From NCBI GenBank assembly GCA_038496445.1, contig JALMLS010000015.1, forward strand, positions 620,001-684,000: a stretch of DNA of 64,000 bases, given 5' to 3'. This stretch comes from Trichosphaerium sp. ATCC 40318. Its lineage: Eukaryota; Protista; Tubulinea. Made by a program: the position numbers and the translations under genes. This document shows, in pieces, positions 1 to 64,000 of the stretch (position 1 is its first letter; each line of letters begins with the position of its first letter). The notes under the pieces were generated by a model. It saw nothing but the letters and a program-made list of their open reading frames with translations, was not told the origin of the DNA and did not search any database.

Positions 1-484
1 TGCGTTTGATCGTTAGTTTCGCTTAAAACGCTGTTAATGACTGTTGTTTACCCTGTAGAAGCTCCAACGCTATGAGGATTTCCTGTACGTGCTCTTTTGT
101 TAATGTACCACCTGATTGCATCAACGGATTTAACACGCATTCAAATATAACGAATGCAGCTATTCAATTGATTAACAAATCGCAAAATTTGGTTCTAAAT
201 AAATTTAGAATGTGCGAAACGCACCATTTTCTTCCTCTACGTCTTGTAGGCGCAGAAAGAAGCGCAGATTTTCTTCCCGTAACTCTTTAACAAACTGCAA
301 AAGCTCGCTCAACCCTTGTTGGCGCAAGTAAGAAAACTTGCCTCGTATCTAGCAAGGTATAAACCTCCTTATTTACAAATAATCGATTTTGTACCTTCGC
401 AAGAAACAAATTTGTCTTAAAATGCATCTCCCGTATCCGACGGTCGGAGTTTAGCCATTGAAGATAGTCGGAGAGTTGCGACAT
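1..484 (-). CDS. 5' part of a spliced hypothetical protein running off the window
   Basis: ATG at 484 (MSQLSDYLQWLNS...); GT..AG introns join open exons (IRGKFSYLRQQGLSELLQF; GGTLTKEHVQEILIALELLQ). No family recognised. Confidence 0.45.
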
Positions 485-669
485 TCCTTCTGCACACCTT
501 GAGCAACCCAGCACTTAAATATATTCATTTTCTCGCTTAAATCTTTCCCACAGATTTAGAACGATAGCCAAACGTCACCACAAAATGACAACTAAAGTAC
601 TTATTTAAATTTGGTTTATAATTACAAGACATCAAGTGTCAAAAAGAGTAAGAAAACATTTGGCAACTC

Positions 670-1453
670 TCAGTGCCTTCGTTTCTTTTTATAGTTGTAG
701 CTAGTATCATAATAGTCGTAATTATCATAGTCATCAGAGTAATCATCATACAGCTCGTCATCTTCTTCGATAATATCGTCGGCAGAGTATCGAATATTTG
801 CTTCCCTACGAACCTCAACTAAGTGGCCGCTATCCCAAAATTTCGTGCATTGCGTGTCAATCGAGTACAATTTTTCTAAAATTTCGTCTTGGTTGCTAAT
901 CATTCCGTCAGCCAAGAATTGACGCCTGTATACACCCAAAGTAGCTTTAATATCTTTCATTGCTGTAGCGTCCTCGCTCGTCCAGTTGTTAGAACGTCCA
1001 AGCGTTGCTGCGCTTACTTCGTTAACACGTTGATGTAAACGCGACACTTCTTCTAGAAAATACGTGGCGTCAAGACATGACAGGTCCGCAGGCGTGTCTG
1101 CAAAATAACAAATGTTTAGTGAATAAATCAGGCCATTTAGCGTACCTTCTGGTTTTGGTTTGCTTGGGACGTTGAAATAATGCTTTTCATTCCCATGCGT
1201 TACAAATAAAAATTCACCATTACATAGCGGCTAAATTGCGGTTAATGGACTCTGTTCGCTGTATTTAGTGTATTCGTACGCAAGTCAGCTTTGATTGCGC
1301 CCATCGAGAAATGCAGCCAAAACAAAATTTGTGTGAGCATTGTAAATGAGCCACAGACGCAGGCGATATCGCGCCAAGACATATCGCACAAGTATCTGCC
1401 TTTGTTGAATCAACACTTGGCTCTAACACCTGTACTTTGCTAGTAGCGAGCAT
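670..1453 (-). CDS. RING-finger (C3HC4) protein with acidic Tyr/Asp tail, 3 exons
   Basis: CAICL..QCSHKFCFGCISRW..KLTC|PLC is completed across a GTACGA..TTAG intron; acidic tail and basic KKKRRH end. Start may instead be the upstream ATG at 1612. Confidence 0.8.
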
Positions 1454-1630
1454 TGTGGTGAAAAGAGCCACAGCCGAAGGCGCCAAACGACTCTGAAACT
1501 TTTTGCAAATCTGTTGAAGGACTTTTTTTGAATTAGGACACAACAAATCAAAGAAGTGACACCATTCAACGATCGTACCGCTTGATTCGAAAATAACCCT
1601 TTGGACTGCCATACTTGCGAAGTACGGACA

Positions 1631-4600
1631 ATGGAGCTACAAGGGGGCGAAATAGGCCCAGGGACTGAAGTACGCGTACTAGATGAGCGCTAGCTCATTG
1701 TTATTAAGGTTTGGGTAACAGCTGGTAATAAAAATGTTTTGTACCTGCGAGGAACAGTAAATACACTAGCCGATGGAAAAGCGCTTGTTTCAGTACCTTC
1801 CGATGATGGTGAAGAGGTACTAGCTTGGGCCAACTGTTTGCTGATAAATAATTGCAGGAAGTTGAAGTTGATGTAAAAGATATGTGGATGGCAAACCCAC
1901 GCATGCTGGAAGGTATTAATGACCTTACACATCTATCCTTATTGGTACGGTTTAGCTTTTTTTGCCTGTTTGGTAGCGTACTACTTTGCCGCGCATACCA
2001 GGGCGTTTGTACAGCAGTAGACTCGTTTTATTATTTTTGGGCCAATGCTCTAACCTTAGACCTAACTATTGATGTACTTAGCACGAACCGGCTGTTTTAC
2101 ACAACTTACACCATCGCTACTTGAATAATGAAATTTATTCATTTTCTGGACCTATTTTGATCGCGGTACACCTCACCAACGCAGCACTGTCGCTTACTTC
2201 GCTAGATAAATCCTTACAGCTCACTTCCAATCTATTCGGAAGAGTTTATAAAGGAATATGCTGGAAAGGACAGAGAACAATTTAAACCGCATGTATACGC
2301 TTTAGCTGAGAATGCTTACCGCTCTATGGTTGATTTTGGTACACAATTCAGTTATTTTTTTTCTCGATTCTTCACTGATGATCATCACTCCTATCTGACA
2401 CTCGAAAAAGGTAAAAATCAATCAGTTCTAGTATCAGGGGAGTCCGGTGCTGGCAAGACTGAGACAACAAAGGTGAGTATGAACAGAAACCAAGTTGTTT
2501 TCTTTAGCAGTTAGTTGATACGCTTTCTAGTTTATTTTGAAGTACTTCGCTGCAATGAACCCAGATGCCACAGAGCAAGGTAACATAGAAGATAAAGTGA
2601 TTGCTAGTACACCTATTCTTGAGGTATGGAAGAACCTATTAGTCAAAGAAAAGAACTTTAGCTAAATTTTTTTTTAAAGGCTTTTGGTAATGCAAAGACA
2701 ACAAGAAATGATAACTCTAGTCGATTTGGTAAATGGCTTCAAGTACAATTCAATGGTAGTGGTGTTATCATTGGTGCGAAACTCCAGACATACTTACTTG
2801 AAAAATCTCGTCTTGCACATCAAGCCGAAGAAGAAAGGAACTATCATGTGTTCTATCAGGTATGTCAATTTTTTTTAATGTGCATTATTTGTATTGTTTG
2901 GTATCTCGCGAAACTGACGCGTGTTATTTTTTTTGTAGTTACTGAAGGGTCTTACACCTGAGCAAAAGGATGAATTACATATTACTGGCTTAGAACCTGA
3001 TTATTTTAACTACCTTAATCAGAGTGGTTGTACCACTCTAGATTCAACTGATGATGCTGTTACATTTGAGGAAACAAAAAGAGCACTTGAGACTATTGGT
3101 ATTGCAGAAGATGAACAAATATACATATGGCGGTATGTTGAAGGATTTGGTTGTTGAGATGTAGTGTACTTATTACTTGTTGTTTTTAGTGTACTGGTTG
3201 GTATTCTGTTTATTGGTAATATTGAAATGGTAGAAGGTGGTGTTGATAAAGCTGCCGTCAGTGCAGAGGTATGTCTTTGTTGTTGCATGTGTTGAAGTGA
3301 TTTTTAACATTGTTTGTTGTTAGGGAGAGGAAATTCTTGGTGTTGCATGTGAGTTGCTTGGTATGGATGTTGAGCGTGTTAGATCAACATTCTTGTCAAA
3401 GACTTTGACTATTAAAGCTGGTCCTCGCCGTAATTCTGTTGTGATGGTTCCACTCAAGGTAGAAGAGGCAGACAATGCACGTGACGCATTCACTATGCTC
3501 GTATATTCACGGTTGTTCGACTGGTCCGTAGAGTGGTGAGAAATACCTTTTTTCGCTTACTCTTTTTGTTAGGCTAGTTGCACGTATTAATACTTGCATT
3601 GATAATCCAAAAGAAACGAAAACATTTATTGGTGTACTTGATATCTACGGATTTGAGTCTTTTGAGTTCAACAGCTTCGAACAATTTTGTATCAACTACG
3701 TGCGTAGTGAAGAAAGAGAGGCTATTTATTTGTTTACAATCTATTAGGCTAATGAAAAATTACAACAACAGTTTAATCAGGTATGCTAGAGCAAGATTTT
3801 AGTGTTAATATTTTATTCTAACCTCCCTCGCTTTAGCATGTTTTTAAAATCGAACAAGAGATCTACAAACGTGAAAAGATTGATTGGGAGTATATTGACT
3901 ACAAAGACAATCAAGCATGTCTAGATTTGATTGAAAAAAGAAATGGTATTTTCTCGGCTCTTGATGAACAGCAAATCATGCCTAACGGCACTGATATGGG
4001 ATTTTGCTCGTACGTAGCGATTTTTTATGTTTTAAAAAGGTTGTATTGTTGGATATTAATCTTCTATGTAGTAAACTAAAGCGTACACGTAATCCGCACC
4101 TGAAGTTTAATAACAAGCTCGAAGATGATCAATTCATTGTATGCCATTATGCTGGTAATATTGTGTACACAGCGCAAGGTTTCATGGAGAAAAACGCTGA
4201 TTATGTGATTGCTCAACAATTGGCTTGTATGAAGAATTCTACAAATCCTTTTGTTTCGGCTATGCTTAAGGTTACACAGAACTTAAAAGCTCAAAGAGCC
4301 AAAGAAAAAGAAGAGAGGCTAAAGAGTAACACATTAGCACCTGGTAGATCAGCAAAGTACCAATAATTGATTTGTTATTTCAATATGAGGTTATAACCTG
4401 TTTGATAGGAGGAGAGTACCAGCTGGTCGTTCACGAACTCGTGGTAATGGAGGTGGAGGCGGTTCTGATCGCCAGTTTGTTAGTATTGGTGCTCAGTTCA
4501 AGGTATACTGCCGTTGTGCAGTGTTTAGCTCGTTATTGACGTCATCTTGTAGGAGTCTTTGAAAGGGCTTATGGAGACTATTCGTACAACAAGCCCACAT

Positions 4601-7600
4601 TATATTAGATGTATTAAACCGAATGAAAAGAAAAAACCTTCTTTATTTTGGAAGACAATGATTCTCTCTCAAGTACGACAACTTTACATACAAGTTTAGT
4701 TTGTAACTAATGGATTTTTATAACAGCTCCGTTGTGGTGGTGTACTTGAAGCAATACGAATTTGTCAAGCTGGGTATCCAAGTAGAAGAAAATATCAAGA
4801 ATTCTTTGAGAGGTATGGATTTGCACATTGGTTTTTTAGGTGTTTGTTGAAATAGTTACTGACTATCTTGTAGATACAATTTACTTGTTGCTTCAAAGCA
4901 TTTGCCTTCATCTCCTGAGAACGACTTTAGAGCAGCCACTATGGCTGTTGTAAATGAGTTAAAGCTTGACAAGGCTTTAATTCAGTGTGGTATTAATAGA
5001 CTATTCCTAAAAGTTGGTGTATTAGCAAAGTTTGAAGAGACTCGCAGAAGAAAGCGTGGCGGTGCTGCTATTTTAATTCAAAAGAACTGGAAGAAGTACA
5101 TGGCAGTGCGATCATATAGAAAGATAAGAAATGCAACAATCAAAATACAGTCGTGTACGTAGCACTCGCTTTGTGTTGTTTATTTCTGACGCTCTTTCTT
5201 GTAGTTTGTAGGATGATTATTGGTAAGAAAGCTGCTGTATTTATAAAGCAAAGTAGTGGCGCTATTAAACTACAATCACTCATAAGAATGTGGTCTAAGT
5301 ATGAACAATACGATTTAGATCGTAGTCGCGTTATTGCAATTCAAACAAGTGCGTAAAACAGTTGCATTGTTTTTTCTTAGTGTTATTTTTCTAGGCATTA
5401 GACAAACTATTGCTGATAGGGAGTACTTTGAAACACGGCAGAACCACTATGTCTGTGTATTACAGAGCCTTACTCGTATGTACAATGAACGCAAGATGTT
5501 CAATGATTGGCGTTATGGTACAGTAACAGCTCAAAAGCTTTGGAGAGCAAAATTGGCAAGGTATGGCGTTAATATCAACTTGTACTTAACCTTTGTTAAG
5601 GCGTGTTTTACGTAAACTTAAGTTGGAAGCTAAGAACTTGAATAATGTAAAGCAACAAAAGGAAGAACTAGAAGAAAAGCTTAAAGCATTGAGTGAGCAA
5701 GTAAAGACACTTAATAACGTCAACGAGGAACTCAGAAATCAAAGTCAAAGTTCGCAAGTAGTCGATGCTGCTCTACAAGATAAAGAAGCCACGATATCAA
5801 CGTTAGAGGCTGAATTAAGTACTGTGAAGCAACGAGAGGAAGAACTAGCTGGGCATGTAAGCACATACGAAGATGAGTTGGCAAAATTCCGCCGACGAGA
5901 AGCAGAGTTGAGCGAGCGTGAGGAAGCTCTTAAAAAACACCTTGAAGAGAAAGAAGAAGCTTTACAACAAATGAGCGAACGCGAAAAAGAAAAGGGATCA
6001 GCTCTACAGCGTGTTCTAGAACGAGAAAAGACACTACAACTAAAACTACGCACTTCTGAGTCATCCCTTGCTCTACACCTAAACAGCCCTAAAGACGATA
6101 CCACTGAAAAAGAAGACGCAGTGCAGTCATTGAGAGAGCAACTAAAAGAGTTACGTGACCGTAACGAAGAATTAGCAAAAGAGGTTGAGGACAAAACAAT
6201 CACAATAGAACACCTTGAACAATCTCAAGGTAGTCACAGCAGGTCAAACTCTGCTTCTTTAGCAGATGTAACACAAGAGATGGAGTCTATGTACAGAACG
6301 GGTGGTTTACAAGGAGATGAGCTTGACCAGTTACGTACTAGACTTGACAGCGGTGTTTCTTCTAGCAGTAACGTAAGTGATCTACAAAAAAGTGTTGCTT
6401 TGTTACAGTTCGAAAACGAGCAGCTTAAGGACCGTCTTCATGATCTAGAGAGTAACAAATGCCTTGATGATCTACATCAAGAGAACGTATCTCTAAGACA
6501 AAGATTAGAGTCTGTTACAGAGAGTGTCGCTCCAGAGAACGCTGATTACCTTAAAGAGGTCTTATTGAAGTGTCAATCCTTAGAAAAGCAGAATGAAGAG
6601 CTTCAAACTAAGCTAAGAAACAGCAGTGTGTCTTCAGCTGATAGGCCTTCACCTGTTGTTGAGAGATCGAAACCAATACCTGCATCTACACCTATACCTA
6701 TACAAGCGCCTGTTCCTGTTGTACCTAATGGTACAAGTGCAACTACTACTGTTTCTTCAAGGACTAGTAGAAGATCAAGAAAGAGTTTTGCAGGCAGCAT
6801 TATTGCTGAAAATAGTAGTTCTCCTAAAAGAACTTATGTTGACTTTTTTACTGCTAAAGTAACTGGTCGTCGTTCTGTATCTAAGCCAAGACCACTTCCA
6901 ACCGGTGCACCAACACAAGCTGATACGGTACGCGTATAAAACAAACAAAAAGAAAAGTTTAACTGCTTTTTTGAAGTGTTCTTTATCGCTGTTCTTCTTG
7001 TTTACCCTTCTGTTTTAGGCTGAGAACCAAGTTGTTAGTAAACCTCCAGTAGCACGTCCTAATGCTAGTAATAATAAAAAGATGAAGGTAGTGACTAGAA
7101 AGTCATTTAATGCAACTAAAACGCTTGGTTGGCTTGGACGAAGCATCTTTAGAAGAAAGGTAAATACCCTTAACAACTTTGTTACGTTACTCACTTGTTT
7201 CTGTTTAGCAAGTTGTAAAAGGAATGCTATTCTGTGTGTTGAACACATCTGTAATCACTTATCACAGTGAAGTAGAATTTCTGAGTTCTGAGTTCTGTTG
7301 TCAGCCTGGTACAAACAACTGGTTGCTTCACGGAACTCAAAAGAAATTATTTACTTGGAGTATCCATCAAATGGCTGAATCTCAGCCTACAGATGTTTGT
7401 AGATATGATTTCTATCATGCACTTGCTTTGGGTAATAGTATAATGAGAGATTCACCACGTACGTTTGAACAGTTTCTGTACTCGCTGTGTTTTTTTTGAC
7501 TCTTTCTTAAAGAACCAAAGATCAGATTCTCTATTCCTAATGATGGTCTACTTGGTTGTATTCTAGTCATTAGACGTCCAGAGGGTCCGTGGGTTGATGA

Positions 7601-7990
7601 AAATTATAAACATGTACTTGATACTTGCATTCGACTTCGTTCAAGTACGTCTAGTTTGTTTTTTTTTGTTGACTGATGACAACTCCGTTTGCCTGTGTAC
7701 TATTTGTGTAACTAACTTAATATCTTAGAACAAAAATTTGCAATTGTATCCACCCTTGGAGATGTTAAAGATCCTCCTGAAACATTCAATGTTCAAACAA
7801 CTGGAACTTTCTCTTTTTCTGGAACCGTATGTTTTCCTTTCTCAACTTTTTTTAAATGTTTTTTTTTGAATCTCTGTCTTTCGTTCTTTGTTGGCTTATG
7901 TTTACTTTTTTTTAGGGCTATGATAATGACGCTAAAGTTGTTGATAATCTTTTAAAATTTGCTCATGCTGAAGCATCAAAGCAATTGTAG
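1631..7990 (+). CDS. Myosin heavy chain (class V/XI-like head, IQ motifs, coiled coil, unrecognised tail), >20 exons
   Basis: [10 protein letters not shown]-loop [12 protein letters not shown], switch [19 protein letters not shown], switch [32 protein letters not shown] motifs ([24 protein letters not shown]), long coiled coil in exon ~5601-6927; stop TAG at 7988-7990. Confidence 0.95.
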
Positions 7991-8342
7991 CACCATTGTT
8001 TTTTTTTCCCGAAATTTCCTGAAAAAACCAGAAAAAAACCTCCTCAGCTCATACTCTTCGTATCGTGTATGTATGTACTTTTACATCGTAAATAAATAAA
8101 AACAGTTAAGACAAATCACTACAGATAAAAGGCGTTAAACAATACTGCGACTATTTAGACTTACAGTTGATATAACCCATTGTTTTTGTGTTCTATTGAT
8201 AAGGTTCTTTTGCAAAAAATTCTTGTCACTGACTTGTTACATATACCACGGCTTTGAACCTTATGTTTTGTTGGGTAAGATAGTATCCTTAACACCACAT
8301 CAGTTTAAGCCAGTCGGTACACGCAAGCAACACAGCATCAAC

Positions 8343-9266
8343 ATGAGCGCAACAAAAAAAAAAGAAGCTGAACAAATAAAACCCGTTTCACAGTTGCCAC
8401 CAGAGATGGTAACACTAATTCTGAAAAATTTAAACAAAAAACAGCGTATAAACGCTTCTGCAGTTTCACGCTTGTTTAATGACATCATTCGGCACGATGT
8501 TGGTATTGAATGGCTATGTATGCTCCATCCCAAAGATTGTCGCTTTCTAAAACGTAGTCCGCTCCTTAAAAACACCATAATTTGCTTCAATTGGATAGTG
8601 GTATCAAGAACCGATTTAGCCTATCTTGTTGGTGTGCAGAGAATAGATTTACAAACTATAGAACCAAATGATGATGATATTCGAGTGTTACTACAAGATG
8701 GAAAGCACTCGATTCGCGAGATTGACTTGAGAGGTGCCGCCATAACCGATGTTTCTTTAAAGGCACTCAAAGGTGTTCATACGATTAACATTATTGAATG
8801 TCCTGTCACTGTTGAAGGAATAAAGGCTCTCAAAGATGCACATTGTGTAACTGTTCATGAAGCAGCAGACTCATGGCTAAAAGAACTTTGCAATGTACAC
8901 ACTCTCGTTATCACTTATGGATTCGGATGTACAGATGAAGGCATCAAAGCATTGACAGGTGTGAAGTGCCTTAAGATGTGTTTTAATGAGACGACAGGAT
9001 CAGGTTTGAAAGACTTGGTTAACCTTGAAAGTCTCACACTTGGGTTTTTTGATAATCTGACAGATGATAGTTTGAAGCACCTGGATAATCTCAAACACTT
9101 GGAACTTCAGCATTGTCCAACTGTCACAAGTTCAGTTTTGAAATCTTTGAAGTCTCTTAAATCTGTCTGTGTTGATTACAGATGCCAGATTACAAGAAAA
9201 GATGTTGAGTCATTGGGTTTAGTATGGATTGAAGAAGAAATCTGGTGGCCCAGAATTGTTGCATAG
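8343..9266 (+). CDS. F-box + leucine-rich-repeat protein, intronless
   Basis: LPPEMVTLILKNL...ASAVSRLFNDII F-box; repeats such as ITDVSLKALKGVHTINI and TDEGIKALTGVKCL. Confidence 0.85.
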   Translation: MSATKKKEAEQIKPVSQLPPEMVTLILKNLNKKQRINASAVSRLFNDIIRHDVGIEWLCMLHPKDCRFLKRSPLLKNTIICFNWIVVSRTDLAYLVGVQRIDLQTIEPNDDDIRVLLQDGKHSIREIDLRGAAITDVSLKALKGVHTINIIECPVTVEGIKALKDAHCVTVHEAADSWLKELCNVHTLVITYGFGCTDEGIKALTGVKCLKMCFNETTGSGLKDLVNLESLTLGFFDNLTDDSLKHLDNLKHLELQHCPTVTSSVLKSLKSLKSVCVDYRCQITRKDVESLGLVWIEEEIWWPRIVA

Positions 9267-9469
9267 ACAAGCAGGATGATAGAATAGCATCATTGGAAAA
9301 CATTTCTAAAACTTCATCTACTTGTGATAGCAACGTGTTTATTTAATAAATAGATTACATACAACCTATGCATTACTGAAGATATACTTTAAAATACTAA
9401 ATTTATATGTAGTTCAGTTTCATCAAGACTGCAAGACTTTAATGAATGGTAGCCGTTTTGATCTCATAG

Positions 9470-10480
9470 AAAAACTGACATGTGTCCCTCGATAAACTAA
9501 CCAAAAGGTAGTTTCCTATCCGTATGTATTGTATGGTTGGGATAGCAAACCTAGATACGCATTGGTAAGTACATGTCATGCAAAGCTATTCAGCATTTGC
9601 TGAAACTGAGAACCAAGAACCGCTAGTGACTTAATTGATTCTGAAACACTCTTAATCATGGATACCACGCTTGCAGATGTACCCAATGAAATCAATGTCA
9701 TGATTCTAAACTATTTAAACGATAGAGATAGATGTAATTCAGCGCAAGTGAATACAGTGTTTAGAGATCTAATACATGATTACGTTGGTTACAGAACAGT
9801 TAACATACCTTCTTTTCCCTCTGCTCAATTACTTTCGAAGTATCCCTATATTCTTAAAACAGCGCACGTGTATTGCCCGAGACCTACAGATGATATTTTG
9901 ATCGCACTTGAAGGCATCAAGTACTTCAGGGGTGGACAAAATATGGTTTTCTATAGAGCTGTTACTAGCTCAGCTATTTTGCCTTCTCTTGTACCAAGGA
10001 GGGGCCCTGTTCACCCTCTCGTTACAGACAAGGGGTGTAAGTATCTATCTGGAGCACATACAGTGAACTTGTGTGAATGTGGTAACATTACAGATGAAGG
10101 GATCAAACATCTTAAAGGCATTCATACTATTAACCTTGGAAATTGTAACAGAATAACAGATAAAGGTGTTGCAATGTTGGCAGGTGTTCATGATATCGAT
10201 CTTTCTTTCTGTTCTAGTGTATCTGATAAAGGCATTAAAGCTCTCAAAGGAGTACATACCATAAAACTTTACAGATGTGACATGATTACATGTGATGGTA
10301 TCATGGCTTTAAGTGGTGCTGATACAATAGATATACGATTTTGTTTTAAAATTACATATGATGTCATTGGTATGCTACAAAGAGCAAAGGTTGCAAGGAA
10401 TATCACAACATAATATGATAATCGAATACAATGTTTGTAGCGACATAGTTACCACCTTTAGACAGTAAATAAATTACTCT
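9470..10480. repeat. Inverted duplicate of ~30555-31575 (F-box-LRR gene plus flanks)
   Basis: Coding sequence and both flanks align in reverse complement. Confidence 0.85.
9658..10413 (+). CDS. F-box + LRR protein, intronless (paralog of 30613-31377)
   Basis: LADVPNEINVMILNYL F-box; ITDEGIKHLKGIHTINLGNC repeats. Confidence 0.85.
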   Translation: MDTTLADVPNEINVMILNYLNDRDRCNSAQVNTVFRDLIHDYVGYRTVNIPSFPSAQLLSKYPYILKTAHVYCPRPTDDILIALEGIKYFRGGQNMVFYRAVTSSAILPSLVPRRGPVHPLVTDKGCKYLSGAHTVNLCECGNITDEGIKHLKGIHTINLGNCNRITDKGVAMLAGVHDIDLSFCSSVSDKGIKALKGVHTIKLYRCDMITCDGIMALSGADTIDIRFCFKITYDVIGMLQRAKVARNITT

Positions 10481-10676
10481 GTTATAATTTAATATCTTGT
10501 TGGATGGCACTCGTATTATTAATGCTACTACCTAACTAATTTATGTTACTTTGGAAATGAGGTTGTTATCATATAGTCTATAAATTAAAAAACGCTAGAA
10601 AAAGAAAAAGGACCAATGCAAGTGTGGTATGCGTTGTTGTGGCCATTTTAGTTTGCAATGACATTTTTGTATTTTC

Positions 10677-10685
10677 ATACCACAA
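10677..10685 (+). promoter_or_regulatory. Candidate snRNA upstream element ATACCACAA (mirror copy 13360-13368, minus strand)
   Basis: About 59 nt upstream of the U2 start; similar in position and sequence to the Dictyostelium upstream sequence element WCCCAYAA. Confidence 0.4.
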
Positions 10686-10735
10686 TTAAAAATATGTGTT
10701 GCATGATAAAGCATGTTCAAATGCACCTAATAAGC

Positions 10736-10793
10736 AACCTTCTCGGCCTTTTGGCTAAGATCAAGTGTAGTATCTGTTCTATTCAGTTTAATC
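10736..10793 (+). pseudogene. 3'-truncated U2 snRNA copy
   Basis: AACCTTCTCGGCCTTTTGGCTAAGATCAAGTGTAGTATCTGTTCTATTCAGTTTAATC is identical to the full copy, then breaks off before the Sm site. Confidence 0.85.
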
Positions 10794-11488
10794 GATCTTA
10801 GCCAACCATCTTAAAACGAAAAATCCATAAAATCTCACCTGCTTCCTGTTGATGCACTACACCAACCGGACATTCAAGACCAGTATGCAGCTTCTCTTTT
10901 TCTAACGCATGCTCTATCAGAGTGACATCCACATTGACTAGTGCATACAACTTCACTATTAACTAATAAAAGTACAAAGGCATAGGTGATTAATCTAACA
11001 AAGATACTGGCATGAATATCCAACTTTATGTACTTTTTCATAATTCAGAAATTTAAGAATCAATCAAGCAAGCCACAGCGAGTTCTAAAATGAGTTAGCT
11101 TGTTACTGTGTATTCACTCCTAAAAACAATGTTAACAATTTAAGGTCCAGAAGATGTTGAGATTCCTGTGTGACCATGTAATTATCGACAACCGTCTAAT
11201 TGAGAAAAAATCGGTACAAATAAGTGAAATTTACACTTTGAGCTCAATGAAGTTCAAACTCGAGTAACTACAATGAGCGTCTAGTATAAAAACATAAATA
11301 CGACAATCTTTGTGTGCGCCTCTGTGCGAAAAACATAAAGTTGAAATAATTGGGTGCCATTAATGTGAAATGCGGTGCTAAAAATAAACTATTAAATATA
11401 TTTCAGTGAACAAAGTAAAATTAATAGAGTCAACAAACGCCACCCATTAAACACATACGCTACCTATTCCTCACAAGTTTAAGCTGGA

Positions 11489-12265
11489 ATGGTTGACTAC
11501 AAAATTATCGTAGTTGGCCCTGCAGGGGTTGGAAAATCAGCAACAACATTACAATTTATTAAAACCATATTTCTTCAAGAATACGACTCAATCGAAGACA
11601 ATTCGTGAGCACGGAGCTTTTTTTAACGTTTTAAAAGTCTAAAACAGTTACAAAACTTAACGCTCACCCACGCTTTAAGGTATTCCAAGCAAGCCACCAT
11701 AGACAAAAAACCTGCAATATTTGAAGTTCTAGACACAACAGAAACTGACGACCACTGGAACCAGAAAGACCTGGTAATTAAATAAATTGTTTTAGGTTGG
11801 ATCAATCTAACAGGTTGTAGTGCATTCGAGTCGCTCATGGTATTATTTTAATGTACAGCATCACAGACAGAGGTTCATTTGAAAAGATGCAAGGCTTATT
11901 TGACAGGGTTTACAGGTAACTGAGCTAAACTCTCTTGCCTACTATTTTCGCAACACAGTTTCATGAGCTGTTACACATATGACAACTTTGTTGTTTTATT
12001 ACATCCATAACACTAAATATTGTTTGATAGAGTAAAAGAATTGAACCCAGACAAAATTCCTATTGTACTTGTAGGAAATAAAGTAGACTTGGAAGAAGAA
12101 GATAGACAAGTAACCACAAAAGAAGGAATCAAACTTGCACAAAAGAATGAATGTTTATTTGTTGAAGCATCTGCCAAAACACGTGTCAATGTTGATGAAC
12201 AGTTTTATGATCTTGTTAGAGAAATTCGTACCTTAGATAGGCAACGGGGATGTATTGTAATGTGA
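11489..12265 (+). CDS. Divergent Ras-family GTPase, 4 exons
   Basis: [31 protein letters not shown]; switch regions altered (EYDSIED, DTTETD). Confidence 0.88.
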
Positions 12266-12974
12266 TTAATAAAGTTACTTACGAAACTATAGAAGTTCCA
12301 ACCATACATAGGGCATGCCATAGCAAAAAAAATACTGTTTATCGTTTGACTATGTAATGCAACGTTTAGACTATTCAACGAGCATGTACATTTGTTATTC
12401 ACCGTGTAAAGGGCTATCTTTCCATTCACTTATCACTCACAAACAAAAACAACTGCGGCTGTAGGTACCACTGGTAAACTTACACTTAGATGAGTTTTGA
12501 TAAAACTCTTGTATGGTTCTCTTTTGTTTAGCGTTTCTAAATGTTTGAATGATCCAGTTGTGCTCAAACAAACTTGAAGTGAGTTTGAAGTAGTTGTGAC
12601 CGCTGGTAGTATCATGAGCAAGAGAAGTAATATTCCGAGTCTAATCACGTGTTTCGAAAATAGAAAAATAATGATTGATTTTTAATACCTTTCATTCAGA
12701 ACTGGATACTGTATTGTACAAAGAAATATAATCCCAAAGTCCAATCATGGGTTTCGAAAACTAAAATGAAGTAATGTGAATTGTTTGGCTACGAGCAACT
12801 TTAGTATCAACGGAATTTTTGGCGTGCAAAATTTTAGTCGCACTTACACCCCACGATAGTGACTGCTTTATGCTACTGTATGTACATGTATTCATTTTCT
12901 GTATTATAAGTGAGAAGCATAATTCTTGAGGCCAATCAGGTGATTGGAAAATGAAACGAGAAAAGTGTGATTTG

Positions 12975-13055
12975 TTGGCTAAGATCAGGTGTAGTATCAC
13001 CGAAATTTAGCAAATGTTTTGACTTATAAAATTTTTTGGTAAATTTATACCATAA
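12975..13055 (+). ncRNA. U2-like snRNA variant candidate (5' end may extend to ~12910)
   Basis: TTGGCTAAGATCAGGTGTAGTATC matches U2 at 23/24; Sm-type AAAATTTTTTGG at 13028-13039 followed by hairpin TGGTA..TACCA. Confidence 0.5.
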
Positions 13056-13114
13056 GATAGCGAGTGCTTTCCCAGTCTGAATGTGGTTGTTGTTTTTCTT
13101 TATTGTTTAGAGAA

Positions 13115-13309
13115 GGGGTTGACCTCATCTGGCGGGTAGTGTAAGGCCTGACAGATCATTGCAGGGGTGGAAAGGCAAGCCAGTCCGACAATCCCCTGCC
13201 CCCGGAAAAAATTCGCTTAATCTTGTGGGGGACATTCGTCCCCCATTCAGAGATTAAACTGAATAGAACAGATACTACACTTGATCTTAGCCAAAAGGCC
13301 GAGAAGGTT
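13115..13309 (-). ncRNA. U2: U2 spliceosomal snRNA (full length, ~195 nt)
   Basis: Conserved 5' domain with GUAGUA branch-recognition sequence, stems IIa/IIb (GGGGGAC GAAU GUCCCCC), U-rich Sm site, stem III, stem IV loop CCUUACACUACC. Confidence 0.95.
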
Positions 13310-13501
13310 GCTTATTAGGTGCATTTGAACATGCTTTATCATGCAACACATATTTTTAATTGTGGTATGAAAATACAAAAATGTCATTGCAAACTAAAAT
13401 GGCCACAACAACGCATACCACACTTGCATTGGTCCTTTTTCTTTTTCTAGCGTTTTTTAATTTATAGAATATATGATAACAACCTCATTTCCAAAATAAC
13501 A
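13252..13501. repeat. Right arm of the 250-bp inverted repeat
   Basis: See 10544-10793. Confidence 0.92.
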
Positions 13502-13559
13502 GCTTCTTTAACATGCATTGAGCGCTATAATGCGAAAAAATTTTGAGCGCAATTACAAA

Positions 13560-14406
13560 AAGTAGAAAATTGTGTATCCGTATTTCTTAGAAAAGTCATG
13601 ACGAAGTCGTTTTACACAATGTCGCACTCGAACTAAGGTATTAGAACCCATATACAACCCTATCATCATTCAGGGCGTGTTTTTTGAAGCAAGCACACGC
13701 GCTCAAGTTCATAGGAAGTCTACGTTGAACAACGTTCTTATTCGCTACTATAGCAGTCTTTGTGCGTAGTAGCGTCTAAACTGACGACTCTTTCTCAACC
13801 AAGTCGATCATGATCGCATTTTTTCGTTACCTCCAGTTACAGGACACAATTGGTACTTCCGCAGTTGTTATATTACGCAAGGCTTACCGTATATTCCTCA
13901 ATGTCGAAATGTGTTATTTCTACTTTATATACCTGTTTGTGACCATACTCAACTGTATGCTTAAAGTCGTTTGTGGCGTTTGGAAATAAATGCCAATCTT
14001 AATTTTTTTGCACACTCGACACTTTACCATATTCTCTCCTCTGAGGTTGGTGAAGACGCATTTTAATACAATAATCTTGCTCTTGCATAGAAAGAAAGTA
14101 GTAAAACAAAACAATTCCATAAAACTCCATGAGCCCTAGCGTAAGCGAAATGGTTAACTTACTGTACGCAGGTGGTCCTTTGGAAAGATTCCTTACAAAT
14201 TTAAACAACCTGACACGTGATATGCACTGTCTTGTGTTCCACATTAAACAAATACGTTGTTTCCTATTTTGAAAAGCCATGTTATTGTTAGCATTGAAAG
14301 AACGGATTTGCTCATTGTTGCATAATGTTAAAACTGTAATCAAAACCACAAGAATAGTACACTCAAACCACTGTATTGTATTCTCTTCAAAGTTTTCGAA
14401 GTACAT
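13560..14406 (-). CDS. Hypothetical multi-exon protein
   Basis: Open exons joined by GT..AG introns (EQDYCIKMRLHQPQRREY|DWHLFPNATNDFKHTVEYGHKQVYKVEITHFDIEEYT); both ends uncertain. Confidence 0.35.
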
Positions 14407-14504
14407 AATGAAAGTACTTAGATCAATCTAATCTCACTTTTAGTTATCACAAAATAGAAACAGTATAGCACCAATATCGAAGTTCGCCAAACATGTTCTC
14501 ACTC

Positions 14505-14755
14505 GTTGCAATAAGCTCTAGGTTTACACTTCGAGCTCCTTTCCGTGCGCAAAGGAAGGGGACGTCTCCTCTTGCAAGTCGTGAAAATAGCTATGGGATG
14601 TATGGTTAGCCGAGACCATGGCCTGGCTCCATCGTTGCTTCTCACAAAGGTCGGATGGGAAGTGTGAAGTGCGGTAGGGCTCCTTCAGCTCTCTCAGATT
14701 GGGCATCAGCCAAAACCGAGACACTCCACGTACTCAAAATAACGTACAGCTTTAA
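14505..14755 (+). ncRNA. Unidentified structured RNA candidate
   Basis: GC-rich intergenic island; 10-bp closing helix 14523-14532/14659-14668 enclosing four hairpins; G-U pairs favour the + strand. Confidence 0.55.
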
Positions 14756-15213
14756 AATATCTCCATGACGAAAAACTGTTTTATTATGGAAGCAATAAGT
14801 TGCTACAAAATCGCCTCTAGCTGTATGTAAGATACTTACAATTAATTCTCCGCCGGGTTTTATTAAAACACAGGTTAAATCTTGCTAAACACAAGTGTTC
14901 TTAGTGGTACTAGATGCTTCATGATAACTAACAATGTTCCAATGAATACACAGCAAAGTCTTATTTAAAACAAAGAAACAGCTTGTACTCGTTTTGTGAC
15001 AGTCCCTGAAAAGTTCTGCATACTTTCAAAAGGATCGTCACCAAAAAAGAAATAACTTTTACTTTGTCAAGCACTAGTACTGTTACCACAAACTACAATA
15101 CAGTGAAGTATTACTATTACCGTACATGATAAATTTCTTCAGCGGGAAAATAAATCACGTGGTGAACTATAAAATTTCGTTTACTCTTTGCAATAATTAA
15201 CATCTAGACATTT

Positions 15214-18200
15214 CTACTTTACTCTATATGCATTGAATGTCTTGATTGGTATAACATCTCTTCCCTCTTCTACTACTATTGGTTTCTTATTCCAATTTAC
15301 ACTACCTTTATCGTCGTTTTCATGCTGTTGATCATCAGGAACAGAAACATCTTCAAGCGCTGGCATTTTTGTTTCAGAATCCGTTTCTTCTTTTTCTTTT
15401 TGATTTTCTTCTTCGTCTTCTGGTAGTTCAATGTTCTCGTTTGATTGGCTGAGTTTATTACAAGTATCAACTACCATTGCGAATATACTTTGCATTTGCA
15501 TTGCACCACGACCTGTATTTTCAGAAACATCTGAAAAGAATCTAGATCTCGAAGTCACGCTCTCTGATTCTGATTCATCTTCTTCGTCTGGTAGTGTAAG
15601 ATGGATGGGTTTTTGCTCGTTTTCACTTGGAGCAGTAGGTTTGATAATCATACCATCAGACAGTGACTTCTAGTAAATCGTTAGGTGTCAAGAAATGAGA
15701 AGTAAAGAAATGTAATAGTTGATCACGTGTTCGGAGGTTAAGCTTAAAAACTGCTTGTATGTGATGCAATAGCACATATATATTATTTTGAGGAAATAGT
15801 TGTGGGTTCAAAAATCTTAAGACGCAAAGAGAAGACAAAGTTGATTTCACGCCAAAAAAAAAAATGTCTAAATATTTCTAATCTGGTTTTACCTTGCTTC
15901 TATGTAAACCAAACTTTGAACTATACATTCTCCTTCTAGATATAGAATCTGGACTATTCTCAGGCCAATTATTCGGATCTTCTTCTCCATTAACATCGTC
16001 CTGTTTCTTTATACTTATCGACACTGACTTTTTAGATTTTGGGTCTCTAAAGATTTTCGAAGAACGGACTGATTTTCTCGCTTGACCTTTACCCTCAGAT
16101 ACTCCAGAATGGTCAACCTTTTCATTACCCTCTGGTGAACCTTTTGAACTCTTTTCAATACGTATAACTTTATCATCACGGCTGATTTTTACTGACTTTT
16201 TATCGCCTGATGATCTAAGACTCTTTCTCCAAGATAATCTTTTTCCTTCAGTGCGTTTTGATGTATTTGATTTTTCAGACGAATTCTCTGTATCTCCTGA
16301 TATCTGAGATGCAAGCATAGACCAATAGTTTCCATAAATAGATCCAGGGACACCACTTGGTACATCATCAACAACCTTAAAGTTCGTTAAATGTTTGCTC
16401 ATAAAATGCTAAAAAAAGGCAATTCCAAAAAGGAGAACAGTGGGATGTTTCGTACTGATTCTACAGCTGGGAATATTTCAGTTAGACGCATTGCTAAGTG
16501 AGCTTTCTTTTCAGCTGGTTCTTTACGTAGCCAAGTATATACGCTTTGTGATATCTGGTTTGTTTGAACCATTACGTAAAGAGTCTAAGGTAATAGTTAA
16601 CATTTGTTTTTGCTGGTTAAAAAAACCCCTCTCACGTTGTCTATGGCTTGTTCTTGATCTGCATTTATCACCCGAGGCCAGTTTTATTCCTATTCGATGA
16701 AATTCCTACAAAAAAATTAATTCACGTGGTAGCATGCTACAGCAAATCAACGTACCTGAATTTTCACCCACTATCTTTTCAGCATTCCTTCTTGTTATAT
16801 TGACGATTTGACTTAGTTGCTCAGCTGAAAGCTTGTTTTCAGTAAAATCAAGCAATAAAATATGCTCGTTGAATTTCATAGAATTAACGATAGAATCTCC
16901 AATAGCGCTTGTTATATTGTTACCCCAAAATATGAGTGCTTCAAGTTTTGTTGTTTGTAACAATTCAGTCAATGATTTTTCAAAGCCATCATCGATTCCA
17001 TTGTGACCCAAATCTAGTCTCTTCAAACCACAAGAAGGCGCATCATTTATCGCCTTTAATATCTTAGAAGCTCCAGTATTACCCAAATTGGTTTTTTGTA
17101 AGAGGAGAGCCTCCAGTGTGGTATTCTTTCTGTAAGAAAAAAATGAGAATTTTTGATGGAACACAAAAGTATGATTGTCTTTCGTACAAAAGGAGAGAAG
17201 CAACCATTACTCCTCCTTTAGGTCCAAGATTATTATTTGATAAATTAACTTCAGTTATAAATTTATTATCAATGATTCTATCAATTAATATATTGAGAGA
17301 AGTAAGGCTAAGACCAACCTGCCTACAACGAAACAAGAACGTTAGCAACGAATATTTTTTGAACAAAATGACCCAAACCTTAAGTTCAAAATCTTCAAGT
17401 AAGGAAAGAATGCCACGCCCTGAAGTACTGCGTCTAAGTCGTGTGGTCTTTTTAAACAACGGTGAGCTATTATTTAAGAATTTCATAAGAATTGTAACGT
17501 ACAATAATTTATAGTTTGATAGGGTAAGTGCCTTTAGAGGGAACTGATTTTTATCATTATAATTTGAAATCGCTGAAATGAGTTGATCAACAACGTGCTT
17601 CAGTGGTGATATAAATAACCTATTATAAGTTACTTCATTAGCAAAAATGTACAAGCAATAAACATACTTTTCGCAAGCGTAGTGGTAGGCGAATATGAAG
17701 TTTTCAATGTACAAGTCTTTAGGCATTTTTGATACTTCAAATCCGTATAACTTTAAATGTTGAAGAAATTGCTGATAATCCTCTGGTTCGAAGAACATAG
17801 TGAGATCCTTCCATTGAATGCATACAACATGAGGCTCAGTCATATCAACATACGCCTTAATAAAGTAGTTATAAGCACGTGATAAGCAATGAGTGTGTTG
17901 GTTTTCTTTCGTACTTTAGGGTTCATTGAAAAGTTATAATGAAATCCGTTTTCTTTTTTCACTTTTGCTTTGGCTTTAGCTAAGAATCCTTCATCATCTT
18001 TTATCCATAGATCGGTTTCCGTTAATATTATATTTTTGTTTGATTCCTTGTTACCACTGCAAGCAACTCTCCTTCTGAGTGTCAGCAAAACTTGAAGAAA
18101 ACAATGGTAAAAAAATCGTACTTTCTCTTAACACCTCTGTAAGACGCACTTCTCATCTCTATTATCCAATCTAAACGAGATTTACCACTCTTTGTAGCAA

Positions 18201-19765
18201 AAATATAACTCTCATAGCCACTTCTAGAATGCTAAAGAGCAAATAAATTAGCAAACAACAACCTATTTTTTCTTTCAAATGTACAGTTGGCATTATTTTA
18301 ATGCCATGTTGTTTCTTATCCCATGGCATGACAGTCGCATCTTTTAAATTTATAATATGCTCTGGACTGCTATCATCTTCCTAAATATTTTAGAGACTCA
18401 AACACAAATCTTTAAACGAACCTTATCACTCGAAAAAATGTACAAAAAGTTGCCATTAATAATGACCCTAAAGCAAGAAAAGTTAGTCGTAATTCAAACA
18501 CAAAATCAATGCATTGTACCATCGCGTCTTCCATGATTTAAACCCAAGATGAGCTAAACACATTGCTGTTAAATATGTAACTGTTTATATCGTCTTACTT
18601 CGATACCATAACCACCCAGAGTAGTTTATTGACTTAAACATAGACAGATTTATCTACACAAAAAATTAAGTTCATTTCAACATTGTACAATACTCACCTC
18701 GTGTTTATATGTTTTACCACGTGTTAAATATAAATCCCATGTTTTACATGAGAATGAAATAGGTTTAGAATTATCATCTTCAATTGCTTCTTCAGTAAGC
18801 ATCTCATACTCGCAATATCTACAACCATTTGTTAGACCATAAACAAAATCTCTTGAACCTTTCACCTACTCTACGAATCCAATGAATGCAGCGTCAACGC
18901 TTTTACCAGTATGAGCGGAACATTCTGCGTAGTAAAAGCCTAATTGTTTGGTATACTGGATAACAGCTGCAGCATCTACCTTTCTCTCCAAGTCGGCTTG
19001 TACAAGTTAACAAAAAAGCATGCACGTGGTACTAGACCGAGAAAAAAAAAGCCCTCGATACCGCTTTCCTATTTACCCTCGCGAATGAAAGATATCTCGC
19101 GAGGGTTAGGAAGGCGTGTTTTTAATCTTCAGAAAAAAAACGTTGTACGAAAAGGTATTTTCCTTTTTTAGACCTCTAGCGCGTCCGATTTATAAAAATA
19201 TCGTAGTAATTACGTACTCTTATTACCGATCAACCCAATAATAGCAGTACTGTTCACTTGGGAAACTTGATAAGCCCACTCTTTTGCTTTCTCAAAACTG
19301 TCCTCATCTTTTGAGAAAAAACATGTGTTTAGAATAACACCTCTTCGTATACACTGATCGACGTTTAACGTACCAGTGACATCAAATAAAAGAAGGCAGG
19401 AAACCACATGAGGAAAGTACACAGGTTTTAGCTTATGGTAACTAGATAATGATGCAATGTCCTAAAACCGCGTTACACTAAAAAGACTAAATAAAAAAAT
19501 TCTTGATGAAAATATTTTCCTTCTAAACTAGTTATTACCCATAAATCTAAATTATAATTTATATTCCTTGTTTCTACAAGCGTATGAAGTAACTTTCCGT
19601 CGACTTTATGCTTTTCATAACTACTTGGGTCTTTTGTTACTTTGGAACAAAATAGAGACTTCCCTACGCCACTTGTACAGTGTTACGATCGTTGACATTG
19701 ATTTCATGTTCCACGTGCCTCTTACCAGCTATTACAATGTTAAGCTTTCTTTCGCTCACACTCAT
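15214..19765 (-). CDS. Multidomain protein: degenerate Rab-like GTPase - PH - CARMIL-like PH/LRR - disordered tail
   Basis: MSVSERKLNIVIAG.., LDLW|DIASL, CLLLFDVT, IGNK|TD, ECSA; PH domain SGWLY..KSWKTRWVIINGNFLYIF..LDWIIEM; RI-type LRRs (LSNNNLGPKGG, LGHNGIDD); exons splice through to the stop at 15214. Confidence 0.7.
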
Positions 19766-20067
19766 GGTGCGCTGCGGACTAACGGGTGAATAGGGGCGAA
19801 TGATACAGTTGAAAAAAAGTCAACTTTCAACTCCTGTTTGGAGAAACACGGTTTGTACTGCAAAGCTTTTTTTATGAATGAACACTATTAGAACTAACTC
19901 TTAAGCACGATGACTGTTTCTGAATGTGCTAAAATTTTTTGCAGTAAACGCCATTTTGTACGCCCACAAGTTGTGCGTGGCATTTATACTCTTGAATTCT
20001 GGTGAATACAAATGAGTAATACAAAAGAAATAATTATCTGAGTTTAAACAGAAGAGTATGATCATCT

Positions 20068-21389
20068 CTACAGACGTGAAGGTGGCAACACAAATGTACC
20101 TAGATTCATGTTAAAACGTAAGTTGTCGTGAATTCTAGAGCGATGTACCCATATCACGTTCTTTGACAGCTTGTTTGAATCCAACTAAAAAACAAAAAGT
20201 CACATTTTTGAAAGGAGTTAGAAGTGGACGAACTTCGGTCCCAGGCAGGTACTTACCTTTTTCTGCTCTTGCTTTGAATGCTCTACCCTCGGGTGTGTGG
20301 CGCGAAATACCATCCATTACAATAGCAAGACGTTGAGTAGAGAACTAAATGCAGATGAGGAAGAAGTACAATTATTTCTTTAATTTCTTACCAATCCTGT
20401 CTGTTCAACAGCATTGTTGATTACCATCTTTTGCATTGCCATTTGGTTTTTTGGTACAGACTTTAACTTTCTCGCTACGCGCACTATTTGTTTACTCGTC
20501 AGCTTGACTTAAATCACGATAGTATGACTTACTAGTTTCTTGCTCCAATTGATCTGCAGGCACTGACTTTGTAATGAGTCCCAAGCGCTCAGCTTCTTTC
20601 CCACTTAAGACTGCTCCAGTCAATAGCATCCTTTTGGCTTGCGCTATACCCAACCGATAAAACCAGTGCGCTGTAGTTGGACATCCCCTATGGACATTAA
20701 CAAAGGTCATAGATTAAGCCAAGTGCGCACCACAAACGCGATGGAGGATATCCTATCTACACAACAGCAGTCAGAGAAACACGATAAACCACAACAAATA
20801 CGAGCTACCTTTGCATCGTCAGCCATAATGATCCAATCGCAGCATAAAGCAATATCACTACCGCCAGCAACAGCGAATCCTTGAATCTTACATATAACAA
20901 CCTTCATAGCCCTCCATATACTCATGAAGCAATAATTACAGTGCGACATGAATTTGTAGTCCAGCAGAGGATCCCAAACCTTACCTCAAAATAAGAATGA
21001 GTTTAAAAAAGTGTTACTTACCTTATCCTGTGTAAACTTATTGTCAGGATCTTCAGCAAAGTCCTTGAGATCGTAGCCTGTCCTGTTGTCAGAATTTTCT
21101 ATGACACTTTTGTTGTACCTGAGCAAAACGCTCTTCCTTCGCCTTGTAAGACAATCACAGACACATTTGCTGCAAATACAGTTAATAACGTAATTGTACA
21201 GCTTATTTTACGTACGATCCCTATCTGCTGTCTCAACAGCGTTTTTAAGAGCGTCTGGAAGCGTCATACTAAGTTTATTACATACAAAACCATATTAAAC
21301 TAATACCTGATGGCGTTTAGCCGCTTTGGTCTGTTCAAGGTAATAAACGCAATACCATCATCTACGCGAAGGACGACTTCACTCGTCAT
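20068..21389 (-). CDS. Enoyl-CoA hydratase/crotonase-family protein, peroxisomal (PTS1)
   Basis: ITLNRPKRLNAI, AFCSGYDL, KIQGFAVAGGSDIALCCD, AKRMLLTG; last exon ends ..PPSRL-stop. Confidence 0.9.
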
Positions 21390-21667
21390 TGCCGGTTACA
21401 GGTGCAGAAATAATAATTAATAAAAAACAAGAAATTTCGGTTCAAAAACTGTTAGAAATAAGCCTGACAATGAATCTTATTTACTTTGTTACAATGCACT
21501 GCGTATGTTTACGCTAAATATCGTACTATGGTATTGAACCCTGACGCGATTCTAAATGACAAATGGGTTGATATAGGTTGATAAGAAGAGGGAGACATGC
21601 CACTATCATCAAGAGCCAAAAACCGTTTCTTTAAAGCGCTTTTTGGTTCAAAAAACAAAAGACATTT

Positions 21668-22611
21668 TTAGTGATGACCATGAGCCTCTTTTGCTGCTTT
21701 CGCAGAAGACTCATCATACTCGTATATAGGTCCCCAGTAGTGGTGAGTATCATCTACACCCATTATCGTGCCCTTTACGCGCTTCTCTGATAGGTGCGTC
21801 TTTGTCTCGACCATTTCAGTTACCCACTCTTTAAACAGCTTCTTGTATTTAGGGTACTGATTTGGCCAGTCTTTCTTTGGGTTACCATGAGCAGACTTTG
21901 GGTTATCGCGTAATTGGTCAGGAAAGTATTTTTCGTTAGACCATTTGTAGTGGCTCTTCAATAGCTCTTTGTGGCTTTGCCATGCGTAGGATGGTTGCTC
22001 CTACGATTGGGCGTAAGAAATAAAGGTTTTGTGACATTTAAACAAAACGTTTGTAAATAAATCGCCGGAACAACAGGAAAGAGTGTTTACCTTTGAGCAA
22101 TCATAGTTTGGACAGCTCAAACGTTCTAGATACGCCATACTAAGTTGGTGACAGTATTTTTCATAGTTAACACCTGTTAACCCATTAATTACTGTTCGTG
22201 GTTCCATGGACTACTTACCGCTTCTTTTAACGCATTCTGAGAGCTTTTCTTTTATAATCATCAAGGATTGGAAAGCAACCAACTTTTCTCTCTCGCGTTG
22301 AATAAAAGCTCGGTGCCAACTCTAATTAGTGTTATTCGTGTTTTGTGGGCTACAAGCGTAGAAAATTTTATATTTAAGCTTAAATACGTTTATAGTGTAC
22401 GCACTTCGAAAGAAGAGTGATCATAGTCTTCTTCGTGAAAGTCTGGTACGCGCTTCCAACGATAAGGATTATGCCTGTATGGTAGTGGTAGCGGTTCTAA
22501 ATCATCGGCGTAACCAGCCAAAGGATAACATTGCCCTCTGTTTTCTCCTCTGAAATCGGTCCATATACTGTAACTACCGACTCCACCGGTTTCCTCACCA
22601 CGTTTATCCAT
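21668..22611 (-). CDS. NDUFB10: Complex I subunit NDUFB10/PDSW-like, with N- and C-terminal extensions
   Basis: Spliced core REREKLVAFQSLMIIKEKLSECVKRSG|VNYEKYCHQLSMAYLE fits the C-x3-(E)GVN-x4-C-x2-L-x3-Y pattern. Confidence 0.65.
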
Positions 22612-22753
22612 GTTTGTTGGGTACTGAGGAAAATTGCAGTCACTTCCTTAATAATCAAACTCGTAGACTTAATATTACAAAAAGGGCGCCTTTACAAACC
22701 GCAATGCATTCATTTTGGGACTATATTTACAAGTGTAGCAAAAAAAATTCCAT

Positions 22754-24609
22754 TCACACAGAAACGGATGGGTCAAAGTCAAGATCTTCGTCGTCGTTAT
22801 CATGTCGTCCATATACCACAAAACCATCACTCGACGTTCGTGGTACCTTGGCGCTAACGTAGCCGTTTTCTCTAGAGAGTGTCAAACAAATAAGAACAAA
22901 AAAGGCGTCAAGCGTCTCACCCTCCTTTAGGCGATATTGGCAAATTAGCAGCACTTCCAGGCGGTAATCGACGTGTTCTATTGCGTTGAGAAGTACGCTT
23001 TGGCGTTGGCGAATCAGGCGCTACATTAAGCTTTGGTTAGGCTAGGACGATAGGAATTAATGCTGTACGTGGAGCTGGTTGGCTCGTCTGCATTTCCTTC
23101 CTCCGTTTCGCTCGCGTTTGCATTTGATTTGCGTCTTCTCCAATTTGTCTCTTACTACTCACATTAGGCGGCGGCTTCCTGCTTCTGGCAAGTTGGTGCT
23201 GAGGGTAACCAGGTGGTTTTCGCTTATCATCTTCAAGAAACGCCTTCAAAGAACCTAAAAAAGCACCTCGCGTCAATACAAGGGAGATTTCAAGTAAACC
23301 TTTTTTTTCTTGTGGAGAAACCACGAAACACAAAGTTGGTCATACCGCTCGGGTTAATTGAATTTGTTTGTGTATATTCCATAATATCTTCCATCAAGTA
23401 AACAACTTCAGCAATCTCAAACATAAAAACAAGCTGTGCTGGTAGCCCAGATGCATGTATATGAGCTTTAGGATCATTACCAGGTACTACAACACTCTTA
23501 TGTGATCTAATTTCAAATTCCCAAGACAACACTTTCAAGCTAAACAAAGAAGTTAATAAAGAACAAAAAGTCCTAAAACGGAATATAAAATCTGTCCGTA
23601 GAGGTTTTACAAAAAAGTTTTTTTCAAAAGCAACGAAAGGGTACCTGTTGGAAAATATAACACGTAGGTGACCTTCAAGTATAGTATGCTCTTCTGGACG
23701 GAAAGTCATTAATACTCGCGTTCGTGGTGCGAATAAAACGTTTGTATTTTCTATACGCCATTCCCTAGTTTACGTCAATACGAATGAGCGACTCCTTACA
23801 AAAAAAACGAAAGGACACAGGAAATAGTCATAAAATAAAAAAAAATTTGTCACTCACTTTGGATCTTCCATAAAGTTAGAAACCTCTCTTACATGCGTAT
23901 ACAGAGTCTCAAACATCCGTGCCATAGATTCAGCATGTATTTCGAACGATCTGCGGGCTATTTGGAAAGAAAAAAAAATGTTAGCAAAATGCCAGTCTTG
24001 CGCTTATCAAATGATGTGCGTACAACGTCCATTGCTTGTTTCTTGTATGAATGTATATTTGTATATCGCTGAAGCATCAAAGTATTCTCGAACGTAATGT
24101 CGCCAATAAGTAATATTGTTATTACACTACTCATTGTAAGCAATAATTCGCTTTAGGGCGCAAATACAATGATGGTTCACAATGCGGTTTAAAAACGGGC
24201 CTAAACGTACTCGTATTCTGTTTGCGTATGCTTGCATGTGACTAACATGGAGAATAAGCTGTCCAATTGCAATTCGCGAGCGTCTGTAAAAAAAACGTAT
24301 AAGTTCAATTTGCTGGCCAATAGACACAAATTAGTAGATGCACTGCGTGCTTGTGCAATCAACTTTGATGACAATGGGAAATAATGACTCGTATTTTTCC
24401 CAAGCGCAAGATATTGCTCGTGAATGGGCTACAGGCCGCAGTGAATGTAAATTTACTTACTGTATTGGAAACGGTACACGCCTACGGGCAGCTTGATAAT
24501 TAGGGTCGTGCTGTTGGGGTACACCCTTATGAGGCTGTCCGAGCACCATGTTAGGGGCACCATGGGGCGGATTGCCTTGTCGCATGTGGGGGTGCTGTTT
24601 ACTCTTCAT
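22754..24609 (-). CDS. LIM-domain-binding (LDB/SEUSS/Adn1) family transcription cofactor
   Basis: NNITYWRHYVREYF, RSFEI..MARMF, EGHLRVIF..LKVLSWEFEIRSH, FEIAEVVYLMEDIMEY; Gln/Pro-rich N-terminus. Confidence 0.8.
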
Positions 24610-24855
24610 TTATTGTAAACTATCGCACGTTGGCCCCATACAACCGGTCAGTAACGTTTAACCAAATTTCCCTTAAATAGCAACCACTTAATACATTCCC
24701 CGCTTTAAACCCCAAAACCAATACAACGTACTTAAATGAGGCACTTTTACAGGTAGTTTTAGTCTTTGGGTACAATACGTTGTAAATAACTGAAATCTGT
24801 TTTTTGATCCTATTTTGTCAAAAAATCTACTCTAGGCATACGTAATATCTCACAT

Positions 24856-25131
24856 CCGGCGTCAATAAGCAAAAAACTATGAGGACAATCAGAAATGATC
24901 ACGTGCCGACTCGTGAACGCACATTGTTGGTTTGGGATCGAACAAAATTACAAAGGAATACGGAGAAATACAATTTTCTACTTGTGGGTGCTTTTGATCG
25001 GAGATCTGAAGACGTGCGATTAAGCTGTTCAGACATTCGCTTCGGGTAGATAGCCTATGCTGAAATGTTTGAGTACCATTGCAGGACAATAAATACCTAG
25101 ATTGTGATCATGTAAATCATGCCGGCTTTTC
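24856..25131 (+). ncRNA. Weak structured RNA candidate
   Basis: Terminal stem CCGGCGT/ATGCCGG followed by a T-run, inner helix ATGATCACG/TGTGATCAT, several hairpins; intergenic. Confidence 0.3.
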
Positions 25132-25523
25132 TAAAATATTGCAACCAAAAACAAGACAGATATTAATCAAGGACCAATGATGGGCATTTAGGGTCCTGCT
25201 AGCTTTGGAGTTTTGGGTATTCGCAAACCTAATGAAGTTTTCAAATTAAATTAAACAGCACATTTCCTTGCCTTTGAGTTGGTGTTGAGTGATAACTAAC
25301 AAGCATGATCAATACCTTCGCCATAGAAAATCCAGAAATGTTTCCTATTGTTCGATGCCATCAACCTTCCATTCTCAAATTAGGCAAGAAAGCCATGATA
25401 GATACGTCGACAAGGGATATTCAAATCGTAACCTTGTTTATTTGCTTATGCCAGTGGTACGTTCAACCAGAAACTTAACTCACACGCACGTGGACCAAAG
25501 ATAGAACAAGTATGTTATTGTAT

Positions 25524-26875
<1,352 letters not shown>

Positions 26876-27097
26876 TAAACTTGTGCACTTTTTTAAGGAA
26901 CTACCAGTCAAGCTTATTAGTATGTCTAATTATTGCGTAGTAGCGCAGTTCTATTGATAGTCAAATTCAGTAAGTGTATATTTATTGATTGACAGCTGAT
27001 ATCCTGGTAATCAAGTCACATAGATAGCATCTGTAGGTATCTTTGAATATGATACAGTTTGTGTAGTCACGATTGTATTTTTCTACTTTGTTTTACT

Positions 27098-28443
27098 TTA
27101 CTGCTGTCTCTTTGTATACCAGCTGTTTGAATAGACATGTGAGACTTCCAGTAATTTTATCCCTTCTGGTGTTATATCAGTGAACCCAAAATCAATCTTA
27201 TAAATATCTTTCAGTGATGTAATGCATTCATCTGTTATAACAAAACACTCTGAAAGGCAAATATTGTCAGTGCCTGCTAATTCTTTAAGGCCGTCATCTG
27301 TAACTGGTGTACAACTGAGGTCTATTGTGTGAACACCTTTCAATGCGTTAACATCTGTTACATCTGTGTTAATAAGACAAATTGTATGAACTCCTTTTAA
27401 AGCTTTGATACCCTCATCTGTAACAGCTGTACCACAGAGGTTGATCTCGTGAACACCTGCAAGTGTTTTTATGCCTTCATCTGTAATTAATTGACAACCA
27501 CATAGGTCTATTGTATGAACACCTGCGAGCGCTTTTATACCTTCATCATTCACAGTACAGAAACCAAGGTTAATATTATGGACTCCTTTTAATGCTTTAA
27601 TAGCGTCATCAGTCAGATGATAACACTCTCTAAGGTTGATAGTATGAACACCTGCAAGCGCATTAAAGTATTTACCTGTAACAAGACTTAATTCAAGATT
27701 AATATTGTGAACCCCAGCAAAAGCTTTGATATCATCATCTGTAATACAAGGCCACACATTAATTTTGCGACATCCAGATAACAGTGAAAAGGCGCTGCCA
27801 TTGCAAAACATGTGAATAATACTTTTAGCCATAATAGCTTTGTGCTTCCTAATATCCAACATGTCATCAACACACTTGATTCTAACTTCTGTGTATCCAA
27901 CAATATCATGAATAATATCAGCCATAAGATGACATGATTGAGCAACAGAACATCTATCCTTATCATTTGCATGATTTAAAACAGTTGAAATCACTTCTAC
28001 TGGAAAATCTAGAATATTCAGTTCTGTACTTGCGTGTGCTGTGGTTTCAGTGCTATTAAAAAAAGTATTAGGTCATAAACAAAGTCTTGTGAGAAATACA
28101 AAGGGAAATATTGGTGCTCAATGCGTTCAACTTGTTTTATGTATAAAGGTTGAATGACAAGTTGACGATACCTTAAATCTCTTCTTTGTTTTGGGTTTGG
28201 CTCTTTTAAACCCTTGTAAACTATTGTACGGGTAGTGTTCTTTGCATCAGCAGTGCTATCCATGCGTGTACGAATGAATTGATCGAGTTGATTAACAAGA
28301 CTAGTATTGGCGATATTTAGAATACCATCCAGTTGTTTCATGAATGTTTCGCTTTGTTCTGCCATAATTTTACAAAAATCCTCTTTGTGGGTCTCACAAT
28401 AGTAGTTCAATGCTTGCTCAACTGAAACACCAATGCAATTCAT
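27098..28443 (-). CDS. F-box + LRR protein with helical N-terminal exon, 2 exons
   Basis: ORF starting 28443 splices (AG|GTATCG..TAATAG) into LNILDFPVEVISTVLN F-box; ~8 repeats of TDEGIKALxGVHTIxL. Confidence 0.82.
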
Positions 28444-28733
28444 GATTTATTGCCTTGTATGTCGTTGCTATAAAGTAGTCAACTTAAGTATTCTGTATAA
28501 TGGCGGCTTAATCTGGTAAGGCGCGGTCTAAGAAGCAGTTGGCTTGTTTTTGTTGGTTTTTGTACAAGCGTTCAATCGCTTTGTTATTGATGTTGGTAGC
28601 TCAAGTGTAAAACAAATATAGAACTCTTTATTTTGTTATTTATTACAAATAAAAAGTTGGCTAACTAATCCGTAAATTATAATTGTAGACTTAATTGAGG
28701 AGCTGCTTCTTTCTTGCTTTTTTATGTGCACTG

Positions 28734-30091
28734 TCAATCATATCTCCACTTTTTCAAACCATTCCATCCAATACACTCACACACTATTGCAGAAGATCCT
28801 TTTGATTGTACAATTATACCTTGCTTTCCTCTGATTTGAATTGAAACAGAATGATAGTACTCGCTATGTCCAACACCTGCACTATCTACGAATATTTGAG
28901 AGGTGATATTGCCCTCTTTGTTAATAAAAATCAAGCATGCGCCACTGTCAGAGAAAGGACGAAATGCCACCAATAGAATAGTGTGATCTGAAAAATGATA
29001 ATCGACTATGTTTCCATTTGTTGAAATCTCTGTTGTAATTTCTGTCTGCCAAACCAGATTAAATATACTGTTGTCTTCCTTGTACTTGTACACAAACTTA
29101 TTATCCATCATAATTAAGTAATCATTTTTAGAAGTAATTTGATGTACATGGTGATTCAGCACACCGACTTGTTTGCCAGTTTGGATATCAATCACAACAG
29201 TTGTATTTTCTGTTTGTTCATCTTTAATGTAAATAAATTTATCCTTCAGTCTCAATGAGCGCGGGGACATTGCAAGAGGACACAAATGAATTATATCAAT
29301 GGTCCACATTGTAGAACCTAAAATAAACAATCTTTAATGACACGAATGATAAACAAAAAAGAAGCAACTAAAGTTGTTTTCACTCTTGGTTTCAACCTGT
29401 GTCGTACCATCCTTCAGATTTACAGCACACATATCTCTCTTATTTAAACCTCTCCATTGGTTACCATTTGCCAAAACCATGGTGGCACTTTGATCGTCAA
29501 TTGATCTTACAAAACCAGGGTTTTTTATTTGCCATACTTTTTTCTTGGTTTTTTTACAAAACCCAATGTATGCTGTTGGTTCTTGACTTAGGACGATATC
29601 ACCAATATCGAATAACATTCCCTTTGTAATTTTCTTCCATGAATCTTTGTCGAAAATAGGACCATGATAATAATCCAGAGAAGGAGGAGGTGATGAAGAT
29701 ATCAGGTCACCAGTTTTAATATCAAAAACTTTATCTTTTATTCTGCACTCACTCTTAAATTACACGTGTTAGTAATTGCGCACGTGCGTTACATCAATTT
29801 GACCTGACATACCTGATATTGTTTCTCCAAGTGACGCGCAAAACAAAGGTATTGTAAGCCATCAAACTTGGATATGTCAGTACCTCCAAGTTTCGTTGGC
29901 CATTCGCAAATTGGACCATAAAACAAGGGATTGTCCCATTGAGCTTTGAATAATTGTTTTGTATTCTTTTGAGAACATATTATGTCACGAGCTTGCTTGT
30001 GAGTGGTTGAGAAGGCTATGATCGCTTTAAAACTCTTTGTTTGCTCCATAACCGCCAACAACGTTTCTGGAACATTGAATACGTTCTCCAT
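28734..30091 (-). CDS. F-box-like + PQQ/WD-type beta-propeller protein (copy 1), 3 exons
   Basis: NVPETLLAVMEQ..IIAFSTTHKQARDII; blade motifs FDIKTGDLI, KKTKKKVWQ, VNLKDGSTMWT, IDIQTGKQV. Confidence 0.65.
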
Positions 30092-30612
30092 TGTATATTG
30101 CGACAGTAGGCTTCCGTTACTGGTTAATAGAAATTAAACACAACTTAAGTTCAGGCTAGGGCAGCGCTGACTTTTGTTCTATTCTATCCTGCTGAACGGT
30201 GTCAAGCTCAAATCGTCTGTACCAAGCAGAAGCTTGACTAGAAGGCGACATAGAACAGTTCTACAGTTTGATACTCATGCAGGGCTTGATGAGTGTAGTA
30301 TTTGTGATGCTGCTCTTGAATATGTGAAAGTTTTGTGCAGATTCTGTGTGGTTTATAAGCAAACGGATCACGTGTTAGGTTGCATCTACCTTACGAAGAG
30401 CACGCTTTCAATAAACAATTAAAGAACCTCTTACAGTTCAAGCATCTCCTTGACATAGTTATTTGTATAGTAAACTACAATCCTCGTTTGACCCAACGAT
30501 ATACATAACAACCTGAACAATCATATCTCAACATTTTATCTAAAAAAAACAAAGACCATTTATTTACTGTTCAAAGTTGGTTACCATGTCTATTACAGCA
30601 CATTGTATTAGA

Positions 30613-31377
30613 TTATGAATACGATGCTATGATATTCCTTGCAACCTTTGCTCTTTTTAGCATACCAATGGCATCGCGTGTAACTCTGGAACAAAATCGT
30701 ATGTCTATTGTATCAGCACCACTTAAAGCCATGATACCATCACATGTTATCTTGTCGCATTTGAAAAGGTTTATGGTATGTACTCCTTTAAGAGCTTTAA
30801 TGCCTTTATCAGATACACTTGAACAGAAAGAAAGATCAATATCATGAACACCTGCCAACATTGCAACACCTTTATCTGTTATTCTGTTACAATTTCCAAG
30901 GTTAATAGTATGAACGCCTTTAAGATGTTTGATCCCTTCATCTGTAATGTTACCACATTCACACAAGTTCACTGTATGTGCTGCTGATAGATACTTTAAC
31001 CCCTTGTCTGTAACATAAGGATGAACAGGGCTCCCTATTGGTTCAAGAGTAATCCAAATAGATGTACTTCTGAACGCTCTGTAAACAACCGTATTTTGTC
31101 CACCCCTGAAGTACTTAATGCCTTCAAGTGTGATCAGAATATCATCTGAAGGTCTCGGGCAATACACGTGCGCTGTTTTAAGAATATAGGGATACTTCGA
31201 AAGTAATTGAGCAGAGGGAAAAGAAGTTATGTTAACTGTTCTGTAACCAACGTAATCATGTATTAGATCTCTAAACACTGTATTCGCTTGCGCTGAATTA
31301 CATCTATCTCTATCGCTTAAATAGTTTAGAATCATTACATTGATTTCATTGGGTACATCTGCAAGCGTGGTATCCAT
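30613..31377 (-). CDS. F-box + LRR protein, intronless (paralog of 9658-10413)
   Basis: Nearly identical protein to 9658-10413. Confidence 0.85.
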   Translation of the reverse strand: MDTTLADVPNEINVMILNYLSDRDRCNSAQANTVFRDLIHDYVGYRTVNITSFPSAQLLSKYPYILKTAHVYCPRPSDDILITLEGIKYFRGGQNTVVYRAFRSTSIWITLEPIGSPVHPYVTDKGLKYLSAAHTVNLCECGNITDEGIKHLKGVHTINLGNCNRITDKGVAMLAGVHDIDLSFCSSVSDKGIKALKGVHTINLFKCDKITCDGIMALSGADTIDIRFCSRVTRDAIGMLKRAKVARNIIASYS

Positions 31378-31955
31378 GATTAAGAGTGTTTAAGAATCAA
31401 TTAAGTCACTATGCGGTTCTAGGTACTCAGTTTCAGCAAATAGCTTTGAGATGGATGTAGCTCCAATATGTATGTAGGTTTGCTTACGAGTATGGGTCGC
31501 CATTCCATACAATGTAAGGATTAGGAACTGTTGGTTAGTTTATCCAGGGACACATGTCTGTTTTCTGCTGTTCTAAGCGAAACAGCACGACCTTCTGCAA
31601 CTTGGTACATCGTTCCAGCGTTGCTACCTACTAACACTTCCTCAACGGCTGCTTTCTTTTACGTGTGCCATAAATGCTTTAATGTCTTTTGCGATAAAAA
31701 GCTATTATCAGAAAGCGATCCTAATGGAGCGTTTAGGGAAGGAGGATACGCATAACAAGCCAAGCACACAGCACAACAATATTGTTCCACTGGTCTGCGA
31801 ATTCATTTCGAAATTCTCGACTAATAACTGTTTCAAACACTTCACGCAGTAAAGTTACAATCCAGTTACGTCAAGCTACATTCAATACTACGATATGTTC
31901 GCAAAGCATTTATTTTAACAAATTTAAATAAGAGATGGTAGTATCAAAACACTAT

Positions 31956-34900
31956 TTAATGAGCAGGGTGAGAAAATTCAGATGCATCTGCGAGAATTTG
32001 TTTTTCTTGCTCTTCAAACTTGGCAACAACCCCCTCAAGCTTGCCAGCAGCAGCAGTAAGCTTCTTTTTCGTAATTTCGACTTGGAAGAACTCATTGAGT
32101 TTGTCTTCAGGCAAAGTCGATACTAGACCGTGGATGTTATCCCACAAGTCACTTTGTCTAAACAAAGTGTCAAAATACAGAAAATACATAAAAAAATTCC
32201 GGTTCTATCGTACATTGGTACAATGAAGTAGTTGTACAACTTCAACATAACATTCTTTGTGAGGCGCTCCTTGATGGTCTTAAATAGCTCTTGAGCGAGT
32301 TTTGTAACAGCTGATCGTGTTTCATCCTCATCACCACCTTTGCTTCTATCAGTAGCACGGTCTGTTGGCAATTTCTTTTCCAAAAATCTGCAAAGGATAA
32401 TTAGAATAACAGCTAACGAGGTACTGCCACATACTCTGTATGTTCCCAAAGGATGGTCTCAGTGCCGTAAAATTCGTCACTGCACTTTTCTACGCATTTT
32501 GTGGCAACGTTGGTGATGAATGTGCTGAATAAATCTTGGACGTATGTTTTGAAGTGAGGGTAGTTATCAGCATTGTCAATTGACGTTTCACTGCCGGAGG
32601 ACTTTCTGGCCTCTAGAACCTTATCGGCAATAGTGCCGAGGTTCTTAGCAATGTGAGCAGCACGCTGTGTCAATTGTTCAATCAATGGAGTGAACTGTTT
32701 TTTGCTGTGCATTTGAGCGAGGTCGGAAGCCTGGGAATAAAATTAGTAACTGAATAAAAAATAACGAAAAAGGCAACAACGTACAGCCCAAGCGTATTTT
32801 GGAACGTTGTTCAATTGAGATACACCAGATGCAGTTTGAACATCTCCCTTTGAGAGTTTTGGGAGTGATGTTTGGTCGCACACAGCTTTGAACTCTGAGA
32901 GCAAACGCTCAAATTGTTGACCACCGTATACTTTGCAGTCAAAGAAAGGTACAGTCTCGGAATTGGCTTCAAAGCTGAGAGATTTTCCATTAGCATCAGT
33001 CCATTCAAAGTTAGCTAGAGTTGAGTGAGCTACAGCAATAAACAACATAAAACCACATACATAAACTGCTTCTCTCGTCTTTCAAAGTTTGACCAAGAAC
33101 GGAAGGATTGCCTTCGGCTGTACCATAAACCAACTTTTGCAATACTTGCAAGTATGATGTAACGTATGAGTTGGCAATAGAGCGGAAACGATATGGGTCG
33201 AGTTCAGCAGCCTAGAGCTTAAGGTAAGCGACACTATAAATATTATGAGAGCCACCACTCACTTGTTTCTTGAGGTCGACGAGGGAGGTTTTGCCTGACG
33301 TCTTCTTTTGTCTCAAGGTTTTCAAGATTTGTGGGACAGTATTTTGGTACTTCTTCCAGATATCAGTGAAGATTTGTTTGCGTAGAGCGTGGAGACCAAC
33401 GTTACGTTCAAAACTAATTTAAGTAAGTAAAAAAAAATAAAACAGATATTTAGTTATGTACCGTTTATCGTATTGAAGAGATTCCAAGTTGTTCATATCT
33501 CTCTTAAATGATTGCCAGAGTTTGAGTTGGTACTTATCAGGTGCAGCAAACTTGGCTCTGACCTTCCAGCTAGGGAGGGATACAAAGAAAGTCTTTGCAT
33601 CAGGAAGTTGACCGCTCAAGTATCGGTTTACTTCCTCCAAGCTTTGGAGAGCCAATAAAGCGGTGTGGAAAGATGTGTAAATAAACACAGAGCGTGACAA
33701 GTTAGGGTCAAGAGCTTTTACGATCTTTGGCATGACAAGTTGCTCCCACGGTTGCGAGCGCTCTACAACGAGCAACATACGGTTAGGTGGAGAAGCCAAA
33801 GATTCTACCAATTCTCTGCAGAAAGCACCATCAGCAGTATCCTGAAAACGATAGTTAGTCAAAAAACCCAAACTCGCCAAACAAAGCAGTAAAAATTAAA
33901 TCAATGTCATAATTAGCATAAAAAACAAGTATTAACGCGTACAGGGATACCAGGACAATCAATAAAGGTCATGTTCATGACGTTATTGCTTTCCCACTGC
34001 ACATAAACTGGTTTGTTAGAGTACTTGGCGTTTCTCTTCAAAATTTCAGCAGGCAAAGCCTCAAGTGCTACCTCGCGATCACGGTCGAATTCATTACCGC
34101 TCAATTCGTTATCTCTACACAATCACGTTTAGTTTTAGAATTAAATTCAAAAAAAACAAAGTATACAAATTAAAGCAAAAAAGTGCAAAAACATATCTAG
34201 TTTGAATGGGTGTTGTCAACAAATGTTTTAGAAAAAGAAATGTGCGCTTACCTCTTTAAAGTGCATTTTGGCTCTGCGCATGATAGATTATTGACGAGCT
34301 TGACGTAAAGAGGGCGTTTCAAAGTATCTATTATTTTATAAGCGTTTAGTGACTTTATAATTGCAATCACTCGTACGTTGTGGACCGTGTACGGAGAATT
34401 GGTAACCGAGGAGTGCTTCCAAAAGCGCAGATTTCGAGCTACCGGCTGGGCCTATTAGTACAACTTCTGGGTGACCAATAGGTGTATCCAACCTTATAAG
34501 ATCGTTAACTTTCGCTTCAAGCGACACTAAAATGCGGTAAATTTGCTACGTACTCTCTAGAGAATCCTTGCAATTTATTGTATGCAGTATAAACGCTTGA
34601 AGGGAAGAGGTTGTAGATTTGTTTGAAGATGTCTTCGGGTTCGCCCGCATCGCCTTTAGCGTTCTCTAACTCTTGAATTTCAATGTTCTCATCTACATCC
34701 TCCACTACAGGGCGACTTTAGTGCTGTTTTAAAGTAGTTCTTAAAATACCTATATTGCGAAGCGTGTCTGTCTTTTCCTTCTTGCGTCTGGACTTGCGAT
34801 CTTCTTCCTCTTGGTTTCGCTTCGTTTCATCCTTTTGACGTTTTTTTTGTTCGTGCTCTGCTCTTTTGCGAGCTTCGCGCTCGGCTTCTTTTCTTTTGCG

Positions 34901-35136
34901 CTCTTCTCTTTTACGTTGTTCGCGCTCAGCCTCTCTTTGTTGCTCTTCAATTTCGGCTTGGTCCTCTTCTTGCTGTTCTGGTGCAGCTATAATCAGCCGT
35001 TAGCGATAAAGCGCTAATTGGTAGCGCTCGTACGTTCTGCTTGCTCTCCAGCAGACTCACTCTTGGACTTAGTGCTTGGCTCCTCGTGCTTTTTAGTCTT
35101 TTTACCGTCCTTCTTGCTCTTCTTGTTCTTGAACAT
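31956..35136 (-). CDS. Dynamin-like protein, DRP5A/ARC5/Dlp group
   Basis: AYNKLQ, PEVVLIGPAGSSKSALLEALLG, KRPL, FIDCPG, DPNLSRSVFI, KVYGGQQFERLLSEF; Lys/Glu-rich N-terminus. Confidence 0.85.
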
Positions 35137-35460
35137 GACTTGCCTCTTTACTTTGCGGTAGTTTTAAAAAAGATTGAGTCAAATTTGGATTAGAAAATTC
35201 TTGACATCGACTTTTTAACACAAACTGCAAAAATTGAATTAAAAATAAGCCGTGTACATTTTGTGACACGTACATATGGTAGGCTAGTACAAGTAGAGTT
35301 TTAGTACATAGATTTGATGACTGTTGCGCGATATTCTTACATTGTCAACAGTACAAATTAAGTAGGCCTACTTTGAATTTCATCTGCGCAGAACGCTGCA
35401 ACTTCTTTCTAAAACGCTCTAAATTGGCTTTTTGGGAACGGTTCTCCCTGGCATAGTCCA

Positions 35461-37775
35461 ATGGCGTCTTCCTTTCCACTAGCTCGTGGAGTAAGCTATT
35501 ATTCTCCAAGATCACCACGCCATAGGCATGCTGGCGTATTTATCACGCGCATTTTTACATTCCTTCAGGCTACGTGTTAGACAATCTTCAGAGGCTAGGT
35601 TGTATGGTGGAGTACCTAACTACCCTATACGCACTATGCCTGAGTTTTCTGACGAACAAGACTATTTGGCCGATGAAAAATTAATAATAGTCATGGTTGG
35701 GCTACCTGCGCGTGGAAAGAGCTATGTTTCAAAGTTCTTAAAGAAGTTTATTGGCTGGATGGGTTACAATATTGAGGTAGCGTCAAATAACACTAAAACC
35801 CGCTCAATATAATAGGTATTTAACGTTGGTGCTTTGCGGAGGAATAAACTTGAGGGCAAACAAATGCAAGATTTTTTTGATCCTACTTCCACAGCAAACA
35901 TATCCATACGTGATCAAGTACGTTTTACGCCTATTTTCTCGAGTTCGGCAATCTTTTACAACTTTTACAAAATTTTTATCGGTGAAACCTAAATTGAACT
36001 CTAAGCTTGCTATGACTGTTCTGGAGCATTTACTAGAATGGTTGAATAACGGTGGACACGTTGGGATCCATGATGCAACCAATTCAACGGAACAACGGCG
36101 GTATGTCGTAAAATCATTTTACAGAAAATCTCGTATTTTTTTTTTCATTTTTATTTAAAACAAACACTCTCAGGGTCTTCAAGTGGTGTGTTCCCTTAAA
36201 TGGAATTGGGAACGTTTTTAGTATTTTGGTTTAAAAAACTGAATTCAGTTGCCAAGATGGGCGTCTTTGGGGAAACAAAGAGTTTCATAATGGGTTTTTA
36301 TTGATGTATTTTTTACAGACAAATGTTGATCGAGCGTGTAAGTCGAGAAAAAGGTGTCAAGCTTCTCTTTTTAGAGAGTGTTTGTACAGATGAAGATATA
36401 CTAGCAAAGAATATAAACATGAAACTACAATCGCCTGATTACCGTGACATGGATAAAGAAATTGCATCAAAGGATTTTAAGGTCAGGTTAAGTAATTATA
36501 CCAAGGCTTACCAGGAAATCAAACATGAATCATATAAGGATGTTGCATACATAAAAGTACGTGATTTTTTTCTTGTCAGTTAGGACACTGTCATGTGCTG
36601 TCACGTGACAAAGATTTGAAACTGTGAAAAACTTAACATTTGTTAAGTTGATCAATGTTGGACGTCAAGTAATGACGAATCAAATAGAAGGTTATTTACC
36701 TAGTCAGATTGTTACAGCATTAATGAATTACCATATTCAAAAGAGAAAGATATATCTAGTAAGACACGGTGAGAGCCTTGATAACTTAAAGTACGTGCTT
36801 CAAGAAACCACCATTTGTGTTTGTTAATTCCCTTTCAGAAGCAGAATTGGAGGAGACTCTGTTTTGAGTCCACGAGGAGAAGTTTTTTCGCGTGCCGTTT
36901 GTGAGTTTAGTACGTAGTCTTTCTCGTTATTCTCTTGGCCACACTGATTTCTTTTTAATTGTAGTAACAAGACAAAACCCTGAGAATATGACAGTTTACA
37001 CAAGTGCACTAAAGAGAACAGTAGCAACAGCATCTCCTTTAAAAGCAAAATATAAAGTTATAAAATTGCGTGTATTGAATGAAATATATGCAGGTGCTTG
37101 CGAGGTATGTATAAAAGCGTTGTAACGGTTGGCTTATAATCAACAAGGGCTTGACGTACCAAGAAATAGCTGAAAAGTTCCCAGAGGTATGTTCACGTTT
37201 CTTTTCTTGTTTGTTAAATTCTGCGTTAAGGAATACGAAGCACGTGCTGTTGATAAGTTAAGATACAGGTATCCAGGTGGAGGAGAGAGTTATGTTGATT
37301 TAATAGAGCGGTTGCGGGTAAGAACTACAAAAGGGACCCGTTCTCATTTTTTTTTGATTATCTTTTGCACGAACTAATCAAACTATTAAGCCTATGATCA
37401 TTGAAGTAGAACGACAAAAACGTGATATTCTTATTGTTGGCCATCAGGTAAGCAACAAAGACAGCAACCATAAACTCTATTGAGGCGTTTATTAATCTAT
37501 TTTCTTAGGCAATCTTGCGTACTTTGTACGCATACTTCAGGTGTGTACCTAAGGAACAATTACCTTTTATTTCTATTCCATTACACCAAGTTATTGAGCT
37601 ATCACCTGCTCCATATGGAATGTCTGAAGTAAGATATGATATTGGCCTTGAAGCTTTTGCACAAAAAGAAAAGCTTGGAGAAAATAATGATAGTGATAAA
37701 ACTTTCTGGACTGTTTGTCCTCAATCTGAGGGTACTCAGCTTGTACCAATAGAACCGGTTGTAGTACCTTTGTAG
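35461..37775 (+). CDS. PFKFB: 6-phosphofructo-2-kinase/fructose-2,6-bisphosphatase
   Basis: MVGLPARGKS, FNVG, DATNST, FLESVC, SPDY, RHGES, LNEIYAGACEG, YRYPGGGESY, GHQA. Confidence 0.95.
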
Positions 37776-37959
37776 AAAAATAATAAGTGGAAAAAAAGAA
37801 ATTTGATAAAGTGCCTTAACGTCAATCAATAAACAACACATTTTGGCCAGTCCGAGCAAAAGTCAGTGAATACATTTCTGTTTGAAGTCTTACGCAGTCA
37901 TACCAAAATTTCACGAATAAATACCTTACAAGACGCGTGTAATCGTGTAGTATAGTAGA

Positions 37960-40900
37960 ATGTCAAAAAAACCAAGCGGAAATGCATTTGGGCTTGATAC
38001 TTCGTTTTTTGTCGGTGACAGCGCTTTGAAAGATGCTGAGGATAAGGTTAAAGCCGAACAGTCGAAGTTAATGAGTGGTGGGAGAAATAGTTGTAATTTG
38101 CGTATTTAACTTTTACAAGAGGGTGACATGAAGCGCCTTATAGCCGGGGCATTGGCAGATGTTAACGTTGATAACATAGAATTGACTGAAGACGATTTGA
38201 ACGATCCTAGCCTATTGGGAGAGTTAGATGAGCTTATGGGAACACCCAGTACGTAAAAACGAGAAATCACATCCGAACTAATGTAAACAGCTCCAAAACC
38301 ACAAACGTCAACGCCAAAAGTAGCACCAAAGGTTCAAAATGCGCCCCTTGTTGAAGAGAAACAACCACAAGCAGTAGACAACGCAAAAAAATTGGAGGAT
38401 GCCAACGCGCGTTTATTAGCTATGAAAAAAGAGTCTCTAGCATTAAACAAGGCTGGTACGTGCTTCAATTAATCACAGAATACATCAAACATGCTTCAAA
38501 TTACCCTGCGCGTCTTGTTATCACTGAGGATACAAGTTATCAATAATCGATAGCAGTAGTGGTCATTTTAGAATGTTTTATTAATGTAAGGCGTTGACAT
38601 TTTTTTTATGTAGGTAAGCGACAAGAAGCCTTGGAGGTCTTTCAACGAACTAAAAAACTAGAAAAATATATCAAGTCTCTTGAAAATCAAGTTGCTTCCT
38701 CACCTAAACCACAGCCAGCGCCTACAGTACAACCTCCTGCGCGTCAAGGTACAACCATTTCTTTACTCATTTTTTTGTTCAATTGGTGATGAAGTGTTAA
38801 TCGTTTTGGCTTTATTAGGCAATGTTGGTCAACCATTTCAGCAGTCATCGATTCCTAGCGCTACAAAGCCTTTAACAAAACCAATCCATGTTCCTGTTCC
38901 TGTGGTTTCACCAAAACAAGGAAGAACTATGAATGTCAGTCCATCACAAGAGCCTCCTCAAAAAAGTAAGATTTTTTTTTTCTGTTGTTGTTTAAAGTGT
39001 AGCCTATCCTTAAACCATTTTCGTATTAAAGTTTGCTTACCTAATTAATTAAGGGCAACGTTTGACTGAGGACACCGCACCACCAGTTCAAAATAGCATG
39101 ATACCAATCATTCAAGAGCGTATGGATGAATTTCAAAATAAGGCTGTTCACTTATACTCAAATGGTCATAAACAGCTTGGTATTGAGTATTTTAAATATA
39201 AAAAGCAGTTGCAGGTTCTTTTAGACCGTGCAATTGCTGGCGAGGAAATAAGTACGCACCCTTTTTTTAAATCAGTTCTCATTTCTTTCTTACCTAATGG
39301 CGTTTGAGTCTTCCTTTCTTGTGTTTGGTTCGCTTTTGTTTCTTCTTTCTTATTGTATCTTTAGCTATGAAGGATTTGCCTCCAACTGTAAAAGAGTTAG
39401 AAGAGCAAGAATTAGAGTCTTTGATAGATGGTGGTGATATTCCTATCCCTGAAGTTGGTAATAAAAATGTTAAAGAGTTTAATGAATTACGTGCAGCTTT
39501 GAACAAACAAAGAGAAGCTGCTCACGAGAGTGCATTGGTACAATTTTTATTTTTTGGTTACATAAATCACGTGTTAATGGCCTTCTTGTTCGTAGAATTT
39601 CTTGCGAAAAAATGATAAAACAAAAGCAAAACAATGGTTGGGACAAAGGAAGTTACATGAGATGAATCTTGAAAACCTAGAAGCTGCACATGCATTACCT
39701 GGTTCTCCTTTACCAAAGTACTTACTTCTATAATTTTCTTTGTATCTTATTATTTTGTATCTGTTTTAATAGCTTGTATCTTATACCTCTTATCTTAGGT
39801 ATCGTTGGGATGTATCAGAAAGAAAAGTAAGACTACACTTAACAAAAGAATTAATTTGTTAAACTTTGTGTTCAATAGGTTGTTGTAATGGAGAAGGACT
39901 TATCACCTCATGAAGTTGAGCTATCGGTTCTTTATGCAAAGTTTTTGAAGTTACCGAAAGGTGAAACAACTGCAGAGACTTATGTAACTGCAGACTTGAA
40001 TTTCCATAATGATTTTCAGTATCAGCTTAAGACAAATACTATAAAGAGTGATCACAGTCCTGGTACGTAGTATTAGCTTAATATTCAATGTAAAGTAAGG
40101 AAGCTTATTGATGTATCTAGCGTACGGATATACAAAGAAATATCAATGTGATAAGCGCAGACAAAAGTCTTTTGCACAAAGAAAGAAGATTATTTTTGAG
40201 ATTTACACAGCAAAAGGATGGTTATGGAAGAGTGCTGTTCTACTTGGAAAAGCAGAATGTAGACCTACAGGGCTACTCACAGAACCTTCAGTCACTCTAA
40301 AACTACCAGTACGTCCAAACTTTGTGAAAACAACTTTTTTCCTCGTTTTTGTTTTTTTGAAAGGAAAACTATCTTCTTTCGTTTATCTCGTGCACTTTCA
40401 TGAAGCTATTTTTGTTTTCTTATAATAATCGAACATGTTACTCAATACAGGTTATAGGTAATGGCTGGTAGAAAGCATACAGGAGGGTTTTTATTTGTTA
40501 AACTAAGAATTCAACAACCCGCTGACAAACAAAACGTCAAAATCATAAAAACAAAAACACTTGTAATAGAAGAACGTGTTGACTTGACAAAATATCAACA
40601 ACAACAAAAGCAACCAGTAGCTACCCTTAGACCAACTCAACCAGCACCACAGAGGCCTACACCACAACGAAAACCAACACCAGTTCAGGTGCGTTAAGTC
40701 ACTCTTGTTTTCATGCTGTTTGCCTTTATTGTGTTTTTCTTGTATTTTAACGCTGTTTAGGCACCTCCTGCACGTGTACCACCAAAAAAAGTTGAGACGA
40801 AACCTGCACAAACACCTGTGAACAAACCTACCCCTAAAAAGGCTGCACCTCCGAAACAAACCCCTACACAGCCTCAAAAAGCTGTGGTGAAACCAGTGAG

Positions 40901-41483
40901 TGCTCCAGTTGCTCCAGGAACACCGAAAGCACCTGCCGGAAAGAAAGTATTACCTTACACCAGGTTCGAACACATTTTTCTGATTAGACGAGGTTTTATT
41001 CTTTTTGAGTACTCATTCCTTTGTCTAGTATCGATCGTCTTGTTAGCAATGCAGTGTTAGAGCACGAGAGTGCTACACTAGCAGCCAAAATAGTTAAAGC
41101 AAAGAGAGAAAAGAAACCTACAGATGACTTAGAGATTAAGAAACAACAAATTGATTTCAAGTGTCAATTTCTTATTGTTCAAGTTCAAACTGGTGCATTA
41201 ACAGAAGATGTACGTTATCTATTTTTATTTGCTTCTTTCTTCACATAAACTGTCTAACATCTGTTCTAGGGCTACGTCAATATGATTAACGAAGCTATTG
41301 CTGAAGAAAAACGTTATGCGCAAATATTTCAAAAAGAAGGAAAAACAGCTTTGTTGAAGTTGGCACTTCACAGGTAATATCACGTGTTTCTATGGCCGCT
41401 TTTCTTCCTCCTTTTTTTTTAATGGTATTTATTTGTTTGATAGGATTGATTTAATGGACAAAGAACTAAAGGGTGAGGCTTGA
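37960..41483 (+). CDS. CC2D1/Lethal giant discs-like protein (DM14-like repeats, C2 domain)
   Basis: Helical repeats (ALNKAGKRQEALEVFQRTKKLE), C2-like exons (KKIIFEIYTAKGWLWKSAVLLG; GRKHTGGFLFVKLRIQQP), C-terminal LVSNAVLEHE and QTGALT. Confidence 0.75.
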
Positions 41484-41713
41484 TTCAATCCTCACAGTGT
41501 TGTATAAAAATTATCTTTGATGTAAATAAAATTGATATCTTATCGCTACGTGTAGTGTATATGAAGCTACAACTGAGTTAGCCCACAAACAAAAACCCTT
41601 CATTATACTCTTCGACGGTTTAGCTCTTATGAGCGCAATGCAAGGTGGTTTGTTGAGACGCAATGTAACAAAGGTTTTTATTGCGTTTTGTTAGTGTCTT
41701 TGCTTCTACTCCT

Positions 41714-42655
41714 CTAGTTTTCCATGTATTTTGAGAGAAACTCTGATATGTGCTTAAGTGACACGAGCGCTTCTGGTAGCTCGGGGTACCATTCAAATAC
41801 ATGCCACACTCCTTCTGTTATTTGTAAATCAACCACAATATTTTTCTTTTTGATCTTTTCAGCAAGCCTGGTACAATCACTCAATAAGATATCACGTGTA
41901 CCAGTAGATATTGTTGTTGGAGGGAAATTACTTGGAATATCTAAAAATAGAGGTGATATTTGAGGATTCTCTGGAGCAATCTTTCCACTGTAAGCGATAC
42001 TTGCTGGTTTTAAGAAATGATCTACTGATAATGTTGGATCATCAACTGACTTGTGACTTTCTCCGCTATGACTCAAATCTATCCATGGAGATAGAAGAGC
42101 AAGTGCTTTTGGTGGCGGTAAGCTTTCTTTGGTAATAGCGTTTATGACTAAACCGAGAGCAAGGTTTCCTCCAGCGGATTCACCGACAACAATGACTTTT
42201 TGCTTTTTGATCAGAGAGCGGTATACTGCCATTGCGTCATTACATGCTGATGGGAATGGTTTCTCAGGCGCCAAACTATATCTAGGTACGCATACGCGCC
42301 GATGAGTCATATCAGCTATCTGAGAAGTCATGGACAGATCATCTTCTGGACATCCTAATATGAAACCGCCTCCAAAAAAATACAGAATAATTTCTTCGCC
42401 ATGTGTTTCTTTTGGTATAACCCATTGAACAGAGACACCATTTATAACTTCATCCTTTGTTACTATTTTTAGCTTTTCTTTAGTTTCAAGGCAGCCCTTG
42501 GCGGATACTTCTGAGTTATCTTTTCGAAGATAATCTATACCTTCAGGTGAAAGATCTATTGGCTCAAAGTCTGCTCCAAGTGTATTTTCGATAAATTGTT
42601 GCGCTTGTTTGCTTACACCATTACACCGCGTTGGTTTTATTTCTAATGTAGCCAT
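41714..42655 (-). CDS. HSL-family alpha/beta hydrolase (esterase/lipase), intronless
   Basis: YFFGGGF oxyanion motif, YSLAPEKPFP, GESAGG, LSPW, GTRDIL, GVWHVF. Confidence 0.9.
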   Translation of the reverse strand: MATLEIKPTRCNGVSKQAQQFIENTLGADFEPIDLSPEGIDYLRKDNSEVSAKGCLETKEKLKIVTKDEVINGVSVQWVIPKETHGEEIILYFFGGGFILGCPEDDLSMTSQIADMTHRRVCVPRYSLAPEKPFPSACNDAMAVYRSLIKKQKVIVVGESAGGNLALGLVINAITKESLPPPKALALLSPWIDLSHSGESHKSVDDPTLSVDHFLKPASIAYSGKIAPENPQISPLFLDIPSNFPPTTISTGTRDILLSDCTRLAEKIKKKNIVVDLQITEGVWHVFEWYPELPEALVSLKHISEFLSKYMEN

Positions 42656-43506
42656 TTAATTCGTATTGGGTTTTGTGGGCTCAATGCGGTGCTTGGTTGT
42701 TATAAATATGAGAGGTATGGGTTACGATAATTTTCTAAACTATTTCCTGATTGTGACGGGACTTAACCAACTTGATTCACGTGATGCTTTAGGCACATGA
42801 AATATAACAATACTCTGCACATTTTCGTAAACGTCAGTAAGTATCTTTGTGGAAACACGTTGTCTTAACTGAAACAGTGAAAATGAAATTTTTAAACACA
42901 ACTGGTATTCGAATTTTTTATGTTGCTCTACTAGAGTACGACCTAGAATTTTGCTACAAACTGTTGCAAATTGGAAATGTAAATTCTGAAATATTTCACT
43001 TTTGATCAAAAAGTGTTAACAATTTCAGTTGTCCATACCATCTCTTTTCGGTAACATTTTCATGTTTCAATATGAGCCACTTTAAGCTGTTGAGACAATT
43101 TTCGATCATTTCAAACCAATTATTGTTTATATACAACTTGTACCCCGTTTACTTTTAATGTGGTAAGTACACAATGAGGTCATGTACCAGTGGCTAGTGT
43201 TGGGCACCTAGGATTGTATTTCGGTCGCTTACTGGTAGTGGTTGTAGTCAGCAACAGAAGTAGTACTGTAAAAAATGTTTCAAACGATCATTATTTTATA
43301 ATCTCAAGAACTAAATCTTGTAGTCGGCTAAGCGGCTGAAGCACCTCTACTAGTTCCTCGTTTATTCCGTGACCTCAATTTCAAACGTCATGTCCAAACA
43401 CTATACATTCAGCTGTTTTGGGCAGAACAAAGTCAGAGTTGACCTGCAATGAACTCTAAAGTTAACTTCCACCACCACCAACTAACAGGGCTTGTCGCAA
43501 TATACA

Positions 43507-44906
43507 ATGGAGAACGTATTCAATGTTCCAGAAACGTTGTTGGCGGTTATGGAGCAAACAAAGAGTTTTAAAGCGATCATAGCCTTCTCAACCACTCACA
43601 AGCAAGCTCGTGACATAATATGTTCTCAAAAGAATACAAAACAATTATTCAAAGCTCAATGGGACAATCCTTTGTTTTATGGTCCAATTCGCGAATGGCC
43701 AACGAAACTTGGAGGTACTGACATATCCAAGTTTGATGGCTTACAATACCTTTGTTTTGCGCGTCACTTGGAGAAACAATATCAGGTATGTCAGGTCAAA
43801 TTGATGTAACGCACGTGTAGAATTACTAACACGTGTAATTTAAGAGTGAGTGCAGAATAAAAGATAAAGTTTTTGATATTAAAACTGGCGACCTGATATC
43901 TTCATCACCTCCTCCTTCTCTGGATTATTATCATGGTCCTATTTTCGACAAAGATTCATGGAAGAAAATTACAAAGGGAATGTTATTCGATATTGGTGAT
44001 ATCGTCCTAAGTCAAGAACCAACAGCATACATTGGGTTTTGTAAAAAAACCAAGAAAAAAGTATGGCAAATTCAAAACCCTGGTTTTGTAAGATCAATTG
44101 ACGATCAAAGTGCCACCATGGTTTTGGCAAATGGTAACCAATGGAGAGGTTTAAAGAAGAGAGATATGTGTGCTGTAAATCTGAAGGATGGTACGACACA
44201 GGTTGAAACCAAGAGTGAAAACAACTTTAGTTGCTTCTTTTTTGTTTATCATTCGTGTCATTAAAGATTGTTTATTTTAGGTTCTACAATGTGGACCATT
44301 GATATAATTCATTTATGCCCTCCTGGAAAATACCCACGCACATTGAGACTGAAGGATAAATTCATCTACATTCAGGATTCCCAAACAGAAAATACAACTG
44401 TTGTGATTGATATCCAAACTGGCAAACAAGTCGGTGTGCTGAACCATCATGTACATCAAATTACTTCTAGAAATGATTACTTAATTATGATGAATAATAA
44501 GTTTGTGTACAAGTACAAGGAAGACAACAATATATTTAATCTGGTTTGGAAGACAGAAATTACAACTGGAAGCAAAGTTGATTATTATTTTTCAGATGAG
44601 TCTATTCTATTGGTGACGTTTAGTGCTTTCTCTGACAGTGGTGTAGGCTTGATTTTTATTAACAAAGAGGGCAATATCGCCTCTCAAATATTCGTAGATA
44701 GTGCAGGTGTTGAACATAGCGAGTACTATCATTCTGTTTCAATTCAAATCAGAGGAAAGCAAGGTATAATTGTACAATCAAAAGGATCTTCTGCAATAGT
44801 GTGTGAGTATATTGGATGGGATGGTTTGAAAAAGTGGAGATATAATAGTGCACAGATGAGAATGAGGAAAGAAGCAGTTTTCCATTGTCAGCACACATGT
44901 ATTTAG
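43507..44906 (+). CDS. F-box-like + beta-propeller protein (copy 2), 3 exons
   Basis: Paralog of 28734-30091. Confidence 0.65.
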
Positions 44907-45029
44907 TTTGAGGATTAGTTACGTGACTTGTAAATAAAGAAAACACAAGTGTTTTTTGTTTACACTTGAAGTGTGTACATGTGCACCTAATAAAATACCA
45001 TGGTCGCTGCGATATATTGTTTTTGTTGC

Positions 45030-45255
45030 CTTGCATTGAAACATAACAGATGAAGTTATTAAAGTGTTTAAAGGTGTTCATGAAATTGACCTGCGAAACA
45101 CTGGGATTACAGACAACTGTATTAAATCTCTAAAAGGGCATTTATAGGATTAATATTAACCTTAGTAATTATAATGCAACACAAGAAGGAGACAATTACT
45201 GGAAGTCTCACATGTCTATACAATCAACGGGTATAAAAGACAGCAACCAAGTAAA
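45030..45255 (+). pseudogene. 3' remnant of an F-box-LRR gene
   Basis: ITDEVIKVFKGVHEIDL..ITDNCIKSLK then frameshifts; aligns with the 3' end and flank of 27098-28443; no 5' part. Confidence 0.75.
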
Positions 45256-45445
45256 ACGAAGTAGAAATACAATCACGAGTACACATACATGACCCTTACT
45301 CTAAGGTGGTATAAATCCTTCCAATATAACAGATACTTTATACCTGATTACCAGATCAGCTGTACTCAAAGACTAATGCACTTAACTTGAAATTATACCA
45401 ACTAATTAGGTTGACTGGTTGTTTCATTATAAAGCGCGCAAGTTG

Positions 45446-46885
<1,440 letters not shown>

Positions 46886-47313
46886 AAACAAATCATTCGA
46901 ACAAAAAAAGTGTATCACGTGCAACTCAAGCAGATAAACCGGTGATTTATTTACAATTATACATTTCATGAATACCAACGAACCAGCTTCATATGTACAT
47001 CCTTTCAACTGTGCTCGCGGTGTAATGATTGCTATGATACGTTTCTCCTTCATTACGCTTACCACCACAACAAATTTTGGTTCTGATTAACTCGGTTGTA
47101 CCGGTATGAGTGACCAATTTTTATATTAGGTTCTATTAAGAAATTGTGAGATTGTGTCAACTCAATATTGTATAGACGTACCTTGTAACGGTGTACTCCT
47201 ATTGTAGTGTATCTATGCCATAAAGAATTAGTACCAGAAACAACACATAAAAGCTTACCCTAAATTGTGTATTAGTTTTCCCCTTTGTCCATGTATCAAC
47301 ACAAGAATCAATG

Positions 47314-47556
47314 TCAGGTTGTTTTATACTTAAGTAAGGTCAGTTTACGTTTTGTTCTTAGTGGTGCCAGAGTTGCGTACCTCAATGAGTCAAAGTTACA
47401 GCTTAGTCGAAGACCTCTTGATCTCCTATTGTTCATTTGGATCTGCATCTCGACAAGTGCTATATTTTCGAGAAGAGCTGCTTTTTTCTCTTCAAGTTCA
47501 CGAACACGTGATAGAAGATATTGTTCTTTTTCAGTGCGTAGATGAGTTGCTTGCAT
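47314..47556 (-). CDS. Small coiled-coil hypothetical protein (probably continues in further exons)
   Basis: LLSRVRELEEKKAALLENIALVEMQI heptads; GTACGC donor inside the ORF. Confidence 0.35.
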   Translation of the reverse strand: MQATHLRTEKEQYLLSRVRELEEKKAALLENIALVEMQIQMNNRRSRGLRLSCNFDSLRYATLAPLRTKRKLTLLKYKTT

Positions 47557-48063
47557 TGTGTTAATCCGGGTAAAATAGATAGTGGTATAACCGGTGGAAA
47601 CTTAAACATTTTTAGAAAGCGTCAAATACGTCAATGGATATCGCTAACAGACGTCACTTGAAACCACAACATTATCCTACGCGTTGGTTAGTCAAACGGT
47701 ACGTATACGAGTTTGGTGAGGTGCAATCGTTTTAAAAGAACGAAAGCGCAGCAAGACGTCCTGGTATCGAGTGTAGAAGCACCGCCTGTGGTAATAGACA
47801 ATTAATTGTCTATTATGACGGTTGGTCACGTCGTTATGAACAAATCACGTTTTAAACACGTGATAAGCGAAAACAAGTTTGAGATTAATTATTAGATGTT
47901 ATTATGTTACATTATTTTGTTTTACGTCATTCTATGGTCTTCGTAGATCCTTCAGGTTGATATTAAGAGTTTTTTGTACAAGGCGCTTTTGAGCAAAAGA
48001 AGCTTTCGCGAGTTTTTTTTTTTGCGCTCCAAGTGTATTTTGAAAGCGTGACTTTTCGGCGTC

Positions 48064-48886
48064 TCAGACTAATTTGCATTTCTTTCTTCGTCGTCTCCTT
48101 ACTTTACATCCTTTCTTCGTTGTTGTAGTTCCTCAGAACGTCTAATATTCCGGACAAGCTCCGAAAAAACTTCCTCAACATTATGACCCGTTTTGGCGGA
48201 GGCTTCAAAGAAGGAAGCTTTAATACTCTTTGCAAAATCCCTTCCTGCGCTCGAAGAGACCTTCCTTTGTTTCTTTAGATCACACTTATTACCGACAACA
48301 ACTATAGGCATGTCATCTCGTTTTAACTCGTCAATAATCCTGTTGACATATTTTCGAAGATCGCGGAGTGTTTCTTTTTCTGTAATACTGTACACCAAAA
48401 TAAATCCTTTTGAGCTCTTCACATACTATGAACAACTAATTAATACTAAGAAACAAACCAAGGTCACCTTTGTTTATATGCTTGTTTTTCAAAAGAAGTT
48501 TCACGTTTGAAGCCCAAACAACATTAGTTGCTGTGGACTTGTTGTTTTTTTTTTTTTTGGTGTTCCAAAGATTTTTTGTTGTTGTTTGGAAGAGTTTAAC
48601 GTACCATATTTTGAAGCGCCGAGAACGCCTCTTGTCCAGCAGTGTCTAGAATATCGAGGAGTGTCACCTGACTATCAACTGATAAAACTTTACGGTAGGC
48701 ATCCTCAATTGTTGGGTCTATATGATAACATTAGTTCCCTGGTAGGCATAGGACGTCCTCCTATGAACAAATCGTACCGTAGTCGATGACAAAGTGATTA
48801 TTTACAAAGCGAATAGTAATAGCAGTTTTACCAACACCACTTGCTCCGAATACTGCGACGGAGCTATTACTAATAAGTTGCGACAT
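48064..48886 (-). CDS. Ras-family GTPase, 3 exons; polybasic-CAAX tail lies in the -1 frame
   Basis: [10 protein letters not shown]|PTIEDAY, DTAGQE, NKCD, EASAK; frame-0 stop at 48099, [14 protein letters not shown] ends at 48064. Confidence 0.9.
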
Positions 48887-49240
48887 TTTGTGTATCCCAA
48901 GTAATATTTATTGTGTTTTTTTTTGAAGACGTTTACGGTTTTACTTTGACTATTTTCCGTGAAAATACTCAGTGAGTTTACAGGTTTAGGTTCTTACCAG
49001 GCCATATTAGTCAAATTAAATACGAGTCACCAATAAAATGCTTGTTACGTGTACTTGTGATAGAAAGAACTTAATAATTTTAACAGAATAATTTTCGTGA
49101 TTACCTTTTTTTATTTTCAGCTTCCCACGTGATGTTGCTACGCAGAAAACATTTAAAATTATTTTCAAACTGTTTTTATCTACAGTTTCCACTTGCTTTA
49201 ATTGAGTTGGAGAGGAATCATAAATGATGCTGAATACGGG

Positions 49241-50419
49241 CTAATGCTGTTTATTTTCAGTACTTTTTTTTGTTTTAGTCACTTTAGCTTTTTTCTTTCG
49301 TGGTGGATCAGGTGCGAAAGCAGAAGGACATAAACCATCAGAAAGGGTACATTGAGTACACTTTGCTCCTCTAGGAGAGCAGATAGTCTGACCAAACCCA
49401 ACAAACAAGTGGTTAATACCACCTTTTCCCCAATGAGCTTTAGGCAGCCACTCTTCGAGATCTTTTCTTGTTTGCTCTGCAGAGTTTGTCTTAGGAACCC
49501 ACCCAAGGCGCCCACAAATTCTATTAACGTGAATGTCAACACCAATACCAATTGGTCTAAAACAAAGCAACAGGTGTTAATAACTTGTGAATTGAATACT
49601 GTACGTACTTATCCCAAGCGTATGCCATTATCAAAAACGCAGTTTTTTTGCCAACGCCTGGTAATGAAACAAGTCCTTAAGACAAGTTAGACCTTAGATA
49701 CCACCTTCCATGTACCTTTGAGTGTACTAGGTATATCACCATCATAGTCATCTATAATAATTGAAGAGAGGTTCTGTAAACATCAGATTATCAAAAACAC
49801 AGTAGCAACGTGATTACACTTACTTTCAAATACTGAACTTTTTTGTTGTAGAACGCTACACCAATAAGCATCTCTCCAATTGTGTCGTCTTCTGTATCAA
49901 TGATATTCTGAGGAGTAAGTCCATGTTCTAGAAGCTTCCACGAAAATTTAGAAACAATCGTCTTTTGGCATGCGACAAACCTTTGTCATAGCTCTGTTCA
50001 TCATTGCGTCTTTTGTTTGCGATGACAACATTATAGCAATCAAAAGATGAAATCTGCTTTCTTTTTGTGGGTATCCGCCCTCCATCCACCTATCACATCC
50101 CATTTCATCCTTAGAAACACAAGTTAATGTTTGCCACGAAGAATCGGATAAACCGGAATCTGATGGTTCAACCCTTGGATTGTACTTACAACGGGTGCAG
50201 TAGTTCTTTTTCTCAACTCTGTGATGGCTTCGTATTGTTTTAACCAGCCTTTTGGCTCTACAGCTAAGTTTAGCTTAAAACGGCTACAAAAAATTAAACA
50301 ACGCTACCATTAGTCTTACCTTTGCTTCCGTCATCGGTTTTTGACTCGTATTCTATGTTTATCAACTTTCGCTTTTTGTTTGGTTTAGTTTTCGTTGATG
50401 GCTTTGTTGCTTCTTCCAT
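49241..50419 (-). CDS. NTH1: Endonuclease III-like DNA glycosylase
   Basis: MLSSQTKD, VAFYNKK, HhH LPGVGKKTA, IGVDIHVNRI, 4Fe-4S CSPRGAKCTQC..LC. Confidence 0.92.
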
Positions 50420-50860
50420 TGTCTATTTTATAAGTAGCTTCGTACGTTGGGATATAATTTGTGAAATACAACGCTAGTAGAAGCTGATAAGTTGGCTCTT
50501 TTTCTATTAGAATGCAAAGTATTCACTGAACTCTAGTTTAGTTTTAACTTGTTCGCTTGTCAATAAACAAATATTGTACTGTATAAATACCCTCTACACA
50601 ATGTATAAATCGTGTTCGTACTGTGTATGGATTATAAAGCGCCTACACGATAGAATATTCCCAGTAAAACCATTATTACTGAAAAATTGACTTGTATTTA
50701 GTAGAAAACTCGATATTTCCATAAATCACGTTGGTAGTTGAATTCACTACTGCAAGACTCAAGCACTATTTCTTGGTACCTTGTGACTAGACCATGGTAC
50801 ATGATGTAGACGCAAAACAAAAAATACTTACATTTATTAATACTTACATACATCCAGTTT

Positions 50861-51427
50861 TTACCAGACATATTGAAACTGTTTCCACAAGTTACCATTA
50901 TCATACCACTTCTTACACTCTCCTTCACGTCTATCATTAACATAATTGCTCTTTTCAACCAACTGTCCTATGTAATTCCATTTCTTATACTCTCCTTCTC
51001 TCTTGCCATTGACATATTGGCAATGCTCCCATAGCTGACCATTATCACACCAGTTTTTACAATCTCCTTCGAGTTTGCCTTTGACATATTGACATTGTGT
51101 CCTCAATTTACCATTGATCCACCACACTTGGCTCTCTCCGTGTGCTACGCCATTGATATAAGTGCGCTTCTCATAGATTCTTCCGTTGGGGTGCCACTTC
51201 TTGTACTCTCCGTGTAGCTTTCCATCTCGGAAAAAACACTCGACGCGATTTATTTCTACATGGGCAAAAGGCTGCTTAATCCATTTTCCATGCTTTCTTA
51301 AGTCAGTGTTAAACCTAGTCGTAATAGCCGTGTGTTTTGAAAGGAGAGGTAATTTTATATATCCCTCGTAGTCTACGTTGGTAATTTCAAGGTGCATATC
51401 TTTAGGGAGGTTCAAAAGGCAGAGCAT
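50861..51427 (-). CDS. F-box-like + MORN-variant (YwqK-type) repeat protein, intronless
   Basis: LNLPKDMHLEI N-terminus; 24-aa repeats GKLHGEYKKWHPNG; final repeat degenerate. Confidence 0.8.
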   Translation of the reverse strand: MLCLLNLPKDMHLEITNVDYEGYIKLPLLSKHTAITTRFNTDLRKHGKWIKQPFAHVEINRVECFFRDGKLHGEYKKWHPNGRIYEKRTYINGVAHGESQVWWINGKLRTQCQYVKGKLEGDCKNWCDNGQLWEHCQYVNGKREGEYKKWNYIGQLVEKSNYVNDRREGECKKWYDNGNLWKQFQYVW

Positions 51428-52142
51428 CTAAACCGTAACTAAGAGGGTAACATTGATCTGATACTAAACTACGGACCTTTTATATCTTAAAGATCTTGCG
51501 TACAGGAAGGATATTTATGTTTTCAAGGCGCCTAGATGCAGTAGCTGTCTAAAGGTTGGAGAATTTGATTATTTTGAGAGCTAAGTTTAGGCACACTTAA
51601 ACAAAATGCTAAGTTACGGCAGTAACATTTGCTGTATTTAGATAAAAAGAGTGTGAGTTGTATCGATAAAATCAGCGTACCGGAGATGTAATTTGAATTA
51701 ACTTCAACTTTTTATCTATAAATACATAACAAAAAACTACGTTTATTCGATGACGAAGAAAGTAAAATATGTGGACGGAGATAATAGCGGTCAAAAAAGA
51801 TCCGGAGACAGGTAAATGCTGAAGCTATTACTATTTCTACACGGTAAAAACTATACTTTATTTTTAGTTAGGCTACTGGTATACTACGTAAGATAAGAAC
51901 GAATAAAAAATAAAACGCAAATAAAATACAGTCTCGAAACAGCGTGCTCAATAATTTTAAGAAAACCATTATCTATGTCTGCCCTCGTATTGGCACATGT
52001 GACATCCGAAAGGGTAGCCATGTGACTATTTGTTCGTGCTACGTTGAAAAAAAAACTCGTTAAGTTGTTTAGTAATTCATGTGGATTACGCGAAAGAATT
52101 CTACATTGTTGATATTGAATTGACTTATGGCTATTGATTCGT

Positions 52143-52245
52143 TCACTTTCTGAGAGACCAAGGCACAATTGCCTTTCGGAGAGGTTTGTCCACAAATACA
52201 GAAATGATGGTATCTGTTCCAACAACAATGTAGTGATATGATACC
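52143..52245 (-). pseudogene. Detached copy of the surface-protein terminal exon
   Basis: Matches 52540-52600 (..KPLRKAIVPWSLR). Confidence 0.55.
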
Positions 52246-52487
52246 TGGTATAATGGGCGCTGGAGAAAGTGCCATTTCTGTGAAGCTGCACGTTGTCCAG
52301 AGTGTTCAGCCGTTGTTTGGACAAAGGAACATTGACGTGGGACGGTAGAAAAATTCGAGAAAATATTTTGAAAACGTTGAGGAAAAAAGAAACGATTTTG
52401 GCCTTGTGATTAAATAAACACGAGGCAAGATATCTTCTGATGGCTTTTGTACGCATAAAAAGTTAGATTGTATGTTTTATTTTATAG

Positions 52488-54944
52488 CTAAAAGGCTGAG
52501 GTATTTGCTTGGCTCATAGCTGCCAATTGGTTTCCACTTCTGAGAGACCAAGGTACAATTGCCTTTCGGAGAGGTTTGACCACAAACACAGAAATGGTGA
52601 ACACAACACATACCTGTGTCAAAAAAAGTAAGCATGGTGTAATTAATGATGTACACTACATACCAACAAGAATACAAATGTTACACCAAGTGCTATTGCC
52701 ATAGTACTACTCTCAGTACTTTTAGTAGAACATTTATCTTGTGTTAGAAATACAACAAGTCCTGTTGTTGACAGCTGCTGATCATGATCAACACAATCGT
52801 AAGTGATGACTTGAGCAGTCCCATTTATACAAGGTGATGAAATAGCATTGATCTCTTTATCAGATGATGTGTCCACTCCTGATACATCAATCACAAATGA
52901 ACTGTTTTGTAGTATCACTAAGCATCCTAAATACAAGAAAAATGTAAATACAGTACTGATTACATATTATACGACAATACTTTACCTTTTACAGTAAGAA
53001 TAGGAGTTGTTTCATCATCGAATACTAGAATCACTTCACCTTTGTTTGTAAAATCACCTTCGATCACTGTAGGTGCACTTACAGTCACAGTGGTATCCGG
53101 AGTTATGATAATATTTGATTCAATGACACATGTTGTCGTTGGATCGCATTGAAGACAAGAATTACTCTCACATTCAACTGGTTTGTTGTGAGCACTTTGT
53201 GTTGGAGGAAGCGATGGCTGCGTGATTAGTGAGGTTGGTGAATCAGTGGTCGGAGCAGTAGTGAATGGTGTGAGCTTTGCTAGAATATATTAAGAACTGT
53301 CTATTCCTCATGTTACGTACGAATACATTGAAACAAACCATCATGCGGTTCAATAAAGGCAATGTAAAATTCATATATAACCTTATTTCACAGTTAAGAA
53401 AAATAACATAAAACTCCTTTTAACGCACAACAAGAATACATTGGTTTCTGTCGAGAATACCTTCTAACTTATTAGACTCAGTAAGTGGTACACTCTTCAT
53501 TAAAGGATTGTCCTGTTAATTTTTAGTTTGTTGTGAGCGCTATAGACTCACCAATTGTGCGGTTGAAGAAAAAATCACACTTCTGTTCGCTATGTCATAG
53601 CGCAAGTATATGAATGGAGATACTTGTGATATATCAAAAGTGTTTACTGCAATTGATGGCGCAGCATAGGTAAACGCTATATTCTTTTCAGTATATGAAG
53701 CGAAGCCACATGCCATGTGAGGCACTTCAAATTGTGCTGTAACCGCCGTATACAGCTCTCTCTCGATTGTAATAACCAAAGCTGATGTGAATGGATTGTA
53801 GTCAAGGAATACTATCTTTGTTATATCATCTGTTTGATTCAATACATATTGTGTAACGTTCTTGAAGTGAAGGTTAATTCTTAGTCAAGTTACATACGAG
53901 GCTGCTAAAGACGTACAATCTGTAGAAGGATATCAGAGAATGTAAACTTAATATTATTGCCATTTATTGATGCATGTAGAAAACATGTAGGACTAAGTAC
54001 TGTGAACGCTGAATCTATTTTACCCACATCTATGTTAACTACACCAACACAAAGTCAGCGTATCACTGATTTGTTTTGATTTAGAAGTACGTACTAAGCA
54101 TAGGTCCTGTTGATTGTCTTAAATCATACGTATCGGCAAAATCACCAATTCCCACAAAATGAAAATTAGCAAAGTATTGACCTAACGCTGAGTTAGAGCC
54201 TAAATCATAATTTTGTCGTACCAAATCTTGAGAGGAATGTGTATGATTTCACAGTGCCATAGTCTACATTTGGAACCACAACTGTTGAATTGACTGAAAT
54301 GTTCTAAGAAGCACGTGAGTGCGGATTATAAAAAGACTGATGTGGCACCTGCGCTGCTAGATTGATGTTAAAGAATGTAACAGCAAAGCCCATTTCGGTT
54401 TTGTGAAGCATAGCAAACGTTAGAGAATCGCTCGTATCAGTTGAAACAGTGAGATCAGGGTATTCAATGCCTGGAATGAACAAAGGTGCAAACGTGTGAT
54501 TATCAGCGAGGCAATCTGTGGTAAGCGAAGTGAATAGTAATACAATAAGGTTTAATTACCTTCAATGGTTGTCACTCGGAGTAATATACCTTGCTCTGGT
54601 ACCTCTACATGTTATTAGCAACACATCTCGATGCAAGATACTTTTGAAAAACTTTTGGTATAAATCACAAGTCTCTACAAAAAGATTACTTCGCACCATT
54701 TCGCGCATCAGCAGCAAAAATGTAATACGTTGTATTGTATGTTTCTACAGCGCCCATTACTTGGCCAGAAAGCAATCTTACGTTTGGTACTGATAGTATT
54801 CCACTATAATAAAACTGATCCACTTGCGGCGTTTGCGCGAAGGATACTAACACCATCAATTAAAACATAACTAAATGACAACATACCTGTCGATAACAAT
54901 ATCGAGAGAGCCAGAAAAATGGCAGGTGATGCAGTAGCTACCAT
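52488..54944 (-). CDS. Type I membrane surface protein, family member 1
   Basis: Signal peptide MVATASPAIFLALSILLST, beta-rich ectodomain, Pro/Ser/Thr linker, Cys module CESNSCLQCDPTTTCVI, TM, tail KPLRKAIVPWSLR. Confidence 0.72.
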
Positions 54945-56247
54945 GCTTATCAATCTTTAGCTTCGTTTCGGGTATTGTCACGTGATGACGCTATATTAAG
55001 GATGGTTAATTAAGGAGTCAAAAAACGTGAACCACTTAAAACTAACCATAATTATCTACAAGAACAACTCCGCTTCGATTCTCAAACTTCAAAATGTGAA
55101 AAAATTAGTAAAACAGTAAAGTGTTCCAGGAAAAATGCTCTGCAAAGTTTCTTTAGTTCTTCCGTATTTACTGTTGTACTGGTTATCCTAACTCCTTAAA
55201 AGGGTAATTTTAGCAGATTAGTGTGGCTTAGTGTTCACTGGCATAGTGGATTTCGTTGCTGGGCTCATAGACGGTAAATCTACGCTCATTCAGTGTATTA
55301 CGGCGCTTTTAGACTTATTGGAGCAACTTTATTTGAAATCGCGATCAATCTTGTATTGGCCTTCGCTTCCAGCAAACATACCGAATATTGGCACGTGAGT
55401 ATTCTTATTTGGATTATTTCGTACTAGTTGGGTCTTGTACTGCTATTATACTCTGGAATTGTGTAAAGCGCGTGATAAGAGTTTACAGGTGAATGACCCT
55501 CTTTTAAACGGAAAACCTAAATAAAAAAAAGTGTCATGGCGTTGCTTACAGCCATAGTATGGTACGCTAAACGATTACTTACGCTATTCATTAATGTTGT
55601 TCAAGGTATATGCTTGTTTCTATGTTTCAATTGTAGGTGGCATGCTATATAAGGAAGTCTAGCTTACAGCTACGCCAAAAAGAGGTCAAGACCACTCCCC
55701 GGTCTGTATGTTTTGTATCTGGTGCTACTGTTTCATTTCTTGCCATTCTAAGCACGTGGCACAATAAATAAACAGGTTGAGATTTTATATCAGCAAAGCT
55801 TGTCACTTTTTTGATTGTTTAGTATTTTTTACGTTAATAATTTCATTCAAGTGTAATGAAAGAAACAATCACAAATTAACGTAAAAAATATTGTGCTTCG
55901 TGAAGACCTAATGTTAGGTATCCAGTGCATTAAATCAAGCACAGAATCACGTTTAGTCAAGAGCTCAAAAATTACAGTATGACCTTGATTGACTGAACGC
56001 ACAACTTATCGTAAAACGCACATGGTGCTCAACTAAGATTATCCGAAACGACTTAGCAAGTGTCAACAATAAGCTGTACACGTGATTGTGTTATTTAGGT
56101 TATATATTCAAAGAATTTATATTAACGCTCTTTAACAGCATGTCATTACTACGCTGCTAATAATCAATGAATGATAAAGGGCTATTTGAATATAAAACCA
56201 AATGGAATTAACACACAAGGTAGTTACGTCTAGTACCTATCACACTA

Positions 56248-57696
56248 ATGACATATCAGAGCTATACCAAAAAAGTGGATCATTGTGGTATATCGTGCCT
56301 CCCAGTTGAGCTGCAACTTGATATTTTAGATTTAGACTTTGAAGTTTACATCAAGTGGCCGCTTTTATCAAGGTACACAGCATTGACAAGGTTTGACAGC
56401 AACCTGGAAAAACATGGAAAGTGGGTACAATATCACTATAATTATAGCTGGCAACTGAAAGTTCGAGAGTATTTCAGGCACGGTCTGCGTCATGGAACAC
56501 GCACAGAGTGGGGAATAAACGGTGATTTAGATAGCGAGCACCAATACATAAATGGTAAATTGGAAGGAGCGCGCACGTGGTTTGGCGTAGGCCTATCGAA
56601 GAAGCGGTGCTACTACTCTAATGATAAGCGAGAAGGAGAGTATAGTAGCTGGAGTTGTTTTGGCCTATTGCAAGAGCAGTACCATTTTGTCAATGATAAG
56701 CTAGAAGGCGAGTACAAGTGTTGGTATTCACATGGCCAGCCTGATAAACAGTGTTATTACATCAATGATAAGTTGTATGGGGAGTGCAAGTATTGGTATT
56801 ATACTGGCCATTTGAAAGAACAATGTTATTACATCGATGGCGAACAACAGGGAGAGTACAAGTATTGGTATGAAAATGGCCAATTGAAAGAACAATGCTA
56901 TTACATCAACGATAAGAGGGAAGGAGAATACAAATGTAGGTATGACAGTGGCCAATTGAAAGAACAATGTTATTACATCAATGATATTCGGGAAGGAGAA
57001 TACAAATGGTGGTATGAAAGTGGACAACTGAAAGAACAATATTATTACATCAATGATAAGCGAGAAGGAGAGTACAAGTATTGGTATGACAGTGGCCAAT
57101 TGAAAGAACAATGCTATTACATCAATGATAAGCGAGAAGGGCAGTTCAAGGAGTGGAGTTATAATGGTCGCTTGATCGTTTGCATGACATTTGTAACTGG
57201 GAAGATAAAAGAAGAACAGCAATATGAATATTGGTATGGCAATGACCTATTGAAGGAACAATGTTGTTATATTAATGGCAAGCGAGAAGGAGAGTGCAAA
57301 TATTGGTATGACAATGGCCAATTAAAAGAACAATGTTATTATATTGATGACGAACGACAGGGAGAGTACAAGTATTGGTATGAAAATGGCCAATTGAAAG
57401 AGCAATGCTATTACATCAATAATAGGCGGTATGAGGAGTTCAAGTATTGGTATGACAGTGGCCAATTGAAAGAACAATGCTATTACATCAATGGTAAGCG
57501 AGAAGGAGAGTACAAGTATTGGCGTGACAATGGCCAATTAAAAGAACAATGCTATTACATCAATGATAAGCGAGAAGGGCAGTTCAAGGAGTGGAGTAAT
57601 GGTCGCTTGATAGTTCACATGACGTTTGTAACTGGGATGATAAAAGAAGTACATCAATATGAATATTGTGGTCATATCCTTCAAGCCCCATCATAA
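56248..57696 (+). CDS. F-box-like + MORN-variant repeat protein, intronless
   Basis: CLPVELQLDILDL N-terminus; tandem 24-aa (72-bp) units QLKEQCYYINDKREGEYKYWYDSG. Confidence 0.88.
   Translation: MTYQSYTKKVDHCGISCLPVELQLDILDLDFEVYIKWPLLSRYTALTRFDSNLEKHGKWVQYHYNYSWQLKVREYFRHGLRHGTRTEWGINGDLDSEHQYINGKLEGARTWFGVGLSKKRCYYSNDKREGEYSSWSCFGLLQEQYHFVNDKLEGEYKCWYSHGQPDKQCYYINDKLYGECKYWYYTGHLKEQCYYIDGEQQGEYKYWYENGQLKEQCYYINDKREGEYKCRYDSGQLKEQCYYINDIREGEYKWWYESGQLKEQYYYINDKREGEYKYWYDSGQLKEQCYYINDKREGQFKEWSYNGRLIVCMTFVTGKIKEEQQYEYWYGNDLLKEQCCYINGKREGECKYWYDNGQLKEQCYYIDDERQGEYKYWYENGQLKEQCYYINNRRYEEFKYWYDSGQLKEQCYYINGKREGEYKYWRDNGQLKEQCYYINDKREGQFKEWSNGRLIVHMTFVTGMIKEVHQYEYCGHILQAPS
56730..57670 (+). repeat. 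Coding 72-bp tandem array with a higher-order duplication
   Basis: Near-identical 72-bp units; the atypical unit GQFKEWS..GRLIVxMTFVTG occurs twice. Confidence 0.88.
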
Positions 57697-57880
57697 GACA
57701 GCATTGACAATCTGGAGAAAAAGGAATAAATCATCCATGAAAGACATATGTGGTGTAAAACTGGCATGTGGTTTACTATACAGGCATAACTGTTGTAGGA
57801 AAATAAAGAGAATAGCTTTGAGTTTATTGTGGAAAAACTGCTGTCACAGTTGTAGCTTTAATTATTTTTGAAACGAAATG

Positions 57881-60446
57881 TTATAAGGCTGAGTTATTTA
57901 CTTGGTTCATGGCAAGTTGTTCTTTTGGTTTTCTGAGAGACCAAGGTACAATCACCTTTCTTAGAGGTCGAAAGACAAACACAGCTACGATTATCACTGC
58001 CAAAATCTAAAAAAATGACAATTAAGTGGAAATGTTTCCTACGAGTTACAAAGACAACTTACCAATAAGAATCCAAATGTTACTCCAAGTGATATTGCTA
58101 TTGTGTTGCTATTATTGGAGCATTCTCCTGCTATGATAAGCAATACAAGCCCAGTTGACAAAATTGTTGTTCATGATCAACACAATCACGAGTGATGACT
58201 TGAACAGTGCCATTTATACAAGGTGATGAAATAACATTGATCTCTTTATCAGATGATGTGTCCACTCCTGATACATCAATCACAAATGAACTGTTTGGTA
58301 GTATCACTAAGCATCCTAAATACAAGAAAAATGTAAATACAGTGATTACATATGACAATATCATACCTTTTACAGTAAGAATAGGAGTTGTTTCATCATC
58401 GAATACTAGAATCACTTCACCTTTGTTTGTGAAATCACCTTCGATCACTGTAGGCGCTATTACGCTCACAGTAGTATCAGACGGTACAATAACGTTCGTT
58501 CCAATGACGCATGTTGTCATTGGATCGCATTGAAGACAAGAACTATTTGTACACTCAACTGTTTTTTTTGGCGCAGTCGGCAATATAGATGGAGCTACAG
58601 GCAAAACGGCGGAAGGAGCAATATGAAATGACGGAAAAGAGCTTGGTGCTGACGGATACACAGATGGAGATACAGGCGTAAGGGTAGAAGGACCACTATG
58701 AACCGACGGAATAGATGTTGGCACTGATGGAGACATTGTTGGTTGCGAAGTGCTAATCGTGGCTTTGATAATAATTAATACTGAACTGCTTTGTTAATTA
58801 CGTACAACAATTAAATAAATAATCACGTGATTGAATAAAGGCAGTGTATTGGTTTGTTTCTGATGATAGCAACACCTTTGATTTTAAGATCGTAAGAAAA
58901 ATAAAGTAGAGGGACATCGAACAACGTACAACAAGAAGGCAGTATTGTTTGTCAAGAATGCCTTGGATTACTGTTAGATTACCATTTTGAGTTGTTATTT
59001 CCTTCTGTAATGTGTTATTCTACGTAACATGTTAACTCCAAAAGTTTACGTATTAGCAATACCATTTGTGGACTTGAGGAAAAAGATACTGTACTTGTAC
59101 TTTCGTTGAAGTGAATATAGATGAAAGGAGATACTTGTGATATATCTTTCGTGTTTACAGCTATTGTAGGCGCTTCATCAACAGGTATAAGATATTCGAA
59201 CAAGGGCACAGGAATCGAATATATTTCTGTTGCGAAACCCAAACGTTTTATCTTTATGGTTCCAAACTGGAATTGTGTTATAACAGAAATTCCTGTTTCT
59301 AGGAGTGTTTGCATAACACCAGACCTTCCTGAATTAAACTCAAGAAATTGAATTGACTGTATTCCAGTTTGATTGACAATATTGGAGATATCACTTGTAT
59401 CCCAATCCCCAAGCTAAAATCATTAGAACCTTTTGTCAGTTAGTTGTAAGAATGTACAATATTAAACCCAGATGTATTGAAGATTCGAAATGTGACATTT
59501 TGTTCGTAAGCACGCATCTGATGTAAGTAAGTAGTGTTTAGCATGATGATTGAGAACGTCGAATCTAATGCTGTATTATTTCCATCTACATTAAGTAAGT
59601 GGATTGAACACTTGACAAGATAGTGTACGGTGAATGAGTGTTGGTTCTTTGTATTGATAAATCTCAAACATCTTTTCTGTACTCTCCTCTGTGTTAATAA
59701 AATGAACAAAATATCGACCTAAAACTTGTCATTTCCAATATAGTGTCTAGCTTCATACCTGCATTTGACACGAAAGTGTACGATGTTGCGGAGTCTACTT
59801 GACCTTCAAATGAAACAGTAGAATTTGTTAAAATGGCCTTTCTAATTTCAGCACGTGATAGAAAGTAATTTTGGAGGAACCTTCGTTGGCATGTCAAGGC
59901 TCAAGAATATTGCCCCAAAGCTAGTTTCGTTTCTATGCATCACAACAAATTTTGGAGAATCGCTTAGGTCGACAGTATTGGTTAACTTGGGTTCTCTGAC
60001 GCCTGGAATGAAGAATGGCATGAACGTTTGGTTGCCAGCAAGCCAATCTATTGCCGATAGATAAGTAAAAATAAAACATGTTCTTTGCTTACCATCAATG
60101 GTAGTCACTGATATAGTTATACCGGGAATAGCAAACACTACAAAGCAGGTAAAAAGAGTGTAATATTTAGAGTGTAATTTTTATTTCAGGTGCACCTGCG
60201 TTTGCTGCGAAGATATAGTATGTGGCGTCACGTGTTTCTAAACAGCCCATATTCGATACACCGATTGATGATATTCCAGGACCTTGTAATATGTGACGCG
60301 ACTCAAAAAACTCATCTAATGGCGGTGTTGACGCGAACGCTGCTATAAAATAAACATCAATATCTCTTTCTATCTATTTGGGTTTCATTACCAGGCATTG
60401 ATAATACGATTGAGTACATCATAATACTCACAACATAACTAAACAT
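57881..60446 (-). CDS. Type I membrane surface protein, member 2 (1-nt frameshift before the TM)
   Basis: Signal peptide at 60446; paralog of members 1 and 3; CAACAATTTTGTC versus CAACAACTTTTGTC in member 3. Confidence 0.68.
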
Positions 60447-60874
60447 CTGCTTGTTCTTCATATATTGTCACGTGGTTGAGATTGTTCACGTGTTGATATG
60501 ACTATTTGGGTCAAGGCTATTAGCACAGACCATACTATATGCCTTTCAACAATACACACTAGGGGGAAAGTTGAGAGTATACTGGAAGTTTTTTCAAGGT
60601 GTCGTTTCTCTAAAAAAAGGATTGGAGATTTCAACAACTTCATATCACTAAAAACGATTGTGTACAAGCGTATAGAAGCGAAAACTCACATAAAAAAATA
60701 GTTTCGCGAATATACAGTTCCGTGACATATTTAATTTAATTGACAATTCAAGTCAAATCATAAAATTCTTGTTCGCTTAACATTAAACATCATCAAAAAG
60801 AAAGGTTTGGTTTGTGATTAAGTTGAATGGAGCTCGATAGAATGTGTTTGGATAGTTTGCTTTGATGGAAGATG

Positions 60875-61912
60875 TTATTTTAAACACGTGAAATAAAACA
60901 AAGTGAGAATCCCAACTATAAAGTCAGGTTCTAAAATCATAAAGCTGCTTGGTGTTGCGACAAGTGGTAAAGGTCTATCTGTGCTTTGTACAACCGTTGA
61001 AGGTGCAGGATTAGAGACATCCTAAATGAGACAAAACGCGTAAGTTAACAATTTGTTGTTCTTATCCTACCTATATTATTTGTAGTCTGTGATACCAAAG
61101 TAGCGTTATTTATGAAGTTTGCAACAACAATTGTAGATTGAATAGTACTTGTTCCTAAAAATATATATGAGAACATGTACAACGAAATATAGAACTTAAC
61201 GTACGTGCAACAGTGACAGAAACCGTTGTGCTTGCCTGACGTTTGTTTGTCACTGGTTGTTGAGCACTTCTGTGATGTTTGGATCAATGCCCATTCCTGT
61301 GGAAACCTCATTTTGAATACCAGTGAGAGTGTTGTCATCCAAAGCAACTGACGCCTCTAAAAAGTAGTATTGAGGTTAAGGATGTGCTGGGAAAATCGTA
61401 CCATCAGTAATACACCTTGTATCTGGGTCAGAGCTGTCAAAGTTGATCACTCCTCTTCCGAGAATCCATCCCTGACCCACCTGAGAAGTCGAATCTGAAC
61501 TGTCCTGATGCAGGATAAAACGGGCAGTTCCAGGAAATAAAGTTGGCTGAGTTGTTATTGATACATCACCATCAGATATCATATTATTTTCACTATTCGC
61601 AACCATAATTGCTTGTGTATCCTTCAAGTGTCACTTTTGGCTACAAATCGTAAAGAATTAAAGTGAACATGTTGCCTACTAAGATACAATCAAGTCGAGG
61701 CTCAATCTAACAAATAAATTAATGTAACGAAAGTTGCAACATCATACATTTGGAAAAGGGTTGATGATGGAGTCCAACAAGTATATTCGGTGTTGGAGGC
61801 TTTGTAGTCAGCAGATGAATAGGAGGAATACTTGGACGAGGTGTTGGCACAACAGTCACAGCAGTTGGAGAAACAGGTTCAGCTGTAAGAGGCAGTTCAG
61901 GGAGTGAAGTTA
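60875..61912 (-). pseudogene. 5'-truncated gene for a Pro/Thr-rich, probably GPI-anchored protein
   Basis: Spliced exons ending in hydrophobic PSSFMILEPDFIVGILTLFYFTCLK; reading frame begins abruptly with no in-frame ATG or signal peptide. Confidence 0.5.
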
Positions 61913-62073
61913 CCCATCATAAGACATATGTGGTGTAAAACTGGCATGTGGTTTATTATACAGGCACAATTGCTTTAGAAAATACATAGAAAAGCTTTAG
62001 TTTTTTTCACAACTTGTTTAATCTGGAAAACTGGTGTCACAGGTTGTAGCTTTTTTATTTTTGAAACGAAATG

Positions 62074-64000
62074 TTATAAGGCTGAGTTATTTACTTGGTT
62101 CATGGCAAGTTGTTCTTTTGGTTTTCTGAGAGACCAAGGTACAATCACCTTTCTTAGAGGTCGAAAGACAAACACAGCTACGATTATCACTGCCAAAATC
62201 TAAAAAAATGACAATTAAGTGGAAATGTTTCCTACGAGTTACAAAGACAACTTACCAATAAGAATCCAAATGTTACTCCAAGTGATATTGCTATTGTGGT
62301 GCTATCACTGGAGCATTCTCCTGCTATGATAAGCAATACAAGTCCAGTTGACAAAAGTTGTTGCTCATGATCAACACAATCACGAGTGATTACTTGAACA
62401 GTCCCATTTATACAAGGTGATGAAATAACATTGATCTCTTTATCAGATGATGTGTCCACTCCTGATACATCAATCACAAATGAACTGTTTGGTAATATCA
62501 CTAAGCATCCTAAATACATTGTTACTTATTAATATACTACAATACTTTACCTTTTACAGTAAGAATAGGAGTTGTTTCATCATCGAATACTAGAATCACT
62601 TCACCTTTGTTTATGAAATCACCTTCGATCACTGTAGGCGCTATTATGCTCACAGAAGTATCGGATGGTACTACAACGTTCGTTTCAATGACGCATGTTG
62701 TCATTGGATCGCATTGAAGACAAGAATTACTCTCACATTCAACTGTTTTGTTGTGAAAACTTGGAGTAGTTGTGTTCACAACTGTATTGTTTGGAGCACT
62801 TGGAAATACTGATGGAGATACAGGCGAATGTGTAGATGGAATAGAGGTTGCTGCTGACGGAAAATTTGTTGGTGGTAAAGTGTTGTTTGTTGCTATCAAA
62901 ATAATTAATAGTGAACTGCTTTGTTAATTACGTACAACAATTAAATAAATAATCACGTGATTGAATAAAGGCAGTGTATTGGTTTGTTTCTGATGATAGC
63001 AACACCTTTGATTTTGAAGTTAATAACAATGGAAGAGAAAGTAAACGACGTACAACAAGAAGGCAGTATTGTTTGTCAAGAATGCCTTGGATTACTGTTA
63101 GATTACCATTTTGAGTTGTTATTTCCTTCTGTAATGTGTTATTCTACATAACATGTTAACTCCAAAAGTTTGCGTATTAGCAATACCATTTGTGGACTTG
63201 AGGAAAATGATACTGTACTTGTACTTTCGTTGAAGTGAATATAGATGAAAGGAGATACTTGTGATATATCTTTCGTGTTTACAGCTGTTGTAGGAGCTTC
63301 ATCAAACGGCAGACGATGTTCGAATAAGGGTATGGGAATTGTCCATATCATTGTTATTTGTGGGTGGAATAGTGTAAGCGTTGTAAATCCAAAAAGTGTA
63401 AAAACAGAAATTCCTGTTTCTAGGAGTGTTTGCATAACACCAGACCTTCCTGAATTAAACTCAAGAAATTGAATTGATTGTATTCCAGTTTGATTGAAAA
63501 CATTGAAAGCCTTTCTATCATTCTCCCCAAACTAAAATTATTAACGGCTTTGTCAATTATAAGAACGTACAAAGGTAAACCCAGATGTATTAAAGATTTG
63601 AAGGGTCACATTATTTTCATAAGCGCGCATCTGATATAAAAAAGTAGTTGTTGTTTTTATGAGTGTGAATGTCGAATCTAATCCTGTATCATTTGTATCT
63701 ACATTAAGTAAGTGGACCGATGCGATAAGATAGTATACGGTGAATGAGTGTTGGTTCTTTGTATTGATGAATCTCAAACATCTTTTCTGTGCTCTCCTCT
63801 GTGTTAATAAAATGAACAAAATATCTACCTAAAACTTGTCATCTTCAACATCTATTGTTTAGATTCGCACCTGCATTTGAAAGGAATGTGTATGACATTG
63901 CGAAGTCTGCTTGACCTTCAAACGATACAGTAGAATTTATCAAAATCGCCTAAAATAAAAACCCTGTCAACACGTGATACGAAGAAAGTAATTTCTTGGA
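62074..64000 (-). CDS. Type I membrane surface protein, member 3 (5' end outside window)
   Basis: Aligns with member 2, including introns and 3' flank. Confidence 0.75.

Follow-up and report, generated by a model that had tools for sequence, protein, structure and literature searches.

The U2-like block that lies tail-to-tail with the canonical U2 snRNA gene of the window (the whole stretch of 64,000 nucleotides of Trichosphaerium sp. DNA analysed here, C9:620001-684000, from an assembly of 70.3 Mb with 35-41% GC) is a real and conserved element. Judged from the sequences, it is specific to this lineage and represents an inverted copy of U2 nt 17-40 within the ~175-bp 3' flank of the class-A U2 genes; with modest confidence we regard a role as cis-acting anti-U2 element as the likeliest. 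An earlier, sequence-only reading had described a full U2 gene converging on a + strand element with a U6-pairing and branch-recognition block that differs from U2 by a single A>G change. All strings quoted in it were found where it had placed them, and both the gene and the block were confirmed (Table 1).

Table 1. Positions in the window of the class-A U2 gene, its 3' flank and the related features
Feature	Position	Strand	Remarks
Canonical class-A U2 snRNA gene, 198 nt	13113-13310	-	Rfam U2, 150.7 bits
3' box core AAAGAAAAA of the U2 gene	13093-13101	-	+12 to +20
Candidate stem-loop in the U2 3' trailer	13051-13083	-	+30 to +62, between 3' box and block
Sm-like motif AAAATTTTTTGG	13028-13039	+	Kept in 7 of 8 copies; C155 has TTTTTTCAG
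Inverted copy of U2 nt 17-40 (the block)	12975-12998	+	TTGGCTAAGATCAGGTGTAGTATC; 23/24 identical, A30>G
Second-best conserved stretch, directly after the antisense block	12961-12973	-	Reads AAATCACACTTTT; T run of 4-9 in all copies
Conserved 3'-flank unit, accompanies every class-A U2 gene	12945-13112	-	Mean column identity 87% among 8 copies
Palindrome CCAATCA GG TGATTGG, CCAATCAGGTGATTGG	12932-12947	.	This form common only to the C9 window and C395
Older tandem copy of the element, decayed	12738-12928	+	Block 12785-12808 with 5/24 changes; contains CCCCACGA (12849-12856)
Truncated U2 unit	10544-10802 (to 10829)	+	Promoter and U2 nt 1-58, joined to GATCTTAGCCAA

The class-A U2 gene, which we take to match human U2 over its first ~42 nt, is nearly identical in six loci, where it varies by one internal substitution and the first base, and it has its promoter element, ACCACAAT, at -56. 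The block is the reverse complement of 13271-13294 in this gene except for A30>G; on the - strand its 24 nt are antisense to the 5' functional region of U2, with a C facing U2 A30. The genome was searched twice independently, with the region and with the 24-mer as query, and what the sequence-only reading had proposed to look for, a family, does exist. When one additional mismatch at most was allowed, the 24-mer in its A>G form was present at exactly eight sites of the 70-Mb genome (one each in C9, C395, C117 and C155, two each in C13 and C169), every one of them behind a class-A U2, and the reversed control pattern gave no match in the same search. The distance from the 3' end of U2 to the block is 106-139 nt (+106 to +139) in all eight units and the orientation is constant, the ~175-nt flank with the block adjoining the U2 end tail-to-tail each time. 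Six of these U2 neighbours are intact genes and two are promoter-swapped pseudogenes; no block was found genome-wide away from a U2 copy. The three groups of copies are homologous from ~12945, about 30 nt before the block, to the end of U2. Sequence farther upstream is common only to the window and C395, because the whole segment 10794-13112 is duplicated in C395 at 85-89%.

Within this flank the block stands out by its constancy. Its core, CTAAGATCAGGTGTAGTATC, is invariant in the eight paralogues, a run of 20 nt with zero changes, whereas 50 substitution steps were counted over the 133 ungapped flank columns of the eight-copy alignment (~0.38 per column; by parsimony on the evident tree of the eight copies). 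At the flank rate 20 unchanged columns have a Poisson probability of about 4e-4, and the next longest invariant run in the alignment is 9 nt. The G at the sole position differing from U2 is kept in all eight copies, therefore copying from the U2 genes cannot account for the constancy of the block. A neutral pseudogene fragment should decay at the rate of its surroundings, and this one, with 0 changes in 20 columns against 0.38 per column, did not. By this comparison the block is held constant by selection. The changes at the block edge (in C395, C117 and C155) are few and reduce pairing with U2 instead of maintaining it. The tandem copy, farther from U2, did decay in its block, which ties the constraint to the U2-proximal position. 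The view of the sequence-only reading that modules were selectively retained rather than left over from random decay thus holds for the family of eight, the 20 unchanged nucleotides and the Sm-like motif in seven of eight copies, but it does not extend to a minimal U2 gene.

It has to be considered that the element has no function at all, and is a relic: part of U2 (roughly nt 14-108) would long ago have been duplicated in inverted orientation and then copied along with the U2 unit; the constancy of the block would then be due to chance or to an unrecognised mutational effect. Like snRNA pseudogene fragments, the block is a partial, promoterless copy beside rearranged U2 pieces, and the loci are indeed rich in such rearrangements (truncated units, promoter-swapped pseudogenes, inverted repeats). 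The sequence CCATAAGAT-AGCGAGTGCTTTCC matches U2 nt 82-106 at 20 of 23 positions (P about 0.04 for the window copy), a weak collinear similarity. Unlike such fragments, however, the block is undecayed in eight paralogues with diverged surroundings and keeps a constant place relative to U2. The improbability of 20 invariant columns at the flank rate speaks against a relic, as does the fact that the tandem sister copy decayed, and homology past the block is insignificant for the other copies or by profile. When the flank past the block was aligned locally with U2, P values of 0.04-0.08 were reached by some copies, and with class A alone; a global test was significant for the window copy only, and a profile search for such homology found no match; flank homology to U2 beyond the block is suggestive. 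We consider a relic rather unlikely, though it is the likeliest of the rival explanations.

The exact sequence of the block is conserved in a strand-neutral way, which would also be expected if the 24-mer acted as double-stranded DNA, bound either by a factor that also recognises the U2 genes or, as a half-site, by a recombinase. In the latter case the block would be the inverted half-site of a U2-targeting mobile element. U2-specific mobile elements include the Utopia non-LTR retrotransposons, which insert at nt 38/39 and occur in Amoebozoa (PMC4640811), and the Dada DNA transposons (PMC3706591). The block resembles their target half-sites in being a U2 fragment whose homology stops at nt 40, beside the Utopia target nt 38/39 (PMC4640811). 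It forms an inverted repeat with nt 17-40 of the gene itself, 272 bp apart, and truncated U2 units have the same inverted piece at their junctions. Here, however, no element lies alongside, the block is inverted relative to the neighbouring U2, and the copies with swapped promoters are deletion pseudogenes and not insertion junctions. No integrase-type recombinase was found close to the eight loci (genome-wide, PF00589 gave a single weak match, on C12), and the loci inspected had no long ORFs and no reverse transcriptase. The interval between the truncated U2 and the block consists of ordinary genes, a Ras-family gene in the window, or of unrelated DNA in C155. Taking these points together, we think a DNA-level site improbable.

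Two candidates for traces of mobile elements were rejected. C169:77239 and C395:14180, considered as Utopia insertion junctions, are instead promoter-swapped pseudogenes with an 11-nt internal deletion, and the supposed mobile element at C395:5.7-14.2 kb is mostly a repeat with a period of 15 nt. This long array, at C395:6600-11500 (L077 1600-6500), reads roughly ACTGAAGCNCCAACA and would encode a Thr/Glu/Ala/Pro-rich pentapeptide repeat interrupted by stops.

The rearranged U2 pieces around the block deserve description in their own right. The truncated unit of the window is matched by the Rfam U2 model at 10735-10829 (+) with 61.4 bits, and the sequence to which it is joined, GATCTTAGCCAA, is the reverse complement of U2 nt 17-28. 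The 250 nt at 10544-10793, made up of the promoter and U2 nt 1-58, form one arm of an inverted repeat, 99% complementary to 13252-13501, and the unit at 10544-10802 probably derives from a second, convergent U2 unit. Further truncated units with intact promoter were seen at C155:65989-66109, C395:5644-5740 and C395:25074-25170. In all of these units, that of the window included, the reverse complement of nt 17-28 follows immediately on U2 nt 1-58 (or 1-48), which makes a 12-bp stem whose loop contains the branch-recognition sequence; an A-rich stretch similar to a 3' box comes next. The junction is common to C9 and C155 and thus points to one old event, probably a deletion by which a U2 gene became fused to the antisense block downstream of it. 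Should there be a compact U2-like RNA with a real promoter in these loci, the truncated units are the best candidates.

In three other copies (C169:77239-77419, C395:14180-14360 and C395:16598-16621) the U2 promoter and the first ~8 nt are replaced by one unrelated sequence with TATATAA, and two of the three also lack nt 21-31 and the branch-recognition sequence. In C395 the replacement is found in each arm of the inverted repeat, a sign that the two arms may have undergone gene conversion. A Ras-family small GTPase gene lies at ~11400-12265 (+) of the window and separates the truncated U2 from the element. Its last exon, at 12020-12265, ends in the CAAX box CIVM; the family has more than 50 matches in the genome, and in C155 the corresponding interval is unrelated DNA. 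A metagenome scan with the 20-nt core gave two matches. One was a plant-like head-to-head U2 pair on contig Ga0214490_1000472 (L079 3740-3930), one copy of which has A30>G and which is unrelated to the present genome, the other a U2 pseudogene in an animal-looking contig (bird or reptile LINE-like).

The signals of snRNA genes used in this work were derived from 46 U1, U2, U4 and U5 genes of the same genome. A promoter element begins 53-62 nt upstream of the RNA start in nearly all of them; it consists of (A/C)CCAC and a subsequent A/T-rich run. In loci L055-L076 and L001-L030 the fuller consensus is (A/T)A(A/C)CCAC(A/C/T)(A/T)T, then a T/A run, at -53 to -62, and it resembles the upstream sequence element of plants. 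The 3' box lies 5-25 nt past the gene end; the core found in class-A U2, AAAGAAAAA, is present also in the U1, U5 and class-B U2 genes, and U4 has the variant AAAAAAGAAAAAAA.

Measured against these signals, the element does not look like a gene. The sequence-only reading had seen in it a minimal + strand variant of U2, an alternative or decoy snRNP. With U2 snRNA (Rfam RF00004) the block has 23 of 24 bases in common, including the U6-pairing segment and the branch-recognition GUAGUA, but stem I, stem-loops IIa, IIb, III and IV, the promoter element and the 3' box are lacking. The Rfam U2 covariance model gave the candidate 12.8 bits (E=3.9 for 12970-13093, + strand) against a gathering score of 46, and with a permissive threshold both strands of 12600-13112 yielded chance-level Rfam matches only. 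On the promoter matrix CCCCACGA, put forward as an upstream element, reaches 4.4 bits, whereas real sites reach 10.5-18.6 bits, and ~0.4 sites with such a score are expected by chance per 175 nt. Neither C395, the closest paralogue, nor any of the other six copies has it, and in the window it falls within the decayed tandem copy, where it aligns with the ACCATAAGA segment of the candidate itself. The other seven copies have no promoter element at a fixed distance from the block, and there is no AAAGAAAAA on the + strand in 12991-13500, where the sole 3' box is that of the U2 gene on the - strand.

The GGUG/CACC hairpin, said to present the branch-site reader in its loop, is present in the window copy but fully kept in only three of the eight; its 3' arm reads CACC, CACG, CTCC or CAAC among the copies, and compensation is impossible. 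The + strand folds no better than shuffled sequences (z = -0.40), and the consensus fold of the eight-copy alignment (-13.3 kcal/mol, covariation term +0.24) has no covariation support. The palindrome, thought to replace stem I, turned out to be a degenerate variant of a genome-wide AATCACGTGATT (E-box-like) motif; the motif has 86 matches, the reversed control 16. The palindromic form AATCACGTGATT(GGAAAA), which is over-represented, is found at 12641-12660 and 12932-12951 and is likely a general transcription-factor site.

Of the Sm site and its hairpins, the motif, in the form AAAAUUUUUUGG, is kept in seven of the eight copies, while the flanking stems, though present in the window copy, are unconserved and without covariation. 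RAU4-7GR motifs occur at ~0.2 per kb per strand in the window, so ~0.02 would be expected in the 115 nt after the block. A compact + strand RNA of the Sm class, combining the branch-recognition sequence with this site, would thus account for the motif and for the constancy of the block. Yet the Rfam score, the promoter, the 3' box, the fold, the missing stem I and the conservation of the hairpins are all against it, the copies are homologous from only ~30 nt before the block, the element is never separate from U2, and the transcript would run antisense into U2. The minimal U2 gene is unsupported, and we rate such an RNA as very unlikely indeed.

The possibility of a C/D or H/ACA guide RNA for U2 was rejected. 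Apart from an unrelated snR75-like match, no Rfam snoRNA or scaRNA matched either strand at E values up to 10, and the pocket and box geometry of the - strand hairpin, inspected by eye, is unfit for U2. A T>C change yields CUGA on the - strand, but, also by eye, without C box or terminal stem. The snR75-like C/D-box match, at 12609-12707 (+) with 16.5 bits and E=0.47, has a possible GTATC/GATAC terminal stem; its boxes are non-canonical and it is probably due to chance.

As the element lacks the signals of an independent gene, it more likely serves to control U2 transcripts than as a miniature U2. Our working hypothesis, which we hold tentatively, is that the block belongs to the U2 transcription unit as a cis-acting anti-U2 element and works on the U2-sense (-) strand. 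Transcription past the 3' box is assumed by analogy with Pol II snRNA genes elsewhere. A polymerase passing the 3' box at +12 to +20 would transcribe a trailer containing the stem-loop at +30 to +62 and the antisense block at +106 to +139. The target of the latter would be the 3' half of stem I, the U6-pairing segment and the branch-point recognition sequence of the same U2, so that the read-through transcript is predicted to close into a 13+10-bp panhandle. This would hide the active 5' end of U2 (nt 17-40) and create a double-stranded segment, which could mark the unprocessed U2 for a dsRNA-specific nuclease or keep it from the spliceosome. It must be noted that we infer three things here: that transcription extends through the block, that the panhandle forms in vivo, and what follows from it.

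Several observations are consistent with the panhandle. In the predicted fold of U2 with its flank, nt 17-40 pair with the block in both the minimum-energy and the centroid structure. In each of the six intact units the pair probability was 0.94 or higher, and an energy of -35.3 kcal/mol was calculated in silico for the duplex. As would be expected of a cis element of the trailer, the antisense block is on the sense strand, downstream of the mature 3' end and in a fixed place, and its duplex is predicted to be stable. Three facts speak against the panhandle: the fixed change puts an A-C mismatch in the middle of the duplex, the few changes at the block edge reduce the pairing, and the two copies behind U2 pseudogenes, which have no 5' partner, still hold the block, although these two may simply be recent.

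The candidate stem-loop between 3' box and block shows some strand preference as well. Among the copies 76 of 80 cells of the stem are paired on the U2-sense strand, compared with 65 of 80 on the opposite strand. The changes comprise one A-U/C-G double change and four wobble-compatible single changes, and the A>G and C>U changes retain G-U pairs on the U2-sense strand only. The bias rests on ~eight substitution events, and P about 0.03 is a rough estimate.

A self-complementary flank is not common to the snRNA genes of this genome. The self-complementarity score of the flank is 20-23 for class-A U2 and 7-11 for U1, U4, U5 and U2 classes B and C. As no other class of snRNA gene compared here has it, it is a specific feature of class-A U2, and its absence from U2 classes B and C, U1, U4 and U5 means that it cannot be a general requirement.

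The U2 genes of this genome fall in three divergent classes, A, B and C (loci L001-L030). Class A is 198 nt long, has the promoter element at -56 and is followed by the 3' box. In class B, of 214-219 nt, the promoter element is at -59, a 3' box is present and some of the copies read GGCTTTGATC. Class C, of ~202 nt, has the promoter element at -62 together with GATAAAAGG near -29, reads GTAGTAAAAG past the branch-recognition sequence and ends in a T run, so that it looks Pol III-like.

If the antisense strand is the active one, it might also be produced as a separate molecule. A small - strand anti-U2 RNA gene would start ~50-60 nt after the AACCAC(A/C)TT found at +25, continue through the antisense body and end at a T run. 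AACCAC(A/C)TT is present in seven of the eight copies (C155 has AGCCACCTT), a TATAAAT-like sequence lies downstream of it, the conserved AAATCACACTTTT with its T run directly follows the block, and the dead tandem copy lost both motif and block. On the matrix of real promoters, however, the motif scores at chance level, -3.7 to 4.3 bits against 10.5-18.6, and AACCACATT at +25 was for this reason rejected as a - strand promoter. Moreover, its spacing to the TATA-like sequence is 38 nt, compared with 26 in class A and 33 in class C (counted by hand), the TATA-like box is altered in C117 and C155, and the C13 copies have a T4 run ahead of the block. Such a gene is in our opinion highly unlikely. 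Whether released as a trailer fragment or made as its own small RNA, the block could also be the working part of an anti-U2 RNA that pairs in trans with nt 17-40. It may then restrain or chaperone the U6-pairing and branch-recognition region, by analogy with what U4 does for U6. We regard action in trans as quite improbable.

Returning to the cis-acting anti-U2 element, it is useful to compare it with known systems. In yeast the RNase III Rnt1 cuts stem-loops in the 3' trailers of U1, U2, U4 and U5. The block is similar to these stem-loops in being a sense-strand cis element past the mature 3' end that would provide dsRNA on extended precursors. It differs from them in that the Rnt1 stem is local to the trailer, whereas here the partner strand is the functional 5' region within the mature RNA, hence cutting would destroy the transcript rather than mature it. 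Dictyostelium reportedly expresses variant snRNAs, U2 variants among them; the base composition of the present genome, with its 35-41% GC, is unlike that of Dictyostelium. Variant snRNAs retain the whole fold and their own promoter. The cis elements that are known behind snRNA genes are short 3' boxes or local stem-loops, and we found no published description of a sequence exactly antisense to the catalytic-core-forming 5' end of the RNA it follows, preserved intact behind all copies of the main U2 gene.

What the element means for the biology of this amoeba depends on which of the readings is true. If it is inert, it is a caution that a U2-like block, an Sm-like motif and hairpins coming together in one copy can mimic a small RNA gene. 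If the block works in trans, every main U2 gene would have its own regulator, and this would be a new regulator of the spliceosome. If, on the other hand, read-through transcripts are what it acts on, unprocessed U2 would be silenced by a built-in quality control.
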